A DNA stretch of 64,000 nucleotides from an uncultured Chloroflexia bacterium (GCA_963728205.1 CAVSIV010000001.1:192001-256000), one strand, 5' to 3'; positions 1 through 64,000 are shown, counted from the first letter of the stretch. Notes: generated by a model from the sequence alone, not told the origin. Program-made: numbers and translations.

Positions 1-13
1 GCGCGACTGGCCG

Positions 14-667
14 GTGCTGGCCGCGCTCTACGCGGTCGTGCTCCTCGCGGCGGCCGCCTCGCGCATCGAGATGGGGATGCTGCTCAAGCGCACCTGGCTC
101 GGCGTGCCGGTGTTCAGCGCGCTCGTCGTCGGGCCGTCGATCTTCTTCGTCGGCAGCCACCCGCTGTTCCACCTGCCGCTGGGCTTCGCGACGCTCACCG
201 CGCGCCGCGAGGGGCTCGCCGCGGCGGCATACTTCGTCGCGCGCGTCGACGTCTCGGTCACGCTCGCGATCACGCTCATCCTCACCACGCGCTGGGCCGA
301 GATCCTGCGCGCGCTGCGCTTCTTCCGCGTGCCCAACGTCTTCGTGCTGATCCTCTCGATGACCTACCGCTACCTCTTCCTCTTCCTGCACACCGCGAAC
401 GGCATGTTCGAGGCGCGCAAGAGCCGCGTCGTCGCGCGCACCGGCGGCAAGGAGCAGCGCTGGTGGATCGTCTCGACGATGGGCGCGCTGATGAGCCGCT
501 CGTTCCGCATGAGCGACGAGGTCTACCAGGCGATGCTCGCGCGGGGCTTCTCCGGCCGGCTGCTCACCTTCGACGACTACGACATGCGCGCGGCCGACTG
601 GGCGCTCGCCGTCGCCGCCTGCGCCGTCGCCGGCGCGGCGATCGCGGCCGGGGTGGCGCTGCCGTGA
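14..667 (+). CDS. cbiQ: Cobalt/nickel ECF transporter transmembrane T component (5' end probably upstream of window)
   Basis: Hydrophobic protein with 'LSMTYRYLFLF..ARKSR' and 'VYQAMLARGF' T-component motifs; overlaps downstream ABC ATPase. Confidence 0.85.
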   Translation: MLAALYAVVLLAAAASRIEMGMLLKRTWLGVPVFSALVVGPSIFFVGSHPLFHLPLGFATLTARREGLAAAAYFVARVDVSVTLAITLILTTRWAEILRALRFFRVPNVFVLILSMTYRYLFLFLHTANGMFEARKSRVVARTGGKEQRWWIVSTMGALMSRSFRMSDEVYQAMLARGFSGRLLTFDDYDMRAADWALAVAACAVAGAAIAAGVALP

Positions 668-1509
668 CGACCCCCGCGCCGACGACCGTCGCCCCCGCCA
701 TCTTCGAGCTCGACGACGTGCGCTTCGACTACCGCGGGCAGGTCGCGCTCGACGGCGTCTCGCTGACGATCCGCGAGGGCGAGCACGTCGCGCTGCTCGG
801 CGCGAACGGCTGCGGGAAGTCGACGCTGCTCAAGCTGCTCGACGGCCTGCTCGCGCCGACGGGCGGCACGCTGCGCGTGTTCGGCGAGGAGGTCGCGACG
901 CTCGCGGGCGACGAGGAAGCCGGTCACGTGTTCCACCGGCGGGTCGGGCTCGTGTTCCAGGATCCCGACGTGCAGCTGTTCTCGGCGACCGTCGGCGACG
1001 ACGTCGCGTTCGGCCCGCTGCAGCTGGGCTGGCCGCTGGTCGAGGTGCGCCACGCCGTGGAGTCGGCGCTCGGGCAGATGGAGATCCTGCACCTGCGCGA
1101 CCGTGCGCCGTTCGAACTGTCGGGCGGCGAGAAGAAGCGCGCGGCGATCGCGTCGGTGCTGTCGCTGAGCCCCGACGTCGTCCTGCTCGACGAGCCGACC
1201 GCGAGCCTGGACCCGCGCACGAAGTGGCTGCTCGTGAACCTGATCCAGGACCTGGGCAACCAGGGGAAGACCATCGTCACCGCGACGCACGAGCTCGAGA
1301 TCGTGCCGATCATCGCCGACCGCGTGGTCGTGATCGGGGAGGACCGCCGCGTGATCGCCGACGGCACGCCGGCCGAGGTGCTGGCTGATGAGGCGCTGCT
1401 GGTGCGCGCGAACCTGATCCACGAGCACCTGCACCGGCACCTGGAGTTCGTGCACTCGCACCCGCACGAGCCCGGCCACCACGACGGTGCAGGCGAACCG
1501 CCGGCATAA
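664..1509 (+). CDS. cbiO: ECF transporter ATPase with His-rich C-terminus
   Basis: Walker A GANGCGKS, LSGGEKKR, Walker B LLDEP; GTG start overlaps cbiQ stop (GTGA); tail HEHLHRHLEFVHSHPHEPGHH. Confidence 0.85.
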   Translation: MTTPAPTTVAPAIFELDDVRFDYRGQVALDGVSLTIREGEHVALLGANGCGKSTLLKLLDGLLAPTGGTLRVFGEEVATLAGDEEAGHVFHRRVGLVFQDPDVQLFSATVGDDVAFGPLQLGWPLVEVRHAVESALGQMEILHLRDRAPFELSGGEKKRAAIASVLSLSPDVVLLDEPTASLDPRTKWLLVNLIQDLGNQGKTIVTATHELEIVPIIADRVVVIGEDRRVIADGTPAEVLADEALLVRANLIHEHLHRHLEFVHSHPHEPGHHDGAGEPPA

Positions 1510-1533
1510 CGCCGCCGGCCTGCGACACCGCCG

Positions 1534-1700
1534 GCGCGCGGCGCGCTTCAGGCGCGCCGTGTGTAGTACCTGCCCTGTCCCGCGCGCGGCGCGCTTCAGG
1601 CGCGCCGTGTGCAGTGGCTTTCTCTCGGCGAGAGGTCGCCCGCGAGGCGAACCGCGCGGAGGAAGCCACTGCACACAGCCGGCCCGAAGCCGGCCGTGTG
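1534..1700. repeat. Intergenic direct and inverted repeat cluster between convergent genes
   Basis: 30-bp direct repeat gcgcgcggcgcgcttcaggcgcgccgtgtg at 1534 and 1582; inverted pair gtgtgcagtggctt (1607-1620) / aagccactgcacac (1663-1676). Confidence 0.75.
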
Positions 1701-1704
1701 CCGG

Positions 1705-2458
1705 TCAGGGCTCGAACCGGTATCCCACGCGCCGCACCGTGAGCAGGTGTCGCGGATTCGCCGGGTTCGTCTCCAGCTTGCGTCGCAGCCAGTACACGTG
1801 GACATCGACGGTGCGCGTGTCGCCCGAGTAGTCGTAGCCCCACACCGCGTTCAGCAGGGCGTCGCGCGTGAACACCTGGCGCGGGTGCCGCGCGAGGAAC
1901 GCGAGCAGCGCCTACTCGCGCGGCGCCAGCTCCACGACCGCGCAGCGCAGTCGCACCTCGTGCGCGCCGTCGTCGATCGCGATTTCCGGGGCGGCCGCGA
2001 CCGGCGCCTCCGCGCGCGGGGCGGCCGGCTCGCGCGCGCGGCGCAGCACGGTCTTCGACGCGGGTCACCACCTCGCGGACCGAGAACGGTTTGGCGACAT
2101 AATCATATGCGCCGTGCTCCAGCCCGACGATGCGGTCGGCGACCTCGCCGCGGGCGCTCAGGACGAGCACGGGGATGTTCGACTCGCGCCGCAGCACGCG
2201 CAGTAGGTCGAGCCCCGGCATGCCGGGCAGCATCAGGTCGAGCAGCAGCAGGTCCGGGCGGCCGTCGCGCGCGAGGCGCAGGCCTTCGACGCCGTCCTCG
2301 GCGGTCGCGACTTCGTATCCGGCGCGCGCGAGGTGGTACGCGAGCACCTCGCGGATCGCGAGGTCGTCCTCGACGAGGAGGACGCGCGCGGCCGCGTCGG
2401 TTGCGCGCGGAGCGCTAGCGGCGTCGAGGATGGACCGTGACCGCACCGGACGTCCCAT
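1705..2458 (-). pseudogene. OmpR/PhoB-family response regulator, disrupted
   Basis: Receiver domain (VLLVEDD, DLMLPG, KPFS) in one frame and winged-helix ([25 protein letters not shown]) in another; frameshift near 2056 plus in-frame TAG at 1912-1914. Confidence 0.8.
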
Positions 2459-2804
2459 CGACCAGCACGTCGTCGCCCGTGGCGATGGCGGCGGTCGCGT
2501 CGGGCAGCGCGACGACCGCGGGGACGTGCAGCTCGCGCGCGAGCATCAGCCCGCCCGACAGGGTGGCGCCGCGCTCGGCGACGACGGCGCCGGCGAACGG
2601 CAGCAGCGCCGCGAGCTGCGGCGTGATCGCGGGGACGACGAGCACCTCGCCCGGCCGCAGCGACTCGTGCGCGCCGACCCGGGTGAGCACGCGCGCGACG
2701 CCGAAGCAGACGCCCCCGCCGGCGGGCGTGCCGCGCATGCGGACCGTGCGTGGGGGGTCGACGGCGGGTGGGGGAGAGGCGTCGAGCGCGGGCGGATGGG
2801 GCAC
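2415..2804 (-). CDS. Stand-alone PEP-utilizing enzyme mobile (swivelling) domain protein lacking the phospho-His
   Basis: GEVLVVPAITP..GAVVAERGATLSGGLMLARELHVPAVV..GDDVLVDGTSGAV; GAGGAG upstream of GTG at 2804. Confidence 0.7.
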   Translation of the reverse strand: MPHPPALDASPPPAVDPPRTVRMRGTPAGGGVCFGVARVLTRVGAHESLRPGEVLVVPAITPQLAALLPFAGAVVAERGATLSGGLMLARELHVPAVVALPDATAAIATGDDVLVDGTSGAVTVHPRRR

Positions 2805-2929
2805 GGGGAGCGGCTCCTCTGGCACTGCTGCGCGGTGCGACGTTCGCACCGGCGCTTCGAGCCTACGGTCGAGGAGGAGCGCGACCGTGAACGCGCGGTT
2901 AGCGCGGGGAAAAAGCTGGGTTAACGTCG

Positions 2930-3073
2930 AAGCGGCGGCGGATACGCCGCCGACAGGTCGAGGTCGGTCGCGTCGCGCGGCGGCCCCGCGAGGGGCGGCA
3001 TCGTGCATAGTGGCGCGTCGCCCGGGCGCGCCCGGACGGGGCGTCGACGTCGGCGGCGTGTCTGCCGCCGCTT
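2930..3073. repeat. REP doublet / REPIN-like element, copy 1
   Basis: aagcggcggcggatacgccgccgac (2930-2954) and inverted gtcggcggcgtgtctgccgccgctt (3049-3073). Confidence 0.8.
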
Positions 3074-3608
3074 ACGGGGTGGCGGTGGCGGTGCCCATGG
3101 GCATCGCCATGCCGCCGTAGTCGCCGACCGGCGCGGTGAACGCGACCTTGCCGGCGTGTTCGAACGTCAGCGTCACCTGCACCGTCGCGCCCGGCGCGAG
3201 CCGGCGCTGCAGCGCCGTCATCATCACGTGGTAGCCGCCGGGCGCGAGCCGAACCTCGCCGTGCGCCGGCACCGAGAGCCCGCCGGCCAGGGGGCGCATC
3301 ACGCTGGTCGAGCCCTGCTCGACGGTCTCGTGGACCATTGCGCTGCCGGACGCGTCCGTGGTCACCGCGGTCAGCAGGTCCGCCCTGTCGCCGTCGTTGC
3401 GCACCGTGAAGTAGAGGGCGGCGACGTCGCCGGACGCGGGCGCCGGCACCATCGGCGCGGAGACGGAGATGTTGCCGCTGCGCGCCACCGGCGACGGCGC
3501 CGGCGTGGCCTTCCCGCCGGACCCGCCGCACGCGGCGACCGTCAGCGCGAGCAGCACGCCGCCCGCCGCGGCCCACGCGCGCACCCGCACCGCGCTCACG
3601 CTAGGCAC
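3072..3608 (-). CDS. Periplasmic copper chaperone PCu(A)C lipoprotein
   Basis: Lipobox VAAC; H-x10-M-x21-H-x-M motif (MVHETVEQGSTSVM...GGYHVMM). Confidence 0.9.
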   Translation of the reverse strand: MPSVSAVRVRAWAAAGGVLLALTVAACGGSGGKATPAPSPVARSGNISVSAPMVPAPASGDVAALYFTVRNDGDRADLLTAVTTDASGSAMVHETVEQGSTSVMRPLAGGLSVPAHGEVRLAPGGYHVMMTALQRRLAPGATVQVTLTFEHAGKVAFTAPVGDYGGMAMPMGTATATP

Positions 3609-4293
3609 CCTTCCACCCCGATTGCACCAGCTTGGTCAGGTCGTGCACCCACTCGGCCTGCGACAGCCCCAGCGGGAACACCAGGTGCGAATGGTTGTCC
3701 TGCGCGAACGCCGTCACCCACGCGGCGTGCGTCACCGCGTAGTCGCCGTTGTCGAGCGGCGTCTTCTCGGCGGGCGGCAGGCCGTCGGCGATCTCCGCGG
3801 CTTGCACCTCCTGCACCGAGCCGGTCAGGCCGATGAAGTTCGTGTCGAAGTGGTCGAGCCACGCGCGGATCACCGGGGCGGTGTCGCGCTCCGGGTCGGT
3901 CGTGACGAAGACGACCTTCACCTTGCTCGCGACGTCCGGACCGGCCGCCTTGAGCGCGGCCGCGATCGTCGCCATATGCGTCGGGCAGACGTCGGGGCAG
4001 TGCGTGTAGCCGTAATAGAGCAGCGTTACGGTGCCGTCGGTCCGGGCCGCGAAGTCGAACGGCTGCCCGGAGGTGTCGGTGAGCGTGAAGCTCGGCTTCG
4101 CGCCGGGCGTCCCGAGGATGCCGGCGTACCAGCCGCCCTCGGGCGACGCCGACGCCGCCGCGCCGCCGGACGGCGACGCAGAGCCGCCGCACGCGGCAGC
4201 GAGCACGAGGAACGCAGCGCACAGCGCGACGGCGCCGAGCCGCGACGCGCGGCCGGACGGGCGAGCGGCGGGCGGACGGGACGTGCGGATCAT
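3601..4293 (-). CDS. SCO1/SenC family copper-binding lipoprotein
   Basis: YGYTHCPDVCP (CxxxC), DPERDT, downstream His (YAVTH); lipobox LAAAC. Confidence 0.92.
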   Translation of the reverse strand: MIRTSRPPAARPSGRASRLGAVALCAAFLVLAAACGGSASPSGGAAASASPEGGWYAGILGTPGAKPSFTLTDTSGQPFDFAARTDGTVTLLYYGYTHCPDVCPTHMATIAAALKAAGPDVASKVKVVFVTTDPERDTAPVIRAWLDHFDTNFIGLTGSVQEVQAAEIADGLPPAEKTPLDNGDYAVTHAAWVTAFAQDNHSHLVFPLGLSQAEWVHDLTKLVQSGWKGA

Positions 4294-4397
4294 CGGCGGC
4301 GATCTCCACGGAGCGGCGTGCGGCGAGCCAGTTCACGATAGGTGGGATCGCCCCCGGCCGCTCGTCGTCGGCGCGCGACCGGCCACGCGCGGGGACC

Positions 4398-5300
4398 TCA
4401 GTCCCCGCCGCCGCCCGCCGCCTGCGCCACCTCCGCCGCCAGCGCGCGGTCCAGTTCGCGCCCGCGCAGCAGCGACGGGATCCCGCTCTCCGGCGACAGC
4501 GTCAGCCCGACGAGGAACGTCCCGGTCGCGAGCAGCACGATCGTGCTGCCGGGCGGCACGTTGAGGTGCGCCGCGAGCAGCAGCCCGCCCACGCCCTCCG
4601 CCGCGCCGATCGCCGCGGCGAGCGCCATCATCGTGGAGAGCCGCGTCACGAAGAACCGCGCCGTGGCGGCCGGGCTCACCACCATCGCCAGCACGAGGAT
4701 GTTCCCCACCGTGCGCAGCGAGACGACGATCGTGACCGTGAGCAGCGTCAGCAGCAGCAGGTCGAGCACGACGACCGGGTAGCCCATCGCACCGGCGCTC
4801 GTTGGGTCGAACGCGACCAGCTTGAACTCCTTGTAGAGCAGCGCGACCCCGATCAGCACGAGCACGGTCATCGCCGCCGCGCCCAGGACGTCCGCGCGCG
4901 ACACGCCGAGGATCTGGCCGAAGAGGAACGCGTTGAGGTCCTGCCGGTAGGTGGTCGTGCGGCTGATCAGGAAGACGCCCAGCGCGAACGCGCCGACGAA
5001 GAGCACGCCGATCGCGCTGTCCGCGCTCACCCGCCGCCCCGACGACACCGCGCCGATCGCAAGCGCCGTCGCGACGCCGGAGACGAGCGCGCCGAGAAAC
5101 GTCGGCGCGCCGAGCAGGAACGCGATCACGAGCCCCGGGAACACCGCGTGCACGAGCGCGTCGCCGAAGAACGACCACCCGCGCAGCACGACGAACGTGC
5201 CGAGCACGCCGTTGAGCACGCCCATGAACAGCACGGCCCACAGCGCGTGCTGGATGAACTGGTAGCGCAGCGGGTCGAGGAACGCCTCAACGAGATGCAT
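4398..5300 (-). CDS. Zn/Mn ABC transporter permease (ZnuB/MntB family)
   Basis: GTFVVLRGWSFFGDALVHAVFPG, LFGQIL, FDPTSA motifs; polytopic membrane protein. Confidence 0.9.
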   Translation of the reverse strand: MHLVEAFLDPLRYQFIQHALWAVLFMGVLNGVLGTFVVLRGWSFFGDALVHAVFPGLVIAFLLGAPTFLGALVSGVATALAIGAVSSGRRVSADSAIGVLFVGAFALGVFLISRTTTYRQDLNAFLFGQILGVSRADVLGAAAMTVLVLIGVALLYKEFKLVAFDPTSAGAMGYPVVVLDLLLLTLLTVTIVVSLRTVGNILVLAMVVSPAATARFFVTRLSTMMALAAAIGAAEGVGGLLLAAHLNVPPGSTIVLLATGTFLVGLTLSPESGIPSLLRGRELDRALAAEVAQAAGGGGD

Positions 5301-6135
5301 CGTGGTGCACCGTCTCCGCGCTCATGATGAACGGCGCGGCGAGCGCCGACTCGTGGAAGTGCAGCTGCCCGCCGAACGTCGGCTCGAGGTACTGCGGCAC
5401 GAGCGTGTCGCGCGTCGGCCCCGTCGCGATCAGCCGGCCGCCGTTGAGCAGCACGACGCGGTCGCAGGTGTGCGCGGCCGTCTCCAGGTCGTGCGTCGCC
5501 ATCACCACCGTGCCGCCCATCGCGACGCGCTGCCGCAGGATCTCGATCACGCGCTCCTGCGTGCCGGCGTCGACGCCGTTCAGCGGCTCGTCGAGCAGCA
5601 GCAGGTCGGCGCGCTGCACGAGCGCCCGCGCGATGAACGCGCGCTGCTGCTGGCCGCCCGAGAGCTGGCCGATCTGCTCGTTGCGACGGTCGAGCAGGTC
5701 GACCTCGGCGAGTGCCGCCAGCGCGTCCTCGCGGTCGGCGCGGCGCAGCCGCCCGAACCAGCCGCGCTCGCGGTAGCGGCCCATCTCGGCGACTTCCTGC
5801 ACGGTGACGGGGAACTCCCAGTGCACGTCCTCGCGCTGTGCCACGTAGGCGATGCGCGAGCGCGAGTCCGCGATGCTGCGCCCGAAGACCTGGACGCGCC
5901 CGCGTCGCACGCGCGCCAGCCCTGTGATCGCGCGCAGCAGCGACGTCTTGCCCGAGCCGTTCGGCCCGAGCAGCGCCACCATGCTGCCGGCGGGAATCTC
6001 GAGGTCGACGGCGCGCAGTGCGACGCGCCGCCCGAGCACGACCGAGACCGACTCGAGCACGACGGCGGGCGCGCGCGTGGCTCGGGCCGTGGGCGCCCGG
6101 CGATTCGCGGTCGCGTCGCTCGTGGCCTCGTTCAC
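5287..6135 (-). CDS. Zn/Mn ABC transporter ATPase (ZnuC family)
   Basis: GPNGSGKT, FPVTV, LSGGQQQR, LLDEP, THDL. Confidence 0.9.
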   Translation of the reverse strand: MNEATSDATANRRAPTARATRAPAVVLESVSVVLGRRVALRAVDLEIPAGSMVALLGPNGSGKTSLLRAITGLARVRRGRVQVFGRSIADSRSRIAYVAQREDVHWEFPVTVQEVAEMGRYRERGWFGRLRRADREDALAALAEVDLLDRRNEQIGQLSGGQQQRAFIARALVQRADLLLLDEPLNGVDAGTQERVIEILRQRVAMGGTVVMATHDLETAAHTCDRVVLLNGGRLIATGPTRDTLVPQYLEPTFGGQLHFHESALAAPFIMSAETVHHDASR

Positions 6136-6211
6136 GTCGTCGGATACCGCTCAACCGCGCTCAACCGGCCGGGCGAGGCCCGGCGGCGTGCGAGAAGACG
6201 ATAGGAACGAT

Positions 6212-6226
6212 TGAGACTAGGTGTCA
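6212..6226. promoter_or_regulatory. Putative Fur-family (Zur-like) 7-1-7 operator
   Basis: tgagact-a-ggtgtca upstream of the metal ABC ATPase; same motif occurs twice upstream of the binding protein. Confidence 0.65.
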
Positions 6227-6289
6227 ATTTCGACGAGAAGAACCCGACACGGCCGTCGCATCGACCAATCCGTCTAATCACGAGATCAC

Positions 6290-6967
6290 ATGATCGAAAG
6301 GCTCGACCGGGTGGCGCCATGTGTGCATCATGGAAGCGTGCTCCGAGAACGCCGACGCACCGCCCCCACGCGCGCCCTCATCGTGGTCGCGCTCGCGGCG
6401 CTCACGCTGCTGCTGCTCGCCGCCTGCGGCGGCGGGTCGTCCGCGGCGACCGTGACCGCGACGACGCCCGTCGCGCGCACCGCGACCCCGGCGCCGCCGA
6501 CCGCGACCCCCACGCCGACGGAGACGCCCTCCGCGACCCCGACCCCGACCCCCGCGTCCGCGCCGGCCGCCGTGGCCCCGACCGAGGGCCACTGGATCGA
6601 CGTCGACGTGACGACGTTCATGGTGCGGTTGATGGACGGGAAGCAAGTCGTGCAGGAGATCGGCCCGATCGCGGTCGGCGCCCAGGTCGATACCGGGGCG
6701 TACGAGTCGACGCAGACCGGCCTCTTCCACGTCTACAACAAGATCGCGCCACTCAGCTACGACGCGCCGTACAAGACCTACATCCAGTGGTGGGTCGGCT
6801 TCGACCCGCAGAAGGCCAACGGCTTCCATTCGTTCCTCGAGGACCAGGACGGCAAGGTCGTGGACGGCTCGACGGGACGCGTCTCGAACGGCTGCATCCG
6901 CACGCCGAACCCGAAGGCGCTCTTCGACTTCGCGGACATCGGCACGCCGGTCTACGTGCACACGTAA
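6290..6967 (+). CDS. L,D-transpeptidase (YkuD-domain) lipoprotein; start may be downstream (about 6337)
   Basis: Lipobox LAAC, Thr/Pro linker, WIDVD..TQTGLFHVYNK..GFH-x15-SNGCIR. Confidence 0.8.
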   Translation: MIERLDRVAPCVHHGSVLRERRRTAPTRALIVVALAALTLLLLAACGGGSSAATVTATTPVARTATPAPPTATPTPTETPSATPTPTPASAPAAVAPTEGHWIDVDVTTFMVRLMDGKQVVQEIGPIAVGAQVDTGAYESTQTGLFHVYNKIAPLSYDAPYKTYIQWWVGFDPQKANGFHSFLEDQDGKVVDGSTGRVSNGCIRTPNPKALFDFADIGTPVYVHT

Positions 6968-6995
6968 CGGAGCGCGGCCGGGGGTGCGCGGCGCG

Positions 6996-7931
6996 CTACT
7001 TGAGCGCGTCCGCGATGTTCCGCGCGTTCGTCTCCATCATCCCGATGTAGGTGTCGGCGCCCGAGCCGGGTGCGCCGAGGCTGTCGCCGTAGAGGTTCGA
7101 CACGACCTTCACGTGCGCCTCGCTCGCGAGCGTCTGCGCGAGCCGCGGGCTCAGGCTCTGCTCGGTGAAGATCGCCTTCACGTCCTGGGCACGAATCTGC
7201 GCGATGAGGTCGGTGACCTGGCCGGTGGTCGGCTCCTGGTTCGTGTTCAGGCCCTGCAGCACCGAGCCGACGTACTCCAGCCCGAAGTGGTCCGTGAAGT
7301 AGCGGAACGCGTCGTGGTCCGTGACCATCTTGCGGCCGTTCGCGGGGATCCCGTCGATGGTCGCCTGCGCCGTGCGGTCCATCGCGCGCACGCGGCTGAG
7401 GTAGTCGTCCGCGCGCGTGCCGAAGGCGGCGGCATCGGCGGGGTCGGCCCCGGCCAGCGCGTCGCGGACGGCGGGGATCAGCGCCTCGACGTTCGTCGGG
7501 TCCATCCAGTAGTGGGGGTCGGCCTCGCCGCCCTGCGTGCGCAGGTGCACGACGGTGGAAAGGTCGACGATCGGCCGCTTCCCGCCGGCGTTCTGCAGGA
7601 TGCGGTCGAGCCAGTCGTCGATCCCCGCACCGCTCTTGAAGACGACCTGCGACCGGGCCACGGCGGCGACGTCGCCGGGCGTCGGCTCGAAGTCGTGCGG
7701 GTCCTGGTTCGGCTTGACCAGCGTCGTCACGGCCGCGGCCGGGCCGGCGATCTCGCGCACGATGTCGCCGAGCTGCGTCGTCGTGGCGACGACCGTGAGC
7801 GCGGGCTTCGCCGTCGCGGGTGGGCGTGCACTGCTCCCTCCGCACGCGGCCAGCGCCAGGGCGGCTGCGGCGGACAGGAGGAGGCACGCGGAACGCCGCG
7901 GCGCTCGCGTGCTCCACGGCAGTGACGGCAT
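6996..7931 (-). CDS. Zn/Mn ABC substrate-binding lipoprotein (ZnuA/TroA family)
   Basis: DPHDFEPTP, DPHYWMDP, DHDAFRYF, LYGDSLG; lipobox LAAC. Confidence 0.92.
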   Translation of the reverse strand: MPSLPWSTRAPRRSACLLLSAAAALALAACGGSSARPPATAKPALTVVATTTQLGDIVREIAGPAAAVTTLVKPNQDPHDFEPTPGDVAAVARSQVVFKSGAGIDDWLDRILQNAGGKRPIVDLSTVVHLRTQGGEADPHYWMDPTNVEALIPAVRDALAGADPADAAAFGTRADDYLSRVRAMDRTAQATIDGIPANGRKMVTDHDAFRYFTDHFGLEYVGSVLQGLNTNQEPTTGQVTDLIAQIRAQDVKAIFTEQSLSPRLAQTLASEAHVKVVSNLYGDSLGAPGSGADTYIGMMETNARNIADALK

Positions 7932-8021
7932 CGCGGTCTCCGTTCGCACTCGAGCGCGGCGTCGGCACGGCACGGCAGTCAGCATGCCCCGGGGGCGCCG
8001 CGCGCGCATGAACGTCATCCA

Positions 8022-8111
8022 AAGCCGGCGGCAGAGATGCCGCCGACGGAAGCGCGGCGCCAGCCGCGGACTGCGTCCGCGTCCTGTCGGCGGCGTCTCT
8101 GCCGCCGCGTT
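8022..8111. repeat. REP doublet / REPIN-like element, copy 2
   Basis: cggcggcagagatgccgccgac ... gtcggcggcgtctctgccgccg. Confidence 0.8.
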
Positions 8112-8132
8112 GACGTTCCGACGAGGGCGGAG

Positions 8133-8168
8133 TGAGACTGAGTGTCAGGTTAATGATACTGAGTGTCA
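8133..8168. promoter_or_regulatory. Tandem putative Zur-like operators
   Basis: tgagact-g-agtgtca (8133-8147) and tgatact-g-agtgtca (8154-8168), 21 bp apart. Confidence 0.7.
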
Positions 8169-8238
8169 ATTCCCGGCACGCTTCCAGCGGCTATCATCGG
8201 GCGCGCCCCGCACGCCTCGCGCACCGGAAGAGGGATTC

Positions 8239-8772
8239 GTGACCGATCGCATCACCCTGCAGTCCTACCTTGCGCGCTACACGCGCTCGCTGCTGACGGG
8301 CACCGCCGGCGCCATCACCGACCTGTCTCAGGACGACCTGCAGTTCCGGCCGGGCGACGACACCAACTCGATCGGCTTCGAGGCGTGGCACATCGCGCGC
8401 ACCGCCGACAACCTCGTGCACTTCGCGTTCGAGCGCGAGCAGCCGGTCTGGCTGCAGCGCGGCCTCGACCAGGCGTGGGGGCTGCCGAAGGTGGACCAGG
8501 GGACGGGCATGACGCCCGCCGACGCGCACGCGCTGCGCTTCCCTGAGCCGGCGGCGCTCGCCGGCTACGCCGAGGCCGTGCGCGACGCCATCGTCCCGCG
8601 CATCGAGGCGATGAGCGACGAGTACCTCGCGACGAAGATGACGATCCGGCCGAACGGCGAGATGGCGCGCGGCGACATCATCGGGCAGGTGATCATCGCG
8701 CACGGCAACAACCATCTCGGGATGATCAGCACGGCGCGGTCGCTGCTCGGGAAGCCCGGCCTGGGGTTCTAG
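8239..8772 (+). CDS. DinB/YfiT superfamily protein
   Basis: NSIGFEAWHIART and IIAHGNNHLGMI His triad; GAGGG before GTG. Confidence 0.85.
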   Translation: MTDRITLQSYLARYTRSLLTGTAGAITDLSQDDLQFRPGDDTNSIGFEAWHIARTADNLVHFAFEREQPVWLQRGLDQAWGLPKVDQGTGMTPADAHALRFPEPAALAGYAEAVRDAIVPRIEAMSDEYLATKMTIRPNGEMARGDIIGQVIIAHGNNHLGMISTARSLLGKPGLGF

Positions 8773-8957
8773 GGTCCTCCGCGTCTGCGGCTCGCCGTCG
8801 CGCGAGTGTGGCCGTTCACAGATCCGCCGATCGGCCAATCGCGCGCCTGCGCATTCGCGCGGTGCCGCGAGGACGTTCGGCGGCGCGCTCCCCGACGACG
8901 TCCTCTGCCGGCGCTCGCCGCCCCGACGCACCATGCAGGAGCGAAGGGGAGGCTGCC

Positions 8958-9155
8958 ATGAACGCGTTCACTGCCTTCATGAACGGCGTCGTCGGGCGCG
9001 TTGCGCGCGTCGTCGTCGGCGTCGTGCTCATCTACCTCGGTCTGGCACAGCTCGGAGGGGTGGCGGGCATCGTCGTCGCCCTCGTTGGCGTCGTTCCACT
9101 GGTGATGGGCCTGTGGGGCCGGTGCCTCGTCGAGTTCGTGGCTCGACCGGCGTAA
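8958..9155 (+). CDS. YgaP-like (DUF2892) small membrane protein
   Basis: MN..GRVARVVVG two-TM protein ending G..G.C; strong GGAGG RBS. Confidence 0.8.
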   Translation: MNAFTAFMNGVVGRVARVVVGVVLIYLGLAQLGGVAGIVVALVGVVPLVMGLWGRCLVEFVARPA

Positions 9156-9312
9156 CACTGTTCGCCGCCCGGCGCCCGGTGGCTCGTGCAGCCGCCGCGG
9201 CATGCCCCGCCGGGTCGGCGGCCCCGTTCCGTCTCGGCCTCGCGCCGCCGTTCCGCGTGGCGTCGCGTGCCTGCCCGCGCCCCTTGCGTGCCCGTAATCC
9301 TCTCGGTCGACG

Positions 9313-9350
9313 TTGACGCGAACAGGCGTTCTGTATAGAACATCTGTGCG
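9313..9350 (+). promoter_or_regulatory. Promoter with LexA SOS box(es), GAAC-N4-GTTC type
   Basis: ttgacg -35 followed by cGAACaggcGTTCt (9319-9332) and degenerate aGAACatctGTGCg (9337-9350), upstream of a DNA-repair helicase. Confidence 0.75.
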
Positions 9351-9392
9351 CGGATCCACGCGCCGGGCGGGCGGGGGCGAGGGACGGCAACG

Positions 9393-11748
9393 ATGACGGT
9401 GGCCCGGGCGAAGCACGCCCTGATCGCGGCAATCGAGGAGATCGGCGGCACGGCCGAGTGGCGCACGCTCCCCCCGCGCCCGGCGCGCTATGGACGGTGG
9501 CCGGACGGCCTCGACAGGCGCGTCGTGGATGCGCTCGCCCGGCGCGGCATCGCGCACCCCTACACGCACCAGCAGACCGCTGTCGGGCACGCGCTCGCGG
9601 GCCGTGACCAGGTCGTGGTCACGCCGACGGCATCGGGCAAGACGCTCTGCTACACGGTCCCGGTGCTGCAGGCGATCCTCGACGACCCGTCGGCGCGCGC
9701 CCTCTACCTCTTCCCCACGAAGGCGCTCGCGCAGGACCAGCTGCACGAGCTGCACGCGCTGGTCGGCGAGGCGGCCATCGACGTGAAGACGTTCACGTAC
9801 GACGGGGACACGCCGCCCGCGAACCGGCGCGCGGTGCGCACCGCCGGGCACGTCGTGATCACGAACCCGGACATGCTGCACGCCGCGATCCTCCCGCATC
9901 ACACGAAGTGGGTGCGGCTGTTCGAGAACCTGCGGTACGTCGTGATCGACGAGATGCACACCTACCGCGGCGTCTTCGGCTCGCACGTCGCCAACGTGCT
10001 GCGCCGGCTGCTGCGGATCTGCCGCTTCTACGGCTCCGACCCCGTCTTCATCTGCTGCTCGGCCACGATCGCGAACCCGGGCGACCTGGCGCACGCGCTC
10101 ACCGGTCGCGACGTCGCCGTGGTCGCGGAAGACGGTGCGCCGTCGGGCGAGCGCACGGTCGTCCTCTACAACCCGCCCGTCGTGAACCGGGAGCTCGGCA
10201 TTCGCCGGGGCGTGCTTGCCTCCACCACGGATTCTCGCAGCCGCGCTGCAGGCCGAGGGCGTGCAGAGCATCGTGTTCGCCGGCTCCCGCACCAACGTCG
10301 AGCTGCTCACGCAGTACCTGCGCGACGCGCGGGGCGGCCGCCGGCGCGATCCCTCTGCGCCGGAGCCGGTGCGGGGCTATCGCTCGGGCTACCTGCCGGC
10401 CGAGCGGCGCGCGATCGAGGCCGGCCTGCGCGACGGCGACGTGCGCACCGTCGTCTCCACCAACGCACTCGAGCTCGGCGTCGACATCGGCGGACTCGAC
10501 GCTGCGGTGCTCGCCGGCTTCCCCGGCACGGTCGCCAGCTTCCGCCAGCAGGTCGGCCGCGCCGGCCGCCGCGCCGGCGAGTCGCTCGCGGTGCTCGCCG
10601 CCGGCTCGTCCCCGCTCGACCAGTACGCGGTCGCGCACCCCGAGTATCTCTTCGGCGAGAGCGTGGAGTCGGGGCTGGTGAACCCGGACAACGCGCTGAT
10701 CGCCGCCGAGCACATGAAGTGCGCCGTCTTCGAGCTGCCGCTCGAGGAGGCGGAGCTCCCGGCGCTCGGCCCGGCCGCGCCGCTCGCGCTCGAGGCGCTC
10801 GAGGAGCACGCGCTCGTCCACCGCGCGCGCGGCCGCGCCTACTGGACGAGCGAGGCCTACCCCGCGCAGGAAATCTCGCTGCGCCGCGGCGCGGAGCAGA
10901 ACGTCGTCATCGTCGACCAGGGCCCGCCGGCACGCGTGATCGGCGAGGTCGATCGACCGTCGGCGATGACGCTGCTGCACGACGAGGCCATCTACATGCA
11001 CGACGGCCGCCAGTACCACGTCGACCGCCTCGACTGGGAGGAGCTCAAGGCGTACGTGCGGCCGGTCGACGTGGACTACTACACCGACGCCCAGCTGGCG
11101 GTGGACCTGAAGGTGATCGAGGAGTTCGCGACGCGGGACGCCCCGGCGCTGCACGGATTCGGCGGCGTCGCCGTGACGTATCTCGCGACGTTGTTCAAGA
11201 AGCTGAAGCTCGAGACGCGCGAGAACATCGGCTGGGGGAAGATCCGCCTGCCGCAGGACGACCTGCATACGGAGGCGTTCTGGCTCGCGCTGCCCGACGC
11301 GCTGATCGCCGGCTGGTCTCGCGCGGCACTCGAGGGGGCGCTCGCGGGCCTCGGCTCGCTGCTCGTGCACGTCGCGCCGCTGCTGCTCATGATCGACCCG
11401 CGCGATCTGCACCTCGCGGCGCAGGTCAAGTCGCCGCACACCGGCCGGCCAACCGCGTTCCTGTGGGAGGCGGTGCCCGGCGGTGTCGGGCTCAGCCAGC
11501 ACCTCTTCGATCACACCGACGACCTGGTACGCATGGCCCGCGCCATCGTCGACGCCTGCCCGTGCGCCGACGGCTGCCCGGGCTGCGTCGGCCCGCCGGC
11601 CGCGCCCGGCGTCGGCGTGAAGTCGCTCGTGCGCGAGGTCTTCGCGTCGCTCGCTGAGGAGGCGACGGCGTGCGCCCCCGCTCCGGGGGCCGTCGCGCGC
11701 CGGCCCGCCGTGCGCGAGCCGGCCGGTGCGCCCGTTGCCGGGGTCTGA
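9393..11748 (+). CDS. mrfA: DEAD/DEAH-box helicase with DUF1998 Zn domain (MrfA/YprA); frameshift near 10225
   Basis: TPTASGKT, FPTKALAQDQ, DEMH, SATI in frame 1; TNALELGVDIG, QQVGRAGR, CPCADGCPGC in the next frame. Confidence 0.85.
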
Positions 11749-11750
11749 GG

Positions 11751-13049
11751 GTGCTGCTCGCCGAGCGTCCTGCTCCGCGGAACGAGACGCGGCGCCAGCT
11801 GCAGGAGCTGATCCGGCGCCTCGAGCGCCGCCGGCCGCCCGCGCCCGCGCCGGCGCGCGCGGCGACGCCGGCGGCCGAGCCACTCCCCGGGCTGACGCGC
11901 CGCGAGACCGACGAGGGGCCGTGCACCTACCGCGAGCTGCGGCTGCCCGCGACCACGGAGATTGGGCGGCAGCCACTCGCGTCGCTGTTCGCACTTCCCG
12001 ACGGCGTGCTGCCGTTCCTCGCGCCCGGCGAGGATCTCGAGGACGCGGCCGTTCCCGACCTGCTCTTTCTCGACATCGAGACCACCGGCCTCGGCGGCGC
12101 CGGCGCCATGGCGTTCCTCGTCGCCACCGGCCGAGTCGAGGGCGACGCGTTCGTCCTGCGCCAGTACCTGGCGCTCGCCCCCGAGGAGGAGGCGTCCGTG
12201 CTGGCCGCGCTCGCCGCCGACGTGCGCGCGGAGGACGACCCCGTGCTCGTCACCTACAACGGACGCGGCTTCGACGCCCCGATGCTCGACGGCCGCATGA
12301 CGATGCACCGGCGTCGCGGCCGCTTCGAGGCGCTGCGCCACCTCGACCTGCTCGGCGTCGCGCGCACGCTCTATCGCGGTCTGCTCGACTCGTGCCGCCT
12401 CGGCGTCGTCGAGGCAGAGCTGCTCGGCATGAGTCGTCCCGGCGGCGAGATCCCCGGGAGCGAGGTGCCGACGTGGTACTTCCGCTACCTGCACACGCGC
12501 GACATGCGCTACCTCGCGCCGATCGTGCGTCACAACGAGCTCGACGTGGTCGCACTGGGCGGGCTGCTCGCACGCCTCGGCGAGCTCGCGGACGGCGCGT
12601 CCGCGCCGGCGCATGGCGGCGAGGCGCTCGCGTTCGGGCGGTTGCTCGCGCGGCGCGGCCGGAGCGACGACGCCATCGCGCGCATCGAGCACGCGCTGGC
12701 GGTGCTGGCGCCGTCGGCGGCGCGCGACGACGGGCTGCTCCGGCTTGCGGCGCTCCACAAGCGGGCGGGGAGGCGCGACCGCGCGGAATCGCTGTGGGCC
12801 GAGCTCGCCGCGCGGCCCGGTCCGGCGCGGCTGCACGCGCAGACCGAGCTCGCGAAGTACTACGAGCACGAGCGCCGGGACTACGCGGCTGCGCTCACGG
12901 TGGTGGAGGCGGCGCTCGCCGTGCTCGGTGCGGCGCGACCGGTCGCCGGCGACGAGCGGCGGCGCGACGCGCTCACCTACCGCAGCGAGCGCGTGCGGCG
13001 GAAGCTGGAACGGGCGGCTGCACGGAACGCGGCTGCTGCCACGCGGTGA
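11751..13049 (+). CDS. mrfB: RNase H-like (DEDDh) exonuclease with C-terminal TPR (MrfB/YprB)
   Basis: LFLDIETTGLGGAG, VTYNGRGFDAP, HLDLL, HNELDV, ELAKYYEH; directly follows mrfA. Confidence 0.85.
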   Translation: MLLAERPAPRNETRRQLQELIRRLERRRPPAPAPARAATPAAEPLPGLTRRETDEGPCTYRELRLPATTEIGRQPLASLFALPDGVLPFLAPGEDLEDAAVPDLLFLDIETTGLGGAGAMAFLVATGRVEGDAFVLRQYLALAPEEEASVLAALAADVRAEDDPVLVTYNGRGFDAPMLDGRMTMHRRRGRFEALRHLDLLGVARTLYRGLLDSCRLGVVEAELLGMSRPGGEIPGSEVPTWYFRYLHTRDMRYLAPIVRHNELDVVALGGLLARLGELADGASAPAHGGEALAFGRLLARRGRSDDAIARIEHALAVLAPSAARDDGLLRLAALHKRAGRRDRAESLWAELAARPGPARLHAQTELAKYYEHERRDYAAALTVVEAALAVLGAARPVAGDERRRDALTYRSERVRRKLERAAARNAAAATR

Positions 13050-13056
13050 GACGAAA

Positions 13057-13085
13057 CGAGCCGCCGGGGACTACCCGGCGGCTCG
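13057..13085. terminator. Hairpin between convergent genes
   Basis: cgagccgccggg..cccggcggctcg inverted repeat just after mrfB stop. Confidence 0.55.
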
Positions 13086-13113
13086 CCTCGTGATCGCTGC
13101 GGTTGCGCCGCCC

Positions 13114-14118
13114 CTAGGTGGATGCGCCCGTCGGAGTGGGGGTTCCACTCGGCGCGGAGCCGCCCGGGCCACCACGGAAGCCGTGGCCGCCTTCGAACCC
13201 GTGCCGGCCGCGGTGGCCCGGACCGCCCGGTCCGCCGAAGCCGAACGGTCCGTTGCCGATCGCCGCCTGCACGGCCGCCTGGTCGATCCCGAGCTCCTTC
13301 GCCAGCGCAGCGACGAAGTCGGACCGGTACGTCTGTGGGTCGGTCCCGGCCGCCGGCTTCCCGACGTCGGTCCGTGCCTTCTCAATCGCCGCCTTCAGGG
13401 CGTCGGTCGTGACGCCCAGTTTCGTCGCGACCGAGTCGAGCGCGTTCACGCCTCTACCCGCCCGCGGTCCGCCGAACGGAAAGTGCAAGTCGCCGACCGC
13501 GGCCTGGACAGTCGCCTGGTCGATCCCGAGCTCCTTCGCGAGCGCCGCGATGAAATCGCCGCGCAGCGTCTGCGGATCGGTGCCCGCGGCCGGCGTGCCG
13601 ACGTCGGTCTTCGCCTGCTGGAGCGCCGTCTTCAGCGCGTCGGTCGTGACGCCGAGCTGCTGCGCGACCCGGTCGAGCTCGTCGACGCGGTCGCCGAACC
13701 GGCCGAGCGGCAGCTTGCCGACGGCCGCCTGCACCTTCGCCTGGTCGATGCCCAGCGCCTGCGCGAGCGCTGCGACGAAGTCGGAGCGCAGCGTCTGCGG
13801 GTCGGCGCCGGCGGCCGGCGTGCCGACGGCGGTCTTCGCCTGCTGGAGGGCCGCCTTCAGTGCGTCGGTCGTGACGCCGAGCTGCTGCGCGAGCGCGTCG
13901 AGGCCGGCTCCGGCGCGCTTGCCCCACGCGCCGTGCGGCCCGGGGTGGCCGCCGGGGCCGGGCGTGGCCGTCGCCGTCGCCTGCTGGGCGACGGCCGCCG
14001 CCGTCGCCGCCGTCGCGTTCTGTCCCTGGTAGCTGGCGACCGCGATCGCCGGCACGGCGATGGCGGCCGCGGCTGCGAGCCCAACGATGCTCGCGGTCCG
14101 GTGCTTGAGCTTCCACAT
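13114..14118 (-). CDS. Secreted helical-repeat protein of unknown function
   Basis: Signal peptide; three ~60-aa repeats (AQQLGVTTDALKAAL..FVAALAKELGIDQA.VQAA); Gly/His/Pro-rich tail. Confidence 0.8.
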   Translation of the reverse strand: MWKLKHRTASIVGLAAAAAIAVPAIAVASYQGQNATAATAAAVAQQATATATPGPGGHPGPHGAWGKRAGAGLDALAQQLGVTTDALKAALQQAKTAVGTPAAGADPQTLRSDFVAALAQALGIDQAKVQAAVGKLPLGRFGDRVDELDRVAQQLGVTTDALKTALQQAKTDVGTPAAGTDPQTLRGDFIAALAKELGIDQATVQAAVGDLHFPFGGPRAGRGVNALDSVATKLGVTTDALKAAIEKARTDVGKPAAGTDPQTYRSDFVAALAKELGIDQAAVQAAIGNGPFGFGGPGGPGHRGRHGFEGGHGFRGGPGGSAPSGTPTPTGAST

Positions 14119-14271
14119 GGGCGATACCCCTCGTTTGCGGGTGGGATGCGTTCGTTTTGTGCGCCCCGCGGTTGCGCGCGGATGCGGGGCTGCGAGATCG
14201 ACCCTATGAGGGCGGGGATAAGACCTGCGTAAACGGTCGTGCCGGAGCGTGCGCAGGAGGCGCGCCCGCGG

Positions 14272-15483
14272 TCAGGCGCTCGCGGCGCCCGCGCGGCGCG
14301 GGATCGCCACGCGCACCTCGAGCCCGCCGCCGGTCACCGGCGCCGCCGCGGCGCGCCCCTGGTGGTGCTCCGCGACCGCGCGCACGATCGACAGGCCGAG
14401 CCCGTAGCCGCCCGTCGCGCGGCTGCGCGACGCGTCGCGCCGCGCGAAGCGCTCGAACAGCCCGTCGACCTCCGCGGGCGCGATCTCGTCGCCGCTGTTC
14501 GTCACCACGACCACCGCGTTGCCGTTGTCGACCGACGTGGAGACGCGCACCCACCCGCCGGCCCGGTTGTGCGCGATCGCGTTCGTCACGAGGTTGTCGA
14601 TCATGCGCTCGAGCAGCACCCGGTCGCCCATCACCTCCACCGGCGCCAGCGCGCCGTCCACCGTCACGCCCGCCGCGCCCGCCGCGTCCGCGTGACTCGC
14701 CATCGTCCGCCGCGCGACCTCCGACAGGTCGACGGCGACGGCCGGCCCCGGCGGGCTGTCCGCGCGCGCCAGCGTGAGCAGCGCGTCGATCAGGGCCTGC
14801 GCGCGGCCCAGCGCGCGCCGCACAACCTCCGCCATGTGCTCGATCTCGTCGGGGGGAACGTCGTCGTGGCCGACCGTCACGTCGAGCTCGGTGCGGATCA
14901 CCGTGAGCGGCGTGCGCAGCTCGTGCGCCGCGTTCGCGACGAACGAGCGCTGCGCCTCGAACGCGCGCTGGAGGCGGTCGAGCATCACGTCGAACTGGTC
15001 GGCCAGCTCCTTGAGCTCGTCATCGGGGCCCTGCAGTGCCACGCGCTCGTGCAGCCGCTCGTCCGAGATGCGCCGCACGGTGTCGGTCATCTCCGAGATC
15101 GGGCGCAGCATGCGGCCGGCCATCAGCCATCCGAGCCCCAGCGACGGCACGGCGAGCAGCGCCAGCAGCACCGTCGACTGCACGAGCAGCTGCCGCAACG
15201 TGTCCGTCTTGATCTGCTGCGCCGCGCTGTCGAGGACGTCGCCCAGGCGAAACGTCGCCGGCGGCGCGTTGTCGCGCGGGAACTGGGCGCGGCGTCCGCC
15301 CGTGAACGCCTCGACCGGCACGCCGAGCCGCGCGGCGGCCTGCTCGCGGAACGCGGTCGGGTCGGAGGGGAACATCTCGCGCACGAGCAGGAAGTTGATC
15401 GCGAGCAGCGTGAAGCCCGTCAGCAGGAAGAGCCCGCCGTACCAGAGGGTGAGGCGCAGCCGGATCGTCCGGCGCAGCGGCAT
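14272..15483 (-). CDS. HAMP-domain sensor histidine kinase
   Basis: RLRLTLWY TM, GPDDELKELAD HAMP, AAHELRTPL, NLVTNAI, GYGLGLSIV; TGATG overlap with regulator. Confidence 0.9.
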   Translation of the reverse strand: MPLRRTIRLRLTLWYGGLFLLTGFTLLAINFLLVREMFPSDPTAFREQAAARLGVPVEAFTGGRRAQFPRDNAPPATFRLGDVLDSAAQQIKTDTLRQLLVQSTVLLALLAVPSLGLGWLMAGRMLRPISEMTDTVRRISDERLHERVALQGPDDELKELADQFDVMLDRLQRAFEAQRSFVANAAHELRTPLTVIRTELDVTVGHDDVPPDEIEHMAEVVRRALGRAQALIDALLTLARADSPPGPAVAVDLSEVARRTMASHADAAGAAGVTVDGALAPVEVMGDRVLLERMIDNLVTNAIAHNRAGGWVRVSTSVDNGNAVVVVTNSGDEIAPAEVDGLFERFARRDASRSRATGGYGLGLSIVRAVAEHHQGRAAAAPVTGGGLEVRVAIPRRAGAASA

Positions 15484-16136
15484 CAGATGCGGTACCCGGA
15501 CCCGACCACGGTCTCGACCACGGGCGGATTGCCGAGCCGGCGCCGCAGCGTCATCACCACCACGCGCACCGCGTTCGTGAACGGATCCGTGTGCTCGTCC
15601 CACGCGCGCTCGAGCAGCTCCTCGGTCGAGACCACGCGTCCGTCGGCGCGCAGCAGGATCTCGAGCACCGCGAACTCCTTCGGCGTGAGCCCCACCTCGG
15701 TGCCGTCGCGCGTCACGGTGCGCAGCGCGGGGTCGAGCCGGATGCCGGCGCGTTCGAGGACCGGTGCTCGCGTCTCGGCGCCGCGGCGCACCAGCGCGCG
15801 CAGCCGCGCACGAAGCTCGTCGAAGTCGAATGGCTTCGGGAGGTAGTCGTCCGCGCCGAGGTCGAGGCCCTCGACGCGATCCTCGACCGCACCGGCCGCG
15901 GTCAGCATGAGGATGCGCGCGTGCGAGCCGGACTCGTGGAGGCGCCGGCAGACCTCGTCGCCGTGCAGCACCGGGAGGTTGCGATCGAGGAGCACGACGT
16001 CGTAGTCGCTCACCTCGGCCTTCTCGAGCGCGGTGCCTCCGTCGAAGGCGACGTCTACGGCCCAGCCGTCGCGCCGCAGCCCGCGCGACAGCGCGTCCGC
16101 GAGGTCGCGTTCGTCCTCGACGATGAGCAGGCGCAT
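15483..16136 (-). CDS. OmpR-family response regulator (CutR-like)
   Basis: MRLLIVEDE, LDRNLP, GADDYLPKPF, AWDEHTDPFTNAVRV. Confidence 0.92.
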   Translation of the reverse strand: MRLLIVEDERDLADALSRGLRRDGWAVDVAFDGGTALEKAEVSDYDVVLLDRNLPVLHGDEVCRRLHESGSHARILMLTAAGAVEDRVEGLDLGADDYLPKPFDFDELRARLRALVRRGAETRAPVLERAGIRLDPALRTVTRDGTEVGLTPKEFAVLEILLRADGRVVSTEELLERAWDEHTDPFTNAVRVVVMTLRRRLGNPPVVETVVGSGYRI

Positions 16137-16313
16137 GGTGGGCTCCCGGCCTCGGCTGGTCGCGCCAGCGTATCGCCACCGAAATAAGGCGCGAGTAAGG
16201 CGAGGCTCCGCGGCGAGGCGCTCCGCGGCGAACCCCCTCGCGTGAGCGAGCTGAGATGCCGCGCGGTGCGTGGGGAGCGTTCTCCGGGCGGTCTCGCGGA
16301 CGGCGTGGCCTGC

Positions 16314-17885
16314 TCAGCCCGCTGACGCGGGGCCGTTCGCCGCCGGGCCGGCCCACCGCAGCACCGGGTGGCGTGCCGCCGTCGCCTCGTCCAGGCGGCC
16401 GATCGGGGCGGTGTGCGGCGCGGTGCGCACCAGCTCCGGGTCGCGCGCGGCCTCCTCGGCGATCGCGCGCATCGCCGACGCGAACGCCTCCACGGCCTCG
16501 CGCGACTCCGTCTCCGTCGGCTCGATCATCAGCGCCTCTTCGACGATCAGCGGGAAGTAGACCGTCGGCGGGTGGATGCCATAGTCGATCAGGCGCTTTG
16601 CGATGTCGTAGGTCCGCACGTCCGAGTCGCGGCGCTGGCGCGAGCCCGAGAACACCACCTCGTGCATCACCGCTCGCGGGTAGGGGAGCGCGTACGCGTC
16701 CTCCAGCAGCGCGCGCAGGTAGTTCGCGTTGAGCACCGCGTTCGCCGACGTCGCGCGCAGCCCGGCGAGCCCGAGCGTGCGGATGTAGGCGTAGGCCCGT
16801 AGCAGCACGCCGACGCTGCCGTGGAACTGCTGCAGCTGGCCGATCGAGTCCGCCGGGCGCGTGAACGCGAACCGCTCGTCTTCGTCGGCCGCCGCGCCGT
16901 CGCTTGCCTCGCCGCCCGTGCGCACCACCACCGGCGCCGGCAGGTGCGGCGCGAGCGCGTCGCTGCAGCACACCGGACCCGCGCCGGGCCCCCCGCCGCC
17001 GTGCGGCGTCGCGAATGTCTTGTGCAGGTTGAGGTGCACGACGTCGAACCCGAGGTCGCCGAACCGCACGCGCCCGAGCAGTGCGTTGAGGTTCGCGCCG
17101 TCGCCGTAGAGCAGCGCGCCGTCCGCGTGCACGCGCTCCGCGATCTCCTCGATGCGCGGCTCCCACAGCCCGAGCGTGCTCGGCAGCGTCACCATCAGCG
17201 CCGCCACCGTGCCGTCGAGCTCGCGCTCCAGCGTCGCCAGCTCGATCGCGCCGTCCGGCCCGCTCGGCAGCTCGGTCACCGCGAAGCCGGCCATCGCCGC
17301 GCTCGCCGGGTTCGTGCCGTGCGCGCTGTCGGGGACGAGCACCCGCCGCCGCTGCTCCAGCTCGCCGCGACGTTCGAGCGCGCGCTTCACCATCAGCATG
17401 CCGGCGAGCTCGCCCTGCGCGCCGGCCGCCGGCGCGAGGCTCACCGCCGGCAGCCCCGTGATCGCGGCGAGGCACGACTGCAACTCGAAGAGCACGCGCA
17501 GCGTGCCCTGCACCGTGTCGAGCGGAGCCAGCGGGTGCCCGTCGGCGAACCCCGGCAGCGACGCCACCAGGTCGTCGACCTTCGGGTTGTACTTCATCGT
17601 GCACGAGCCCAGCGGGTAGGTGCCGGTGTCGACGCCGAAGTTGCGGCGCGAGAGCGCGTGGTAGTAGCGCACGAGCTCGCCCTGGCTGAGCGACGGCAGC
17701 CGCACCGACTCGCGCAGCAGCCCGGCCGACGGCAGCGGCGCCGGCGGCCCCTCCCAGCGCTCGACCGCCACCGCGTGTCGCCCCGGCTCCCCGCGGTCGA
17801 ACGCGAGCCGCGCGCCAAAGTCCTCCTCGCGGAAGCCACCGCCGCCGCGGACGGGTTCGACGGGCCAGCGCTCCGGCGTGGTCAT
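16314..17885 (-). CDS. gcvPB: Glycine dehydrogenase (decarboxylating) subunit 2
   Basis: YPLGSCTMKYNP, SAHGTNPASA, HLNLHKTFATPHGGGGPG (PLP Lys), EALMIEPTETES. Confidence 0.95.
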   Translation of the reverse strand: MTTPERWPVEPVRGGGGFREEDFGARLAFDRGEPGRHAVAVERWEGPPAPLPSAGLLRESVRLPSLSQGELVRYYHALSRRNFGVDTGTYPLGSCTMKYNPKVDDLVASLPGFADGHPLAPLDTVQGTLRVLFELQSCLAAITGLPAVSLAPAAGAQGELAGMLMVKRALERRGELEQRRRVLVPDSAHGTNPASAAMAGFAVTELPSGPDGAIELATLERELDGTVAALMVTLPSTLGLWEPRIEEIAERVHADGALLYGDGANLNALLGRVRFGDLGFDVVHLNLHKTFATPHGGGGPGAGPVCCSDALAPHLPAPVVVRTGGEASDGAAADEDERFAFTRPADSIGQLQQFHGSVGVLLRAYAYIRTLGLAGLRATSANAVLNANYLRALLEDAYALPYPRAVMHEVVFSGSRQRRDSDVRTYDIAKRLIDYGIHPPTVYFPLIVEEALMIEPTETESREAVEAFASAMRAIAEEAARDPELVRTAPHTAPIGRLDEATAARHPVLRWAGPAANGPASAG

Positions 17886-17964
17886 GCGGTTACCTCCCGC
17901 GACTGCCCGCGCGGCACCCCCTGGCGACGCGGCGATTGGGTCGCGCGCACGCCCGCGGCAGGGC

Positions 17965-19386
17965 TCACGCCTGCCGCTCGCCGTCGTCGGCGACGCCGTC
18001 CGCGATCTCGCGCAGCGCCGCGATCAGCGCGTCCACGTGCTCCGGCGGGGTCGCCTCCGTCACGCACACGAGCATCGCGTCGCGCGCCTCCGGCTCCGGG
18101 CGGCCCGCGAGCGCGAGCCCGCCCTCGATGCCGCGCGCGCCCAGCGCACGCCCGAGCACTTCCGCCGGCACCGGCCCCCGCACGAGAAACTCCTGGAACC
18201 ATGGCCCGCGCTCGACGACCGCGTAGCCCGGCAGCGCCGCGATCCGCGCCGCCGCGTCGTGCGCGCGCTGGTAACAGAGCTCCGCCGCCGCGCGCAGTCC
18301 CACCGGTCCCAGCGCCTGCACCGAGACCGTGAACGCGAGCGCGACCAGCGACTGCCCCGTCGAGAAGTTGGACGTCGCGCGCTCGCGCCGGATGAACTGC
18401 TCGCGCGCCTGCAGCGTCAGCACGTAGCCGGCCCGCGGCTCGCCGACAGCGTCGCGTGCGTCGCCGGCTCCGGCCGACCCATGCACCTCGCGCGTCCGCC
18501 CCACGATGCGCCCCGGCATCTGCCGCAGAAACTGCTCGCGCGCGGCGAAGATGCCGAGCGACGGACCGCCGAGCCCCGGCGGCCCGGCGAGGTCGCGCCC
18601 CTCGCCCGTCACCAGGTCGACACCCGCGTCGCCCGGCGCCCGCAGCATCCCGAGCGCGAACGGGTCGGCGACCGCGACGCACAGCGCACCGGCGGCGTGC
18701 GCCGCGGCGGCTACCGGCTCGAGGTCAAGGATCGCGCCGAGGAAGTCCGGCTGCTGCACGACCACGCACGCGTGCTCGTCGGTCACGCGATCGACCCCGG
18801 CGACCAGGTCGACCCGCAGCCCGCCGCCGAACGCGTACGTCCGCACCACGTCCACGACGCCCGGGTGTACCGGCTCGAGCAGCGCCACCGCGCGCCGCCC
18901 CGTCACGCGCGACGCCAGCAGGCACGCCTCCGCCGTCGCGCTCGCGCCGTCGTACATCCCGGTGTTCGACACGTCCATGCCGGTCAGCTCGCACACCGTC
19001 GACTGGTACTCGAACGCGGCCTGCAGGGTGCCCTGGCTCACTTCGGGCTGGTACGGCGTGTACGACGTCACGAACTCCGACCGCGCCGTCAGCGCGCCCG
19101 TGACCGCCGGCACCGCGCGGCGGTACGCGCCGGCGCCGAGGAACGACGGCCGCCCGCCGGACGTGTTCTCGCCGGCTCGCGTGCTCAACAGCCGGATCAG
19201 CGGCGCCTCCGCCAGCGCCGGCGGCAGCGCGATCACCGGGTCGCGATGTGCCGGCGGCAGCGCGTCGAACAGCGCCTCGACGCTCGCCAGCCCGAGCCGC
19301 GCGAGCATGACCGCGCGGTCGGCGTCGGTGTTCGGGATGTATGGCGTAGGCGCCGGGGCGGCCGCCCTCGTGTCGTCGTCGGGCAT
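17965..19386 (-). CDS. gcvPA: Glycine dehydrogenase (decarboxylating) subunit 1
   Basis: YIPNT, FLGAGAY, YTPYQPEVSQGTLQ, TLQAREQFIRRERATSN. Confidence 0.95.
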   Translation of the reverse strand: MPDDDTRAAAPAPTPYIPNTDADRAVMLARLGLASVEALFDALPPAHRDPVIALPPALAEAPLIRLLSTRAGENTSGGRPSFLGAGAYRRAVPAVTGALTARSEFVTSYTPYQPEVSQGTLQAAFEYQSTVCELTGMDVSNTGMYDGASATAEACLLASRVTGRRAVALLEPVHPGVVDVVRTYAFGGGLRVDLVAGVDRVTDEHACVVVQQPDFLGAILDLEPVAAAAHAAGALCVAVADPFALGMLRAPGDAGVDLVTGEGRDLAGPPGLGGPSLGIFAAREQFLRQMPGRIVGRTREVHGSAGAGDARDAVGEPRAGYVLTLQAREQFIRRERATSNFSTGQSLVALAFTVSVQALGPVGLRAAAELCYQRAHDAAARIAALPGYAVVERGPWFQEFLVRGPVPAEVLGRALGARGIEGGLALAGRPEPEARDAMLVCVTEATPPEHVDALIAALREIADGVADDGERQA

Positions 19387-19391
19387 CGCGG

Positions 19392-19781
19392 CTACTGCTC
19401 GTGCGCGGCGAGCCGCGCGCGGTAGGCGTCCGCCGTCAGCAGCGCGTCGACCTCCGCCGGCTCGCTCACCCGCACGCGGATCATCCAGGCCTCGTCGAAC
19501 GGCGACGCGTTCACGCGCTCCGGCGCGTCCGTCAGCGCCTCGTTACGCGCGACCACCTCGCCGCTCACCGGCGCGAAGAGGTCCGACACCGCCTTCACCG
19601 ACTCGATCACGCCGAACGCCTCGCCCTGCTTCAACGCGCGCCCGACCGCCGGCAGCTCGACGTAGACGACATCGCCGAGCTGCTCCTGTGCGAAGTCGGT
19701 GATGCCGACGGTGGCCTCGCCGTCGGCGAGGCGCACCCATTCGTCCTCGGTCGTGTAGCGCAACTCCGAGGGGACCTCCAC
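19392..19781 (-). CDS. gcvH: Glycine cleavage system H protein (lipoyl carrier)
   Basis: GITDFAQEQLGDVVYVELP, IESVKAVSD (lipoyl Lys). Confidence 0.95.
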   Translation of the reverse strand: MEVPSELRYTTEDEWVRLADGEATVGITDFAQEQLGDVVYVELPAVGRALKQGEAFGVIESVKAVSDLFAPVSGEVVARNEALTDAPERVNASPFDEAWMIRVRVSEPAEVDALLTADAYRARLAAHEQ

Positions 19782-19808
19782 GTAGCGGCCTTTCCGTTGC
19801 CGCCGGGA

Positions 19809-20942
19809 TCATTCCGAGCGGCGGATGAAGGGGCGGGGCACGACCTCGGCGTCGACGTCGCGCCCGTGGATCTCGATCGCGAGCCGCGTGCCCGGCGCGG
19901 CGAGACCTGCGGGCAGGTACGCCATCGCGATGCCCACGCGGAGCGTGGGGCTGAACGCGCCGCTCGTGAGCGTAGCAACCGCGCGCGGCTCGCTCTCGTC
20001 GCCGGTCGCGTCTCCCGGCGCGTGCACCGGGTAGCCGGCCCGCGGCACGCCGCGGTCGAGCAGCCGCAGGCACGCGAGCCGCCGCTCGGGCGCGCGCGCG
20101 GCAGCGGCGGCGAGCGCGTCGCGACCCGTGAACTCGGCGCCGTCCTCGAGCGTGACCGCCCAGCCGAGCCCGGCCTCGTAGGGGCTCGTGTCGGGCGTGA
20201 TGTCGTGGCCGTGCAGCGGCAGCGCGGCCTCCAGCCGCAGCGTATCGCGTGCCCCCAGCCCACACGGGACGACCCCGGCGGCCAGGCACGCGTCCCACAG
20301 CGCCGCCCCGCGCTCCGCGTCGAGGATGCACTCCGCGCCGTCCTCGCCCGTGTAGCCGGTGCGCCCGACCAGCACCGTCGCGCCGCGCCAGGCGAGCTCG
20401 GTGCAGCGCCGCGGCGCGAGCTCCGCGGCGAGGTCGACCCCGAGCACGTCGCGCAGCCGCGCGAGCGCGGCCGGTCCCTGCACCGCGAGCATCACGGTCT
20501 CGCCGCCGACGTCGCGCATCGCCGCTCCCGGCGCCCGATCCACCGACGCCCGCACGCGCGCCGCGTCGGCCTCCGCGTTCGCGGCGTTGTGCACGATGAG
20601 CCAGCGGTCGGCGTCGACGCGATAGACGAAGACGTCGTCGGCGATGCCGCCGTCGTCGGTCGCGTAGAGCGAGTAGTGGGCGCGGCCGGGGTGCATCCGC
20701 GTCACGTCGTAGGTCGTCACCGCGCGGATGCGCGTGCCGGCGTCGGGCCCCTCAATCCGCACGCGGCCCATGTGCGAGACGTCGAAGACGCCGGCGGCCT
20801 CGCGCACGGCGGCGTGCTCGGCGAGGATGCCGCCCGCGTACTGCAGCGGCATCTCCCAGCCGGCGAACGGCGCGAGCCGCGCGCCCGCCGCGACGTGCCG
20901 CTCGTGGAGCGGCAGGCGTCGCAGCGCTCGTGCCTCCCTCAT
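19809..20942 (-). CDS. gcvT: Glycine cleavage system aminomethyltransferase T
   Basis: FAGWEMPLQY, FDVSHMG, RTGYTGEDG, GLGARDTLRLEA. Confidence 0.95.
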   Translation of the reverse strand: MREARALRRLPLHERHVAAGARLAPFAGWEMPLQYAGGILAEHAAVREAAGVFDVSHMGRVRIEGPDAGTRIRAVTTYDVTRMHPGRAHYSLYATDDGGIADDVFVYRVDADRWLIVHNAANAEADAARVRASVDRAPGAAMRDVGGETVMLAVQGPAALARLRDVLGVDLAAELAPRRCTELAWRGATVLVGRTGYTGEDGAECILDAERGAALWDACLAAGVVPCGLGARDTLRLEAALPLHGHDITPDTSPYEAGLGWAVTLEDGAEFTGRDALAAAAARAPERRLACLRLLDRGVPRAGYPVHAPGDATGDESEPRAVATLTSGAFSPTLRVGIAMAYLPAGLAAPGTRLAIEIHGRDVDAEVVPRPFIRRSE

Positions 20943-20961
20943 CGCCGCCGCCCGCCCGCGC

Positions 20962-21438
20962 TCACGCGTCGGCGACGTCGGCCGACCACGTGACGTCGAT
21001 CGCGTCCTTCACGCTCTCGTGCGCCGGGCAGCCGCGTGCGTGCACGGCCAGCGCGCGGTCGGCGGTCTCGCGCTGCGCGGCCGGCACCCGCAGGTGGTAC
21101 GTCACGTGGATCCTGGTGATGCGGATCGTGGCGCCGGTCGGGCCCTCGATCGTCCCGTCGACGTCGGCGCTGTAGCTGGAGCGGTCGAACTCGACCTTGC
21201 GGGCGGCCAGGGCCCCCGCGAGCGTGCCGAACATTCAGCCGCCGACCGCGGCCACGATGTGGTCGAGCGTCGCCGCGACCGGCGGGCCCTCCTTCGCGCC
21301 GTAGTACTCGCGCAGCGCGCCCTGCACCCCGTACGCCACGGGCTCGGCCACCTCGCCCATGTAGGCGTGCCGCACGCCGCCCTCGAACACGAGGCGGTTC
21401 TTCGAGATGTACCGGAAGTCGTCGGCCACGGGCTCCAA
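20962..21438 (-). CDS. OsmC/Ohr-fold protein with in-frame UGA (putative selenocysteine), 158 aa
   Basis: ORFs 21235..21438 and 20962..21234 are contiguous and in frame; reads LDHIVAAVGG-UGA-MFGTL and later ARGCPAHES, matching the two OsmC Cys positions. Confidence 0.8.
21191..21230 (-). promoter_or_regulatory. Candidate bacterial SECIS hairpin
   Basis: Just 3' of the UGA: UCGGC..GCGGG-GGC-(CCUG)-GCC-G-CCCGC..GUCGA stem-loop. Confidence 0.55.
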
Positions 21439-21564
21439 CTTTCGTTGCGGCGCAACCGCGCGCCGCCGACCAGCCTACGCGTCGCGGCGGATGCCGCGTC
21501 GGAGGCGTGAGCCTGCGGCTAGTATTCGCGCGACACCTCGCTGAGGGGCCGGGGGAGATCGCGC

Positions 21565-22254
21565 ATGAACGTCGATCATTTCGTCGCGGTGGTCGACTCG
21601 CTCGCTCACCTGTTGTCGGTAATGGTGTGGCCGGCCGTCGCCGTCTTCCTGCTTGTCCGCTTCTCCGGCCCGCTGAACGGGTTCCTCAGCAGCCTCGGCG
21701 AACTGTCGTTCAAGGGCGGTGGGATCGAGGCCACCGTGCGTCGGCAGCAGATCGAGGCCGCCGCGTCGCTGGGCGTCGCCGCCGGCTCGCGGGCCACGCA
21801 GGCGAACGACCCCGCGACGCCGCGACCAGACGAGATCGCGGAGAGCGTCTCCCGCTCCGTCACGCGTGAGAGCGTTCGGGGCGCCGCAGGTTCGCGGGTG
21901 CTCTGGGTCGACGACCATCCCGACAACAACATCCACGAGCGGCGCGCGCTGGAGTCTCTCGGCGCGCGCGTCACGACCCTGACTTCGACGGACGACGCCC
22001 TCGCCGCGCTCGCCGGTGGCGGGTACGACCTCGTGATCTCCGACATGGGGCGGTCGCCGGATCCTCGCGCCGGGTACACGCTCCTCGACGCGCTGCGCAG
22101 GCGGGGCGACCGCACTCCGTTCGTCGTCTACGCAGGATCCGCCACCGACGAGCAGCGGAAGGAGGCGGCGGAGCACGGCGCGTTCGGCACGACGAACCGT
22201 GCCGATGAACTGCTGGCGCTCGCGCTGCGGGCGATGCGACGACGGCTCGGGTAG
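21565..22254 (+). CDS. Membrane-anchored receiver (REC) domain protein
   Basis: N-terminal TM (WPAVAVFLLVRF), then VLWVDDHPDNN, YDLVISDMGR; no output domain. Confidence 0.8.
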   Translation: MNVDHFVAVVDSLAHLLSVMVWPAVAVFLLVRFSGPLNGFLSSLGELSFKGGGIEATVRRQQIEAAASLGVAAGSRATQANDPATPRPDEIAESVSRSVTRESVRGAAGSRVLWVDDHPDNNIHERRALESLGARVTTLTSTDDALAALAGGGYDLVISDMGRSPDPRAGYTLLDALRRRGDRTPFVVYAGSATDEQRKEAAEHGAFGTTNRADELLALALRAMRRRLG

Positions 22255-22258
22255 GCGA

Positions 22259-23305
22259 CTAGCGTGATGCTCCGTCCGGGCCGCTCTCGCCCCGCAGCAG
22301 CGGCCAGTACAGCGGCAGGCTCACCGCGAACGGCACGAAGTAGTAGACGACCCGGAACAGGATCGCCGCGAGCGCCGCGTGCTCGACCGACACGCCGAGC
22401 ACGGCCAGCGTCGCCGTGATCGACCCCTCCTGCACGCCGAGTCCGCCCGGCACGAACGACGCGACCCCCGCGTTCACCCCGACCGCGAACGCCGTCAGCG
22501 CCGCGGCGAACCCTGCCCCGGCGCCCACGGCGGCGAGACAGCACCAGAACGCCACGAGCGTCACGCCCCAGTCCGCGACGATCAGCAGCGCCGGCGCCAG
22601 GCCCGCCGCCGGTCGCGCGCGCACCGCCGTCGCCGCGCGGTCGAGGCCCGCGCCGAGATCGTCGAGCGCGGCCGCCGCGTGCCGCGCTCGACCCGCGCCG
22701 AGCGCCACCCGCGTGCCCCAGCGGCCGGCGCGCAGCAGCGCGCCCCGGGCGCGGCGCGACCACAGCGCCGCGGTCAGCGCCAGCACGGCGACCGCCGACA
22801 GCGCCCCCGCCACCAGCGCCGCCCCCGCGCCGGCGCCCGAGAGCGGGTGCACCGCCGCGAGCAGCAGCAGTCCCGCCGGCAGCAGCGCGAGCATCGCCAC
22901 GGTGTTCAGGTACGACTGCACGACGGTCATCGCGAGCACGCTTCCCGGCGACTCGCCGTGCTCGCGCAGCAGCGCCGTGCGCACCGAGTAGCCGGCCACC
23001 CCGCCCAGCGACAGCACGTGGTTGAGCGCGAACGACACGTAGCTCGCGCGGAACAGCGGCCCCGTCGGCGCGCGCACACCCACGATGCGCCCCACCGCCA
23101 CCATCCCCGCGCTCAGCGCGAGGTACGAGCCGGCCGTCGCCGTCAGCGCCGGCACGACCAGCGTCCACCGCGTCTGCCCGAGCAGCCGCCCGACCTGCCG
23201 CCAGTCGAGCACGACCACCAGCGCCGCCGCGAGCACGAGCACCGCGATCGCCGACACCAGCGCGGCGTGGCCGCGCGCGGGCGGACGCTCGGCGGCGCTC
23301 GCCAT
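22259..23305 (-). CDS. Lysylphosphatidylglycerol synthase TM / flippase-like domain protein
   Basis: Polytopic; ALNHVLSLGGVAG, SFVPGGLGVQEG, AAILFRVVYYFVP. Confidence 0.85.
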   Translation of the reverse strand: MASAAERPPARGHAALVSAIAVLVLAAALVVVLDWRQVGRLLGQTRWTLVVPALTATAGSYLALSAGMVAVGRIVGVRAPTGPLFRASYVSFALNHVLSLGGVAGYSVRTALLREHGESPGSVLAMTVVQSYLNTVAMLALLPAGLLLLAAVHPLSGAGAGAALVAGALSAVAVLALTAALWSRRARGALLRAGRWGTRVALGAGRARHAAAALDDLGAGLDRAATAVRARPAAGLAPALLIVADWGVTLVAFWCCLAAVGAGAGFAAALTAFAVGVNAGVASFVPGGLGVQEGSITATLAVLGVSVEHAALAAILFRVVYYFVPFAVSLPLYWPLLRGESGPDGASR

Positions 23306-23307
23306 CG

Positions 23308-25053
23308 CTAGCCCTCGGTCAACCGCGTCAGCGCGAGCGCCGTGCGCGCCAGCCCGACCGGCCCACCGCGGTACGCGAGATAGCGGTCCTCCCAGTCGGG
23401 CTCGAACTTCGCCTTGTAGTTGCGCAGTCCGCGATACGAGAACAGCCGGTTCAGGCGGTCGAAGATCTCCCGCACGGCACGCTCCGTCAGCGTCGCGTCG
23501 GGGTGCTCGCCCACGCCGGCGAACGGCGCAAGACCGAGGTCGAAGCGCGTGAACCCGCGCACGTGGCAGTCGAGCAGCACCGTCGTGAAGAGGTAGTCCA
23601 TCACGCCGTTCGGCACGCCGGTGCGGTGGCGCATCAGGTCGATCGTCGCCTCGCCCGGCCGGTACGACGGGATCTCGTTCACGAATGCGACCAGCAGGCC
23701 CTCGGCGTCGCGCAGCACGAACAGCGGCGACGACTGGATGTAGCGCGGCTCGAACGCACCCAGCGTGAATCCGCGCTCGCGCCGCCCGGGCAGCGTGAGC
23801 CAGTCGCGCGACACCGCCTCCACCTCCGCCATCACCGCCGCGGGGTGTGGCGGCTCGTGGCGTGACGCGACGTAGCCCTCGCGCTCGTAGCGGCGGCGGA
23901 TGTAGCGGAAGTCCTTCGTCTCGGCCGTCTGCGTCGCGAAGCGCTCGAGGTCGACCGACGCTTCTTCGCCGATCTTCAGCAGGGCGAAGCCGAGCTCGCG
24001 GTACAGGTCGAGCCACCTGTCGGTGACCTGGTGCATCGCCACCGCCCAGCCGTTGTCCTCGCCGAAGCGCACGAAGCCCTCGACGGTCGCGCGCACGGCG
24101 GCGGGATTGCCGGCCGGGTCGCCGAGCGCGATGCCGACCGCCATCGTCGCGCGGTAGGCAATTGCCGCTCGGCGCTCCGGGTCGAAGAAGTACGACTTGT
24201 CGTGCCAGAGCTTGAACTCGTCGAGCGCCGTGCCACCGAAGCGGCGGAGCAGCGCCTCGACCTCGACGCGCTCGCGCGGGAGCACGCGCAGGCGGTAGCG
24301 GATCGGCTGCACCAGCGCGAGCGCGACGAGCGCGACCGCGGAGATGCCCGCGATGCGCAGCGAATCGAGAAACCACATCGCGTGGCGCGTCTCGGGCTCG
24401 AGGCTGTAGTTCGCGCCGAGCAGGAGGAACTGGTCGAGCGTCTGCTGCACGGCCTCGCGCAGGTCGAACGTCTGGCCGAAGTCGCGGCGCTCGAGGAGCC
24501 AGAACCCGGCGGCGCCGTAGAGGAACGCGGCGGCGAGGATCGCCGCGGCGAGCGCCACGCCCTGCGCGATGCTCACCGGCTCGCTGCGCACGGTGAACCG
24601 CCCGCGGAACACGATCAGCAGCCCCACCAGCGCGGCGGGCGCGACGGCGAGCGGCCACGACTCGTCCCCCTTCAGCAGGTGCGACACCGTCGCCGCCGCG
24701 GCGGCCGCGAGGGCGAAGCCCCACGCGACGCGCCGCCGTCGCAGCAGGTGGTACGCGAGGTAGACGAGCGCGAGCCCGAACGCCGTGCCGGCGGCGCGGC
24801 TCCAGTGATGCACGCCGAGGGGGAACGCGTAGCCGGCGAGCGCGGGATGACGCGAGACGCGAAAGAGCAGCGGCGCCGAGAGGCTGACGACGCCGTTCGC
24901 CAGCGTGACGAGCGCGATCAGCCAGACCGGCCAGCGCGCCGGCTCGGGGAGAATGTGCCGCCAGGCCCGGAGTACGGCGCTGCCCCGCAGTCGGAGGAAC
25001 TGCTCCGCGCCGGGAGCACGTTCGGTAGACGGAGCAGCCATTCGGACGATCAT
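23308..25053 (-). CDS. Aminoacyl-phosphatidylglycerol synthase (MprF C-terminal DUF2156 domain with TM N-terminus); start uncertain
   Basis: DKSYFF, ALGDPAG, KIGEEA, ERGFTLG, TIDLMRH, NGVMDYLF, LGLAPF, GLRNYKAKFEPDWEDRYL. Confidence 0.88.
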   Translation of the reverse strand: MIVRMAAPSTERAPGAEQFLRLRGSAVLRAWRHILPEPARWPVWLIALVTLANGVVSLSAPLLFRVSRHPALAGYAFPLGVHHWSRAAGTAFGLALVYLAYHLLRRRRVAWGFALAAAAAATVSHLLKGDESWPLAVAPAALVGLLIVFRGRFTVRSEPVSIAQGVALAAAILAAAFLYGAAGFWLLERRDFGQTFDLREAVQQTLDQFLLLGANYSLEPETRHAMWFLDSLRIAGISAVALVALALVQPIRYRLRVLPRERVEVEALLRRFGGTALDEFKLWHDKSYFFDPERRAAIAYRATMAVGIALGDPAGNPAAVRATVEGFVRFGEDNGWAVAMHQVTDRWLDLYRELGFALLKIGEEASVDLERFATQTAETKDFRYIRRRYEREGYVASRHEPPHPAAVMAEVEAVSRDWLTLPGRRERGFTLGAFEPRYIQSSPLFVLRDAEGLLVAFVNEIPSYRPGEATIDLMRHRTGVPNGVMDYLFTTVLLDCHVRGFTRFDLGLAPFAGVGEHPDATLTERAVREIFDRLNRLFSYRGLRNYKAKFEPDWEDRYLAYRGGPVGLARTALALTRLTEG

Positions 25054-25059
25054 AGGTTG

Positions 25060-25797
25060 ATGACGCGGTCCGACCAACGGCCCCCTTGCCCCGGCGCGCA
25101 GGCCCGCGCCGAGCGGCCGGGGCAGGCGGATGGGGAGCCGCCGGCACGCGCACGCGGCCGCCGCCGGCGCCGCTGGCCGGGGACCTGGCCGGCCACGATT
25201 GTGATTGGCGTCGCGGTCGTCGCAATCGGCATCGCGCTCGCGCCGCAGAGCGCGGCGCAGCACCGCGACCTCGTCGCGCGGCTGGGCGTGACCCCGCGCG
25301 CGCTCACGTCGTTCCGATGGTGGACGCTCGCGGTCTCGCCGGTCGTGCAGTCGGACCCCGGCATCGGTCCGCTCTTCTGGTCGCAGGCGGTGGCGGTCGT
25401 CGCGAGCCTGGCGCTGCTCGAGCCGCGAGCCGGCAGCGTGCGTACCGCCGCGCTCTTCTTCGGCTCGGAGCTGTTCGTCGAGCCGGTGCGCCTCGCGAGC
25501 CTGGCCGGGCTCGCGAGGCTGGGGAACGCGTCTGCGGAGGCGCTCGTGCACGTGGGCGACACCGGTTCGTCCGCAGCCGTGACTGCCGTCGCGGCGGCGT
25601 TCGTCACGACGTTGCCGTCGCGACTCGCGCGCGCGGGCTACGTGGGCCTCGCGCTGTGGATCGCGTGGAGCGTGCACGCGTTCCCGCTCGACGTCGCCAT
25701 CGATCACGCGGCGGGCGCGGCGTGCGGGCTGCTCGTGGCGGCGTGGTGGCGATGGCGGCGGACGCGTGCGGCCGCCGCCACGAGCGCGGCCGGCTGA
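25060..25797 (+). CDS. Rhomboid-like membrane protein (start uncertain)
   Basis: RWWTLAVS, LEPRAGS, DTGSSAA (GxS) and DHAAGAACG (H-x2-G-x3-G) in a ~6-TM protein. Confidence 0.6.
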   Translation: MTRSDQRPPCPGAQARAERPGQADGEPPARARGRRRRRWPGTWPATIVIGVAVVAIGIALAPQSAAQHRDLVARLGVTPRALTSFRWWTLAVSPVVQSDPGIGPLFWSQAVAVVASLALLEPRAGSVRTAALFFGSELFVEPVRLASLAGLARLGNASAEALVHVGDTGSSAAVTAVAAAFVTTLPSRLARAGYVGLALWIAWSVHAFPLDVAIDHAAGAACGLLVAAWWRWRRTRAAAATSAAG

Positions 25798-25826
25798 GCT
25801 CGCGGGCGACGCGGAGCGCGGCGCCC

Positions 25827-27599
25827 CTACCCGGATCGCGGCCCCTCGCCGCCGCCGGCCGCGTCCGCGTCGCCGCCCGCCTCGTCGTCCGCGCGCTCCT
25901 CCGCCTCCTCGGCGCCCGTCTGCGCCGCCGCCTCGATCGCGCGCTCGTCGCGCGCGGCGGCCGAGCCGCCCCCGGCGCCGTCCTCGCCGTCCTCGCCGCG
26001 GCCGTCGTCCGGCGGCTGCGCGCCGACGACGCGCAGCAGCGAGCTCGCGTCGTGCACACCGTCGAGCTCGGACGAGTAGCGCTCGACGAGGTCGGACGGC
26101 AGCAGCCCCCGCCGCGCCGCGTCCGCCAGCGCGGCCTTCTCCGCCGACGCGATCTGCCGCACCGCACGGGTCTCGCGCACCGGCCAGCCGTGCTCGGCCT
26201 GTCGCGCCAGCTCGGTCATCTCGTGCCGCGCGTCCTCCTGCGCGGCCTCGAGCCGCTGATGAAGGTCGTCGTACGCGGGACCGACGATCTCGCCGTCGAG
26301 CGACAGCGCCTCTAGCCGCCGAAGTGCCGCCCGCAGCGCCAGCGAGCGCGCCATCTGGTTCTCGTACTTCTCGAGCCCGGCGTCGTGTGTCACCAGCCCC
26401 AGCCGCCGCAGCAGCGGGCCGTACGTCAGGCCCTGCACGACGAGCGAGAAGAACACGACCGCGAACACCACGGCGATCGCGTCGACGTCGCCGACGCGCG
26501 CGCCCACCTCGCCGAGGCCCAGCACCAGCGCGATCGGGATGCTGCCGCGCAGCCCGCCCCAGAACAGCGCGTGCATCCACGTGAGCGGTACCGCCAGCGC
26601 GCCGCGCAGCGAGCGGACGCCGCCGACCAGCCCGTACGCGATGATCGCCCGCGCCGCGAACATCGCGCCCAGCGCGGCGACCGTGGTCACGGCCGTGTCC
26701 ACGTGCTTCAGCTGCGAGATGTGGAACTGCAGGCCGATCAGCAGGAACAGCGCCGAGTTCGCGAGGAACGCGATGATCTCCCAGAACTGCAGCAGCGCGA
26801 TCCGCGACGAGGCCGACATCGCGACGTTCGTCCTGTAGCTGCCGAGGAAGAGCCCGGCCGCGACCGTCGCGATCACGCCCGACCCGCCGAGCCGCGACGC
26901 CAGGAGGTACGACCCGAACGCGAGCACCACCGAGAGCGCCGACTCGATCAGGTGGTCGTCGACCGTCGCCATCAGCCGGTAGACGACGAAGCCGGCCACC
27001 ACGCCGGCCGTCGCGCCGATCGCGACCTCGCGCACGAACTCGTAGACCGCGCCGGTGACGCCGACCGCGTGCCCGCTGCCGGGGAACGCGATGTCGACGG
27101 CGATGGTGAAGAGCACGATGCCCACCGCGTCGTTGAAGATCGACTCGCCCTCGAGCAGCGTGCGCAGCCCGTGCGGCGCCCCGTGCTCCTTGAAGATCGC
27201 GAGCACGCTCACGGGGTCCGTGGGCGAGAGGATGACGGCGAGCAGGAAGGCGTCCTGCAGGTTCAGGGGCGTCGCGAGGCGCAGGACGCCCGTGATCACC
27301 GCGGCGGTGATCAGCGTGCCGAGCACGGCGAGCACGCCGACCTGCCGCCAGCGCAGCCGCAGCTCGGTGAGGTCCATGTTCGCCGCGCCGTCGAAGAGCA
27401 GCGGGGGCAGAAACAGCAGCAGGATAATGTTGCGGCTGAGCGAGAGGTGCAGCAGGTTGCCGAACCCGATCAGCAGCCCGACCACCACCAGCGCGACCGT
27501 GTAGGGGAGCCGCAGATACGTTGCGGCGATGGCCACGAGGACGGCGACCATCAGCAGGATGGTGATGTTGAACTCGGTCAGCTCCAGCGTCGCCGGCAT
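25827..27599 (-). CDS. Na+/H+ antiporter, CPA1 (NhaP) family
   Basis: FLPPLLF, SPTDPVSV, LEGESIFNDAVG, WGGLRGSI. Confidence 0.92.
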   Translation of the reverse strand: MPATLELTEFNITILLMVAVLVAIAATYLRLPYTVALVVVGLLIGFGNLLHLSLSRNIILLLFLPPLLFDGAANMDLTELRLRWRQVGVLAVLGTLITAAVITGVLRLATPLNLQDAFLLAVILSPTDPVSVLAIFKEHGAPHGLRTLLEGESIFNDAVGIVLFTIAVDIAFPGSGHAVGVTGAVYEFVREVAIGATAGVVAGFVVYRLMATVDDHLIESALSVVLAFGSYLLASRLGGSGVIATVAAGLFLGSYRTNVAMSASSRIALLQFWEIIAFLANSALFLLIGLQFHISQLKHVDTAVTTVAALGAMFAARAIIAYGLVGGVRSLRGALAVPLTWMHALFWGGLRGSIPIALVLGLGEVGARVGDVDAIAVVFAVVFFSLVVQGLTYGPLLRRLGLVTHDAGLEKYENQMARSLALRAALRRLEALSLDGEIVGPAYDDLHQRLEAAQEDARHEMTELARQAEHGWPVRETRAVRQIASAEKAALADAARRGLLPSDLVERYSSELDGVHDASSLLRVVGAQPPDDGRGEDGEDGAGGGSAAARDERAIEAAAQTGAEEAEERADDEAGGDADAAGGGEGPRSG

Positions 27600-27731
27600 G
27601 TCGCGAGGGTAGCCGACGCTCGCGCGCGTCTGGCCTGACGGCGAGCGCGGGACATACGCCGCGTGCGCTGCGCTCGCCGCGCCTACACTGCTCGCAGGCC
27701 CCCGCCGCACCGCCCGCATTGCGAGGCACGC

Positions 27732-30137
27732 ATGAGCGACGACCCGCCCGCCGGCCCCGGCCTGGCGCCGGGGTGGCCCGGCATCGAGCCGCGCTGGACC
27801 TCCGCCGCCAAGAGCGGGGTCGGCACGGCCGCCAACGGCGACAGCCGCATCTGGTTCACGCTCTCCCACGGCATCGTCGACGAGGTCTACTACCCGCGCA
27901 TCGACATGGCGTCGACGCGCGACTTCGGCCTCATGGTCGCCGCCGACGGCTTCTTCTCCGAGGAGAAGCGCGACGCCGTGCCGGAGGTCGCGCTCGTCGC
28001 GCCGGCCGTGCCCGCGTACCGCCTCACCAACACCTGCCGGCAGGGCCGCTACCGCATCCACAAGACCGTCGTCGCCGACCCCCGTCGCGACGTCCTGCTC
28101 CAGCGCGTGCGCTTCGAGCCGCTGCGCGGTGCGCTCGGCGACTACCGCGTCTTCGCGCTGCTCGCCCCCCACATCCGCAACCACGGCGCCGGCAACACGG
28201 GCTGGCTGGGTGACTACAAGGGCGTGCCGATGCTCTTCGCGGAGCGCGACGGCACAGCGCTGGCGCTCGTCGCCTCCGTGCCGTTCGCGGCGACCAGCGT
28301 CGGCTACGCCGGCTTCAGCGACGGCTGGCAGGACGTCTCGCGCGACGGCGAGCTGCGCCGGCACTACCCGCGCGCCGCGAACGGCAACATCGCGCTCACC
28401 GCGCAGCTCGACCTCGCGCGCGCCGGCGGCGAGTGCACGCTCGCGCTCGGCTTCGGCAGCACGCCCGAGGAGGCGGCGGAGGCCGCGCGCGCCTCGCTCA
28501 ATGACGACTTCGACGCCGTGCTCGGTGACTACGTCGCCGGCTGGCGCGCCTTCCACGCGTCGTGCACGCCGCTCCCGCCCGTCGTGCGGGACGGCATCGA
28601 CCTCGCGGCGCTGAGCACGACCGTCCTCCAGGTGCACGCCGCGAAGCACCCGGCCGGTGCGCTCGTCGCGAGCCTCTCCATCCCGTGGGGCTTCAGCAAG
28701 GGCGACGACGACCTCGGCGGGTACCACCTCGCGTGGCCGCGCGACCTCGCGGAGTCGGCCATGGCGTTCCTCGCCGCGGGTCACGCCGAGGCGGCGCGGC
28801 GGTCGCTCGTCTACCTGCTCTCGGTCCAGGAGGCCGACGGCCACTGGGCGCAGAACATGTGGCTCGACGGCACGCCGTACTGGCCGGGCGTGCAGATGGA
28901 CGAGACCGCGTTCCCGATCCTGCTCGCCGACGCGCTCCGCCGGGCGGACGCGCTCGACGGCCTCGATCCGTGGCCGGCAGTCCGCGCTGCGGCCGGCTTC
29001 CTCGTGCGCAACGGGCCGGTCACACAGGAAGACCGCTGGGAGGAGGACGGCGGCTACTCGCCGTTCACGCTCGCCGTCGAGATCGCCGCGCTGCTCGCCG
29101 CGGCGGAGTTCGCCGACGCCGCCGGCGCGTCCGCCGAGGCCGGCTTCCTCCGCGACACGGCGGACACCTGGAACGCGATGGTCGAGCGCTGGACGTACGT
29201 CACGGACACGGAGCTCGCCCGGCGCGTCGGCGTCGACGGCTACTACGTGCGCATCGCGCCGCCGGAGGTAGCCGACGCGCCTTCGCCCGCGGGCGGATTC
29301 GTGCCGATCAAGAACCGGCCGCCCGGCATGGCGGACTACCCCGCCGCCGAGATCGTGAGCCCGGACGCGCTCGCCCTCGTCCGCTTCGGCCTGCGCGCGC
29401 CCGACGACCCGCGCATCGTCGCCACCGTGCGCGTGATCGACGCGCTGCTGCGCGTCGAGCTGGCGACCGGGCCGGCGTGGCACCGCTACAACGAGGACGG
29501 CTACGGCGAGCACCCCGACGGCTCACCCTTCGACGGCTCCGGCGTCGGCCGCGCCTGGCCGCTGCTCACCGGCGAGCGCGCGCACTACGAGCTCGCACTG
29601 GGGAACCGCGCGGAGGCCGAGCGGCTGCTCGCGGTGATGGCGGCGCAGTCGGGTCCCGGGGGCCTGCTCCCCGAGCAGATCTGGGACGCGGCGGACATTC
29701 CCGAGCGGGAGCTGGTCAACGGCCGGCCGTCGGGCTCGGCGATGCCCCTCGTCTGGGCGCACGCCGAGCTGCTGAAGCTCGCGCGCTCGCTGCGGGACGG
29801 CGCGGTGTTCGACACGCCGCCGCAGCCGTACGACCGCTACGTTCGCCACCGCCTCGGCGCGCCGTGCATGACGTGGCGCTTCAACCAGAAGGCGCGCGCA
29901 GTCCCGGCGGACCTGCCCCTGCGCATCGAGGCGCTCGCACCGGCGAGCGTGCACTGGAGCGCCGACGGCTGGGCCACGACGCAGGACATCGCAACGACGG
30001 ACACCGGACTCGGCGTCCACATCGCCGATCTGCCAACGCGCGGTCTCCCCGCCGGCACCCGCGTGACGTTCACGTTCTTCTGGCCGGACGCGAACCGCTG
30101 GGAAGGCGTGGATTTCGATGTCACGCTGACCGCTTAG
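27732..30137 (+). CDS. GH15 glucoamylase/glucodextranase
   Basis: ASLSIPWG, GGYHLAWPRD, QMDETAFP, EDRWEEDGG, PEQIWD, SAMPLVWAHAE. Confidence 0.92.
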   Translation: MSDDPPAGPGLAPGWPGIEPRWTSAAKSGVGTAANGDSRIWFTLSHGIVDEVYYPRIDMASTRDFGLMVAADGFFSEEKRDAVPEVALVAPAVPAYRLTNTCRQGRYRIHKTVVADPRRDVLLQRVRFEPLRGALGDYRVFALLAPHIRNHGAGNTGWLGDYKGVPMLFAERDGTALALVASVPFAATSVGYAGFSDGWQDVSRDGELRRHYPRAANGNIALTAQLDLARAGGECTLALGFGSTPEEAAEAARASLNDDFDAVLGDYVAGWRAFHASCTPLPPVVRDGIDLAALSTTVLQVHAAKHPAGALVASLSIPWGFSKGDDDLGGYHLAWPRDLAESAMAFLAAGHAEAARRSLVYLLSVQEADGHWAQNMWLDGTPYWPGVQMDETAFPILLADALRRADALDGLDPWPAVRAAAGFLVRNGPVTQEDRWEEDGGYSPFTLAVEIAALLAAAEFADAAGASAEAGFLRDTADTWNAMVERWTYVTDTELARRVGVDGYYVRIAPPEVADAPSPAGGFVPIKNRPPGMADYPAAEIVSPDALALVRFGLRAPDDPRIVATVRVIDALLRVELATGPAWHRYNEDGYGEHPDGSPFDGSGVGRAWPLLTGERAHYELALGNRAEAERLLAVMAAQSGPGGLLPEQIWDAADIPERELVNGRPSGSAMPLVWAHAELLKLARSLRDGAVFDTPPQPYDRYVRHRLGAPCMTWRFNQKARAVPADLPLRIEALAPASVHWSADGWATTQDIATTDTGLGVHIADLPTRGLPAGTRVTFTFFWPDANRWEGVDFDVTLTA

Positions 30138-31594
30138 TGACCGATCCCCGTGGGATCCACGATCGGCCGCCACACGTGGCCGTGCTCCAGCAGCCGGTAC
30201 TGCGAATTCGGTCCGCGGCTCCCCGCGACGTACTCCTCGGGTTGCCCCTTCTCCCACGCCTCGAGCACCGGCTCGAGGATGCGCCACGCCTCCTCCACCT
30301 CGTCGAAGCGCAGGAACGGCGTGTGGTCGCCCTCGATCACGTCGAGAATCAGCTGCTCATACGCGCTCGAGTCGTGCTCCTCGCGCGAGTACTCGGTGTG
30401 CAGGATCACGTCGTGCGTCTCCAGGTCGAGACCCGGCACCTTCGCCTGCGCGACCAGGTCGATCGACTCGTGCGGCTGCAGTCGAAAGACCAGCCAGTTC
30501 GGGTCGACCTGCTCGATGGGCGTGCGCTGGAACAGCTTCGTCGGCGGCTCCTTGAACTGGATCGCGATCTCGCTGACGTCGGCCGCGAGCCGCTTCCCCG
30601 AGCGCAGGTAGAACGGCACGCCCGACCAGCGCCAGTTGTCGATGTGGAACTTCAGCGCCGCGAACGTCTCGGTGCGCGAGTCCTCGGCGATGCCCGGCTC
30701 GTCGCGATACCCCGGCACGCGCTCGCCGTTCGATTCGCCGCCGGTGTACACGCCGCGCGCCGCGTGCTCGATCAGGTCGTCGAACCGCAGCGGGCGCACG
30801 CTCTTCAGCACCTCGACCTTGTGGCCGCGCAGCACATCCGCGTCCCACACCGACGGCGGCTCGATCGCCGTCAGCGTGAACAGCTGCATCAGGTGGTTCT
30901 GCAGCATGTCGCGCAGGCAGCCGATGCCGTCGTAGTAGCGGTAGCGCCCCTCGAGCCCGAGCGTCTCCGCGACCGTGATCTGCACCTGCTCGACGTGGTG
31001 GCAGTTCAGCACCGGCTCGAGGAAGCGGTTCGAGAAGCGGAAGACGAGCAGGTTCTGCACCGTCTCCTTCCCGAGGAAGTGGTCGATGCGAAAGATCTGC
31101 TCCTCGCGCCAGTGCTCGTGCAGCTGACTGTTCAACTCGCCGGCCGATGCAACGTCATGCCCGAACGGCTTCTCGATCACGAGCCGTCGGAAGCCGTCGC
31201 CGTCCTCCTGCAGGCCGCCCTTCGCGAGCGCGGTCGCCGCCTGCGCGAACAGCCCCGGCGGCAGCGCGAGGTAGAACAGCGCCGGCCCGGTCACGACGTC
31301 GGCCAGCCGCTTCACGTCCTTCAGGGTGAGCGCGCCCGACATGTAGCGGAGGCGCGACGCGAGCGACTTCCATGCGCCCTCGCGGACCTTCGTCGCCTGT
31401 GCCTCGATGCCTTCGCGAATGTGCGACCGGAACTTCTGGTCGCTCCAATCCTCGAGCGCATAGCCGATGATGGGGCCGTCCGGGAGCTTCCCGAGGACCT
31501 CGAGCGCGTACAGCGCGGGGAACAGCAGGCGCTGGGCCATGTCGCCCGACGCCCCCAGGACGACGATCGTTGGTGAAGGTGCTTCGTCTGTCAT
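30134..31594 (-). CDS. zwf: Glucose-6-phosphate 1-dehydrogenase
   Basis: GASGDMA, IEKPFG, RIDHFLGKE, RDMLQNH, GVPFYLRSGK. Confidence 0.95.
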   Translation of the reverse strand: MTDEAPSPTIVVLGASGDMAQRLLFPALYALEVLGKLPDGPIIGYALEDWSDQKFRSHIREGIEAQATKVREGAWKSLASRLRYMSGALTLKDVKRLADVVTGPALFYLALPPGLFAQAATALAKGGLQEDGDGFRRLVIEKPFGHDVASAGELNSQLHEHWREEQIFRIDHFLGKETVQNLLVFRFSNRFLEPVLNCHHVEQVQITVAETLGLEGRYRYYDGIGCLRDMLQNHLMQLFTLTAIEPPSVWDADVLRGHKVEVLKSVRPLRFDDLIEHAARGVYTGGESNGERVPGYRDEPGIAEDSRTETFAALKFHIDNWRWSGVPFYLRSGKRLAADVSEIAIQFKEPPTKLFQRTPIEQVDPNWLVFRLQPHESIDLVAQAKVPGLDLETHDVILHTEYSREEHDSSAYEQLILDVIEGDHTPFLRFDEVEEAWRILEPVLEAWEKGQPEEYVAGSRGPNSQYRLLEHGHVWRPIVDPTGIGH

Positions 31595-31685
31595 GGGACT
31601 TACGGTACCGCCGCGCCCCAAGGCCGCTCCCCCGTCCCGGCGCGCGGCGGGCATCAGGCCCGCCGTGTGCCCCGGCCACCTCGCT

Positions 31686-31764
31686 AAGCGGCGGCGGACA
31701 CGCCGCCGACGGGTTCACGGCCTCACGGGCTGCGTTGGCATCGGCGGCGTGTCTGTCGCCGCTT
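31686..31764. repeat. REP doublet / REPIN-like element, copy 3
   Basis: aagcggcggcggacacgccgccgac ... tcggcggcgtgtctgtcgccgctt. Confidence 0.8.
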
Positions 31765-31791
31765 GCGGCGGACGATGTTCGCCCGCGCCCC

Positions 31792-33876
31792 CTACGAGTG
31801 CGCCGCGTCCACCAGGTGGCTGCTGTACACCGTCGCCTTGACGATCGTGGTGTCGGGCCGCTGCCCGAGCTCTCGCTCCATGTACGACCCGTTGCGGTTG
31901 TGGAGGAACCACTGCCACCAGTGGTCCGGCTGGTACTCCGCGATCACGATCGTCACGCCCGTGCCCTCGCCCGCGTCGCGCGCCACCGTGTCGACGTACG
32001 CAAGCAGCGGCCCCATGAACGAGCGGTACGGCGACTCGATCACCACCAGCGGCACGTCGGGGACGCGGCGGTCCCACATCGCCTCGAAGGCCTCGGTCTC
32101 CACGCCCTCGTCGCGCACGATGTGGATCGCGGTGACGTTCGACGAGATCCCGCGCGCGTACTCGATCGCCCGCAGCCCGACGTAGTTCAGCTCGCGCACG
32201 GGCACGAGCACCGGCCGCGACGGCAGGTTGTCCGGCCGGGGCGGCATCTCGATCGGCCCGTCGCCGGGGATCGCGAACCGACGTCGCAGCCCCTCGTAGT
32301 GCGCGTGGATCTGGTGCAGCAGCGCGACGAACAGCGGGATCAGGATCAGCACGATCCACGCGCCGTGCTTGAACTTCGTCCCCGCGACCACCACCGCGAC
32401 GACGCCGGTCATCGCCGCGCCGATCACGTTGATCACCGACGACCGCTTCCAGCCGGGCTCGCGCGTCTTCCGCCAGTGGATGAACAGGCCACTCTGCGAC
32501 AGCGTGAACGCAATGAAGACGCCGACCGCGTACAGCGGGATCAGGCGGTGCGTGTCGGCGTTGAAGAGGATCACGATGACGGTCGCGATCGAGGCCAGCA
32601 CGATGATCCCGTACGAGAACGCCAACCGGTCGCCGCGGAAGGTGAACTGCCGCGGCATGTAGCCGTCCTGCGCCATGATCGCCGCCAGGCGCGGGAAGCC
32701 ATTGAACGCCGTGTTCGCCGCGAGGATCAGGATTAGCGCCGTCGCGCCCTGCAACAGGTAGTACGGCGGCGTCGTCCCGCCGAACGCCACGCGGCCGATC
32801 TGCGAGATCACCGAGTCGTCGGTCACCGGGACGATGCCCTCGCGCACCGCGAGGAACGTCGCGCCCACGAAGAACGTCGCGAGGATCGCGCCCATTAGCG
32901 CCATCGTCGTCGCGGCGTTCTTCGATTCGGGCGACTTGAACGCCTGCACGCCGTTCGCGATCGCCTCGACGCCGGTGAGCGCCGTGGACCCCGACGCGAA
33001 CGCGCGCAGGACGAGGAACAGCCCGAGTGGCTCGAGCACCTGCAGCGGCTGTCGTGGCGGCGCCGAGTGCGCGAGCGTCGGCAGGCCGGGCCCGAGGATC
33101 CGCCAGACGCCGGCGACGAGCATCGCGGCGAAGATCGCCACAAAGACGTAGGTCGGGATCGCGAAGATCGAGCCGGACTCGCGCACGCCGCGCAGGTTGA
33201 TGATCGTCATCGCGATAATCGAGACGACGGCGATCTCCACGCGCCACTGCGCAAGCCCCTGGTTGGCCGAGATCACCGCCAGCACGCCGGCGGAGATCGA
33301 CACGGCGACGGTCAGCACGTAGTCGGTCATCAGGGACGCGCCGGCGATCAGGCCCCAGAGGTCGCCCAGGTTCTCGCGCGACACCGAGTACGCGCCGCCG
33401 CCCTCCGGGTACGCCCGCACGGTCTGCCGGTACGACGCGACGACCATCGTCAGCAGCACGGTGATCGCAATGGCGATCGGCAGCGCCATGGTCAGGCTCT
33501 GCTGCCCCGCGAGGACGAGGACGAGCAGGATCTCCTCGGTGGCGTATGCCGTGGACGAGAGGGCGTCGGACGCGAAGATCGCGAGCGCCTTGAGCTTGCC
33601 GAGGCGCTCCTCGGTGTCCGCGGCGGTCGGGAGCGGGGTGCCGAAGAGGCGCCGCCGCACCCCGGCGAACAGCCGGCCGAAGAAGCCGTGGGGCCGGTCG
33701 GCGGCGAGGGTGGCGATCCAGTGGCGGGCGTCGAGGAAGCGGATCAGGCGGTCGCGCGGGCGGACGACGCGGTAGCGCTGTGAGCCGGGCTTCGCGCCGC
33801 GCCGCATCTCGCCCGGCGTGCGCGGTGTCGGCTCGCGCCCGTCGTCGCGTCGCGGGGGCTGACGCTGCTCCGTCAT
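31792..33876 (-). CDS. APC-superfamily permease, KimA/YdaO-like K+ transporter
   Basis: ASDALSSTAYATEEIL, YPEGGGAY, DYVLTVAVS, ALTGVEAIANG, LIPLYAVGVF, ESPYRS..WWQWFLHN. Confidence 0.88.
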   Translation of the reverse strand: MTEQRQPPRRDDGREPTPRTPGEMRRGAKPGSQRYRVVRPRDRLIRFLDARHWIATLAADRPHGFFGRLFAGVRRRLFGTPLPTAADTEERLGKLKALAIFASDALSSTAYATEEILLVLVLAGQQSLTMALPIAIAITVLLTMVVASYRQTVRAYPEGGGAYSVSRENLGDLWGLIAGASLMTDYVLTVAVSISAGVLAVISANQGLAQWRVEIAVVSIIAMTIINLRGVRESGSIFAIPTYVFVAIFAAMLVAGVWRILGPGLPTLAHSAPPRQPLQVLEPLGLFLVLRAFASGSTALTGVEAIANGVQAFKSPESKNAATTMALMGAILATFFVGATFLAVREGIVPVTDDSVISQIGRVAFGGTTPPYYLLQGATALILILAANTAFNGFPRLAAIMAQDGYMPRQFTFRGDRLAFSYGIIVLASIATVIVILFNADTHRLIPLYAVGVFIAFTLSQSGLFIHWRKTREPGWKRSSVINVIGAAMTGVVAVVVAGTKFKHGAWIVLILIPLFVALLHQIHAHYEGLRRRFAIPGDGPIEMPPRPDNLPSRPVLVPVRELNYVGLRAIEYARGISSNVTAIHIVRDEGVETEAFEAMWDRRVPDVPLVVIESPYRSFMGPLLAYVDTVARDAGEGTGVTIVIAEYQPDHWWQWFLHNRNGSYMERELGQRPDTTIVKATVYSSHLVDAAHS

Positions 33877-34065
33877 CGACCGGCCTCTCTGCGCCCGATG
33901 CTCCCCCGGCGGGCGCAGCGGGGCGCGGGGGCCGGCTGCGCGTGGCGGTGGGCGTCGCCCGATCCTAAGTGACGATCGCGCAAAGGGGGACGCATGCTTT
34001 AATGAGGTCACCCGGGGTGCGCGCCGGCTCGCTCCGCCGCCGCGCATCGCCAGTGGCGAGGTCGC

Positions 34066-34761
34066 GTGACGTACGTTCCGGTCGCCAACAAGCGCCTCCT
34101 GGTCGTCGACGACGACCAGGCCGTGACGAGCCTGCTGCGCCGCGGCTTCACCTACGAGGGCTTCAGCGTGCAGACGGCGTCGTCGGGCGAAGAGGCCCTG
34201 CGCCGCGTCCACGAGGAGCCGCCCGACCTCGTCGTGCTCGACCTCATGATGCCCGGCATCGACGGCATCGAGGTCTGCCGCCGCCTCCGCGGCGCCGACG
34301 CGCGGCTTCCCATCCTCATCCTCACCGCGCGCGACGCCGTCCCCGACGAGGTCGCGGGCCTCGACGCCGGGGCGGACGACTATGTCACCAAGCCCTTCAG
34401 CTTCGACGTCCTGAATGCTCGCATCCGCTCGCTGCTGCGTCGCAAGGGAGGCTCGCAGCCCGAGACGCTGCGCTATCTCGACCTCAGCCTCGACGTGCGC
34501 GGCCGCGTCGCCTACCGCGGCGAGCGCCGCGTCGACCTCACGGCCACGGAGTTCGACCTGCTCGCGCTGCTACTCGGGCACGCCCAGCGCGTGCTCACAA
34601 AGGAGCAGATCCTCGAGCGCGTCTGGGGCTACGACTTCGGGGGCAACACCAACATCGTCGAGGTCTACGTGCGGTCGCTGCGCATCAAGCTGGAGGCCGG
34701 CGGCGAGCCGAGGCTGATCCAGACCGTGCGCGGCTACGGCTACGTGCTCCGCGAGGCATGA
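34066..34761 (+). CDS. OmpR-family response regulator (MprA-like)
   Basis: [40 protein letters not shown]. Confidence 0.92.
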
Positions 34762-34771
34762 CCTGGCGCTC

Positions 34772-34870
34772 GTGTCGCTAACGCCCCGGCCGGTACGGCC
34801 ATGTCGCTGAAACCCCGGCCGGTACGGCCATGTCGCTGAAACCCCGGCCGGCACCACCATGTCGCTGAAA
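34772..34870 (+). repeat. 29-bp tandem repeat (3 units plus partial) between regulator and kinase
   Basis: Units at 34772, 34801, 34830 (atgtcgctgaaaccccggccggtacggcc); the fourth partial unit is the kinase start at 34859. Confidence 0.9.
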
Positions 34871-36370
34871 TTGCGCCTCGCGCTCTGGTACGCCGGCCTC
34901 ACCACCGCCGTCGTCCTCGGGATCGTCGCGACGGCCTACGTCATCCACGGCCGCAGCCAGTACCTCGACGTCGACACCAAGCTCGCCGGAGACGCCGCGG
35001 AGTACGTCCCGGTGCTGCGCTTCGTCGCCGGCGACGCCGGCGCGCAGGTGCCCTCGGCCGGTCCGACCTCCTTCGTGCAGCTCTACGACGCGCACGGCGT
35101 CCCGATCGACGGCGGGGGTGCCTCGCCGCAGCCGCCGCTCGGGCCGCTCGCGACCGTCGCCGCCGACGCCGGCCCCGCCTACGGCCCGCCCCTGCGCTGG
35201 CTCCCCGGCGGCGGCATCGACACGCCCGGCCACTTCGCGACCGTGCGCGATCCCGGCGGACACCGCGTGCGCGTCTACGCGCAGCGCGTCGCGACGAGCG
35301 GCGCCCTCACGGGCTACGTCGAGACGTGGGCGTCGCTCGAGGCCACCGACGCCTCCATGGTGCGCTTCCGCCAGATCATGCTCGGGCTCGCGATCACCAG
35401 CGTGATCGCCGTCGGCCTGCTGGGGCGCGCCATCGCCGGCCTCGCCCTGCGGCCCGTGAGCACGATGATCGCCACAGCCCAGGCGAACGCGACCCTGCGC
35501 GGCTTCGGCAGGCGCGTGCCCGAGCCGCACCCCGAGCGCCACGACGAGCTCTCCACGCTCGCGCGCACCTTCAACGAGATGCTCGATTCGCTGCAGGGCG
35601 CCTATGTCGCGCAGCAGCGCTTCATCGCCGACGCCGCGCACGAGCTCCGCGCGCCGCTCACGGCGATCCGCGGCAACATCGAGCTGCTCGAGCGCGTGAA
35701 GGACATGCCGGCAGAGGACCGCGAGGAGGCGCTCGGCGATCTGCAGCGCGAGTCGCTGCGCCTGCTCGGGCTCGTCGAGCAGCTCCTCCAGCTCGCGCGC
35801 TCGGACGCCGGCCTGCGCGTCCGGTTCCGCCCGGTCGAGCTCGACGCCGTGCTGCTGCAGGCGATCGCCGACATGCGTTCGCTGCCCGGCGCCTCGCGCC
35901 TGGAGCTGAACTCGCTCGTGCCGCTCACGGTCCGCGGCGACGCCGACCGCCTGCGGCAGCTGATCACGATCCTGCTCGACAACGCCTACAAGTACACGCC
36001 CGCCGGCGGCCGCATCCACACCTGGCTGCTGCTCGACCGGAGCGACGCCGTGCTGCGCGTCCAGGACAGCGGCGTCGGCATCTCCGCCGCGGACCTGCCC
36101 CACGTCTTCGAGCGCTTCTTCCGCGCCGATCCCGCGCGCTCCCGCGACCCCGGCGGTTCGGGGCTTGGTCTCCCGATCGCGAAGTCGATCGTCGACCAGC
36201 ACGGCGGGCAGATCGACATCGTCAGCGTCGCCGGCGCGGGTACGACGGTGACCGTCCGTCTCCCCGTGCTGACGCCGCGCACCGGCGCGCGGGACCCCGG
36301 CGTGGACGACGACGCGGCGGGCGCCGCGCGCGTCGCGGATGCCCCCGGCGGCGGGGCCGCCTCGTCCTGA
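34859..36370 (+). CDS. HAMP-domain sensor histidine kinase
   Basis: MSLKLRLALWY, DELSTLARTFN, AAHELRAPL, LLDNAYKY, GSGLGL. Confidence 0.92.
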   Translation: MSLKLRLALWYAGLTTAVVLGIVATAYVIHGRSQYLDVDTKLAGDAAEYVPVLRFVAGDAGAQVPSAGPTSFVQLYDAHGVPIDGGGASPQPPLGPLATVAADAGPAYGPPLRWLPGGGIDTPGHFATVRDPGGHRVRVYAQRVATSGALTGYVETWASLEATDASMVRFRQIMLGLAITSVIAVGLLGRAIAGLALRPVSTMIATAQANATLRGFGRRVPEPHPERHDELSTLARTFNEMLDSLQGAYVAQQRFIADAAHELRAPLTAIRGNIELLERVKDMPAEDREEALGDLQRESLRLLGLVEQLLQLARSDAGLRVRFRPVELDAVLLQAIADMRSLPGASRLELNSLVPLTVRGDADRLRQLITILLDNAYKYTPAGGRIHTWLLLDRSDAVLRVQDSGVGISAADLPHVFERFFRADPARSRDPGGSGLGLPIAKSIVDQHGGQIDIVSVAGAGTTVTVRLPVLTPRTGARDPGVDDDAAGAARVADAPGGGAASS

Positions 36371-36469
36371 GCGCGCGCGTCGCCGGCCTCAGGGCCACCT
36401 CAGGCCCTCCTCAGCAGGGATTCAGCGGCACGGCCGACGCTCGAAGCAGTACCGCGAAGGCAGGGCCGG

Positions 36470-36860
36470 ATGAGCATCGGCAGCGGATCGAGCTCGCACG
36501 TGGCGGCGCGGCCGGCGACGCACCGCGTGGGCACCGGTCCGGACAGCATCTACCTGCATGCGGTCGCGCCGAAGGTCGTCGCCGGGGGACCGGTCGCGAT
36601 TCTGCGGCTACCCGCTGCGCGAGACGACGCTGCGTCCCGCGCGCGGCGACGGCGGTGCCTTCGAAGAGCTGGTTCGGACGTCTGCCCACTGCTGCCCCGA
36701 GTGCCGCTCCGGGCTGGCGCTCGACGGTGCCGCGCGGCAGGCTGCTCGTCCGCGCGCCGCGCGGTGGGCGTGGATGAAGTGGGTGGCCCTCGCGATGGCG
36801 GCCGCGACGTCGCTCGGGGGGATCGTGCGCGTCGCCGCGACGCTGGTTCGTCGGTTCTGA
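36470..36860 (+). other. Possible small Cys/His-containing membrane protein, apparently frameshifted
   Basis: 'YLHAV' in one frame, 'FCG...HCCPEC' plus C-terminal TM in another; weak support. Confidence 0.25.
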
Positions 36861-36902
36861 CGCTCGCGCGCCATGCAGGGTCGATAGCGCAAAGGAACGC
36901 AC

Positions 36903-37121
36903 ATGTTCGGTGACATTGGCTGGCAGGAGCTGGTGCTGACGCTGGCGATCCTCGCCCTGGTCTTCGGGGCGAGCCGCGTGGCGGACATCGGCGGGGCCCT
37001 CGGCAAGGGCATCCGCGAATTCCGCACCGAGATGAAGGGCGATGAGGACACGACGCCGACGCCGAAGTCGCAGTCGGCCGACGCGGCCGCGCCGGCCGCG
37101 CCGAAGGACGCCGCCGAGTAG
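36903..37121 (+). CDS. tatA: Twin-arginine translocase subunit TatA/E
   Basis: IGWQELVL..LVFGASRVADIGGALGKGIREFR. Confidence 0.92.
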   Translation: MFGDIGWQELVLTLAILALVFGASRVADIGGALGKGIREFRTEMKGDEDTTPTPKSQSADAAAPAAPKDAAE

Positions 37122-37378
37122 CGTCGTCCCCGTTCGCGAGCACGCAGCTCGCACCCCCCGCGCCCCCGCCGTCGGGCGCCGCGCGCGGGGGGAGATGCAT
37201 TCGACGCGATCGCGCGCGACAATCCCCGACGAGCAACGCTCACTCCCGTGAGTCGGGGTCGTGGCCCGGCGCACCCTGCGCCGCGCCAGGCGTCTCCTGA
37301 CGCCGACGCCCCAGCCTGAGCGACGCCGCCGGCGCCGCACCGGGAGCGGGTGCGCGCGGGGAGCGGTCGCGAGCGCAC

Positions 37379-39880
37379 GTGCACATCACCTTCGAACGGC
37401 CCAGGCAAGGCGTCATCGCCGCGCGCGATCGGCTGCTCGGCAACTACCTGCGCAAGTGGGTCATCCTCGGCCTGTGCATCGGCCTGATCGCCGGCGTCGG
37501 CGCCGACGCCCTGCTGATCGCCAAGGACTGGGCCTCGCAGCTCTTCCTCGGCGACCTCGTCGGCTACGCCGTGCCGCTGCCCCGCGGTGAGGGCGTCCCC
37601 GTGGTCACCGCGATGGCGCGCCCCTGGCTGCTGCCCCTGTCGCTGGCGCTGGGCGGCCTGCTCTCCGGGCTCATCGCGTTCCGTCTCGCCCCTGAGATCG
37701 CGTACGGCGGCATGAACCACGCCATCGACGCCTTCCACGAGGCCGGCGGCCGCATGCGCAAGCGCGTGCCCGTCCTCAAGCTCGTGGCCTCCGCGATCAC
37801 GATCGGCTCGGGCGGCAGCGCCGGCCGCGAGGGCCCGGCGGCGCAGATCGGCGCCGGCATCGCCTCGTGGATGGGCGACGCGTTCCACCTCTCGCCCGCC
37901 GACCGTCGCATCGCGATCGCCGTCGGCATCGGCGCCGGCATCGGCGCGATCTTCAAGGTGCCGCTCGGCGGCGCGCTCCTCGGCGCCGAGGTCCTCTACG
38001 TCCGCGACTTCGAGCTGGAGGCGCTCGTCCCGGGCTTCATCGCCTCGTCCACCGCCTACGCGGTGGTCGCGACGCTGACCTCGTGGACGCCGCTCTTCGG
38101 CGGCCAGGCGGGCATCCAGTTCTCCGACCCGTCGCAGCTCGTCTGGTACGGGGTCCTCGGTGTCGCGTGCGCCGCCGCCGGCCTGCTCTTCGTGCGCGTC
38201 ATGCACCTGCTGCGCCACTCGTTCGACGAGCTCGCGCTGCCCCGCGAGGTGAAGCCCGCGCTCGGCGGCCTTGCCGTGGGCCTCATCGCCCTGGTCTTCC
38301 CCCAGATCCTGTCCGGCGGCTACGGCTGGATCCAGTTCGCGATCGACGGCAATACCGCGGAGCTCGCGGTCACCGTCATGATCGCGCTGGTCTTCGTGAA
38401 GATGGTCGCCACGGCGCTCACCATCGAGTCGGGAGCCAGCGGCGGCGACCTCGCGCCCGCGCTGTTCATCGGCGCGATGGTCGGCGGCGGGATGTGGGGG
38501 CTGCTGCACGGCAACGTGCCGGCGTTCCCCGCGCAGGCCGCGCCGTTCGTCGTCGTGGGGATGGGCGCGTTCTTCGGCGGGATCGCGAAGGCTCCGATCT
38601 CGTCGATCCTCATGGTCGCCCAGATGACCGGCGAGTTCTCCATGATCATGCCGGCCATGGTCGCCGTCTCGATCGCCTACATCCTGACCGGCGACACCAC
38701 GATCTACGGCAGCCAGGTGCCCACGCGCGCCGACTCCTCCGCGCACCGCGGCGAGTACACGATCCCCCTGATCCAGACGATCAGCGTCGCCCAGGCGATG
38801 CGACAGGTGCCGACCGTCGGGCCCGACGACGCCGTCACCGTGCCCGAGCAGCTGCTCGAGGACGGCGAACTGCGCGCCGTGCCCGTCGTCGCGGACGGCC
38901 GGCTGGTCGGCATCATCACGGTCACCGACATCATTCGCGCGCGCGCGGACGACCGCACGCGCGTCGGCGACGTGATGCATCGCGACCCGCTGATCGCGTA
39001 CCCGACGGACAGCCTGCACACGGCGCTGCAGCGGATGGCCCGCGCGTCGATCGGCGCGCTGCCCGTCGTGCAGCGCGAGCGGCCCGACCAGCTGCTCGGC
39101 CTGGTCACGATGGCGGATCTCGCGCGCGTGCTCGACGCACAGGCGAACGAGCTGACGTCGCGCCCCGAGGGCGTGCGCTCCGCGGCGGACGACCCGCTGC
39201 GCTACGTGCCCGTCGAGGAGGTGATGAGCCGCACCTTCGAGACGGTGCCGCTCACGGCGCCGCTCGAGGCGGTGGCGAACCGGCTCTCCGAGTCCGGCCA
39301 GCACGCCGTGCTCGTGGTCGACGGGGAAGGCAGTCTCGCCGGCATCGTCACGCTGACCGACCTCGAGCGGGCGGCGGCCGGGGAGGACGGCTCAACGCCG
39401 GTGTCGAACATCATGACGCGCAACGTCGTCACCGCGCGCGTCGGCCAGTTCATCTCCGAGGCGCTGGCGCAGTCCGGCGCGGAGGCTGCGCGGCAGATCG
39501 CCGTGATCAACGACCGCGACCCCGCGCACCGCAACGTGCCGGTCGGCCTGCTCCGGCGCAACGACATGGTGCTGGCGTACCTGCGCGGCCGGGAGCGGCT
39601 CGCCTCGGCGAGCGAGCGGGCCCGCCAGCGCGGCAACAGCCCCGACGACGAGGTCGTGGCCACCGAGATGCCGATCGAGCGGCTGGACCGCGCGAATGGG
39701 CAGACGCTCGCCGAGCTGCGCCTGCCGCCCGGCGCCGTGATCACCGCCGTCGAGCGCGACGGCTCCGTGCTCGTGCCGCGCGGCCAGCTGCGGCTGCTCG
39801 CCGGCGACCGCGTGCGCATCCTCGCCAACCGCGACGTCCTCGACGCCGTGCTGGCGCGCTTCCACTCCGGCGCCGTGTAG
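37379..39880 (+). CDS. ClC chloride channel/antiporter with two CBS pairs and C-terminal RCK_C (TrkA-C)
   Basis: GSGGSAGREGP, GASGGDLAPALFIG, CBS repeats (VGDVMHRD, VEEVMSR, VSNIMTRN), GQTLAELRLPPGAVITAVERDG..GDRV. Confidence 0.9.
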   Translation: MHITFERPRQGVIAARDRLLGNYLRKWVILGLCIGLIAGVGADALLIAKDWASQLFLGDLVGYAVPLPRGEGVPVVTAMARPWLLPLSLALGGLLSGLIAFRLAPEIAYGGMNHAIDAFHEAGGRMRKRVPVLKLVASAITIGSGGSAGREGPAAQIGAGIASWMGDAFHLSPADRRIAIAVGIGAGIGAIFKVPLGGALLGAEVLYVRDFELEALVPGFIASSTAYAVVATLTSWTPLFGGQAGIQFSDPSQLVWYGVLGVACAAAGLLFVRVMHLLRHSFDELALPREVKPALGGLAVGLIALVFPQILSGGYGWIQFAIDGNTAELAVTVMIALVFVKMVATALTIESGASGGDLAPALFIGAMVGGGMWGLLHGNVPAFPAQAAPFVVVGMGAFFGGIAKAPISSILMVAQMTGEFSMIMPAMVAVSIAYILTGDTTIYGSQVPTRADSSAHRGEYTIPLIQTISVAQAMRQVPTVGPDDAVTVPEQLLEDGELRAVPVVADGRLVGIITVTDIIRARADDRTRVGDVMHRDPLIAYPTDSLHTALQRMARASIGALPVVQRERPDQLLGLVTMADLARVLDAQANELTSRPEGVRSAADDPLRYVPVEEVMSRTFETVPLTAPLEAVANRLSESGQHAVLVVDGEGSLAGIVTLTDLERAAAGEDGSTPVSNIMTRNVVTARVGQFISEALAQSGAEAARQIAVINDRDPAHRNVPVGLLRRNDMVLAYLRGRERLASASERARQRGNSPDDEVVATEMPIERLDRANGQTLAELRLPPGAVITAVERDGSVLVPRGQLRLLAGDRVRILANRDVLDAVLARFHSGAV

Positions 39881-40029
39881 CCGCCGCGCGAGCGGCAGGT
39901 GAGCGCGAGGCGCCGCCCGCACATCCCGACGACCGGTCTGTCTCCGCCGCGCACACCGCTCGCCCGCGCCCTGCCGCGCTTCGCGGCCGCGGGTATGCTG
40001 ACGCCGCTGTCCGCACGCGAGGTTCGCCC

Positions 40030-40419
40030 ATGCCGCCCGACGCCGATCCCCGCGCTCGCGATGACGACGACGCGGGGCTGCGCGTGCGCTCGAAGGTGTG
40101 GGTCGAGCGCGACGGCACGGTGGTCATCAGCGAGTACCGCGCGCGCCTGCTCTCGGCGATCGCCGAGCACGGCTCGGTCGCGGCCGCCGCGGACGCCGTC
40201 GGGCTCCCGTACCGCACCGCGTGGAAGAAGCTGCGCGAGATGGAGGAGGCGGCGGGCGTCCCGCTGGTCGCCTCCGACTCCGGCGGCGCGGCCGGCGGCG
40301 CGAGCCGGCTGACCCCTGCCGCGCGCGCGCTCCTCGACGCCTTCCAACGGGTGAGCGAACCGGTCGCGCACGAGGTCGAGGCGCGCTTTCGCCGCGAGCG
40401 GACACACTTCGACACGTGA
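40030..40419 (+). CDS. ModE-type winged-helix regulator (HTH only)
   Basis: RSKVWVE..LLSAIAEHGSVAAAA..YRTAWKKL..GGAAGGASRLT. Confidence 0.85.
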   Translation: MPPDADPRARDDDDAGLRVRSKVWVERDGTVVISEYRARLLSAIAEHGSVAAAADAVGLPYRTAWKKLREMEEAAGVPLVASDSGGAAGGASRLTPAARALLDAFQRVSEPVAHEVEARFRRERTHFDT

Positions 40420-40624
40420 CTTTTGCGCAGCCGACGGCGCGCAATCGCGTGCGTGAAAACGCATGACGCCGGTAGTAGATTTCCTCCGGGGCCGCCCATA
40501 GGATGCGCGGGCCGGCAGACCGACAGACTGCCGGTATGTAATCCGGGCCGAGCACACGTTCGGCCGGACAAGGGGCGCGCCGCGCACGGAACACGGCGCG
40601 CGCCGCCATGCACGGAGGGGACTC

Positions 40625-42340
40625 TTGATCGATCGCGGGTACTGGCAACGAGCGCGGACCGCGCGGACCTCACGCCGCGCAGTCCTGCGAGGCGGCGCCC
40701 TCGGGGTGGCCGGGCTCGCCGGCGCAGCCCTCATCGGCTGCGGCAGCAGCAGCAACGGCACGGCGACGCCGTCCGCGGCGGCAACGACCGCCGGGACGGC
40801 TGCGGCCGGCGGGAGCGCGACCGCCGCTGCTACGTCCACGGCGGAGCCGAAGACCGGCGGCAACTACCGCGCGGGCTTCACGGGCCCCTTCGCCGGCGTC
40901 GACCCCCACAACTCGGTCTACGGCGGCGCCGGCATCGTGCCGCTCGTTTACAGCAACCTCTTCCGCAAGGAAGTGCTGCGTCCGGAGGTCGGGCTCAAGT
41001 ACGAGCTCGCCGCCAGCCACGAGCTCCAGAGCGACAACGTCACCTGGGTCTTCAAGCTCCGCAACGACGTCAAGATCGCGCCGAACGGCCACAGCGTGCC
41101 CGAGCGCGTCATGGACTCCGAGGACGTCCTCAAGAGCTTCGATCGCATCGCGGACCCGAAGTCCGGCGCGAACGGCTACGCATTCTTCAGCCGCTGGGTC
41201 GACAAGTACGACGCCCCCGATGCCACCACGGTGCGCATCGTCACGAAGAAGCCGTACGCCTGGGTCGAGGAAGTGCTCGGCGACAACCTCCAGGGCGCGA
41301 TCGTCCCGAAGGAGTGGGTCGTCAGCTCCGACATCAAGAAGGACGCCGTCGGCAGCGGCCCCTTCATGCTCAAGGAGCTCACCGAGGGCCAGCGCGCGAT
41401 CCTCGTGCGCAACCCCAACTTCTACGACAAGCCGCACCCCTACCTGGACCAGCACACGATCCTGTCGTTCCAGGACCTGGCCACGCAGCGGACCGCCTTC
41501 AACACTCGCCAGATCGACACCTACGGCGGCAACAACGTCGATATCGACGAGGCGAAGCAGCTCGAGCAGTCCGTCAAGAACGTCGTCCGCTACGAGAATC
41601 CGAGCGTCGGCTACAAGTCGTTCTGGATGCGTGTCGACGCGAAGCCGTGGAGCGACGACCGCGTCCGCAACGCGATGAGCTTGTCGATCAACCGCGACCA
41701 GTTCGTCCAGATCATCGGCAAGGGCCAGTACACGCCGATCGGCCCCGTCACGGACGCGTTCGGCGACTACGCCCTGGCGAAGGACGAGCTCGCGAAGCTG
41801 CAGCCGAACGACCCCGCCGAGGCGAAGAAGATGTTCGACGCCGCCGGCGTGTCGGAGCTGACCTTCAATCACCCGACGAGCAGCAACACGAACGACTACG
41901 TCAATATCCTGGTGCAGCAGCTCCAGAAGATCGGAATCACGGCCAAGCCACAGCCGCAGGACGCCGGCACGTGGGTGGCTGCGTACTTCCAGGGGAAGCT
42001 CGAAGCGAGCCTCTCGCTGAACCAGACGTACAAGACGCCCGACTTCGCGCTGCAGTGGTTCCGCACAGGCGGCATCACCGGCAACGGGCACTACGACACG
42101 AAGTACTCGGTGCAGGCCGTTGACGACGCGATCGACAAGGCGGCGTCGACGATTCCGGAGGCCGAGCGCAAGGCTGCGTACCTCGACGCGCAGCGGCTGA
42201 TCCTGAAGAGCGCGCCGCCGTTCATCAACCTCGTGGACCAGTTCGACAACATCCTGGTCTACAAGGACATCATGAACTTCACACACGGACCCGGGTCAAT
42301 CGACAACTACTTCATCCGGGACATCTGGATCAACTCGTAG
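40625..42340 (+). CDS. Family 5 ABC substrate-binding Tat lipoprotein
   Basis: SRRAVL twin-Arg signal, LIGC lipobox, GSGPFML, DDRVRNAMSLSINR. Confidence 0.9.
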   Translation: MIDRGYWQRARTARTSRRAVLRGGALGVAGLAGAALIGCGSSSNGTATPSAAATTAGTAAAGGSATAAATSTAEPKTGGNYRAGFTGPFAGVDPHNSVYGGAGIVPLVYSNLFRKEVLRPEVGLKYELAASHELQSDNVTWVFKLRNDVKIAPNGHSVPERVMDSEDVLKSFDRIADPKSGANGYAFFSRWVDKYDAPDATTVRIVTKKPYAWVEEVLGDNLQGAIVPKEWVVSSDIKKDAVGSGPFMLKELTEGQRAILVRNPNFYDKPHPYLDQHTILSFQDLATQRTAFNTRQIDTYGGNNVDIDEAKQLEQSVKNVVRYENPSVGYKSFWMRVDAKPWSDDRVRNAMSLSINRDQFVQIIGKGQYTPIGPVTDAFGDYALAKDELAKLQPNDPAEAKKMFDAAGVSELTFNHPTSSNTNDYVNILVQQLQKIGITAKPQPQDAGTWVAAYFQGKLEASLSLNQTYKTPDFALQWFRTGGITGNGHYDTKYSVQAVDDAIDKAASTIPEAERKAAYLDAQRLILKSAPPFINLVDQFDNILVYKDIMNFTHGPGSIDNYFIRDIWINS

Positions 42341-42345
42341 CGGAG

Positions 42346-42381
42346 CGGGAGGGGCGAACGCGTACGGCGTCCGCCCCTCCC
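42346..42381 (+). terminator. Intercistronic hairpin after the binding-protein gene
   Basis: gggaggggcg..cgcccctccc inverted repeat. Confidence 0.5.
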
Positions 42382-42403
42382 GTTGCTTCCAGGCCGGGGA
42401 ATC

Positions 42404-43351
42404 ATGCTCAACTACACGCTCCGACGCATCGTCCTGAACCTGGTCATCCTCTGGTTCCTGTCGGTGACGATCTTCGTCCTGATGCGCGTGACCGGACCCG
42501 ACGTGGCGCTGTTGCAGCAGGGCATCAACGCGACGCCCGAGAAGGTGGCGGCGATCCATCACGAGCTCGGGCTCGACAAGCCGATGCCCGTGCAATACCT
42601 GGACTGGGTCAAGGGCTTCGTGACCCTGCACCTCGGTCGCTCGGTCCTCAACCAGGTGGACATCACCACCGAGTTCAAGGCGCGCTTCCCCGTCAGCCTC
42701 GAGCTGATGGCGCTGACGCTCGTCTGGACCGTGACGTTCGGCATCCCCTTCGGCGTCATCTCCGCGATGCGTCGCAACTCCGGCTCCGACTACAGCGTGC
42801 GGTCGTTCGCGGTGCTCGGCCTGGCGGTCCCGGGGTTCTGGTTGGCCACCCTGGTGTTGATGATCCCGGCGCAGAAGTGGGGCTACGCGCCGCCGCTCGA
42901 TCAGACGTACAGCATCATGCGCGACCCGCTCACGAACCTCCGGCAGTTTCTGCCGCCGTCCCTGATCCTCGCGTTCGCGCCGATGGCCAGCGTGATGCGC
43001 CTCACGCGCTCGTCGCTGCTCGAGGTGCTGCGGGCCGACTACGTGCGCACCGCGCGCGCGAAGGGGCTGGCGGAGCGCGTGGTCGTCGCGCGGCATGCGA
43101 TGCGCAACTCGATGATCCCCGTGCTCACGGTGATCGGTCTGCAGATCTCGGGCCTGCTCGGCGGGGCCGTGATCATCGAGCAGATCTTCAACCTCAACGG
43201 GCTCGGCCAGTACATCTTCAAGGCGCTGTCGCAGAAGGACTTCGCCGTCGCCCAGACGCTCGTCATGTACACGGCCGCCACCGTCGTCACGATCAACCTC
43301 GTGATCGATCTGCTCTACGGCGTGCTGGACCCGCGGATTCGCTACGCATGA
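42404..43351 (+). CDS. DppB/OppB-family ABC permease
   Basis: LGLDKP..QYLDW, EAA loop DYVRTARAKGL, LDPRIR. Confidence 0.92.
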   Translation: MLNYTLRRIVLNLVILWFLSVTIFVLMRVTGPDVALLQQGINATPEKVAAIHHELGLDKPMPVQYLDWVKGFVTLHLGRSVLNQVDITTEFKARFPVSLELMALTLVWTVTFGIPFGVISAMRRNSGSDYSVRSFAVLGLAVPGFWLATLVLMIPAQKWGYAPPLDQTYSIMRDPLTNLRQFLPPSLILAFAPMASVMRLTRSSLLEVLRADYVRTARAKGLAERVVVARHAMRNSMIPVLTVIGLQISGLLGGAVIIEQIFNLNGLGQYIFKALSQKDFAVAQTLVMYTAATVVTINLVIDLLYGVLDPRIRYA

Positions 43352-43408
43352 GCGCGGGAAACCGCTCTTCATGCCAGCCCGTCGCGCGATGCGGTTCGGA
43401 GGTGACCC

Positions 43409-44320
43409 GTGGCTGAATCAGTGCAGGGGCGTGCGGCCGACGCACCGATCGCGGCGGTCGCGCGGCGCCCACGCGGTCGCGGTCGCCGCCTCTGGAACAT
43501 CGTGCGCGACAACCCGCTCGGCGCCGCCGGCGCCGTCGTGCTGCTCGTGCTCCTGCTTGCGGGGGTGTTCGCTCCGATCGTCGCGCATTACCCGATCAAC
43601 GACTTCGCCGGTCAGCCGGGCCTCGCGCCGACGGGGACGTTCTGGTTCGGCACCGACCGCTTCGGCGAGGACATCTTCAGCCGCGTCGTCTTCGGCGCGC
43701 GGATCTCGCTCGAGGTGTCGTTCCTCTCCGTGATCGGCGGCACCGTCGTCGGCCTCGTGATCGGCGCGTTCTCGGGCTTCAAGGGCGGCAAGGTCGACAC
43801 GGTCGTCCAGCGCGTCGTCGACACGATGATCGCGTTCCCCGCGCTCATCTTCCTGCTGCTGATGATCCAGATCCTGGGGCCGTCGATTAAGACCGTGATC
43901 ATCGTGATCGGCATCGTGATCATCCCCGGCATCGCGCGCACGATCCGCAGCGCGGCGCTGAGCGAGCGCAACAACCAGTACGTGGAGGCGGCGCACGCGC
44001 TGGGCGCGACCGACCTCCGCATCCTGCTGCGGCACATCATCCCGAACGTCGTGCCGCTCGCGATCGTCCTCTCCACGACGCTGCTCGGCGCCGCGATCCT
44101 CGCGGAGGCGTCGCTGTCGTTCCTCGGCCTCGGCATCCCGCCCCCCAACCCGTCGTGGGGGAACGACATCAGCCAGTCGCGCCTGGCGTTCCCGATCAAC
44201 GTCTCGGCCGCCTTCTTCCCGGGGCTCGCCCTGACGCTCACGGTGCTCGGGTTCAACCTGCTGGGGGACGCGCTACGCGACATCCTCGACCCGAGACTGC
44301 GCGGCGCGCGGCGCGCCTGA
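43409..44320 (+). CDS. DppC/OppC-family ABC permease
   Basis: FGTDRFGEDIFSR, YVEAAHALGA, EASLSFLGLG, GDALRDILDPR. Confidence 0.92.
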   Translation: MAESVQGRAADAPIAAVARRPRGRGRRLWNIVRDNPLGAAGAVVLLVLLLAGVFAPIVAHYPINDFAGQPGLAPTGTFWFGTDRFGEDIFSRVVFGARISLEVSFLSVIGGTVVGLVIGAFSGFKGGKVDTVVQRVVDTMIAFPALIFLLLMIQILGPSIKTVIIVIGIVIIPGIARTIRSAALSERNNQYVEAAHALGATDLRILLRHIIPNVVPLAIVLSTTLLGAAILAEASLSFLGLGIPPPNPSWGNDISQSRLAFPINVSAAFFPGLALTLTVLGFNLLGDALRDILDPRLRGARRA

Positions 44321-44368
44321 TTCCGCTCGCGGCCGGGCCGCCCTCCGCTCGTTGCTGCCGGCACGCCG

Positions 44369-44396
44369 GCGTATCCCCTCGCGAGAGGGGATACGC
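44369..44396 (+). terminator. Perfect 12-bp hairpin with GCGA tetraloop
   Basis: gcgtatcccctc-gcga-gaggggatacgc after the ABC cassette. Confidence 0.55.
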
Positions 44397-44703
44397 GTGT
44401 GCGGGGCTCCGGCCGAGGATCTGGGGGTACGGTTGGCCGCCCACCCGCGTCCGTGAGTGGACCACGACGCCTCCGTCAAGAGGCGTTCGGGGAGCGATTA
44501 CAGGTTATGGATTCGTTAACTGCTCATTGACCGTGTGACCCGGGCGGTGTCGAATATTTCTAAATCCGCGCGGACGTTCAAACCGTATGCATTTGTGTGA
44601 ATGCCGCGTGGAATCCGTCAGCGTCGGCGACCGATGTGTCGCCGAGGGCACGGCCACCGTGCCGGGATACGCTGCGGGATCGCTTTCGCCGGGAGGAGGC
44701 AGA

Positions 44704-46476
44704 ATGCGTAACGTTTCGTGGCGCCTGATGCTGCCGCTGTTGCTGGTCGTGGCCCTGGTGGCCGCTGCCTGTGGCGGCGGGAGCAGCACGGCGACCGCCA
44801 CCCCGGCTGCGTCCGGTGGTGCTGGCAGCACCGCCACCGCAGCCGCAACCGGGACGGCGGCAACGGCCGGGACCCTCGACAAGGACCAGACTCTCAACGT
44901 CAACCTGACCGCCGAACCACAGTCGCTCGACCCGCAGCGCGCGACGGACGTGGTGAGCATCAGCGTCCTGCGCCAGCTCTACTCCGGGCTCCTGCAGGTC
45001 GACGAGAACCAGAAGATCCAGCCGGCCCTGGCCAAGGACGTGCCCACCACCGAGAACGGCGGCATCTCCTCCGACGGCCTGACCTACACCTTCCACCTCC
45101 GTGACGGCCTGAAGTGGTCCGACGGCACGCCGCTCAAGGCCCAGGCCTTCGTCGACGGCGCCAAGCGCCTCTTCGAGCCCGGCAGCGGCGACTACTACGT
45201 CGACTTCTATCGCGTCATCGCGGCGCAGGGGAAGAACAAGGACGTCCAGTCGCAGCTCGCCGCCGGCAAGAAGGACGCCGACATCAAGGACGTCGAGCAG
45301 GCGGTGGTCGACAACCTCGAGGTGACCGCGCCCGACGACCAGACGGTGGTCTACCACCTCAACCAGAAGAGCCCCGTCTTCCTGCTGCTCTCCACGCTCT
45401 GGCCGCTCTACCCTGTGCGCGCCGACATCGTGAAGGCGCAGGGCGACAAGTGGACCGACCCGGGCAACCTGGTCTCCAGCGGGGCGTTCATGCTCAAGGA
45501 CTGGACCCACAACCAGTCGTTGACGCTGGTCAAGAACCCGAACTGGTACCAGGCCGACCAGGTGAAGCTGGCCACCGTGAAGATGGCCGAGATCACCGAC
45601 ACGTCGGTCGCGTACCTCGCCTACCAGAAGGGCGAGCTCGACGCGATCACGCTGGGCCCGGACCAGCTCGTCCAGGTCCGTGGTGACGCCAAGCTCCAGA
45701 AGGAGTTCCAGGCGTACGCGCTCCTGAGCACCATCGGCGTGTACTTCAACATGGACTACAAGCCGTTCCAGGACGCGAAGGTGCGCCAGGCCCTCGCCGG
45801 CGGGTTCAACCGCGAGCAGTACGCGGAGACCGTGCGTGAGGGTGCCGTGCTGCCGGCGTACAGCTGGATCCCGCCCGGGATGCCCGGCCACGACGACAAG
45901 CTCGGTCAGCAGTACAAGGACGCGGTCGACGCGTCGAAGAAGCTCCTCGCCGACGCCGGCTACCCGGACGGCAAGGGCCTGACGGTCGAGATCCTGCAGG
46001 CCGACAGCAGCGTCTCCAAGCTCACGGGCGAGTGGCTCAAGGAGCAGTGGGAGACGAACCTCGGCATCACCGTCAACCTCAAGACCGAGGAGACGGCGAC
46101 CTACTTCGCCGACCGCAACGCCGGCAAGTACCAGGTGACGTCCGGTGGGTGGGGCGCCGACTACCCCGACCCGCAGAACTGGATGCCGCTCTTCAAGACC
46201 GGTGGCGCGCTCAACTCGGGCAACTTCTCGAACGCTGACTTCGACAAGTTGATCGACGCGGCGGACACCGAGCTCGACAACACGAAGCGCCTCGACGACT
46301 ACGACCAGGCTCAGAAGATCCTGATCGACCAGGCTCCGTTCGCACCGCTCTACCACGGCCGGCGCAACGCCCTGATCAAGCCGTACGTCAAGGGCATCGT
46401 GCCGAGCCCGATGGAGGGCGAGATCCCGGGCGACTTCTTCCTCTGGAAGATCTCGATCTCGGGCCGCAGCAGCTAG
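44704..46476 (+). CDS. oppA: Oligopeptide ABC substrate-binding lipoprotein
   Basis: Lipobox AAAC, EPQSLDPQ, SDGLTYTFHLRDGLKWSDG, GWGADYPDPQNW; GGAGGAGG RBS. Confidence 0.88.
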   Translation: MRNVSWRLMLPLLLVVALVAAACGGGSSTATATPAASGGAGSTATAAATGTAATAGTLDKDQTLNVNLTAEPQSLDPQRATDVVSISVLRQLYSGLLQVDENQKIQPALAKDVPTTENGGISSDGLTYTFHLRDGLKWSDGTPLKAQAFVDGAKRLFEPGSGDYYVDFYRVIAAQGKNKDVQSQLAAGKKDADIKDVEQAVVDNLEVTAPDDQTVVYHLNQKSPVFLLLSTLWPLYPVRADIVKAQGDKWTDPGNLVSSGAFMLKDWTHNQSLTLVKNPNWYQADQVKLATVKMAEITDTSVAYLAYQKGELDAITLGPDQLVQVRGDAKLQKEFQAYALLSTIGVYFNMDYKPFQDAKVRQALAGGFNREQYAETVREGAVLPAYSWIPPGMPGHDDKLGQQYKDAVDASKKLLADAGYPDGKGLTVEILQADSSVSKLTGEWLKEQWETNLGITVNLKTEETATYFADRNAGKYQVTSGGWGADYPDPQNWMPLFKTGGALNSGNFSNADFDKLIDAADTELDNTKRLDDYDQAQKILIDQAPFAPLYHGRRNALIKPYVKGIVPSPMEGEIPGDFFLWKISISGRSS

Positions 46477-46500
46477 GCTGCGATCGGTAACGCGATACGA

Positions 46501-46537
46501 CGCGGGGCGGGCGGATCTGCGGATCCCCCGCCCCGCG
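46501..46537 (+). terminator. Intercistronic hairpin after oppA
   Basis: cgcggggcggg..gatc..gatc..cccgccccgcg inverted repeat. Confidence 0.5.
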
Positions 46538-46575
46538 GTCCTTGCGGCGCCGGCAACACACGCCAGGGGCGCAAC

Positions 46576-47520
46576 ATGTTCCAGTACATCATCAGCCGCC
46601 TCGTGCAGAGCGTGATCACGCTCTTCTTCATCGCCCTGATCACGTTTGCGCTGATGCACAAGGTGCCGGGTGGTCCATGGGACGCGCTCGCCGGCCAGCG
46701 CCAGCTCTCCCAGCAGTTCATCCAGTCGCAACAGGCCTACTACGGCTTCGACAAACCCCTGCCGCAACAGTTCGTCCAGTACATGGGCAACCTCCTGCAC
46801 GGCGACCTCGGGCTCTCGTTCGCCCAGAAGGGCGTCACCGTCAGCTCGCTGATCGCACAGAAGGCGAAGCCGTCCGGCCTGCTCGGGGCAATGGCCTTCA
46901 TCATGATCTTCGCCGTGGGGATTCCGGTCGGTGTCGTCACGGCGATCCGTCGCAACTCGATCTGGGACTACTTCGGCCTGGCCGGCAGCACGGTGCTCGC
47001 CGCGGTCCCCAACTTCGTGCTCGCGTTCGCGTTCCTGATCGTGTTCGCCGTCTGGCTCGGCTGGTTCAACGTGCGCATGGGCACCGGTTTCGGCACCAGC
47101 CTCGGCACCGTCAAGAACGGCATCCTCCCCGCACTCGCGCTGGGCGCCACGCCGATGGCGCTCGTTGCACGGCTCACCCGCGGCGCGATGCTCGAGGTGC
47201 TCGACCAGGACTACATCCGCACGGCCCGCGCGAAGGGCCTCTCGCGCTCCGGCATCTACCTCCGGCACGCGCTCCGCAACGCCCTCATCCCGGTCATCAC
47301 GATCTCCGGCCCGATCTTCGCGGGGCTCATCACGGGGTCGATCATCGTCGAGCAGATCTTCGGGATCGCCGGCCTGGGCACGGCGTTCGTGACGTCGGTC
47401 TTCCAGCGCGACTACGGCATGATCATGGGGACGACGCTGCTTTACGCGGCGCTGCTCATGTTCATGAACCTCCTGGTCGACCTCGTCTACCCGCTCGTCG
47501 ATCCGAGGGTGAGGCTCTAG
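46576..47520 (+). CDS. oppB: Oligopeptide ABC permease
   Basis: VPGGPW, GDLGLSF, DYIRTARAKGL, RDY, VDPRVR. Confidence 0.88.
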   Translation: MFQYIISRLVQSVITLFFIALITFALMHKVPGGPWDALAGQRQLSQQFIQSQQAYYGFDKPLPQQFVQYMGNLLHGDLGLSFAQKGVTVSSLIAQKAKPSGLLGAMAFIMIFAVGIPVGVVTAIRRNSIWDYFGLAGSTVLAAVPNFVLAFAFLIVFAVWLGWFNVRMGTGFGTSLGTVKNGILPALALGATPMALVARLTRGAMLEVLDQDYIRTARAKGLSRSGIYLRHALRNALIPVITISGPIFAGLITGSIIVEQIFGIAGLGTAFVTSVFQRDYGMIMGTTLLYAALLMFMNLLVDLVYPLVDPRVRL

Positions 47521-48495
47521 ATGGCCGCCGCTGCCGAACCGCTGGGTCAGCTCGCCGTACAGGAGCGCAAGTCGGGGTTCTTCTGGGACGCCGTGCGCCG
47601 GCTGCGCCGCAACCGCGCGGCCGTCGTCTCCGCCTTCGTCATCCTCGCGCTGCTGCTCTCCGCCGCCTTCGCCACGGCGATCGCGCCGTACAACCCGTCG
47701 AAGCAGTTCTTCAAGTCCTCGACCGTCGCCGCCGGCGACCCGATGGCCCCGCGCGACACCGGGAAGTTCGAGAAACCGACGCGCGATCACATCTTCGGCA
47801 CCGACCAGCTCGCGCGCGACATCTTCAGCCGTACCGTCATCGGCCTGCGCATCTCGCTGTCCGCCGCGTTCTTCGCCATCGGCGTCGTCACCATCGTCGG
47901 GATCGCCGTCGGAACGCTCGCCGCCAGCGGACCGCGCATGATCGACGACATCTTCATGCGCTTCACAGACATCATCTATTCCTTCCCGGACCTGCTGTTG
48001 ATCATCATGCTGCGGTCGGTCTTCGGGAACGCGATCTTCGGCTTCACGAGCATCGCCGGCGTCGACGCGAACCTGCTGCTGCTGTTCCTCGCGATCGGCG
48101 TGACAGCCTGGCCGACGATGGCGCGCATCATCCGCGGCCAGCTGCTGTCGATCCGCGAGACCGAGTATTCGGTGGCGGCACGCGCGCTCGGCGCCAGTCG
48201 CACACGCATCGCGCTGCGGCACTGGCTGCCGAACGCCGTGGGGCCGGCGATCGTCGAGCTCACGTTCCTCGCCCCGCGCGCCATCTTCGCCGAGGCAGCG
48301 CTGTCCTACATCGGCATCGGCGCGAACCCGCCGACACCGAGCCTGGGTGTGCTGATCAGCGAGCATCAGCAGTGGGTGACCGTGAACTGGACGGGCGTCG
48401 CCTTCCCGACGGCCGTGCTCGCGATTCTGTTCCTCGCGTTCCAGTTCTTCGGCGATGGCCTCCGCGACGCGCTCGACCCGCGCAGCATGCACTGA
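47521..48495 (+). CDS. oppC: Oligopeptide ABC permease
   Basis: RLRRNRAA, FGTDQLARDIFSR, ARALGAS, GDGLRDALDPR. Confidence 0.88.
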   Translation: MAAAAEPLGQLAVQERKSGFFWDAVRRLRRNRAAVVSAFVILALLLSAAFATAIAPYNPSKQFFKSSTVAAGDPMAPRDTGKFEKPTRDHIFGTDQLARDIFSRTVIGLRISLSAAFFAIGVVTIVGIAVGTLAASGPRMIDDIFMRFTDIIYSFPDLLLIIMLRSVFGNAIFGFTSIAGVDANLLLLFLAIGVTAWPTMARIIRGQLLSIRETEYSVAARALGASRTRIALRHWLPNAVGPAIVELTFLAPRAIFAEAALSYIGIGANPPTPSLGVLISEHQQWVTVNWTGVAFPTAVLAILFLAFQFFGDGLRDALDPRSMH

Positions 48496-48744
48496 GTTGT
48501 CGCGCTACCGGCCGGCGCGGCCTCGCGCTGACGCGCTCGGTCGCTCCGGCGAGCGCGCGGGTGCGCGGAGGCTGCCGGGCGGACCTTCCGGCGCTCGCGG
48601 CGCGCACGCCCGGCAGCCGCGCGGCGGCGCGCCCGCGCGGAACCCAAGGACACCGTCGCGTCCATCGCCCGCGGTGCGACTGATGCCTCGCGCGCATCGC
48701 GTAGACTCCCGGCACACCGACCGCGCGTGGAGGGGGGGACCGCG

Positions 48745-49536
48745 ATGTCCTGGGTCGACGTCAACGGCACCGACATCTACTACGTCGAAGAGGGGAGCGG
48801 ACCGCCGCTGCTCTTCCTGCACGGCAACAGCTCGTGCGGCGAGGCCTGGTGGCAGCAGTTCGCCGCCTTCCGCGACCGCTTCCGCGTCATCGCCTACGAC
48901 AGCGTGAACCACGGGCACTCGTCGAACTCGTCGCGCGACGTCGAGGAGCCGGATCGCGTCGACGAGCTCGAGGGATTCATCGCCGCCCTCGGGCTGCGTC
49001 GTCCCGTGATCGCCGGCAACTCGATGGGCGCGAACACGCTGCTGCGCTGGGCGACGCGCCACCCGGACGATGCGGCCGCGCTCGTCCCGTCGGGCATGGG
49101 CATCATGGAGCCCGGCGCCTCCGCGCCGCGCGCGGCCGAGCCGCTCAACCCCGAGACGCTCTTCCTGCCCATCGGCGACTCGCTGACCGACGGCTTCAAG
49201 GCCGCCCAGCCGCGCATGTACGAGCGCTACCTGCGCATCCGCTCGACGGCGACGCGGCTCGAGGCGATGCGCCACCCCCGCCGCCCCGCGGCGCGGACGC
49301 TCGAGGAGCGCGGCGCCCTCGGCGAGCGCGCGGGCGCGATCCGCTCGCCCATGCTGATCGTCGTCGGCACGCTCGACCGGATGCTGGAGCCGGCGCGCCG
49401 CCTGCACGACGCCGTCGGCCACTCCGAGCTCGTCGAGATCGCGGGCGCGCCGCACAACGTCTACTACGAGGCCGGCGAGCCCTACAACGCGGCCGTCGCC
49501 GGCTTCCTCGACCGCGTCGGAGCGGCGATCGCCTGA
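48745..49536 (+). CDS. Alpha/beta hydrolase
   Basis: LLFLHGN, GHGHS-like NHGHS, GNSMG nucleophile elbow, GTLD, GAPH. Confidence 0.9.
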   Translation: MSWVDVNGTDIYYVEEGSGPPLLFLHGNSSCGEAWWQQFAAFRDRFRVIAYDSVNHGHSSNSSRDVEEPDRVDELEGFIAALGLRRPVIAGNSMGANTLLRWATRHPDDAAALVPSGMGIMEPGASAPRAAEPLNPETLFLPIGDSLTDGFKAAQPRMYERYLRIRSTATRLEAMRHPRRPAARTLEERGALGERAGAIRSPMLIVVGTLDRMLEPARRLHDAVGHSELVEIAGAPHNVYYEAGEPYNAAVAGFLDRVGAAIA

Positions 49537-49636
49537 CATCCGCGGACGGCGCGCGGCGGGTTTCAGGCCCGCCGTGCGAGTGCGTGGGCCGGCGAGCAGC
49601 GCGGCCGGCAAGCTCCACGGCACGCCTGGAGCGCGG

Positions 49637-51505
49637 CTACCAGCTGCCGACGCTGCCCCCGCCCCCGCCGCCGCCGGAGAACCCGCCGCTGCCGAAGCCG
49701 CTCGACCCCGACCCGGACGGCGTGCTCGCGATCGTGCCCGCGCTCACCGTCGAGAACGAGCCGATCGCGTCGGCGAACGCCAGCGCCGTGAACGGGTGCG
49801 ACGACACGTACCAGTCCGTGCGCGGCGGCTCCGCCAACCCGGCGAACGCCTTCGCCCAGCGGTCCACGCAACCGAACACCACCGCGTACGCGAGGTAGTC
49901 CGAGAACAGGTGCGCCTGCTCGGCGAAGCGCGCCGGCTCCTTCTCCGCCTCCTCGATGAACCGCCGGAACCCGTACACCCGCCGCAGCGTCCCCGTCCCC
50001 TTCGCCGTACGCCGCGGCATGAAGCCGTGCAGCGCCACCAGCGCCAGCGCCGCGAGCACGAGCGGCACCGGCACCAGCGCGAACGTCGTCCATGCCGCCG
50101 CCGCCACCTCGATCGCGACGGCGAGCCCCAGCGCCACGAGCCCGCCCGCGAGCCACCAGCCGCGCGTCGTCTGCGGGCTGCGCCGGAACCAGCCCTTGTC
50201 GACGGCGTCGTCGTAGAGCGCGAGCTGCACGTTGTGCAGCCGCACCGAGAACGTGCGCTTGAGCGCCGACAGCTGCACCGCGTCGCCGTCCTCGAACAGT
50301 CCGTCGAGCAGGCGGCGCTCGTACTCCATCAGGTCGTCGCTCGGCTTCAGCCGCTCGAGCTTCCAATCCGCGGAGTTCCAGAAGTGATCCTTCTCGATCT
50401 CCGTGATGCGCAGGTAGCCGCGCGCCGCGAGGTCGACGATCGTCGCCGTGACGTCGAGCACGTTCGCGCGCTCGTCGACCAGCGTGCCGACCTCGCCCGG
50501 GCGGATGCCGTCGGGCGGCTCGTACTCCACGGGGTACGGCCCGCCGTCGCCGAAGAGACCGACGCGCTGCACGGCCTCCCCGGTCGTGCCGAACGCGACG
50601 TCGACGGCGGATCCGACGTAGCGGCGGTCGCGGCCGGCGGTCCACACGAGCCGCGCCAGGCCGGCGGCGAGCGCCCCGGCGAGGACCACCGCCAGGCCGA
50701 CCGTGAGGACGTTCACCGTGAAGGCGCGTCGCAGACTCCAACGCGTACGCAGGATCGGCGCCGGCGGCGGGACGACGCTGCCCGGCGGGAACGCCACGAC
50801 CACCGTGAACGCCTCGCCCGCGTCCAGCGCGCCCTGCTTGAAATGCGCCGCGTCGCCGGACGCACCCATCTCCGCGCACGCCAGCCGCGACCCGTACGCC
50901 CCGGCGAAGCAGTTCACCTGCGAGACGTCGCCGGGCGCGGTGACGTCGACGCTCGCGTGGTCGATTGGCACGGCCTGGTCCGCGCTGATGGCGTTCCAGT
51001 ACAGCTCGTCGTGCGACGGGAAGGCGTTGAGCGCGCCCTGCACGCGGTAGCGAATCGTGTAGGTGTGCTCGCCGCTGATGGTGTGGTCCGGGTCGCCGAT
51101 GCGGATGCGCTTCATCCCGCCGGCGACGCTCTCGACCTGGTACTGCGTCGGCGTGCCCGGCGAACCGGTCACGCTCAGCACGTCGAGCGGGTAGACGCGG
51201 TCGTGCTCGTTGTCGTAGTGCAGCCGCACGGGGATGTCCCGCGTGATGCCGTGCCGGTCGGCGCTGCCGAAGTCGTAGTCGATGGTCTCCTCGACCACGA
51301 TCGCGCCGTCCGGCTGGATGGTGATCGCGACGGCGTAGGAGCGGATGCTCTCGCCCGCGCCCTGCGCCCGCGCGCGACCGGCGGGGCCGAGCACGACGAG
51401 GGCCGCGAGCAGCGCCAGCGCCGCGGCGAGCGGCGCGACACGCGTCGCGACCGGCCGGTGGCGCGCCCGGCCCGCGACCGGCCGAGTGGTGGGGTGGGTG
51501 GCCAC
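49637..51505 (-). CDS. DUF2207 domain membrane protein
   Basis: Signal peptide, VEETIDYDFG..HGITRDIP, DELYWN, ATIVDLAARGYL, LAYAVVFG, Gly-rich SGGGGGGGSVGSW end. Confidence 0.9.
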   Translation of the reverse strand: MATHPTTRPVAGRARHRPVATRVAPLAAALALLAALVVLGPAGRARAQGAGESIRSYAVAITIQPDGAIVVEETIDYDFGSADRHGITRDIPVRLHYDNEHDRVYPLDVLSVTGSPGTPTQYQVESVAGGMKRIRIGDPDHTISGEHTYTIRYRVQGALNAFPSHDELYWNAISADQAVPIDHASVDVTAPGDVSQVNCFAGAYGSRLACAEMGASGDAAHFKQGALDAGEAFTVVVAFPPGSVVPPPAPILRTRWSLRRAFTVNVLTVGLAVVLAGALAAGLARLVWTAGRDRRYVGSAVDVAFGTTGEAVQRVGLFGDGGPYPVEYEPPDGIRPGEVGTLVDERANVLDVTATIVDLAARGYLRITEIEKDHFWNSADWKLERLKPSDDLMEYERRLLDGLFEDGDAVQLSALKRTFSVRLHNVQLALYDDAVDKGWFRRSPQTTRGWWLAGGLVALGLAVAIEVAAAAWTTFALVPVPLVLAALALVALHGFMPRRTAKGTGTLRRVYGFRRFIEEAEKEPARFAEQAHLFSDYLAYAVVFGCVDRWAKAFAGLAEPPRTDWYVSSHPFTALAFADAIGSFSTVSAGTIASTPSGSGSSGFGSGGFSGGGGGGGSVGSW

Positions 51506-51577
51506 GGCGGCCTCCTGCCTGCAATCGGTGCTCCCGGAAGATACCCTCCGCCCCGGTTGGGTACGATGCCTCCGCCG

Positions 51578-51718
51578 CCGCCGGCGACTCGAACGCGCGT
51601 CGCGTTCCGACTCACCGGGCGCAGCCCACCGGCGAGCGGAACGCGTCCCGCGTTCCGACTCACCCGCGCAGCCCGCCGGCGAGCGGAACGCGTCCCGCGT
51701 TCCGACTCACCGGGCGCA
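51578..51718. repeat. ~47-48 bp tandem repeat x3 with internal hairpin
   Basis: cgcgttccgactcac recurs at 51601, 51649, 51696; hairpin cggaacgcg-tcc-cgcgttccg. Confidence 0.85.
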
Positions 51719-51736
51719 CGCACTGGAGGTCGCCCC

Positions 51737-52306
51737 ATGCCCGCGCCCGCCGCCTGGACCGCCGCTCTCATCGCCGTGATCGTCGTGGGGTGGGTGATCT
51801 TCGCCTTCAACCGGCTCGTGCGACGCCGCATGCGCGTGGACGCCGGCTGGGCGCAGATCGACGTCGAGCTGAAGCGCCGGCACGACCTGGTGCCGAACCT
51901 CGTCGAGGCGGTGCGCGGGGCGGCCGGCTACGAGCGTGGCGTGCTCGAGCGCATCACCGCGGCGCGCGCACAGGCCGTCGCGGCGCCGGATCTGGCGGCG
52001 CGTGCCGGCGCGGAGCAGGAGCTCACCGGTGCGCTGCGCAGCGTCTTCGCCAACCGCGAGGCGTACCCGGCGCTCACCGCGAACGCGAACTTCCTCGCGC
52101 TGCAGCAGGAACTCGCGACGACCGAGGAGCGCATCGCCTACGCGCGCGGCTACTACAACGCCGCCGTCGCCGACTACGAGCGGAGCCTGCGGTCGTTCCC
52201 GTCGAGCGTGGTCGCGGCCGCGTTCGGCTTCGAGCCGCGGCCCTACTTCGAGGCCGACGTGCAGTCGCAGGCGCCGGTCTCCGTCGACCTCGCGTCCTCG
52301 GGCTAG
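51737..52306 (+). CDS. lemA: LemA family protein
   Basis: FNRLVR..WAQIDVELKRRHDLVPNLVE, EAYPALTANANFLALQ, EERIAYAR.YYN; GGAGG RBS. Confidence 0.93.
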   Translation: MPAPAAWTAALIAVIVVGWVIFAFNRLVRRRMRVDAGWAQIDVELKRRHDLVPNLVEAVRGAAGYERGVLERITAARAQAVAAPDLAARAGAEQELTGALRSVFANREAYPALTANANFLALQQELATTEERIAYARGYYNAAVADYERSLRSFPSSVVAAAFGFEPRPYFEADVQSQAPVSVDLASSG

Positions 52307-52396
52307 GCCCATCCTCGGTGCCGCCGGGAGGCGCGCTTGATCGCACTCGTACTATCGATTCCTGGTGGCCGGGCGGCACATGACGGGAGGCATCCG

Positions 52397-52770
52397 ATGG
52401 CCGATCGGATTCGCCACGTCGCTGCCGGCGACGTGAAGCCGGGCCCGCCGACCCCGGCATGGATCGCCGCGAGGCGTTCGCCGACGAGGGCGTGTGGTTC
52501 GGCGAGGTGCACACCGAGCCGGAGTCGCTGTCCGCGTGGCACCACCACGGTGAGCACGCCACGTACGGCCGGGTGATTGCGGGGAGCATCCACTTCGAGT
52601 TCGGGCGCGACGGCGGCGATTCCGTCGACATCGGTCCCGGCGGTTACTTCATGGTGCCGCCGCACACGGTGCACCGCGAGGGCAACCCGGGAGGCGCGCC
52701 CGGGCTCGTCGTGCTCACCCGCGTCGGGTCGGGGCCGACCGCGTTCAACGTGGATGCGCCCGACGCCTGA
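52397..52770 (+). CDS. Cupin domain protein; 1-base frameshift near 52455
   Basis: MADRIRHVAAGDVKPGPPTP joins (G)MDRREAF..SAWHHHGEH..VPPHTVHRE in the adjacent frame. Confidence 0.75.
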
Positions 52771-52877
52771 GAGACCGCCGGACTGCGGACGAGGCGGCGA
52801 CGAGAGCCCGGCCGGAGCGAGCGCGGTCCGCGGTCACGGTGCCGCGCTCGCCGAGAGCACCACGCGCAGCCGGCGGC

Positions 52878-53945
52878 TCAGTGTCGTCGTCGCCGGCGCC
52901 GCCGGTGCCGGTCCGACTCCAGGTACGCGAGGACGGCGCGCTCGACGGCGCGGCTCCCCGCGCCGCGGCGCTCCCGCGCGGTGAACCGGCTCGCGGCGTG
53001 GCCCTCGAGGACGCCGGGGTGGACGTACGATGCGCGCGAGACCGTCGGCGTGTCGCCCAGCACCTCCGCCGCCGCCTCGATTGCGCGCTGCGCGTGGCGC
53101 TTTGCCTCCGCCGCCGACCGCGGGGCCTCCTGCGCGAGCAGCGCGCCGCCCGCGGCGACCGTGGCGCGCCACGTGCGGAAGTCCTTCGCCGTGAAGGCGC
53201 CGTCCGCAACGCGCGCGAGGTAGCGGTTCACGTCCGTCGCGTGCGCCGGCCGCGGCACGCCGTCCGAGTCGCGGTACTGGAACAGGCGGTCGCCGGGCAG
53301 GCGGCGGCAGCGCCGCACGACATCCGCGACGCGCGCGTCCTCCACGCACGCCTCCTGCTGCTTGCCGCCCTTCCCGGGAAACCGCAGCGTCACCAGCGAG
53401 CCGCGCAGGCGGACGTGCTCGCGGCGCAGGGTCGCGAGGCCGAACGACGCGTTCTCACGCGCGTACTCGTCGTGGCCCACGCGCTGGCCGGTTGCCTCGA
53501 GCAAGCGGACGACGGCGGCCAGCACGCGCCGTCGCGGAAGTCCCGGGCGTGCCAGGTCGCGCGACACCCGCCGGCGGATGCGCGGGAGTGACTCCGCGAA
53601 CGCGACGACCCGCTCGTACTTCGCTGCGTCCTGTGCCTCGCGCCAGCGCGGGTGGTAGCGGTACTGCTTGCGGCCGCGCGCGTCGCGACCGGTCGCCTGC
53701 ACGTGGGCGTCGGCGTCGGGGCTGATCGAGACGTCGACCCAGGCCGGGGGCACGGCGAGCCCGCGAATGCGCGCGAGCACCCGGGGATTGCGGATGCCGC
53801 GCCCGCGCTCGTCCGTGTACCGGAAGCCACGACCGGCGCGCCGGCGACGGATGCCGGCATCCGTGTCGGCGACATAGACGAGGCCGGCAGCCGCAGCCGC
53901 AGCGCGCCGCCGCCGCCCGGGCGTCGGCATCGCCCTCGGCCGCAT
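52878..53945 (-). CDS. Bacterial DNA topoisomerase IB
   Basis: VPPAW, GRDARGRKQYRYH, RVGHDEY, FPGKGGK, TAKDFRTW, SYVHP (catalytic Tyr). Confidence 0.92.
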   Translation of the reverse strand: MRPRAMPTPGRRRRAAAAAAGLVYVADTDAGIRRRRAGRGFRYTDERGRGIRNPRVLARIRGLAVPPAWVDVSISPDADAHVQATGRDARGRKQYRYHPRWREAQDAAKYERVVAFAESLPRIRRRVSRDLARPGLPRRRVLAAVVRLLEATGQRVGHDEYARENASFGLATLRREHVRLRGSLVTLRFPGKGGKQQEACVEDARVADVVRRCRRLPGDRLFQYRDSDGVPRPAHATDVNRYLARVADGAFTAKDFRTWRATVAAGGALLAQEAPRSAAEAKRHAQRAIEAAAEVLGDTPTVSRASYVHPGVLEGHAASRFTARERRGAGSRAVERAVLAYLESDRHRRRRRRRH

Positions 53946-54190
53946 GGCCGGACGAAGCTTGCGTGGGACTCATGGCGTTGAGGGTGCCGCCTGTGGCGCG
54001 ACGAAATCAGCACACGCCGCCTCCGATGCTCGCGGATGCGCAACGACTCGCGGATCTCCGGCCCCCACTGCGCACGGCCGTGCCTGGCAGGCGGAGGCGC
54101 GGAGAGGATGGGTGGTCGAGACGAGGTCGTTCCGAGCGGATCGCCGACGGCGCGCGACGTCCTCGATACGCTGTCGAGGCTTCGCGACGC

Positions 54191-54266
54191 GCCCGTGTAG
54201 CTCAGGGGATAGAGCAGCGGCCTTCTAATCCGCGGGTCGGAGGTTCGAATCCTCCCACGGGCTCCA
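54191..54266 (+). tRNA. tRNA-Arg(UCU)
   Basis: Acceptor gcccgtg/cacgggc, D arm gctc/gagc, anticodon loop cttctaa, T arm ggagg-ttcgaat-cctcc, encoded CCA. Confidence 0.95.
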
Positions 54267-54380
54267 TGCTTCGATCACCCGACGTCGATCACCCGAGCTG
54301 CTGGGTCACCTCCGGGGCGCGCATGCGCGACGAATGCGCGCCCCGTCGGCGCCAGTCCATGTCGAAACGCCGGCCGTCGG

Positions 54381-55128
54381 TCAGCCGGTAGCCGCACCGA
54401 AGACGTAGCCGACGCTGAACGTCACGGCCATCGCGAGCGCCCCGCCGACCACGAGCCTGAGAATCGCCATCCGCTTCGGCGCCCCGCCGAGATACGCACT
54501 CACCCATCCCGTGACCAGCAGGGCGATCAGCACGGCGACGAAGGTGACGGCGATCCGCACACCGGCCGGGGGGAGCAGGATCGCAGCGAGGGGGGCGGCG
54601 GCTCCGGCCGCAAAGGCGAGCGCGGACGAGCCCGCGGCAACCCAGGGGTTCGCGAGCTCCTCCTGGTCGATCCCCAGCTCGACGCTGAGGTGGGCCTTGA
54701 GCGCGTCGCGCTCGGTCAGCTGCCGGGCAGTGGAGGTGGCGCTTTCCCGGTCCAGTCCCCGCTGTTCGAGGAGTCCGACGAGCTCGGCGAGCTCGGCCTC
54801 GGGGCTGGTCGCAAGCTCCTCGCGTTCTCGTGCGATCAGCGCGCGTTCGGTGTCTCGTTGACTGCTCACCGAGACGTACTCGCCGAGTGCCATCGACACG
54901 GCGCCGGCCACGAGGCCCGCGACTCCTGCGGTCGCGAATCTCGATCCGCCCGGTCGTCGCGGCCGCCACGCCGATGACGAGGCCGGCGATGGAGATGATG
55001 CCGTCGTTGGCGCCCAGCACACCGGCTCGCAGCCAGTTCAGGCGGCCCGCGACCGACCCGCTGTGGGGCTCGAAACCGTGCACGGCTTCGCCGGCCGGGT
55101 GAGAACCGCCGACGTCGTTCCCCGACAC
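54381..55128 (-). CDS. VIT1/CCC1 family Fe/Mn exporter; frameshift near 54940
   Basis: LNWLRAGVLGANDGIIS in one frame; AGAVSMALGEYVSVSSQRD and ELGID..NPWVAA in the next. Confidence 0.8.
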
Positions 55129-55226
55129 TGGGTGCTCCCTGTCAAGGCGTGGGCGCGCTGGTTCGTCATCGTATCCCCGGGCGGACCCCGGACGCGGGCG
55201 CGAGCGCGCGGGACGGGGCCCGCTCC

Positions 55227-56888
55227 TCACTGACGGTGGCGCGCCGACAGGATCGCCCAGGCCCAGAACCCGCCGACGGCGAAGGGGCCGCCGAAGAACA
55301 CGATTGCGGCGAAGACCTCCCACGCCGGCGGCTTGTACACCTGCAAGACGAGCCCCATCGAGATCGCGATCGCCGCTCCGAGGATCGCCGCGGCGATCCG
55401 GTTGACCAGCGCCGACGCCCCTTCGAGCGCCATGTTGATCTCGTCGCGGCGCAGCCGGACCTCGAAGTCGCCGCTCTCGACCTGCCGCAGCACGCGGCGC
55501 AGCTGCCCGGGCAGCTCGTGCACCAGCGCGACCGTCTCGCCGATCGCGTCCGCCGCCCGCTCCGCGATCGCGGCGGGCGAGTAGTGGTGACCCATGACCT
55601 CGCGCGCGAAGTCCTCGGCCTCCTCCGCCGGGTTCACGTCCGGGTCGAGACGGCGCGCGAGCGTCTCGGCCATCGCGGCCGTCTTCGCAAGCAGCGCCAC
55701 GCCGGGCGGGAACGCGAGGTTGTGCCGTCGCGCGACCCCGGCGACGTCGCGCAACATCTGGCCGACGGAGAGGTGCTCGAGATCGAGCCCGTAGTAGGCG
55801 TCGAGCACGTGGCCCACGTCGCGCTGCACGGAAAGGCGCTCCTCTGGCGCCGGGCGCACGCCCAGCCGGGCGAGGCTGTCGATCACCTGGTCGACGTCGC
55901 CGTCCACGACGCCGCCGAACAGCGTGACCAGCGCCGTACGCATCTCGTCGTCGACGCGCCCCGACATGCCGAAGTCGAGCACCACGATCGTGCCGTCCGA
56001 CTCGACGAGGTAATTGCCCGGATGTGGGTCGGCGTGGAAGAAGCCGTGGACGAGCACCGACGCGAGCATCATCCGGATCAGGCGCCTGGCGAGTTCCGTG
56101 CGGTCGATGCCGGCTGCGTCGAGGGCGGCGACGTCGTCGATGTGGATGCCGTCGACCCGCTCCATCGTCAGTACGCGCGCAGTGGTGTGCTCCCAGTCGA
56201 TGCGCGGCGCGCGCAGCCGCGGCTCGTCGGCGAACTGGCGACTGAAGCGCTCGGCGTTGCGCCCCTCGCGGACGTAGTCGAGCTCCGCGCGGAGCGTCCA
56301 CTTCATCTCCTCGACGAGCGACGCGACGCCGTACTGCCGCGCGAGCGCCACGCGGTGCTCCGCGTGCTCGGCCAGGCGGCGCATCACGGCGAGGTCGACC
56401 TCCACCTGCTGCTCGACGCCCGGCTTCTGCACCTTCACGACGACCTCGCCGCCGCCGCGCAGGCGCGCCCCGTGCACCTGCCCGATCGACGCGCTGGCGA
56501 GCGGCTCGTCGTCGAAGCGCTCGAAGATGGCGTCGACGGGACACCCCAGCTCGCGTTCGACGACGGCGCGGATGTCCGCCGGGTCGGCTTGCGGCGCGGA
56601 CTCCTGGAGGCGCGCGAGCTCCTCGGCGTACGCGGGCGGGAGCAGGTCCTCGCGGGTGCTCAGCACCTGTCCGAGCTTGATGAACGCGACGCCCAGCTCC
56701 TCGCAGGCGAGGCGAACGTGCTCCGGCTCGGTGGCCGGGCGGCCGCCGCGTCCGCGCCCGAGGCGATCGGAGAAGGGGATGAAGCGGCGCAGGCCCGTGC
56801 GCGCGGCGCCCATGCCGAGGCCGTGCCGCGCGAGCACGGCGACGGCCTCGCCATACCTGCTGAACTCTCGAGATCCCGGGACCAGCAT
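55227..56888 (-). CDS. AarF/UbiB (ABC1) atypical kinase
   Basis: IKLGQVLS, LASASIGQVH, VKVQKP, ELDYVREG, FFHADPHPGN, LDFG. Confidence 0.92.
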   Translation of the reverse strand: MLVPGSREFSRYGEAVAVLARHGLGMGAARTGLRRFIPFSDRLGRGRGGRPATEPEHVRLACEELGVAFIKLGQVLSTREDLLPPAYAEELARLQESAPQADPADIRAVVERELGCPVDAIFERFDDEPLASASIGQVHGARLRGGGEVVVKVQKPGVEQQVEVDLAVMRRLAEHAEHRVALARQYGVASLVEEMKWTLRAELDYVREGRNAERFSRQFADEPRLRAPRIDWEHTTARVLTMERVDGIHIDDVAALDAAGIDRTELARRLIRMMLASVLVHGFFHADPHPGNYLVESDGTIVVLDFGMSGRVDDEMRTALVTLFGGVVDGDVDQVIDSLARLGVRPAPEERLSVQRDVGHVLDAYYGLDLEHLSVGQMLRDVAGVARRHNLAFPPGVALLAKTAAMAETLARRLDPDVNPAEEAEDFAREVMGHHYSPAAIAERAADAIGETVALVHELPGQLRRVLRQVESGDFEVRLRRDEINMALEGASALVNRIAAAILGAAIAISMGLVLQVYKPPAWEVFAAIVFFGGPFAVGGFWAWAILSARHRQ

Positions 56889-57062
56889 CGCGCCCTCTTC
56901 AGGGTGACCCGCCCCAGGTCAACGCTATCACCGGGTCGCGAGGCCGCCTGGTGCGTATGGGCGAGATGCGGCCGCGGGTGCGGTATGGTGCCGCCGCCGC
57001 ATCGCGCCGGCGCGCGAACAGCGGAGGCGGTCGGAGTTGCGACAAGGTGGAGGAGGTGGCGG

Positions 57063-57815
57063 GTGGTCGACATCACCTGGCGCGGCGATGGCGCCGTCGA
57101 CGGAGGCGTGCACGAGCGCGAGTTCGCGCTCCCCGGGGCGCGCGACACGATCACCGGCGTCCTGTGGTCGCCGGAGGGCGGCGTCCCCGCCGGCTCGCCG
57201 CTCGTGTTGCTCGGCCATGGCGGCGGCGCGCACAAGCGCGCGCCGTCGGTGGTGCCGACCGCGCGCGGCTTCGTGCTGGAGCACGGCATCCCCGCCGTCG
57301 CGATCGACGCGCCCGGCCACGGCGAGCGCGGCGGCGTCGCCGGCCGGTCGCCCGAGTACTACGCGCTGTGGGCCGACGCGCAGGTGATGACCGACAACGC
57401 GAGCGCCGACTGGTCGCTCGTGCTGACGACGCTGCTCGAGACCGGCTGGTTCGACCCGGAGCGGGTCGGCTGGTCGGGCATGTCGATGGGGTCGCTGATC
57501 GGCGTGCCGTACGTCGCGATGGAGCCGCGCATCAAGGTGGCGGCGCTCGGGCTGTGCGGCGTCGCCGGCTCGACGCCGAGCCGCGGGAGCATCGGCGGGC
57601 TGCTGGTGAACCGCGCGCCGCTCGTGCGCTGCCCGGTGATCTTCATGCTGCAGTGGAACGACGAGCGCTTCACGCGCGACGGCTCGCTGGCGCTGTTCGA
57701 CCTGCTCGGCACCCGCGACAAGCGGCTGATGGCGTTCCTCGGTGCGCACGCGGAGATGCCGGACGAGGGCCGCCGTGCGGCGCGTCGCTTCGTCGCGGAG
57801 CGGCTGAAGGGCTGA
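57063..57815 (+). CDS. Alpha/beta hydrolase (dienelactone-hydrolase-like)
   Basis: LLGHGGG, IDAPGHG, GMSMG, WNDE, GAH; GGAGG upstream. Confidence 0.85.
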   Translation: MVDITWRGDGAVDGGVHEREFALPGARDTITGVLWSPEGGVPAGSPLVLLGHGGGAHKRAPSVVPTARGFVLEHGIPAVAIDAPGHGERGGVAGRSPEYYALWADAQVMTDNASADWSLVLTTLLETGWFDPERVGWSGMSMGSLIGVPYVAMEPRIKVAALGLCGVAGSTPSRGSIGGLLVNRAPLVRCPVIFMLQWNDERFTRDGSLALFDLLGTRDKRLMAFLGAHAEMPDEGRRAARRFVAERLKG

Positions 57816-58005
57816 CCCCGGCCGGCGCCGGGGTGCCGGGACCGGTTCGCGCCCGCGGTACGATCGCTCGGTGCCGCGCACATCGCGGCCACGTGCGCCC
57901 GCTCCGAGCGGTTCTGCCACACGCCCGGTCGCGAACCGGGGCGGTGAGCCGCCCACGGGCGCCCGGAACGACGCACGACGCCCCACCCGTCGAGAGGACC
58001 CTGCC

Positions 58006-58446
58006 GTGAGCGACGCCGCCGACTACGTGACCGCCAACGCCGAGTCGCTCGAGCGGCTCCGCGCGCTCGTCGAGCGCCTGACGGAGGAGGACCTCGCGCG
58101 CCCGCTCGAGGGCGGCTGGACCGTGTCCGCGACGCTCGCGCACATGGCCTTCTGGGACCGCAGGCAGCAGTACGCGCTCGCGCGCTGGCGCCGCGACGGG
58201 CAGGAGGCGGCGGACCAGGACTCCGACGCGATCAACGACGCGCTGCTTCCGCTGGCGCTGGCGCTGCCGCTGCGAGACTGCGCCCACCTCGCGCTGACCG
58301 CTGCCGCGGCCGCCGACGCGGAGGTCGCGCGCACGCCGGTTGCGTTCGCGAAGCAGGTCGAGGACGCGGGCTTCCCCTACCTGCTGCGCCGCTCGCAGCA
58401 CCGCCTGAATCACATCGACCAGATTGCGCGCGCGTTCGATCGCTGA
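58006..58446 (+). CDS. DinB/MDMPI superfamily protein
   Basis: GWTVSATLAHMAFWD and HRLNHIDQI. Confidence 0.8.
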   Translation: MSDAADYVTANAESLERLRALVERLTEEDLARPLEGGWTVSATLAHMAFWDRRQQYALARWRRDGQEAADQDSDAINDALLPLALALPLRDCAHLALTAAAAADAEVARTPVAFAKQVEDAGFPYLLRRSQHRLNHIDQIARAFDR

Positions 58447-58500
58447 GCGCGCCCACCCCTCGAATGCGTCCTCCGCCCGGCGACTCCCGCCCGGACCCCA

Positions 58501-58591
58501 CAGCGGCGGAAGAGATGCCGCCGACAGATGCGCGGCGCAAGCCGCCCCGACGTGCGTCCGGGTTCTGTCGGCGGCATGTCTGGCGCCGCTG
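58501..58591. repeat. REP doublet / REPIN-like element, copy 4
   Basis: cagcggcggaagagatgccgccgac..gtcggcggcatgtctggcgccgctg; spacer resembles the reverse complement of copy 6. Confidence 0.85.
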
Positions 58592-58644
58592 TGGTTGCGG
58601 CCGCTCGGTAGCGTGAAGAGAAAGGCCCGACGAGGAGGTGCCGC

Positions 58645-59031
58645 ATGCCCGACGCACCGCGACGCGACGAGATGACCGTGACCGTCGACCGTCTCGTCGT
58701 GCACCTCACGGGCTACCGGAGGCTGCCGAGCGCGCGTTCCGGCATCGAGACGGTGGAGCTCGACATGGCCGTCGAGAACCCGCCCGGGTCACCCGGCTCC
58801 ACGCGGCGCCTGCCGCAGATGGAGCTGCGCGACGCCGCGGGCAGTGCGTACGACGTCATCCAGGACGACTCGCTCGCCGTCGCCGTGAAGCCGACCGAGC
58901 AGGCCGCGGGGCACCCCCGCTTCGAGGTCCCGGCCGACAGCACGGGGCTGTCCGTCGTGATCGCGCCGGGGACCGAGGGAGAAGCCGTCGTGCCGCTTGC
59001 TCCGCCCGCCGCACCGCCGCACAGCGGCTGA
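58645..59031 (+). CDS. Hypothetical protein, possible Ig-like (DUF4352-like) fold
   Basis: GAGGAGG RBS; 'VELDMAVEN..ELRDAAGSAY..VKP..FEVP' pattern. Confidence 0.55.
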   Translation: MPDAPRRDEMTVTVDRLVVHLTGYRRLPSARSGIETVELDMAVENPPGSPGSTRRLPQMELRDAAGSAYDVIQDDSLAVAVKPTEQAAGHPRFEVPADSTGLSVVIAPGTEGEAVVPLAPPAAPPHSG

Positions 59032-59066
59032 GCGCGGGCGGCGACGCGGCCGAGAGGAGCGGAGCG

Positions 59067-59363
59067 ATGACGGAAGCACGAGAGCTCGACGAGCAGCGTC
59101 TCGAGTACGAGCTGCGCGGGCTGAACGCCTGGAACGCGACCGAGCGCACGCTCGTTCGCGAGTTCGCGTTCGGCGATCGCCCGGAGGCGATGCGCTTCGT
59201 CAGGGCGGCCAGCGAGGTGGTCGGCGATCATGAGTCGTCGATCGACTTCTTCAGCCGCTTCGCGCAGGTGCGCGTGGCGATCTCCACGGAGGGCGCCGAG
59301 CGCGTGACGATGGGCGACATCGAGCTCGCGCACCGCATCGACGCGCTCGCCGGAAAGCGGTAG
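59067..59363 (+). CDS. Pterin-4a-carbinolamine dehydratase-like protein
   Basis: W..LVREFAF..AMRFV..VRVAIST..VTMGDIELAHRID fold pattern; canonical HHP motif absent. Confidence 0.65.
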   Translation: MTEARELDEQRLEYELRGLNAWNATERTLVREFAFGDRPEAMRFVRAASEVVGDHESSIDFFSRFAQVRVAISTEGAERVTMGDIELAHRIDALAGKR

Positions 59364-59389
59364 CGGCGCGTCGGCGCGCGCCGGGCGCG

Positions 59390-60916
59390 TCACTCCTCGG
59401 CGTAGATGTGCTCGGAGAGGAACGCGCGGTGTGACGCCTGTGCCTTCGCCTGCTCGGCGGCGACGCGCCGGCTCTCGTCCATGATCGCGCGCATCCGCGA
59501 CAGGTCTGCCGCCCGCGGCACGCCGATGTCCGTGAGCCGCGGGATGAAGCGGTAGCCGACGAGCAGCGTGTGCCAGCTCGTCTCCTTGAACACCGGCGCC
59601 GGCTCCGCCTCGTTGAAGCCGCGGCGATAGCGGATCAGCTTCTCCTCCAGCCCCGGCCGCATCGCATGCTCCCGGTGCTTGAGGTCGCGCCAGTATTCCG
59701 TGTCCTCGCGGTTCGTCAGCGCGTAGTGCAGCTGCAGGAAGTCGATGATCTCCGCGTACCGCTCGATCACCGCGCGGTTGTAGAGCCGGCGCGTGACGAA
59801 CGACGACTCCCGCCGGATGCCGAGCGCCCACAGCAGGTACTCGGCGCCGATCTGCGACAGCTCGATGCCGGTCGACTCCAGTGGCTCCACGAACCCCATC
59901 GCGAGCCCGATCGCGACGACGTTGCCGACCCACGCGCGCCGGTGGTGCCCGACGCGCATCTGGATGTGGTGCATCTCGACGTCGCGCACGCGCTCCTCGC
60001 CGAGGTGGCGGCGGAACTCCGCCTCGGCCTCGTCGGGCGAGCGGTACCGGCTCGCGTAGACGTAGCCGGCGCCGATCCGCGAGTGCAGCGGGATGTGCCA
60101 GGCCCAGCCCGCGTCGAGCGCCGTCGCCGTCGTGTACGGGTGCATCTCGTCGTCGGCGTCGACGTACGGCACGCGCGCGGCGATCGCGCGGTCGTTCGGC
60201 AGCACGTCGGTGCGGTCCTCGAACGCCTCGCCGAGCGCGCCCTCGATCAGCAGCGAGCGGAACCCCGTGCAGTCGACGAAGAGGTCGGCCGTGAGCTCGC
60301 CGTGACCGCGCGTGACGACCGCCTCGACGTCGCCGGCCGGGCCGACGCGCACGTCCGTGACGTCGTCGACCACGTGGCGCACGCCGAGCGGCAGCGCGAT
60401 GCGGTCGCGCAGCAGCGCGTGAAAGGCGGTCGCCTCGAGGTGGTACGTGTAGTCGGCGACGTCGCGCACGGCGTCGAAGTTCGTCTTCGACGCCTCGTTG
60501 ACGCGGTTCGCGGCGTTGCGGACGGTGTTCGGGTAGCAGAGCTCAAAGTAGGAGTCGTGCGAGAGCCCCTCGGTGAGGTGGCGGTAGACCCAGAAGTTCG
60601 TGATGTGCGGGCCGTCGACGGCATCCTGGAACGGGTGCCAGTACGCGTGTCCGACGTCGTAGAAGTCGCGGAAGCGGATGCCCTCCTTGTAGGTGGCGTT
60701 GCACGCGCGCATCCAGTCGCGCTCGGACAGCCCCATCGCCTTGAGGAAGGCCGTCATGTGGATGATGGTCGCCTCGCCGACGCCGACCGTCGGCACGGCC
60801 GCGGACTCGACGAGCGTGATCTCCAGCGCGTCGCCGAGGTGCTTCGCGAGCAGGCTCGCCGTCATCCAGCCGGACGTGCCGCCTCCGACGATCGTGACGC
60901 GGCGAATCTCGGCCAT
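59390..60916 (-). CDS. Flavin-dependent (tryptophan-type) halogenase
   Basis: GGGTSGW, GVGEAT, ATYKEGIRF (catalytic Lys), WAWHIP (WxWxIP), FVEPLESTG. Confidence 0.92.
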   Translation of the reverse strand: MAEIRRVTIVGGGTSGWMTASLLAKHLGDALEITLVESAAVPTVGVGEATIIHMTAFLKAMGLSERDWMRACNATYKEGIRFRDFYDVGHAYWHPFQDAVDGPHITNFWVYRHLTEGLSHDSYFELCYPNTVRNAANRVNEASKTNFDAVRDVADYTYHLEATAFHALLRDRIALPLGVRHVVDDVTDVRVGPAGDVEAVVTRGHGELTADLFVDCTGFRSLLIEGALGEAFEDRTDVLPNDRAIAARVPYVDADDEMHPYTTATALDAGWAWHIPLHSRIGAGYVYASRYRSPDEAEAEFRRHLGEERVRDVEMHHIQMRVGHHRRAWVGNVVAIGLAMGFVEPLESTGIELSQIGAEYLLWALGIRRESSFVTRRLYNRAVIERYAEIIDFLQLHYALTNREDTEYWRDLKHREHAMRPGLEEKLIRYRRGFNEAEPAPVFKETSWHTLLVGYRFIPRLTDIGVPRAADLSRMRAIMDESRRVAAEQAKAQASHRAFLSEHIYAEE

Positions 60917-61089
60917 GGCGAGCGGCTCCCGGCGGGGCTGGGCGACACGGTGGCGGGTCGCGGGCACCTTAGCGAACCGGGTGTGCTTTGGGAACGTGGT
61001 TCACGAATGGCGTGCACGCCCGCGGCCACGTGCCCGGTCGCCGCGCCATCGCTACGCTCCGCCGGGCATCGCTCGGAAAGGATCGGTCG

Positions 61090-61539
61090 ATGGTGCACTT
61101 CCGCTTTCACGAGAGGAACTCGCGGCTCGCCCGCCCGTTCGGCAACGACACGTTCGGCCGCGCCGCCGAGTGGTTCGCGCGGATCTTCGGCACGCCGTGG
61201 TTCCTCGCGGTGCAGACGATGCTGGTCTTCGTCTGGATCGGCGCCAACGCGTTCGCGCTGGCGCACTTCGATCCCTATCCCTTCATCCTGCTCAACCTCG
61301 CGTTCAGCACGCAGGCCGCGTACGCGGCGCCGCTGATCCTGCTCGCCGCGACGCGGCAGGCCGACCGCGACCACGCGATGTCCGACGCCGACGCGCGCCA
61401 CCGCGAGGACCTCGCGCGCACGACGCTCGAGCTGCTCGCGCAGAACACGGAGCTGACGCAGCAGGTTGCTGCGCTCGCGCAGCGGATCCGAGACCTGACG
61501 GAGGAGATCCACGGGCGGGTCGTGGCGCAGGGGGCGTAG
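61090..61539 (+). CDS. DUF1003 membrane protein
   Basis: FDPYPFILLNLAFSTQAAYAAPLIL..RQADRD. Confidence 0.92.
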   Translation: MVHFRFHERNSRLARPFGNDTFGRAAEWFARIFGTPWFLAVQTMLVFVWIGANAFALAHFDPYPFILLNLAFSTQAAYAAPLILLAATRQADRDHAMSDADARHREDLARTTLELLAQNTELTQQVAALAQRIRDLTEEIHGRVVAQGA

Positions 61540-61560
61540 ACGGCTCGCGGCCACCCCGGC

Positions 61561-61638
61561 AAGCGGCGGCAGATACGCCGCCGATTTCAACGCGGCCCGC
61601 GGGCCGCGATCACGTCGGCGGCGTGCCTGCCGCCGCTT
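61561..61638. repeat. REP doublet / REPIN-like element, copy 5
   Basis: aagcggcggcagatacgccgccga..gtcggcggcgtgcctgccgccgctt. Confidence 0.85.
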
Positions 61639-61640
61639 GC

Positions 61641-62096
61641 CTAGAACTCCAGATCCATCCACCGGTGCTCGATGCCGGCGTCGAGGAACACCTCGCCGCG
61701 TGCGACGTAGCCGAGCCGCTCGTAGAACGGGATCGCGTGGAGCTGCGCGGCGAGCGCGATGCCGCCGAGCCCGCGCCGCCGCGCCTCGTCCTGCAGTGCC
61801 TGCATCACCGCATTGCCGTAGCCGCGACGGCGCTGCTCGGCGAGCACCGCCACGCGGCCGATGTGCGGGAAGCGGTCGCCCGCGTCGAGCAGGAGGCGCG
61901 CGGTCGCAACCGGGACGCCGTCCACGCGGCCGATCACCTGGACCGCCGCCGGCACCGTCGCCGGGTCCGCGTCGTAGCCGTCGATCTCCTCGTCCTCGGC
62001 GACGCCCTGCTCGTCGATGAACACGCGGCGGCGGACGGAGAGCGCTTCCTCCATCTCGGCGGGCGTGCGGATCACGCTGACCTCGATCGTCGACAT
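61641..62096 (-). CDS. GNAT N-acetyltransferase (ElaA/YjcF-like)
   Basis: RRRVFIDEQGV, IGRVAV..RRRGYG, AQLHAIPFYERLG, FLDAGIEH. Confidence 0.9.
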   Translation of the reverse strand: MSTIEVSVIRTPAEMEEALSVRRRVFIDEQGVAEDEEIDGYDADPATVPAAVQVIGRVDGVPVATARLLLDAGDRFPHIGRVAVLAEQRRRGYGNAVMQALQDEARRRGLGGIALAAQLHAIPFYERLGYVARGEVFLDAGIEHRWMDLEF

Positions 62097-62220
62097 CGCC
62101 GGTCCCATCGCTGCGCGCGGCGTGGATCGTAGCGGACGCGCCGTCCGTATCATGCTCGCAGCCCGACCCTCGACGCACGCACGCCGTGCTGCGGCCGAGG
62201 CCGCGCAGCGAAGGAGCGCC

Positions 62221-63549
62221 ATGCCCGGCGACCCGACCGGCCCCATCGACTGGCCCGCCGTCCAGGCGGAGGCGCTCGACGTGCTCGTGCGCTACCTCCG
62301 CATCGACACCTCGAACCCGCCCGGCCGCGAGGCGCCGGCGGCGCGCTTCCTCGGCGCGCTGCTCGAGGCCGAGGGCATCCCCTGCGAGTACATCGCGATC
62401 GCGCCCGAGCGCGAGGCCGTGATCGCGCGCATTGCCGGCGACGGGTCGCGCCCCGCGCTGATGCTCGCGAACCACACCGACGTGGTCCCGGTGGAGGCCG
62501 ACTACTGGGACGTGCCGCCGTTCGGCGGCGTCGTGCGTCACGGCCGCATCTACGGCCGCGGCGCGATCGACATGAAGGGCACCGGCGTGATGCAGCTCTT
62601 CGCGATGCTGCTCGCGCGCCGGGGTCGGCTGCCGCTGCGTCGCGACCTCGTGTTCGTCGCGGTGCCCGACGAGGAGGTGGGCAGCGACCTCGGCATGGCG
62701 TGGCTCGTGCGCGAGCGTCCCGACCTCTTCGCCGGCGTCGACTTCGCGTTGAACGAGGGCGGCAGCGGCCTGGCCGACTTCGGCGGCGAGGACGCGCGCC
62801 TGTTCGCAATCGCGGTGAGTGAGAAGGAGATGTGCCCGCTGCGCATCACGACGGTCGGCACGCCCGGCCACGGCAGCCGCCCGCACGCCGACAACTCCGC
62901 GGTGCGGCTCGCCGAGACGCTGGCGAAGCTCGCGCGCTGGGAGCGCCCGCTGCGCCTCGGCCCCGAGGCCGCCGACTTCCTCGCGCGCCTGCACGCCGGC
63001 GGGCTCGTCGCGTCGCCCGACGACCGTTCCGCGGTCGAGCGCCTGCTGCGCGCGAGCCCGGACACGCAGGCGACGTTCCAGGACACGCTGAACGTGACGA
63101 TGCTCACCGCCGGCATCAAGTCGAACGTGATCCCCGCGAAGAGCGAGGCCATCGTCGACTGCCGCCTCGCGCCGGGGCAGACGCCCGAGGCGTGGCGCGA
63201 CGCCGTGACGGCCTACATCGACGACCCGCGCGTGCGGGTCGACTTCATGTACGCGCGCGAGCGGGCGCGCCCCGCGGTATCGCCGTGGGACACGGAGCTG
63301 GGTCGCGTGATCGAGGCGGTGGTGCGCGAGGCGTTCGAGGACGCGGTCGTCGCCCCTGCCGTCGCGACGGTCGGCACCGACAACCGCTTCCTGCGCCCGC
63401 TCGGCATCCCGTCGTACGGCTTCATCCCGTGCCTGCTCAGCCAGGCCGAGCGCGACGGCTTCCACGCGAACAACGAGTTCCTGACGGTCGACAACCTGAA
63501 CATGGGGCTCGAGCTGATGTACGAGGTCGTGCGGCGGGCCTGCACCTAA
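62221..63549 (+). CDS. M20/M25/M40 metallopeptidase
   Basis: NHTDVVP, GRGAIDMKG, DEEVG, NEGG, GHGS, GTD, HANNE. Confidence 0.92.
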   Translation: MPGDPTGPIDWPAVQAEALDVLVRYLRIDTSNPPGREAPAARFLGALLEAEGIPCEYIAIAPEREAVIARIAGDGSRPALMLANHTDVVPVEADYWDVPPFGGVVRHGRIYGRGAIDMKGTGVMQLFAMLLARRGRLPLRRDLVFVAVPDEEVGSDLGMAWLVRERPDLFAGVDFALNEGGSGLADFGGEDARLFAIAVSEKEMCPLRITTVGTPGHGSRPHADNSAVRLAETLAKLARWERPLRLGPEAADFLARLHAGGLVASPDDRSAVERLLRASPDTQATFQDTLNVTMLTAGIKSNVIPAKSEAIVDCRLAPGQTPEAWRDAVTAYIDDPRVRVDFMYARERARPAVSPWDTELGRVIEAVVREAFEDAVVAPAVATVGTDNRFLRPLGIPSYGFIPCLLSQAERDGFHANNEFLTVDNLNMGLELMYEVVRRACT

Positions 63550-63638
63550 GCGGCGGCAGACATGCCGCCGACAGGACCCGGACACGTGTCCGGGCGGCTT
63601 GCACCGCGCATCTGTCGGCGGCATGTCTGCCGCCGCTT
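63548..63638. repeat. REP doublet / REPIN-like element, copy 6
   Basis: aagcggcggcagacatgccgccgac..gtcggcggcatgtctgccgccgctt (perfect inverted arms). Confidence 0.88.
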
Positions 63639-63678
63639 TGGTTGCCCTGGGACCATCGCGCGGCTCCCCACCCGTCGT

Positions 63679-64000
63679 CTACGCCTCCCCGAACCGCTCC
63701 CACAACTCGCAATCCCACTCCACGCGCGCGGCGGCGTACGCGGCGAACTGCATCGTCTCGCCCGAGCCGATGGTCGCGTAGCCGTCGGTCACCCACAGCC
63801 CCATGTGCTCCGGCCGGCGGTTCGACGGCATGCGGTGGGCGACGACGCGCTCCTCCTTCGGCGGCCGGTAGCGCACCATGCGCCCGCCGACGAACGGACA
63901 TGCGAAGAACGCGTAGCGCGCGCATTCGAGGTGCATCGGCCCGTCGCGGAAGATGCCGGTGTTCATCGAGAGCACGCCGCCCGCGAACGCGATCTCGCGC
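63679..64000 (-). CDS. Hypothetical protein, 5'-truncated by window, with H-x-x-C/CPF motif
   Basis: Open frame runs off the window end; DGPMHLECARYAFFACPF. Confidence 0.55.
   Translation of the reverse strand, partial: REIAFAGGVLSMNTGIFRDGPMHLECARYAFFACPFVGGRMVRYRPPKEERVVAHRMPSNRRPEHMGLWVTDGYATIGSGETMQFAAYAAARVEWDCELWERFGEA

Follow-up and report, generated by a model that had tools for sequence, protein, structure and literature searches.

Introduction

Cussiol et al are said to have described Ohr in 2010 as a lipoyl-dependent peroxidase, and in 2016 Nyvltova et al reportedly described a hydrogenosomal OsmC of Trichomonas vaginalis that occurs with an incomplete glycine decarboxylase complex. 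For most OsmC-superfamily proteins we know of no natural reductant. According to the sections of the literature drawn on here, lipoate supplies the Trichomonas OsmC with electrons by way of the L and H proteins (PMC7946386), and the catalytic Cys residues of the OsmC/Ohr superfamily form a pair about 60 residues apart (PMC5384416). From the excerpted part of a preprint, Hyphomicrobium denitrificans has a GcvH_1 (Hden_1299) beside an OsmC (Hden_1301; bioRxiv 10.64898/2026.10.01.755906). An 'OsmC-like protein' selenoprotein family was predicted in 2005 (Zhang, Fomenko & Gladyshev, PMC1088965), where the portion consulted gives it as COG1765, with the motif UxxT and 3 Sargasso sequences. The family is also in a 2026 review (PMC13188914), whose consulted portion is silent on gcv, GcvH and lipoyl.

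Here we describe an OsmC-like gene that lies directly ahead of glycine-cleavage genes. The window, meaning the whole stretch of DNA that was analysed, is 64,000 nucleotides long. OsmC-like selenoproteins are, as a kind, already known; the link to GcvH is the new part.

An OsmC-like gene with a conserved in-frame TGA

The sequence-only reading of this DNA had claimed that two short ORFs are one frame joined by a single TGA, that the product belongs to the OsmC family and that standard annotation splits the gene. All three claims held. The frame 21438..20962 on the minus strand is single and open, its sole internal stop being the TGA at 21235-21237 and its terminal stop the TGA at 20964-20962, and the product reads ...TLDHIVAAVGG-U-MFGTLAGAL...HARGCPAHES... 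The features of the gene are:

20962..21438, minus strand: OsmC-like selenoprotein gene; open from TTG 21438, likely start GTG 21429, 155 residues including Sec
21235..21237, minus strand: in-frame TGA read as Sec; aligns with the first catalytic Cys of OsmC and is residue 68 when numbering begins at TTG 21438
21199..21219, minus strand: GC-rich hairpin with loop CCUG, a candidate bacterial SECIS from folding, 18-38 nt after the U of the UGA
21028..21030, minus strand: TGC, encoding C137 (second catalytic Cys, in GCPAHES); Cys in 37/38 homologues

GTG 21429 is the likelier start, rather than TTG 21438, since homologues begin M-[AS]-[DE]-x-F-x-Y-[IV]-S. The read-through protein scored 44.8 bits against PF02566 (OsmC; residues 59-151), above the Pfam gathering cut-off of 27.5, and a six-frame search of the genome with the same model gave 36.5 bits with 1 TGA inside the match. 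At the level of subfamilies, the window protein remained below the cut-off of the NCBIfam OsmC model TIGR03562 (18.4 versus 85.8 bits) and matched no NCBIfam Ohr subfamily model at E <= 1. It also remained below that of NF041052, OsmC_like_Se (25.1 bits versus 95, the window protein alone being scanned), which points to a different subfamily. The annotation of the window holds a 90-aa C-terminal piece (P0003), and relatives in the databases are mostly either ~90-aa pieces whose first residue is the Met following the TGA or pieces that stop just before it. In public gene calls the gene is fragmented or read with W.

The TGA is kept at the Sec column in all 80 related loci, which align from about residue 4 to 157 with 60-78% identity across the stop. 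Since both flanks of the TGA are conserved in every one of these loci, the joined frame is more than a product of chance. The same codon stands at this column in 18/18 additional loci, taken from 401 Chloroflexota genomes that had been sampled evenly. Cys occupies the column in 33 of the 38 distant full-length homologues, a profile alignment matches U68 with the first Cys of the OsmC chains 1ukk and 1qwi, and by residue count the column is that of Cys59 of E. coli OsmC. The proposal that Sec stands at the position of the first catalytic Cys is therefore supported, and the suggested check in relatives showed the UGA to be conserved. An in-frame UGA conserved in orthologues, combined with Cys at the same column in homologues, is the pattern that marks a selenoprotein gene, and we have little doubt that the OsmC-like gene is a genuine Sec gene.

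The gene was present in 19 of the 401 evenly drawn Chloroflexota genomes (~5%), among which no Cys form of it was detected at E <= 1e-10. MAGs with the labels Bacillota, Methylomirabilota/Rokuibacteriota, Actinomycetota and Acidobacteriota carry it as well.

RNA structure after the UGA was assessed in 81 genes by comparing 39-nt windows with synonymous codon shuffles. Windows just 3' of the UGA were more stable than their shuffles (mean z -1.94 at offset 0 and -1.71 at offset +9), whereas eleven other offsets in the gene gave mean z values of -0.39 to +0.12; family-wide, an excess of structure is thus limited to the stretch directly 3' of the UGA. The hairpin of the window, taken alone, folds no better than codon shuffles (z -0.45; 62/200 shuffles fold at least as well). 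When the 72 nt surrounding the UGA were folded jointly for 81 sequences, RNAalifold returned no common pairs, because the register of the hairpin varies between clades.

Fold and redox residues

The second catalytic Cys, which had been predicted from the sequence, is retained as C137 in the motif GCPAHES. It aligns with the GCPVS Cys of 1ukk and 1qwi and lies 69 residues after U68, so that the catalytic pair of the OsmC/Ohr superfamily is present with Sec instead of Cys at the first position. An AlphaFold2 model of the protein had a mean pLDDT of 95.3 and adopted the OsmC/Ohr fold, giving 61 PDB matches in Foldseek at E <= 0.001, with 2onf, 1lql, 4mh4, 1nye and 6ebg at the top (TM 0.62-0.83). 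Of these, 6ebg is Ohr bound to dihydrolipoamide. The column of D59 aligns with Glu48 of 1ukk, which we take to be the catalytic Glu, and is Asp in 36/38 homologues. In the sequence of the protein we located no Arg equivalent to the catalytic Arg of Ohr/OsmC.

Selenocysteine machinery

A search of the genome for selA, selB, selC and selD, which had been suggested as a check, found a match to each. The tRNA-Sec scored 73.8 bits against an Rfam cut-off of 47, selB 310 bits, selD 364 bits and selA 408 bits; selD has an in-frame TGA of its own and is thus itself Sec-containing. Two caveats apply. The selA match is split over two frames in the assembly, apparently by a frameshift and, were the split real, Sec could not be made. 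Additionally, the genome is a MAG (89% complete, 5.6% contamination), so that the machinery and the OsmC-like gene could in principle derive from different organisms. A second tRNA-SeC called by Aragorn (C1:604129-604220) was rejected, having no Rfam confirmation.

gcv genes in the window and in its relatives

The coordinates bear out the earlier description of the gene as the head of a co-oriented gcvT-H-PA-PB row that contains no lpdA:

21439..21564, no strand assigned: divergent intergenic region, presumed promoter region; 126 nt long, upstream of the OsmC-like gene
20943..20961, minus strand: gap between the OsmC-like gene and gcvT; 19 nt, no terminator-like site found
19809..20942, minus strand: gcvT (aminomethyltransferase); ATG 20942, GCV_T 281 bits (Pfam)
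19392..19781, minus strand: gcvH (lipoyl carrier H protein); GCV_H 145 bits (Pfam), lipoyl-lysine motif ESVKAV
17965..19386, minus strand: gcvPA (P-protein subunit 1); GDC-P 307 bits (Pfam)
16314..17885, minus strand: gcvPB (P-protein subunit 2); GcvP2_C 88 bits (Pfam)

Since the gap is only 19 nt, the OsmC-like gene is very probably co-transcribed with gcvT-H-PA-PB. A promoter and terminator scan of 16000-21800 returned nothing, and neither a glycine riboswitch nor another Rfam RNA was found upstream (15000-23000 at E <= 1 gave two chance-level matches elsewhere). The row is followed by a response regulator (15483-16136) and then a histidine kinase. Apart from this gcvH, nothing in the genome matches GCV_H; elsewhere the genome encodes four E2 lipoyl proteins and two lpdA.

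Conservation of the gcv adjacency, a further suggested check, was upheld only in part. There are gcv genes within 6 kb in 14 of the 80 related loci, in five arrangements and all in one Dehalococcoidia clade, but none nearby in the other 66, nor in any of the 18 evenly sampled Chloroflexota loci. Counted as rows, 16/38 are linked inside the clade versus 0/44 outside it. No neighbour is universally conserved; the largest clusters (CoA-transferase, RibD_C, aminotransferase and others) occur in at most 20/80 loci and follow kinship. The link to GcvH is therefore confined to a clade, where the gene order is suggestive.

In nine loci the OsmC-like gene adjoins a lone gcvH. It is the only full GCV_H match in each of the 8 genomes searched (all but that of L078), one of which has an extra sub-threshold fragment. 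None of the nine genomes has a GDC-P match for the P-protein, none of the five tested reached the gcvT cut-off, and the lipoyl-lysine motif is intact in every one of the nine lone GcvH. E2 and lpdA are present in 5/5 lone-gcvH genomes tested, so that lipoyl relay may be the reason for keeping GcvH there. The genes flanking the OsmC-gcvH pairs differ among loci. In L030 the order is reversed, gcvH then OsmC, an arrangement not obtainable by simple deletion from OsmC-gcvT-gcvH-gcvP. In one synteny group gcvH stands beside the OsmC-like gene exactly in those genomes that have no P-protein match, and the lone GcvH of this group are a clade of their own (SH-aLRT 98) that excludes the GcvH from a sister genome's operon. 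Finally, two relatives (L025 and L017) have a lipoate-ligase-domain gene between the OsmC-like gene and gcvT; that of L025 has no homologue in the window's genome (tblastn, E <= 1e-3).

Discussion

We propose, with a probability of roughly 0.6, that this locus encodes an OsmC-like peroxidase with a UGA-decoded Sec, for which the dihydrolipoyl arm of GcvH is the favoured reductant. In such a scheme the UGA at 21235-21237 would be decoded as Sec with the aid of the stem-loop just downstream, and Sec would take the place of the first, peroxidatic Cys of OsmC, with C137 as its partner. Sec would attack a hydroperoxide to give a selenenic acid, which C137 would resolve to a selenenylsulfide, and a dithiol, by preference the dihydrolipoyl arm of GcvH, would then re-reduce it. 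GcvH could itself be charged by lipoamide dehydrogenase and NADH; in this genome glycine cleavage could also do so. We consider it probable that the protein is a hydroperoxide reductase. Judged from gene neighbourhoods, that GcvH is its physiological reductant has slightly less than an even chance, and that glycine oxidation is a meaningful source of its electrons seems unlikely.

The sequence-only reading had suggested that dihydrolipoyl-GcvH may feed the enzyme. What stands of this is the neighbourhood link in one Dehalococcoidia clade, including the nine lone-gcvH genomes; against it are the unlinked loci (66/80 and 18/18), and the four E2 and two lpdA that offer other donors. The further idea that glycine oxidation is coupled to peroxide reduction finds no support in the lone-gcvH genomes, which are without P and T. 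If anything, their gene content would favour a route from L to H to OsmC.

The position beside gcv might, alternatively, be inherited synteny without functional meaning. A genuine Sec-OsmC-like peroxidase would then be recycled by any lipoylated E2/Lpd or by thioredoxin, as for Ohr, and a lone gcvH would be what is left after deletion of gcvT and gcvP, kept for lipoyl relay to E2. The restriction of every linked locus to one clade agrees with this, as do the many loci with no gcv gene nearby, the lack of any neighbour conserved across the family, and the E2 and lpdA found both in the window's genome (G000) and in the lone-gcvH genomes tested. However, the pairing takes at least five arrangements, including the reversed one in L030, and the flanks of the pairs differ. 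Further points against it are the gcvH that, within one synteny group, adjoins exactly where the P-protein match is absent, the separate clade of lone GcvH in that group, and the lipoate-ligase-domain gene between the two in two relatives. We therefore regard this explanation as possible but rather unlikely.

Two other explanations concern the protein itself. It could be a selenoprotein but not a peroxidase, belonging to a third, poorly characterised OsmC group that oxidises, reduces or repairs lipoyl/dihydrolipoyl-GcvH, or performs some other selenosulfide exchange. This we think improbable, since the fold and the two-residue redox pair are those of peroxidases, and Sec in place of the peroxidatic Cys is usual in peroxidases. 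The idea draws on the missed OsmC and Ohr subfamily models, the Asp at the column of Glu48, the conserved Arg that could not be located and the lipoate-ligase-domain neighbour in L025 and L017, as well as on 'Ohr-like' proteins, which lack the Arg and Glu that peroxidase activity requires and await characterisation in the sections of PMC5384416 drawn on here. Those same sections nevertheless describe peroxidase activity for the Ohr-like TvOsmC of T. vaginalis, which is outside the Ohr and OsmC subfamilies. The TGA could also be a true stop, in a broken gene or between two small genes, which would leave ~64 aa as an N-terminal piece and, from ATG 21234 onwards, 90 aa as an OsmC C-terminal piece. 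Gene callers do give the latter piece, its ATG directly follows the TGA, and selA is apparently frameshifted. But the TGA lies between halves conserved in one frame in 98/98 examined loci from several phyla, with position-specific RNA structure after it and Cys at its column in distant homologues, and half of the fold, together with the first catalytic residue, would be missing from the 90-aa piece. A true stop is thus very improbable indeed.

Returning to the Sec peroxidase reduced by GcvH, a broader view, which is speculative and may well be wrong, is that the genes of these two proteins constitute, in Dehalococcoidia, a dedicated selenoperoxidase module that depends on lipoyl groups. Where gcv is complete the peroxidase gene would head the operon, and its product would re-oxidise dihydrolipoyl-H with peroxide, bypassing the L protein; where gcvP and gcvT are lost, the H protein would serve only as the carrier of the peroxidase, charged by Lpd and NADH. 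Such a module would be the equivalent, in bacteria and with selenium, of the hydrogenosome system of Trichomonas. If true, a mechanism of a protist organelle would extend to bacteria as well as to a Sec enzyme, and there would be a reason why some bacteria retain an H protein although the other glycine-cleavage proteins are missing. The lone gcvH of the nine genomes makes lipoyl-GcvH with Lpd and NADH a concrete candidate reductant. For annotation, the gene represents a widespread selenoprotein that public gene calls split or misread.

Comparison with known systems

The 2005 OsmC-like selenoprotein family is likewise a PF02566 protein with Sec from an in-frame UGA at a redox Cys, followed by a stem-loop (in the window gene a candidate one), and both are predictions only; its motif is UxxT, whereas the window gene has U-M-[FY]-G-T. 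The OsmC proteins of E. coli and Thermus thermophilus (1qwi/1nye and 1ukk) share the fold (TM 0.62-0.73) and align at both redox residues. They differ in having Cys, not Sec, and are only ~17-20% identical to the window protein, which does not reach the TIGR03562 cut-off, has Asp for Glu48 of 1ukk and has a longer N-terminal part than the solved OsmC structures. Ohr (6ebg and 6ebd, with dihydrolipoamide) has the same fold and two-residue redox pair, and by analogy offers the dihydrolipoyl reductant proposed here; the window protein belongs to another subfamily, carries Sec, and would share the lipoyl dependence if our scheme is right. In H. denitrificans a classical GcvH is present as well, GcvH_1 being an additional paralogue, and the excerpted part of the preprint states no Sec for its OsmC.

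The closest parallel is offered by Trichomonas, in which an OsmC peroxidase is fed via H and L where P and T are missing, a gene content like that of the nine lone-gcvH genomes. That system is a eukaryotic organelle's, with a Cys enzyme, and was shown biochemically, whereas the one suggested here is bacterial, uses Sec and is read from gene order alone; the window's own genome, unlike Trichomonas, has a complete gcvTHP set.

Reading frame and gene row

The sequence-only reading had joined two short open reading frames into one OsmC-like gene heading the glycine-cleavage row, and this structure was borne out in each particular. A single frame runs from 21438 to 20962 on the reverse strand, its sole internal stop being the TGA at 21235-21237, and on read-through it gives the expected protein (...TLDHIVAAVGG-U-MFGTLAGAL...VHARGCPAHESVKDAI...), which scores 44.8 bits against the Pfam OsmC model (cut-off 27.5). 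The frame ends 19 nt before gcvT (stop TGA 20964-20962, gcvT ATG 20942). As had been noted, the row is without an L protein; a response regulator and a histidine kinase come downstream instead.

Features of the window
20962..21438, reverse strand, OsmC-like gene, one frame with one internal TGA (21235-21237)
21219-21199, reverse strand, hairpin with loop CCUG, from a single-sequence fold of the window
19809-20942, reverse strand, gcvT (Pfam)
19392-19781, reverse strand, gcvH (Pfam)
17965-19386, reverse strand, gcvPA (Pfam)
16314-17885, reverse strand, gcvPB (Pfam)
21565..22254, forward strand, divergent receiver-domain gene, across a 126-nt gap upstream of the OsmC-like gene

Since homologues begin M-[AS]-[DE]-x-F-x-Y-[IV]-S, the GTG at 21429 is more likely to be the start codon than the TTG at 21438. 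The divergent neighbour (21565-22254, forward strand) is a 229-aa ORF with its receiver domain limited to residues 112-208; its N-terminal 111 residues have no Pfam match, and its true start may be later. The genome from which the window comes (4.1 Mb, 72% G+C, 6 contigs, 89% complete, 5.6% contaminated) has Dehalococcoidia MAGs as its relatives.

The TGA aligns with a catalytic cysteine position

A word-based protein search returned 395 proteins at E <= 0.001, and only 5 of the 120 listed covered more than 70% of the query. The remaining listed proteins were nearly all about 90 residues long, with the Met directly after the TGA as first residue. Standard annotation does split the gene, as had been predicted: the window's own record (P0003) is a piece of about 90 residues starting after the TGA. 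Seven of 14 aligned homologues span the TGA position (residue 68, hereafter the U column); the residue there is W in four and S, R or G in the others, never Cys. The public 'full-length' records P0002, P0008, P0065, P0078 and P0128 have W at this column, and we suspect that such residues stem from gene calls made under a code reading TGA as Trp.

At the DNA level, scanning one genome per species with two patterns yielded 165 relatives, of which the best 80 were kept; both patterns lie outside the U codon, yet are selective for the close subfamily. These best 80 of 165 aligned over roughly residues 4 to 157 with 60-78% identity, and the UGA proved to be conserved, with TGA at the U column in 80 of 80 loci. 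The loci come from MAGs labelled Chloroflexota (Dehalococcoidia, Ktedonobacteria), Bacillota, Methylomirabilota/Rokuibacteriota, Actinomycetota and Acidobacteriota. An even sample of 401 Chloroflexota genomes gave a match at E <= 1e-10 in 20, with an in-frame TGA in 19 of these; all 18 evenly sampled loci (window's genome excluded) have TGA at the U column. Thirteen of the 18 (L135-L145, L151, L152) make up a second and more distant Sec group, at 33-43% identity and with the motif AG-U-LTGT...CPV.

Two side observations concern individual genomes. Ktedonobacteria bacterium brp13 (AP024096.1, titled a complete genome), which may be culturable, has two copies about 20 kb apart (L062 and L072), both with TGA. 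Contig C29 of another genome, G499, holds the C-terminal half (5471-5707) and the N-terminal half (7877-8065) of a family member on the same strand, with some 2 kb between them; neither half contains a stop, and the copy may have been disrupted or rearranged.

An exhaustive search of representative proteins returned 426 at E <= 0.001, many of which stop at residue 67 or start at 69. From the 150 listed we chose 38 distant homologues whose matches span the U column (26-55% identity). Homologues do have Cys there, in 33 of the 38 (two of the other five have S, and the rest W, D and, in a garbled row, P), and the column of the second catalytic Cys, C137, is Cys in 37. The homologue profile supports both catalytic positions proposed, placing U on the first Cys of the OsmC chains of T. 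thermophilus (1ukk) and E. coli (1qwi), and C137 on the GCPVS Cys of both structures. Counted from the printed alignment, the first Cys in 1qwi is residue 59, which we take to be the peroxidatic residue of E. coli OsmC.

Structure downstream of the UGA

Single-sequence folds placed a GC-rich hairpin about 17-38 nt past the UGA in most loci. RNAalifold found no consensus structure among the loci, because the hairpin register varies from clade to clade, and we therefore turned to shuffling synonymous codons inside each of 81 genes, with 200 shuffles for the main segment and 60 for a position scan. The 39 nt from +9 past the UGA were stabler than the shuffles, with a mean z of -1.71 and z < -2 in 42% of the 81 genes, values that are not to be read as probabilities since the genes are related. 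The signal is position-specific: in the scan, mean z was -1.94 at offset 0 and -0.39 to +0.12 at eleven other in-gene offsets. The window's own sequence gave z -0.45; at its G+C content, good folding is common to all synonymous versions.

Fold and family placement

AlphaFold2, run on a 39-row alignment, gave a model of the protein with mean pLDDT 95.3, and the top Foldseek matches were all OsmC/Ohr (2onf, 1lql, 4mh4, 1nye and 6ebg, the last an Ohr with dihydrolipoamide; TM 0.62-0.83). The protein fell below the cut-offs of the OsmC model TIGR03562 (18.4 bits versus 85.8) and of the 'OsmC-related (seleno)protein' model NF041052 (25.1 bits versus 95). It thus belongs to the superfamily but lies outside both the OsmC and the Ohr subfamily proper, as well as outside the curated Sec family. 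Asp59, which is Asp in 36 of the 38 homologues, aligned with Glu48 of 1ukk; a catalytic Arg was sought in the protein and not located.

The genome encodes Sec machinery

Searching the window's genome (G000) for selA, selB, selC and selD, as the sequence-only reading had proposed, matched all four, selA in two frames. The tRNA-Sec (G000:C6:1292600-1292692) scored 73.8 bits against an Rfam threshold of 47 and was also called by Aragorn, and selB matched at 310 bits. The selD match (364 bits; G000:C4:155115-156053) has an in-frame TGA (...LASCAG-TGA-AGKMG...), which suggests a selenophosphate synthetase that itself contains Sec; the genome would then have a second selenoprotein gene. The selA match (408 bits; G000:C2:332097-333424) falls into two pieces that overlap near C2:333053-333095: an N-terminal one ending in ...RGSRYAHLE and a second that carries on in a different frame. 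The split is due either to an indel in the assembly or to a real frameshift or defect. A second tRNA-SeC called by Aragorn (G000:C1:604129-604220) was not borne out by Rfam, whose tRNA-Sec model has no match there at the gathering score.

Association with glycine-cleavage genes

The gene does stand at the head of gcvTHPAPB, and this placement recurs among relatives in several arrangements. Conservation of the adjacency, however, held only in part: 14 of the 80 loci (best 80 of 165) have gcv genes within 6 kb, whereas 66 do not. The tallies include two loci from genomes flagged unpublished (L086, L088), but no claim rests solely on these.

Arrangements of gcv genes around the OsmC-like gene in relatives, by locus
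Lone gcvH directly after the gene: L022, L023, L028, L046, L048, L052, L056, L078
Lone gcvH upstream of the gene: L030
gcvT-H-PA-PB directly after the gene, as in the window: L029
The gene, one other gene, then gcvT-H-PA: L025
gcvT-H-PA-PB about 1.6 kb upstream of the gene: L039, L047
gcvPB piece 4.8 kb upstream of the gene: L035

In two relatives the OsmC-like gene is separated from gcvT by a gene whose product has a lipoate-protein ligase A/B catalytic domain: in L025 (at 6461-7288), a locus identical with L016 of G002, a genome of the same genus, and in L017 (at 759-1490, reverse strand), from a same-family genome apart from the 80. A tblastn search of the window's genome at E <= 1e-3 gave no homologue of the L025 gene. 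No other conserved neighbour was found in the 80 related loci.

In a tree of 82 proteins, all gcv-linked rows fell within one 38-row clade (SH-aLRT 95), 16 of 38 being linked inside it versus 0 of 44 outside, and at least six state changes are required. No gcv gene lies within about 4 kb of any of the 18 evenly sampled Chloroflexota loci, second Sec group included.

The nine lone-gcvH genomes look like cases of an 'incomplete glycine cleavage system'. None has a match to the P-protein model GDC-P, and gcvT reached its cut-off in none of five tested; lpdA and an E2 gene are present in 5 of 5 tested. Two are records titled as chromosomes, and incompleteness is therefore an unlikely cause of the missing P in those two. 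P was missing in 14 of 79 genomes searched, namely these nine and those of L032, L083, L094, L096 and L099, and in none of the 65 genomes where P was matched does a lone gcvH adjoin the OsmC-like gene. In eight of the nine (L078's left out), searched with GCV_H, the neighbouring gcvH was the sole full match; one had an extra sub-threshold fragment. All nine lone GcvH keep the lipoyl-lysine motif ES[VA]KAV. Five form their own clade (SH-aLRT 98), separate from an operon GcvH whose genome encodes a closely related OsmC-like protein (L055/L123), and flanking genes vary among the four lone-gcvH pairs scanned (L022, L023, L028, L030).

The proposal that GcvH feeds the enzyme gains from the recurring adjacency and most clearly from a lone gcvH kept where P and, where tested, T are absent, but the link is confined to one clade. 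Because a lone gcvH is kept beside the gene in such genomes, gene order hints at lipoyl-GcvH as the best candidate reductant. Two alternatives remain live: that the lone gcvH is kept for a lipoyl relay, and that the gcv adjacency is inherited synteny. The window's genome has a single gcvH, four E2 genes and two lpdA scoring above the cut-off, both of them next to an E2 gene; it also carries one more OsmC-family paralogue.

Relation to known selenoproteins

No paper joining Sec-OsmC to GcvH was found by title or abstract, subscription journals being outside coverage, and 'glycine cleavage', 'GcvH' and 'lipoyl' are absent from a 2026 review that lists OsmC-like selenoproteins (PMC13188914). Such proteins were predicted in 2005 from three sequences (COG1765, motif UxxT; PMC1088965). 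For Trichomonas, a review (PMC7946386) citing Nyvltova et al. 2016 describes an OsmC that is supplied with electrons from lipoate by way of the L and H proteins. The OsmC-like gene of the window is real, and it almost certainly encodes a selenoprotein of this known kind, missed by annotation.
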